Part shown: piece after piece, positions 1 to 64,000 of the stretch
How positions within the stretch are numbered: position 1 is the stretch's first letter
How the letters are laid out: each line of letters starts with the position of its first letter
Assembly (NCBI GenBank): GCA_951406725.2
Contig: OX597841.1
Coordinates: forward strand, 1,054,001 to 1,118,000
DNA: 64,000 nucleotides
Source of the DNA: Octopus vulgaris
Lineage: Eukaryota
Direction of reading: 5' to 3'
Translations under genes and position numbers: made by a program
Notes under the pieces: model-generated
Told to the model about the DNA's origin: nothing
The model's database searches: none
Seen by the model: only the letters and a program-made list of their open reading frames with translations

Positions 1-69
1 ACTGCACCTGGGACCATGTAGTTGTGAAGCAATCTTCTTCCCAGACAGGCACGGCCGTGTATATTCTTT

Positions 70-483
70 TATATTCTTTTACTTGTTTCAATTATTTGAC
101 TGCGGCCATGCTGGAGCACCTCCTTTAGTCGAACGAATCGACCCCAGGACTTATTCTATCGGTCACCTTTGCCGAACCACTACGTTATGGGGGTATAACC
201 ACACCAACATCGGTTGTCAAGCGACGGTGAGGGATTAACACACATACACACACACACACACACGCGTATATATATCGCCATGTTGATTCGCTAGCTTTTG
301 CACGCATATTTTTTTCTCTCCTTCTTTCTGTGTTCTTTTCTCTGTGTATCTTTCTGTTGAAGAGCGTAGGCTCGAAACGTTAAAAACTTGTTTCATTTAT
401 ATTTCCTGAGCGCCATACTAATACAATTGTTTGTCTGTATTCCACCTGCCTTCGTCTTTTGTTTATTTTCATAAAGCTTACCG

Positions 484-526
<43 letters not shown>

Positions 527-660
527 AGGTTTCTTACAGTTTCCGTCTACCAAATCCACTCACAAGGGGTTGGTCGACCTGAGGCTATAGTAGAAGACAC
601 TTGTCCAAGGTGCCACGCAGTGGGACTGAACCCGGAACCATGTGGTTGGGAAGTAAACGA
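70..660 (-). mobile_element. SINE family A (tRNA-headed, internal microsatellite), interrupted
   Basis: Reverse complement of the family A consensus (ggttccgggttcagtcccactgcgtggc...gtgctccagcatggccgcagtcaaatga). Confidence 0.8.
276..484 (+). mobile_element. (TA)n-inserted short element (probable PLE pseudo-LTR) carrying a variant hammerhead-like motif, copy 1
   Basis: Homologous to 41548-41730 (+), 50346-50545 (-) and 58950-59150 (-). All copies abut TA-rich microsatellite. This copy interrupts a SINE's internal microsatellite. Confidence 0.7.
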
Positions 661-702
661 CTTACACATACATACATATACACACAGACACACACATGTA
701 TA

Positions 703-1130
703 CGTGGCGGTATAAAAATGTTCCCCTACTAGTTCTATAGGATGCCAACAGATGGCAGTACACGATTGCGTGCGTAGTGAGAGCTATCAGTGATTTTCAC
801 GTAGCTGGGTGCTGAGAGACAGCGCTTTGTTTACTTCGCAAATTGTGAAATTGTGAGGTTTTATGATCACCTTGTATGCTATAGTCTGCAATTTTATGTC
901 ATGGACAGAAAGTTGGAACGGAGAGCCAACGGGAAATCTTGCGTTAAACTTAGGACGTCTGCTGCAAAGATATGGAGCACACTTCGGCAAGCTTACGACG
1001 TCGAGACAAGGGGTCGTACGCGATGTTTCGAGTGGCACGGGTATTTCAAAAGCGGTAGAATGTCCCTGGAAAACCTGCAACGAGTGTCACCCCCGGAAAT
1101 GTGAAGAAAGTTCATCAGCTTACGCATAAG
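703..1130 (+). mobile_element. Mariner transposon 5' fragment (degenerate transposase N-terminal HTH)
   Basis: Starts after TA. From ATG 901 it reads MDRKLERRANGKSCVKL...LRQAY...RTRCFEWHGYFKSGRMSLE, matching the mariner N-terminus (R..IKFCVKLG...AYG...R.RCFEW..RFK.GR.SLE). Confidence 0.75.
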
Positions 1131-1148
1131 GATCTATCTATTTATCTA

Positions 1149-1264
<116 letters not shown>

Positions 1265-1319
1265 ACTATCTATCTAATATATATATATTTATATTTACGT
1301 GTATATATATATATATATG

Positions 1320-1601
1320 TGGAAGCGCAATGGCCCAGTGGTTAGGGCTGCGGACTCGCGGTTTCGATTCCCAGACCAGGCGTTGTGAGTGTTTATTGAG
1401 CGAAAACACCTAAAAGCTCCACGAGGCTCCGGCAGGGGGCGGTGATCCCTGCTGTACTCTTTCACCACTTTTTCTCCCACTCTTTCTGTTGGCCTGCTCG
1501 CTTAGCCAGCGGGGTGGCGTCATTCGAAGGCTAAAACAATGCAAAACGCATTGTGACCAGCGATGTACAACAACATCTGATGGTCTGGTCAGTCACGTGA
1601 T

Positions 1602-1610
<9 letters not shown>
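1320..1610 (+). mobile_element. tRNA-derived SINE
   Basis: A-box TGGCCCAGTGG and B-box-like GTTTCGATTCCC, unique body, flanked by (TA)n. Confidence 0.6.
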
Positions 1611-1632
<22 letters not shown>

Positions 1633-2125
1633 AGATAGATAGATAGATAGGTAGATAGATAGTTAGACAGACATTCCTTCAGTGTTCCGTTCTGCCTAAA
1701 GTAACATTAATTTTTTAGGTCGGTCAACGTTTCTCAACTTAACAATAGACCAGTCGAGTGAACCTGTCTCTAATGAACCTATAAAGACCACTGGAAACTG
1801 CTGCAAGCCAAATTTACTTCAATAAAGGCAAAATATTTAGTTACCATTATTTACACCTTGCTTTGATATCACTCTGTGTAAAACCCAGTTTGACGGGAGC
1901 GCAGCCATAAACTTACGATATAGAATGGTGATGAGTTATAACCGCAGACCCTGCCATAAGAATACTGGGAGTTCTTTACTAATCTATACAATATTGCTAA
2001 CTTGGTGTCCTAACAGAAAGCTGATGAATAGTTTTGTCTGGATTGATAAACTCTCACGAATAACTGTTATACATACATACATACATATGTATATACATAC
2101 ATACATACATACATACATACATACA

Positions 2126-2214
<89 letters not shown>

Positions 2215-2218
2215 TTGA

Positions 2219-4072
2219 ATGAATTGTCCTATGTTTATTGTCAGCATGGATGAATTAACTAAAACCAACTTCTTAGACATTACCCTCAATTTGCAGAATA
2301 ACTCATACTTCCCTTATCATAAACCTTCCACAAATCTTAAGTATATTAGCATTTTCAGTAATCATGCCAGGCCAATTACCGATAATTTAGTCAAAAACAT
2401 ATCTCTGAGACTGTCTAAATTATTTGCTAATGTCGACATCTTTAACCAAAAAGCAGACTTCTATAACGCCGCCTTGTTAAGAGCCGGTTATAAGGAGAAA
2501 GTGTCACACATCGACTCAGCTCATCCTAAACCAACATCTGCTTCTCCAGATAGAAAAGTTACTCGTAATTGGAATAATGATTTCAATTCTAATAGTGCCA
2601 GCAACCCTGTACGTAAAATAAATTCTTTACGGACTTGGGGAGGTAAGCGCCATTCAACCCCAAATTTCCAACCCAGAAATTTTCCCCTTACTATCACAAA
2701 TAACACTAAGAACAATTCAAAGGTCACAAAAAACTGTATCTGGTTCGTAATACCTTCCGGAAAACAAATTAAATCTAACCTTCCCTTACAGTTCCGTGAA
2801 GCCGTTGCTAGGAACTTTCCCAGAAATTCTAGATATCATTCTATTATCAATTCCCACATAGTCAGAATAGCTTTCTCTAACACTAGGAATCTTTCACAAA
2901 TTATATCTTCCCACAATACCAAGCTCCTAAACAAAGATTCTACACCCGGGAGTTCCAACACTAATCTTGCTAATTCCAACCCATCATACAATCATAATAA
3001 TAGGAATAGTATTAATAGTAACAGCATTGGCAGCAGCGAAAGTGTTAACAATGATAATATTAATAATAGTATTAGTCGTGTTAATAACAATGGTAGTGTT
3101 GATGGTAACAACAATAACGGTATTATTGTCGGTGGTATTACTGGTTGTAGTACCATTAATAATACTAATAATAATAGAAATAGTGTAGTTGCTGGCGCTA
3201 ATAATAATAGTAACAACAATCATAACAATAAAAACTTCGTTTCGATCTCGGAGGACAACCCCAACAGAATTAAATTTTTGTCTAGTAATTCTAAGATTAA
3301 GAATTCTATTTACCAGTGTAGAATTTCTTCCGGTACCGATGTCTTCTATATAGGAGCGTCCACTTCCCAGTTATCCAAGAGAATTTCTAACCATTATTCA
3401 ACATTCAGGGATAGTAAAAAACGACATAGTACAGGGCTAAGTAAATTAGTTTGGCGTCTTAAAGACAACAATATAAATTTCAAGTTAGATTGGTTCATAC
3501 TGTCTGTATCCTTTCCTTTTGATAAGGACAGGAGATTTTGTAACATTTGTAACACTGAACTCTTCCATATTCTCTTCTCTAAGGTTCCCCTAGTAAACAT
3601 ACTCATAGAAAAATCATACAAATGTAAACACTGGCAGAAACATACTTTCTACTCATATAAATGATAACGATAGTCACTATGGTTTGAACAATTAGCTTCA
3701 CGTCCACCCCACTTCTATAGCGAAATTCTTTCCTAAGCCTTCGAACATTCTTTCAATCAACGTACTCTTCCCTCTCCACTTGTTCCCTACCTATTATTCC
3801 TTTAATCCTTCTCTTTCTACTATCTATCTTTGACGTCAATTCTTCTAACGGTTTTTTAAAAAACACTCATTATCGTTTTGTTTACCATGTAGGCAGTCAT
3901 CAAAATTTTTGTTTGTCTTGTTGTCGAGAGAGGCTCCCTTTCTTTCCTGATGAGAAGATTGCATAATGCACCCTTTATTCCTTTGGAATGAAAACATGTT
4001 GTCTTCGAAACATATGTCGAGAGTAAAGGAATTTTGTTAACATCTTCGTTCGACTCCATTCTTTCATTTATT
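2219..4072 (+). mobile_element. 5'-truncated Penelope-like retroelement (RT thumb + C-terminal GIY-YIG endonuclease, probably Hydra-type clade) inserted in (TA)n
   Basis: ORF 2219-3664 has FLDITL...YHKP...YI...SNH (PLE RT C-terminus/thumb), then SIYQCRI...FYIGAS...KRISNH...STGLSK...W...CNIC...CKH (GIY-YIG). (TA)n lies on both sides and there is a hammerhead in the 3' region. Confidence 0.88.
3936..4030 (+). ncRNA. Type I minimal hammerhead ribozyme in the PLE 3' region
   Basis: CTGATGA at 3947, stem II GAAGAT/GTCTTC, GAAAC-ATAT-GTC with palindromic ACATATGT stem III, stem I CCTTTCTTTC/GAGAGTAAAGG. Predicted cleavage after 4018. Confidence 0.85.
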
Positions 4073-4180
4073 TATATATATATATAATTTGAATTAGAAA
4101 TAAAACCACTGTTATGCAACTCAGTGATAGACATAAACCAATACATAAATAACAAATGATATCAAAATATAATTAATATA

Positions 4181-4235
<55 letters not shown>

Positions 4236-4431
4236 TTTTTCAAAAAGTATAAAAAGGATGGTAAATATATATATGTCTATCACTGTTTGAGTTGCATAAT
4301 AGTGGTTTTATCTCTAATTCATATTTTATATATCTATACTGTGAAATTTGATTTAATACTAAATCGAATTTTTTCCTGTAAGTTTGGAGTTATACTCCCT
4401 AATATTATTATTATCATTATATATATATATA

Positions 4432-4850
4432 CAGGTTTGAACAAAATTATGAAACAACGTGTTAAATAGATGTTTTATTATTTAATATGATCCGACTTTG
4501 ACATTGATCACAACTCATATGTGTTCTGAACGTTTGTTTTGGGGGAATTTTGAACGATTCTTCCAGTAAAACCTACTTTAGAGTTCTCAGCAATAATGGC
4601 TGAAGGAAGCAGCTTCTCAATTGCTTCTCCAAAATGCACTTTACATGTTCGATTATATTAAGATCCGGTCAATGTGAGGGCTATCTAACTGCTCTGCTTC
4701 ACTATTGTACTCTTTGGACCAACTTTCAATAAGATTGACCGTGTGAATTGGCGTATTACGGCGGGGGGAGGGGGGTGAAAACTTCTTGGCTTTAATTAGC
4801 TGACCTTCCTGTATTTTCTTTCACTAAAAGCCAGGAAATTTTCAGCGCCC
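4432..4850 (-). mobile_element. Tc1-like transposon relic
   Basis: Minus strand at about 4640-4685 reads *PSH*PDLNIIEHV (WPSxSPDLNPIEHV motif), preceded by NTPIHT (DNAPIHT-like). TA-CAGGTTTGAACAAAATTATG terminus at about 4430. Confidence 0.7.
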
Positions 4851-5085
4851 CCTCGAATATCTCTCTTTCTCTCTTTTACTTGTTTCAGTCATTTGACTGT
4901 GGCCATGCTGGAGCACCGCCTTTAGTCGAGCAAATCGACCCCGGGACTTATTCTTTGTAAGCCCAGTACTTATTCTATCGGTCTCTTTTGCCGAACCGCT
5001 AAATTCACCACGCAAGCGCAGTTTCAGTCAGCAGTGAATGAAAAATGCCGAACTGATCTTCGAAATGCTAAAATCATATATATTT

Positions 5086-5129
<44 letters not shown>

Positions 5130-5242
5130 ATTTTGGAATGGTCATTTTGCCAGTTTAGCCAATAATAACACACGCACTATATATTTGGTGTTACTTTGCT
5201 TCAGCGTTATTTATTTTTTACATTAATCTTAATCTTATTTCA

Positions 5243-5284
5243 GCCAGAGTTCTTTCGTCACACTCCTGTGACCTCATCAGTGGT
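5243..5284 (-). ncRNA. Minimal hammerhead ribozyme
   Basis: Minus strand reads CCA CTGATGA G GTCAC-AGGAGT-GTGAC GAAAG AA CTC TGG: intact core, 5-bp stem II, 3-bp stem I. Lies in a segment abutting (TA)n. Confidence 0.65.
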
Positions 5285-5788
5285 CCTTTGCTTTCTTCTT
5301 TCTTATTTGTGTGTCTCTCCTTACTAACGGTCAGCCATTTTGTATTTTGTATTCCTATTGAATGTGTCTTCATTTGCGCGTGCATATACCTCTATGTGTG
5401 TCTATGCTTAGTTAGTGCATGGGGGGGTCTGTAATATTTGTATCTCCTGTTTATATACGTTCGTGTAACTTGTTTCTGTTTATTTTTATTTTGTTCATGT
5501 GTTTACACCTATTTTTGGTTGTATTTAGTTAAATTTTTTTTAAACATGATAAAATACACAGATAAATAAACAAATGGAAGTAAATAACTATATACATTAA
5601 AAAAAAATAGAAATGAAAAAAAATTTTTTTTTAATTCTTCCCATACAGCTACTCCTGTTTGTACCTATATGCAAATTTGTTTTAATTATGCTGCACCGTT
5701 GCCCAATCAGCAGATTAGATTTTATGCTATCAGCATTAAAAGCCTCAGACCAGCAATTCGAATTTGTTTCGAGGTTAACTCAGGTATA

Positions 5789-5833
5789 TGGTGCTGATGA
5801 GCTGAAATAACAGCAAAATATCGATATCAACCA
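5789..5833 (+). ncRNA. Degenerate minimal hammerhead ribozyme
   Basis: TGGT G CTGATGA GCTG-AAATAA-CAGC AAAA TATCGATA TC A ACCA. Stem II and the palindromic stem III are intact, but GAAA has become AAAA. Confidence 0.55.
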
Positions 5834-6139
5834 TTCTTGTTCATCTACAAGGCGATTCGTTTCACCTTGTTTGAGTTATTCAGTGTTTTTGTGTTTTTAG
5901 TTCTCAGTGTCTTAAAGGGACTTTTCCCTAAACGAAATCCTACATCTAATTAACTCTATAAACAAAACACATACATTAAATATGCGATGTCGGTAATGTT
6001 TACACAATTAAATTTGCTTCCAGTTCAAAATTTAATTTTTTCTGACAGACTAGAACAGTTCCGAAATTGTCATATTGCCAATAGAACAAAAAAATAGTTG
6101 AATAAAAAAGAAATTGATGCTTTATTATTTTGTCCTACT

Positions 6140-6550
6140 TTTTTTACTCTTTTACATGTTTCACTCAGTTGACTGTGGCCATGCTGGAGCACCGCCTTTA
6201 GTCGAGCAAATCGACCCCGGGACTTATTCTTTGTAAGCCCAGTACTTATTCTATCGGACCCTTTTGCCGAACCGCTAAGTGACGGGAACGTAAACACACC
6301 AGCATCAGTTGTCAAGCAATGCTAGGGGGACAAACACAGACACACAAACACATACACACACATACATATATATATACATATACACGACAGGCTTCTTTCA
6401 GTTTCTGTCTACCAAATCCACTCACAAGGCATTGGTCGGCCCGGGGCTATAGTAGAAGACATTTGCCCAAGATGCCACGCAGTGGGACTGAACCCGGAAC
6501 CATGTGGTAGGTCAGCAAGCTACTTACCACACAGCCACTCCTGCGCCTAT
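6140..6550 (-). mobile_element. SINE family A, full length
   Basis: Head GGCGCAGGAGTGGCTGTGTGGTAAG (reverse complement), internal (TA/TG)n, tail ...GAAACATGTAAAAGAGTA. Confidence 0.85.
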
Positions 6551-6746
6551 TCATGTTTTTATCTATCTTTTATTTTTTACATGTTTGAGTCACTGACACT
6601 GGCTATGCTGGAGCAACGCCTTGGAATGTTTTAGGGAAACGGCTCAACCCTTGTACAGTTTTTCTTTTGTTTTTAAAGTCCGGTATTTATTTTATTGGTA
6701 TTTTTCTTTTGCCGAAACAGTTTAGTTACAGGGGCGTAAACTGACC

Positions 6747-6777
<31 letters not shown>

Positions 6778-6869
6778 TGTATGTATATACACATGTGTGT
6801 GTGTGTGTGTATGCACGAATTCACATAAAGAGTCTTACAAACTAAGTACAAAAATGAAATATACATTAC

Positions 6870-6900
<31 letters not shown>

Positions 6901-6949
6901 CATACATACATACAAACATGGTGTATTCAAATAAAAAGAGAAAAAAACA

Positions 6950-7367
6950 GATCTTTTCGGTTTGACCGGCAGTTTTTTAAAATAATTTCCATGTAACTAA
7001 ACACTTATAAAAACTTCGTATGCTGGTAGAATGTGTTTATAAAACATCTTTTTCTCTTGGTTTTATTGAGAAAATTCTATAGTGTGTAAGATATTTGTTG
7101 TTTTTTTTTTCAATTTCTGCAGTTTCAACCAATCACTGACGTCTATTGAGGTAAAAACATTCTGTGCCGTATGAAGATGTCCCTCGTTTAAGAAACAGAT
7201 TGGGTTTATTTACATTTCTGAAGAAAACAATATACCCTTCCCCCCCACCCCTAACCCTAACCCTAAAACAGATTGAAATGCAATAGATCGATACTAGGGT
7301 TATAATTATGGGTGACAATTTCATATGACACCGCTAGAAAAAAACTGCCGTTCAAACCGAAAAGATC
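6950..7367. mobile_element. MITE with about 29-bp TIRs and internal CCCTAA repeats
   Basis: Ends GATCTTTTCGGTTTGACCGGCAGTTTTTT and AAAAAACTGCCGTTCAAACCGAAAAGATC. A second copy lies inverted at 63580-63992. Confidence 0.85.
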
Positions 7368-7699
7368 AAAAAAAACTTTTGCAAAGTCGATGTGGCCTCA
7401 GCATGGCCGCTGACCGAAATAAATGGAAAATATACTTGTGAGAAGATGCGCGCATCGATTTTAGAAACAGGCAGTGGGATGGAATGTTCACAAGACAGAC
7501 AGACAGGCAGACAGATAGACGAATAGACAAACTAGTTGTTAGAAGAGAGTTATCTATAGTCATAACTAGAGAGAGAGGGGGGGGGGCGAAGAGTGAGAGA
7601 GAGAGAGAGAAGTAAGCAGATACGTAGATAGATAGTCAAATCGTTAGATAGATAAAGAAGCGCTGAAATAGGCTGACAGATGGATGAATAAGCAAAGGG

Positions 7700-8770
<1,071 letters not shown>

Positions 8771-9448
8771 GTAAAGTACCCATTCGACAGTAAACAAGAT
8801 AGCTAGATAGGCAGATATACTCGTCACGAGATAAATAGATAAGTGAAATAATCGGCTTATTTCATGAATATTATCGATAAACATGAAATAAATCACCTAA
8901 TCTGATTGGCTTGTTTTTAGATTATCGATACATGCGTACGTGTAGGTAGGTATTGCTGTGTGGTTAATATGTTAGCTTGGTAATCACGCAGTTCCGGGTT
9001 TGATCGCACAGCCAGAGCCGTTTTGGTAGGATTATAAACTCCTAGGCAAATCAATACTCTGTGCCCGAGAGTATTGATTGGTGGCAAATCACAGTATACT
9101 AAGATTAGCATTGGGCCCCTAGATCCTTGAGACCCACGGGCAAGTACCCAGCTTGCATATGCCTGGGGGGGGGGGAAGAGGCTTAAAAAGCTTAACTTTG
9201 ATTTAAATTTACTTGTATGTTCCTTTGAACATACTGTCGTGTGGTCTGTATTGATGAGATTTATACCAAAATGCTCTTTGAGATGAAGAACAGAAAATAC
9301 CAAAAAAAAAAAATGGTTTGATACTCTTATGTGGGAAATTATGTGGGAAATTATGTGAAATTATCAAATTTACATTTTAGAGTGTTGGCACGAAAACTAT
9401 TTCCTTGTTTATGTAGAGGCATACACAGAGATGATGGGGTTTTTTTAA

Positions 9449-9668
9449 CCCTTTCGTTACCAACCCGGCTGAAACCGGTTCGGGCTCTGAGTACAAATGT
9501 CTTGTTTTCATAAGTTTTGAATTAAAATCTTCCACCAAACCTTAGTCACAATTCATGTTCCTAAAACTAGCTTAATGATAACTAAATAATTATACTAAAT
9601 TCTTTGTTATATTTAAAGTAATTGAAAGAAACACAGAGCATCTTAAAATAAATACAGTAACGAAAGGG
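9449..9668. mobile_element. piggyBac-type MITE
   Basis: TTAA|CCCTTTCGTTAC ... GTAACGAAAGGG|TTAA: TTAA target duplication, CCC/GGG termini, 12-bp TIR. Confidence 0.85.
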
Positions 9669-10104
9669 TTAAACCTCATGCATCCTGAATATCCATGAAT
9701 TAAATAGACATAGTAAAGATTGTTTGCTAACATAATATGGCAGACCTGGTTTGGGACTAATGTTGCTGTAATTTAGCCCCAGGAGACATCGTCACCAGCT
9801 GACTATACAATACGATCTGTGACCTTATATCTGTGTCCTAAACCAGGACTGCCATGTTATGTTGGCAAACAGTCTTTACTACAAAGTACTGTTGCTATTC
9901 ATGTTGTGAGATTTAAAAATAGTAATTTTTTAAATAGACGTAGTTACAAACTTGTAAACTTGTTTTGTGAGAAGGATTTAAGGATTAGAATCGACGCTAA
10001 TATTGGTTTCCAGTTTTGGCACAAGGTCAGCAATTTTGAGGAGGGGGAAAATCGATTACATGGCATCCAAAACTCAACTGGTACTTATATTATCGACACA
10101 CAAA

Positions 10105-11750
10105 AGAGATGAAAGGAAAAAACAGAAAGATGAAAGGCAAAGATGAAAGATGAAAGGTAAAGAGATGAAAGGCAAAAATGAAAGATGAAAGGCCAAGATG
10201 AAAGATGAAAGGTAAAGAGAGGAAAGGCAAAAATGAAAGATGAAAGGCCAAGATGAAAGATGAAAGGCCAAGATGAAAGATGAAAGGCCAAGATGAAAGA
10301 TGAAAGGCCAAGATGAAAGATGAAAGGCCAAGATGTATGAAAGGCCAAGATGAAAGATGAAAGGCCAAGATGTAAAATGAAAGGTAAAGAGATGAAAGGC
10401 AAAAATGAAAGATGAAAGGCCAAGATGAAAGATGAAAGGCCAAGATGAAAGATGAAAGGCCAAGATGAAAGATGAAAGGTAAAGAGATGAAAGGTAAAAA
10501 TGAAAGATGAAAGGCCAAGATGAAAGATGAAAGGCCAAGATGTAAGATGAAAGGTAAAGAGATGAAAGGCAAAAATGAAAGATGAAAGGCCAAGATGAAA
10601 GATGAAAGGTAAAGAGATGAAAGGCAAAAATGAAAGATGAAAGGCCAAGATGAAAGATGAAAGGCCAAGATGAAAGATGAAAGGTAAAGAGATGAAAGGC
10701 AAAAATGAAAGATGAAAGGCCAAGATGAAAGATGAAAGGCCAAGATGTAAGATGAAAGGTAAAGAGATGAAAGGCAAAAATGAAAGATGAAAGGCCAAGA
10801 TGAAAGATGAAAGGCCAAGATGAAAGATGAAAGGTAAAGAGATGAAAGGCAAAAATGAAAGATGAAAGGCCAAGATGAAAGATGAAAGGCCAAGATGAAA
10901 GATGAAAGGTAAAGAGATGAAAGGCAAAAATGAAAGATGAAAGGCCAAGATGAAAGATGAAAGGCCAAGATGAAAGATGAAAGGTAAAGAGATGAAAGGC
11001 AAAAATGAAAGATGAAAGGCCAAGATGAAAGATGAAAGGTAAAGAGATGAAAGGCAAAAATGAAAGATGAAAGGCCAAGATGAAAGATGAAAGGCCAAGA
11101 TGAAAGATGAAAGGTAAAGAGATGAAAGGCAAAAATGAAAGATGAAAGGCAAAAATGAAAGAAGAAAGGCCAAGATGAAAGATGAAAGGTAAAGAGATGA
11201 AAGGCAAAAATGAAAGATGAAAGGCCAAGATGAAAGATGAAAGGTAAAGAGATGAAAGGCAAAAATGAAAGATGAAAGGCCAAGATGAAAGATGAAAGGC
11301 CAAGATGAAAGATGAAAGGTAAAGAGATGAAAGGCAAAAATGAAAGATGAAAGGCCAAGATGAAAGATGAAAGGCCAAGATTAAAGATGAAAGGTAAAGA
11401 GATGAAAGGCAAAAATGAAAGATGAAAGGCCAAGATGAAAGATGAAAGGCCAAGATGAAAGATGAAAGGTAAAGAGATGAAAGGCAAAAATGAAAGATGA
11501 AAGGCCAAAATGAAAGATGAAAGGCCAAGATGAAAAATGAAAAGTAAAGAGATGAAAGGCAAAAATGAAAGATGAAAGGCCAAGATGAAAGATGAAAGGT
11601 AAAGAGATGAAAGGCAAAAATGAATGATGAAAGGCCAAAATGAAAGATGAAAGGCCAAGATGAAAGATGAAAGGTAAAGAGATGAAAGGCAAAAATGAAA
11701 GATGAAAGGCCAAGATGAAAGATGAAAGGTAAAGAGATGAAGGGCAAAGA
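10105..11750 (+). repeat. Purine-rich higher-order minisatellite (GATGAAAGG-based) embedded in a family B SINE
   Basis: Monomers GATGAAAGGCCAAGATGAAA, GATGAAAGGTAAAGA and GATGAAAGGCAAAAATGAAA form 55- and 75-bp higher-order units. SINE B sequence lies on both flanks. Confidence 0.92.
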
Positions 11751-11891
11751 CCTCAGCGGAATTTGAACTCAGAACATAAAGACGGACGAAATGCCGATAA
11801 GCATTTTGATCGGTGTTGTAACGCTTCTGTCAGCTGGCAACCATCAAGGAAGAAATAAGGCGTAGAAATATATATATAAAGAAAGAAATAT

Positions 11892-12054
11892 AGGTGTAGG
11901 AGCGGCTGTGTGGTAAGTAGCTTGCTTCCCAACCACATGGTTCTGGGTTCAGTCCCACTACATGGCACCTTGGGCAAGTGCCTTGTACTATAGCCTCGGG
12001 CTGACTAAAGCCTTGTGAGTGGATTTGGTAGACAGAAACTGAAAGAAGTCCGTC

Positions 12055-12116
<62 letters not shown>

Positions 12117-12332
12117 GTGTGTATATGTTTGAGCGTCTGTGTTTGTTCCTCCAGCATCACTTGACAACCGATGCTGGTGTGTTTACGTCCCGGTAACTTA
12201 GCGGTTCGGCAAAAGAAAGACTGATAGAATAAGTACTAGGCTTACAAAGAATAAGTCCTGGGGTCGATTTGCTCAACTAAAGGCAGTGCTCCAGCATGGC
12301 CGCAGTCAAATGCAACAAGTAAAAGAGTAAAG
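11892..12332 (+). mobile_element. SINE family A, full length
   Basis: A/B-box head, internal microsatellite, conserved 3' half. Further copies at 4865-5005, 16218-16845, 33553-34150, 38266-38610, 40459-40832, 44522-44820, 52100-52280 and 58240-58465. Confidence 0.85.
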
Positions 12333-12351
12333 TATATATATGTATGTGTAT

Positions 12352-12428
<77 letters not shown>

Positions 12429-12507
12429 AATGTTTACTATTTTTGTTATGGACATCTAATAATAATGACAATTATAGCAATGTTTTATTCTCGAACTTGA
12501 CGGGCAA

Positions 12508-12557
<50 letters not shown>

Positions 12558-12565
12558 TATTATTG

Positions 12566-12612
<47 letters not shown>

Positions 12613-12639
12613 TTTGTTATTATTATTATTATTGTTATT

Positions 12640-64000: not shown

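Follow-up and report, generated by a model that had tools for sequence, protein, structure and literature searches.

A hammerhead-shaped module with U at position 6 in a small (TA)n-associated repeat of Octopus vulgaris

The window analysed here is a stretch of 64,000 nucleotides of Octopus vulgaris DNA (contig OX597841.1), and it contains four copies of a repeat with a module that is built like the minimal hammerheads of Penelope-like elements (PLEs) and that has U at position 6. The question raised by this locus is whether such a module is still a ribozyme, a relic of one, or a fold kept for another use. The published consensus of minimal hammerheads consists of a U-rich tract, NNN, CUGANGAH, G...C, GAAAN, a palindrome, NUH, NNN and an AU-rich tract (PMC4209133). 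The A at position 6 is found in 56 of the 56 representative sequences in Fig. S3 of that paper, whose search required A6. Hammerheads are near universal in canonical PLEs and are poor cleavers (PMC4209133, PMC8557442, PMC11167929); PLEs are tied to (TA)n, and the role of the hammerhead in them has been left open (PMC8557442). For O. vulgaris, 31 recently active Penelope-like families have been described, in an account whose available part makes no mention of ribozymes (PMC13282606).

The repeat and its module

The repeat is about 200 bp long, and the 36-nt module lies mid-element in all four copies, that is, it is not the whole element. The copies have the positions and strands reported in the first-pass annotation (Table 1). 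A profile made from them gave four matches in the 64-kb window at E<1e-50, the next being at E 0.8, and thus no fifth copy was found there.

Table 1. Coordinates of the repeat copies, their modules and the TA tract behind copy 1
Feature	Position in window	Strand	Description
Element copy 1	276..484	+	About 209 bp without an ORF; this strand is T-rich; preceded by a short TA run, followed by (TA)19
(TA)19 target tract	485..522	.	Fixed end of copy 1; a tract at the same end of each other copy
Copy 1 module	350..385	+	Stem I 5' arm 350-353, C3 354, U6 357, extra A 361; stem II 362-365/370-373, GAAA 374-377, palindrome ACGT 377-380, N17 381; stem I 3' arm 382-385, outer pair lost
Element copy 2	41548..41729	+	Most divergent copy, 69-72% alike to the rest beyond its module; followed by (AT)19
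Copy 2 module	41604..41639	+	C3 41608, U6 41611, G7, palindrome broken (ACAT), N17 41635
Element copy 3	50347..50548	-	Very long (TA)n tract after
Copy 3 module	50442..50477	-	C3 50473, U6 50470, C7, N17 = A at 50446
Element copy 4	58951..59153	-	Lies behind another repeat within a TA run; followed by (TA)n
Copy 4 module	59050..59085	-	C3 59081, U6 59078, N17 59054; reference for the contig alignment

The module is made up of CTTT, CTGTNGA, an extra A, GAGC-RTAG-GCTC, GAAA, C-R-T-W and AAAR. All four copies have C3, U4 and G5, G8 and A9, G12, A13 and A14, and the pairs A15.1-U16.1 and G10.1-C11.1; N17 is U or A, in agreement with H17. That is, 12 of the 13 core positions are kept, and the one that is not is the A at position 6, in the CUGA turn. 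The hammerhead-type architecture originally proposed for these copies is borne out, in that the published minimal consensus is followed except at A6. The same holds for several of its details, namely U6 and the extra A in all four copies, a position 7 that reads T, G, C and T across them, and a 4-bp stem II (GAGC/GCTC) intact in every copy. The variable sites fall where hammerheads are free, at position 7, in loop II and at position 17. Two details of the proposal apply to part of the copies only. The loop-less palindromic stem III is present as ACGT in three of the four, whereas the 41.6-kb copy has ACAT; the 6-bp stem I is seen in the 59-kb copy but is private to it, with CT and not TG at 59048-59047 in 97-99.9% of contig depth. 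Stem I has at least 4 bp in three copies and 3 bp in the copy at 348, where a C-G pair is lost. The extra A, which had been counted as a second anomaly, is none, because it belongs to the PLE minimal hammerhead consensus (CUGANGAH); this leaves U6 as the sole deviation. Because the defining base A6 is absent, we do not count the motif as a PLE minimal hammerhead. By its sequence it is built like one, and its self-cleavage is putative.

With position 6 left free, a relaxed descriptor gave six matches in the window, namely copies 1, 3 and 4 and three unrelated motifs with A6, and none in 30 shuffles; a stricter descriptor gave three matches and none in 20 shuffles. Since the shuffles returned nothing, we conclude that the module is not a product of chance. 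Its folding energy alone is unremarkable (z -1.0 to -2.2). For copy 4 there was no Rfam match at E<=10, in a search run without a canonical minimal hammerhead as control, and those found for the window, among the matches listed (150 of 598), were microsatellite artefacts. A shifted register, in which the core starts from the UUGAAGA word, was rejected on inspection, since stem I and the greater part of stem II would be lost in it. In the predicted fold, U6 lets U4-U7 pair with A14-G16.2, which would hide the palindrome in a 4-bp helix. The pair probability is 0.92-0.98 for three of the four pairs in copies 1 and 4, and the helix is weak in copies 2 and 3 (0.3-0.4); the A6 version adopts another misfold of similar energy. 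Closing of the core by U6 is a lead only, drawn from these predictions.

None of the four copies contains an ORF, and the hammerhead strand is T-rich (43-46% T). In every copy the 3' end is fixed to within a few bases and followed by a long (TA)n tract, while the opposite end is ragged; loose contig ends lengthen the ragged end by about 15 nt, into TA. This pattern would fit target-primed copying from the fixed end, and the non-autonomous, PLE-like setting in (TA)n suggested at first reading agrees with it: ORF-less, with one fixed and one variable end in four of four copies. All copies extend 80-100 nt 5' of the would-be cut site. Such read-through fits, weakly, the copying of uncut RNA, and canonical PLE copies likewise run through. 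The copies are solo, at least 8.6 kb apart in the window, and no head-to-tail joint occurs among the five joints listed in contigs, which are short enough that some could hide joints containing a TA run. The repeat is not a tandem retrozyme, and the retrozyme-like label given to it has to be dropped.

Other repeats lie close by. Just upstream of copy 3, at 50569-50788, there is a long inverted repeat with 104-nt arms, 78% complementary, and a 12-nt spacer, which looks like a MITE or an inverted PLE-type insertion. Tandem arrays are found at 10126-11748, 17060-17793 and 29192-29821, with periods of about 75/205, 182 and 49 bp. The frames at 12890-13330 (-) and 45344-45760 (-) resemble C-terminal pieces of non-LTR retrotransposon proteins, putatively of the restriction-like endonuclease type and the RTE type, respectively.

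Conservation of the module and of U6

In the alignment of the four copies, the module is invariant at 31 of its 36 columns and the remainder at 90 of 146 gapless ones (p=0.005, a value from only four related copies); with gapped columns included, the outside count is 90 of 178. The best-conserved 36-column windows all overlap the module, where variation is confined to five columns, namely position 7, loop II, 16.2, 17 and the outer base of stem I. About 30% of the gapless flank columns set copy 2 apart from the other three, compared with 3-4 of the 36 columns in the module. Slippage and low complexity of the flanks are a caveat on any such comparison. The stems are near invariant and, within the family, free of covariation, which is uninformative either way. 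Among close-relative contigs, 4 of 36 places vary in the module versus 18 of 175 elsewhere, about equal in density. At the stem I edges, contigs of three DNA-like runs depart from the reference, 250-273 per run at 59049 and 159-210 per run at 59085.

The copy 4 stretch, whole or in part, was found in 21 of 24 listed sequencing runs, from 12 studies with four organism labels. Contigs of four runs (7269, 10421, 22638 and 2102; 42,430 in total, under three organism labels, one run being only guessed to be RNA and not counted as a sign of expression) were aligned to copy 4 at 80% likeness, and differences were listed from 2%. At position 6 no base other than U reached 2% in any of the four runs, in an alignment of close relatives that probably missed divergent subfamilies, and no variant at 2% was listed at the other core positions. 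N17 changes from U to A in 44-76% of depth, with G not listed, and G16.2 to A, which breaks the palindrome, in 2-6%; a single C to U change in stem II, with the wobble kept, accounts for 0.5-7%, and a single change in stem I for 2.5% in one run. The variants that copies 2 and 3 have at position 7 and in the loop were likewise not listed. Across the module, copies 3 and 4 share at most 14 identical letters in a row, and such subfamilies were thus probably outside the alignment. The U6 result therefore covers subfamilies like copies 1 and 4, and for the others the evidence is the two window copies, both with U6. As far as sampled, in four of four copies and in the four runs, U6 is fixed in the family, as had been claimed; an A6 subfamily elsewhere in the genome is possible.

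Three unrelated hammerhead motifs in the window keep A6, one of them behind a PLE endonuclease frame. That one belongs to a 5'-truncated PLE remnant at 2219-4078 (+), which lies between TA tracts and comprises an RT thumb, an Asn-rich insert and GIY-YIG. Its broken frame (2219-3664) aligns with the RT-thumb and GIY-YIG regions of three longer proteins; the best homologue, from Octopus sinensis, is 59% alike over half of the query (one of four matches). Pfam gave no name, and the identity comes from these homologues. The canonical-core type I hammerhead of the remnant, at 3942-4023, is on the coding, T-rich strand, and the remnant ends in a TA run. The repeat shares these traits, that is, a hammerhead on the T-rich strand and a TA run behind the 3' end. 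Stem II of this hammerhead is unusually long and bulged (about 55 nt), and stem III is an 8-nt palindrome. At 20041-20076 (+), about 290 nt behind a TA tract, a minimal hammerhead with canonical core has a stem II of 3 bp and a palindrome of 6 nt; no PLE frame was detected there. The third motif, at 5244-5283 (-), has a canonical core, an extra G, a stem II of 6 bp and a stem III of 2 bp; its strand is A-rich and ends in (TA)n. As to a parent element, the repeat has no similarity to the tail of the window PLE or to the other two hammerhead regions, and by eye no likeness to two octopus Naiad consensuses over their final ~600 nt.

Metagenome contigs were searched with a pattern that left positions 6, 7 and the loop free. 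Among 108 matches (90 distinct contexts), position 6 was A in 98, G in 4, C in 3 and T in 3. GTH follows in 76 of the 98 A6 matches, and a UH site together with a stem I of at least 3 bp occurs in 61 of the 98, versus 0 of the 10 non-A matches. At locus L056 the hammerhead lies about 100 nt behind the stop codon of a frame with a CxxxxCxxC linker, as described for Neptune-type PLEs (PMC8557442); the GIY-YIG match of this frame is weak, at E 0.002 short of the curated cut-off. A Neptune-type endonuclease frame like the one at L056 lies upstream in 15 of 120 loci, some of them duplicates. The A6 twin (L004, L007, L056) is like the module of the repeat in stem II, the extra A, GAAAC and mostly GTC, with letters set by the pattern. 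It is unlike the repeat in having A6 and another stem I, with two pairs swapped, and its flanks have no detectable relation to those of the repeat. At the level of sequence this shows that the combination of this stem II, the extra A and the palindrome occurs in an A6 PLE hammerhead, as a type and not as a line of descent.

Several further comparisons with the twin were set aside. Likeness between its 5' flanks (16 loci) and those of the repeat was equalled by 19-75 of 200 shuffles. Stem covariation between the two was discounted as support, as a slide by +1 scores equally and homology is unproven. The relaxed pattern's 12 matches in GTDB and 10 non-A6 metagenome matches are read as chance; of the 10 tested, none had a UH site with stem I. 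The exact U6 pattern gave no match in either metagenome or viral contigs. Many loci of the twin (L051:599-899, L008, L013, L015, L023 and others) show, immediately before the hammerhead, a partial copy of it in inverted orientation, and their shared sequence usually starts only 1-8 nt before C3.

Disarmed fold, slow ribozyme or relic

We give a probability of about 0.55 to the reading that the repeat is a non-autonomous PLE derivative whose hammerhead was disarmed by U6 and whose fold is kept for another use. The loss of cutting is argued from published activities. Single and double mutants of the CUGA region had low activity except for the C3-G8 swap, a result for the region and not a value for A6U (PMC9901934); in one ribozyme, A6C lowered kobs from 0.3 to 3.55e-6 per min at 0.3 mM Mg2+ (PMC7151607); and single minimal hammerheads are described as uncleaved (PMC4209133). 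The reading as a whole is also argued from PLE insertion in vitro, which was unaffected in hammerhead-dead mutants and whose main template was uncut RNA (PMC11167929). Further points in its favour are the agreement with the consensus except at A6, U6 in all sampled copies, the contrast between the module and its surroundings (31/36 versus 90/146 invariant), A6 in the other hammerheads of the window and in most metagenome matches, and the predicted closing of the core by U6. According to this proposal, the repeat would be read as part of longer transcripts, and an autonomous PLE that targets (TA)n would supply the RT-endonuclease that binds its uncut RNA in trans. After nicking a TA tract, this enzyme would start copying at the fixed end of the RNA, and variable 5' ends would result. 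For the PLE protein, the hairpin-and-junction fold may be an element of recognition or folding; with cutting lost, the 5' half of the repeat itself would be spared, as would the host transcripts in which it lies.

Several observations pull against this reading. No parent element was found among the candidates compared. The 12 other core positions, the palindrome and H17 are kept, and variation is found at the sites where hammerheads are free, as continued catalysis would give. Copies 2 and 3 have a weak closing helix, and a misfold of similar energy is predicted for the A6 version. In Anolis, the region bound by the PLE protein was mapped by truncation and not to the hammerhead fold as such (PMC11167929). 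Finally, close-relative contigs vary as densely within the module as outside it, and the p value comes from four related copies.

The same 12 kept core positions, both stems and the palindrome, with position 17 limited to U or A, are what one would expect if this were a natural A6U ribozyme that still cleaves after GUU or GUA, whether at a slow rate, by dimerising in trans at the ACGU palindrome, or aided by PLE protein or Mn2+. A natural A6C hammerhead has low activity in Mg2+ and prefers Mn2+ (PMC3088659, PMC7151607), in which it cleaves at about 0.3 per min (PMC7151607), A6U being unnamed in the available parts of these two papers; the Anolis PLE hammerhead cuts only when its protein is present (PMC11167929). 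We nonetheless regard a cleaving A6U form as unlikely. Mutants of the CUGA turn are weak and were not rescued by a second change (PMC9901934), the solitary copies, with no head-to-tail joint listed, offer no partner in cis, the cut site is spanned by all four copies, and the exchange of U and A at position 17, next to an A run, may stem from slippage. Between the variant ribozyme and the inactive fold that the first-pass annotation had offered as options, the inactive fold is the better supported, both being candidate readings. A founder may instead have lost A6 by chance and been amplified, so that the module is functionless and looks conserved since T-rich flanks slip faster. Such a relic would be in line with the dispensability of hammerhead catalysis for insertion in vitro (PMC11167929), with Naiads, which thrive without canonical hammerheads (PMC8557442), with the like density of variable places inside and outside the module, and with low-complexity flanks of 43-46% T. 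It accounts poorly for copy 2, so much more diverged in its gapless flanks than in its module, for the overlap of all best-conserved windows with the module, and for the 159-273 contigs per DNA-like run that depart from the reference at the stem I edges (59085, 59049); we hold it to be quite unlikely.

That the repeat does not derive from a hammerhead at all, being SINE-like or some other repeat whose likeness to the motif comes from a B-box-like word plus a chance hairpin, seems very improbable. The module of all four copies does contain a B-box-like word with one mismatch, on both strands, Rfam was silent on copy 4, and no parent PLE was found. On neither strand of any copy, however, is there an A box or an exact B box, and the B-like word lies mid-element. 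The hammerhead strand contains runs of 7-8 T, no tRNA gene was found, the B-box likeness comes with any CGAAAC core, and the descriptors matched nothing in 50 shuffles.

Four copies in 64 kb correspond to about 1.7x10^5 copies in a 2.8-Gb genome, a rough figure that assumes a typical window. A successful family in which the whole shape is kept and a core base changed is a natural experiment on the role of the PLE hammerhead. If it is uncut and the fold is nevertheless needed, the motif has a non-catalytic role. If the U6 form cuts, the invariance of A6 does not hold in nature, and whole families have been overlooked by descriptor searches that require CUGA. A more daring version, which we consider decidedly improbable, is that the U6 hammerhead cleaves family-wide only when dimerisation or a PLE protein opens a self-inhibiting core helix; its copies, on the order of 10^5, could then cut the host transcripts that carry them.

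Comparison with known systems

The comparison in print also covered PMC7229834, PMC6765202, PMC12192606 and PMC11014351. Within this scope, no natural U6 hammerhead and no octopus hammerhead family was found. The novelty of a U6 family is provisional; Lunse et al. 2017, reportedly the largest survey of small PLE hammerhead variants, may contain such variants.

Non-LTR retrozymes share with the repeat a small size, the absence of coding sequence, a type I hammerhead and a proposed origin from PLE pLTRs (PMC7229834; bioRxiv 10.64898/2026.07.22.740005). They are, however, defined by tandem units and circular RNAs (PMC7229834), whereas the octopus repeat is solo in (TA)n and has an altered core. 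Non-autonomous PLEs such as MRC1 of Chlamydomonas are likewise ORF-less, microsatellite-associated and presumed to be moved in trans; they share 3' sequence with a known autonomous family (PMC8557442), and none was found for the octopus repeat. The natural A6C hammerhead of phage Bcep176 is also altered at position 6, but it has C and not U, is a single phage copy, and has been shown to cleave, weakly and with a preference for Mn2+ (PMC3088659, PMC7151607).

Among the closest known systems are the PLE minimal hammerheads (Cervera and De la Pena 2014, PMC4209133). Unlike these, whose described core variant is U3-A8, the repeat has a U6 that is fixed as far as sampled, and no linked PLE ORF. Shared with them are the U-rich 5' flank, the short stem I, the base between 9 and 10.1, the G10.1-C11.1 pair, GAAA, the loop-less palindromic stem III, the UH site, the AU-rich 3' flank and mostly solo copies (PMC4209133). 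The minimal hammerhead of the Acropora Neptune element has the same layout, with a 3-bp stem I, a 4-bp stem II and a tetraloop (PMC4209133).
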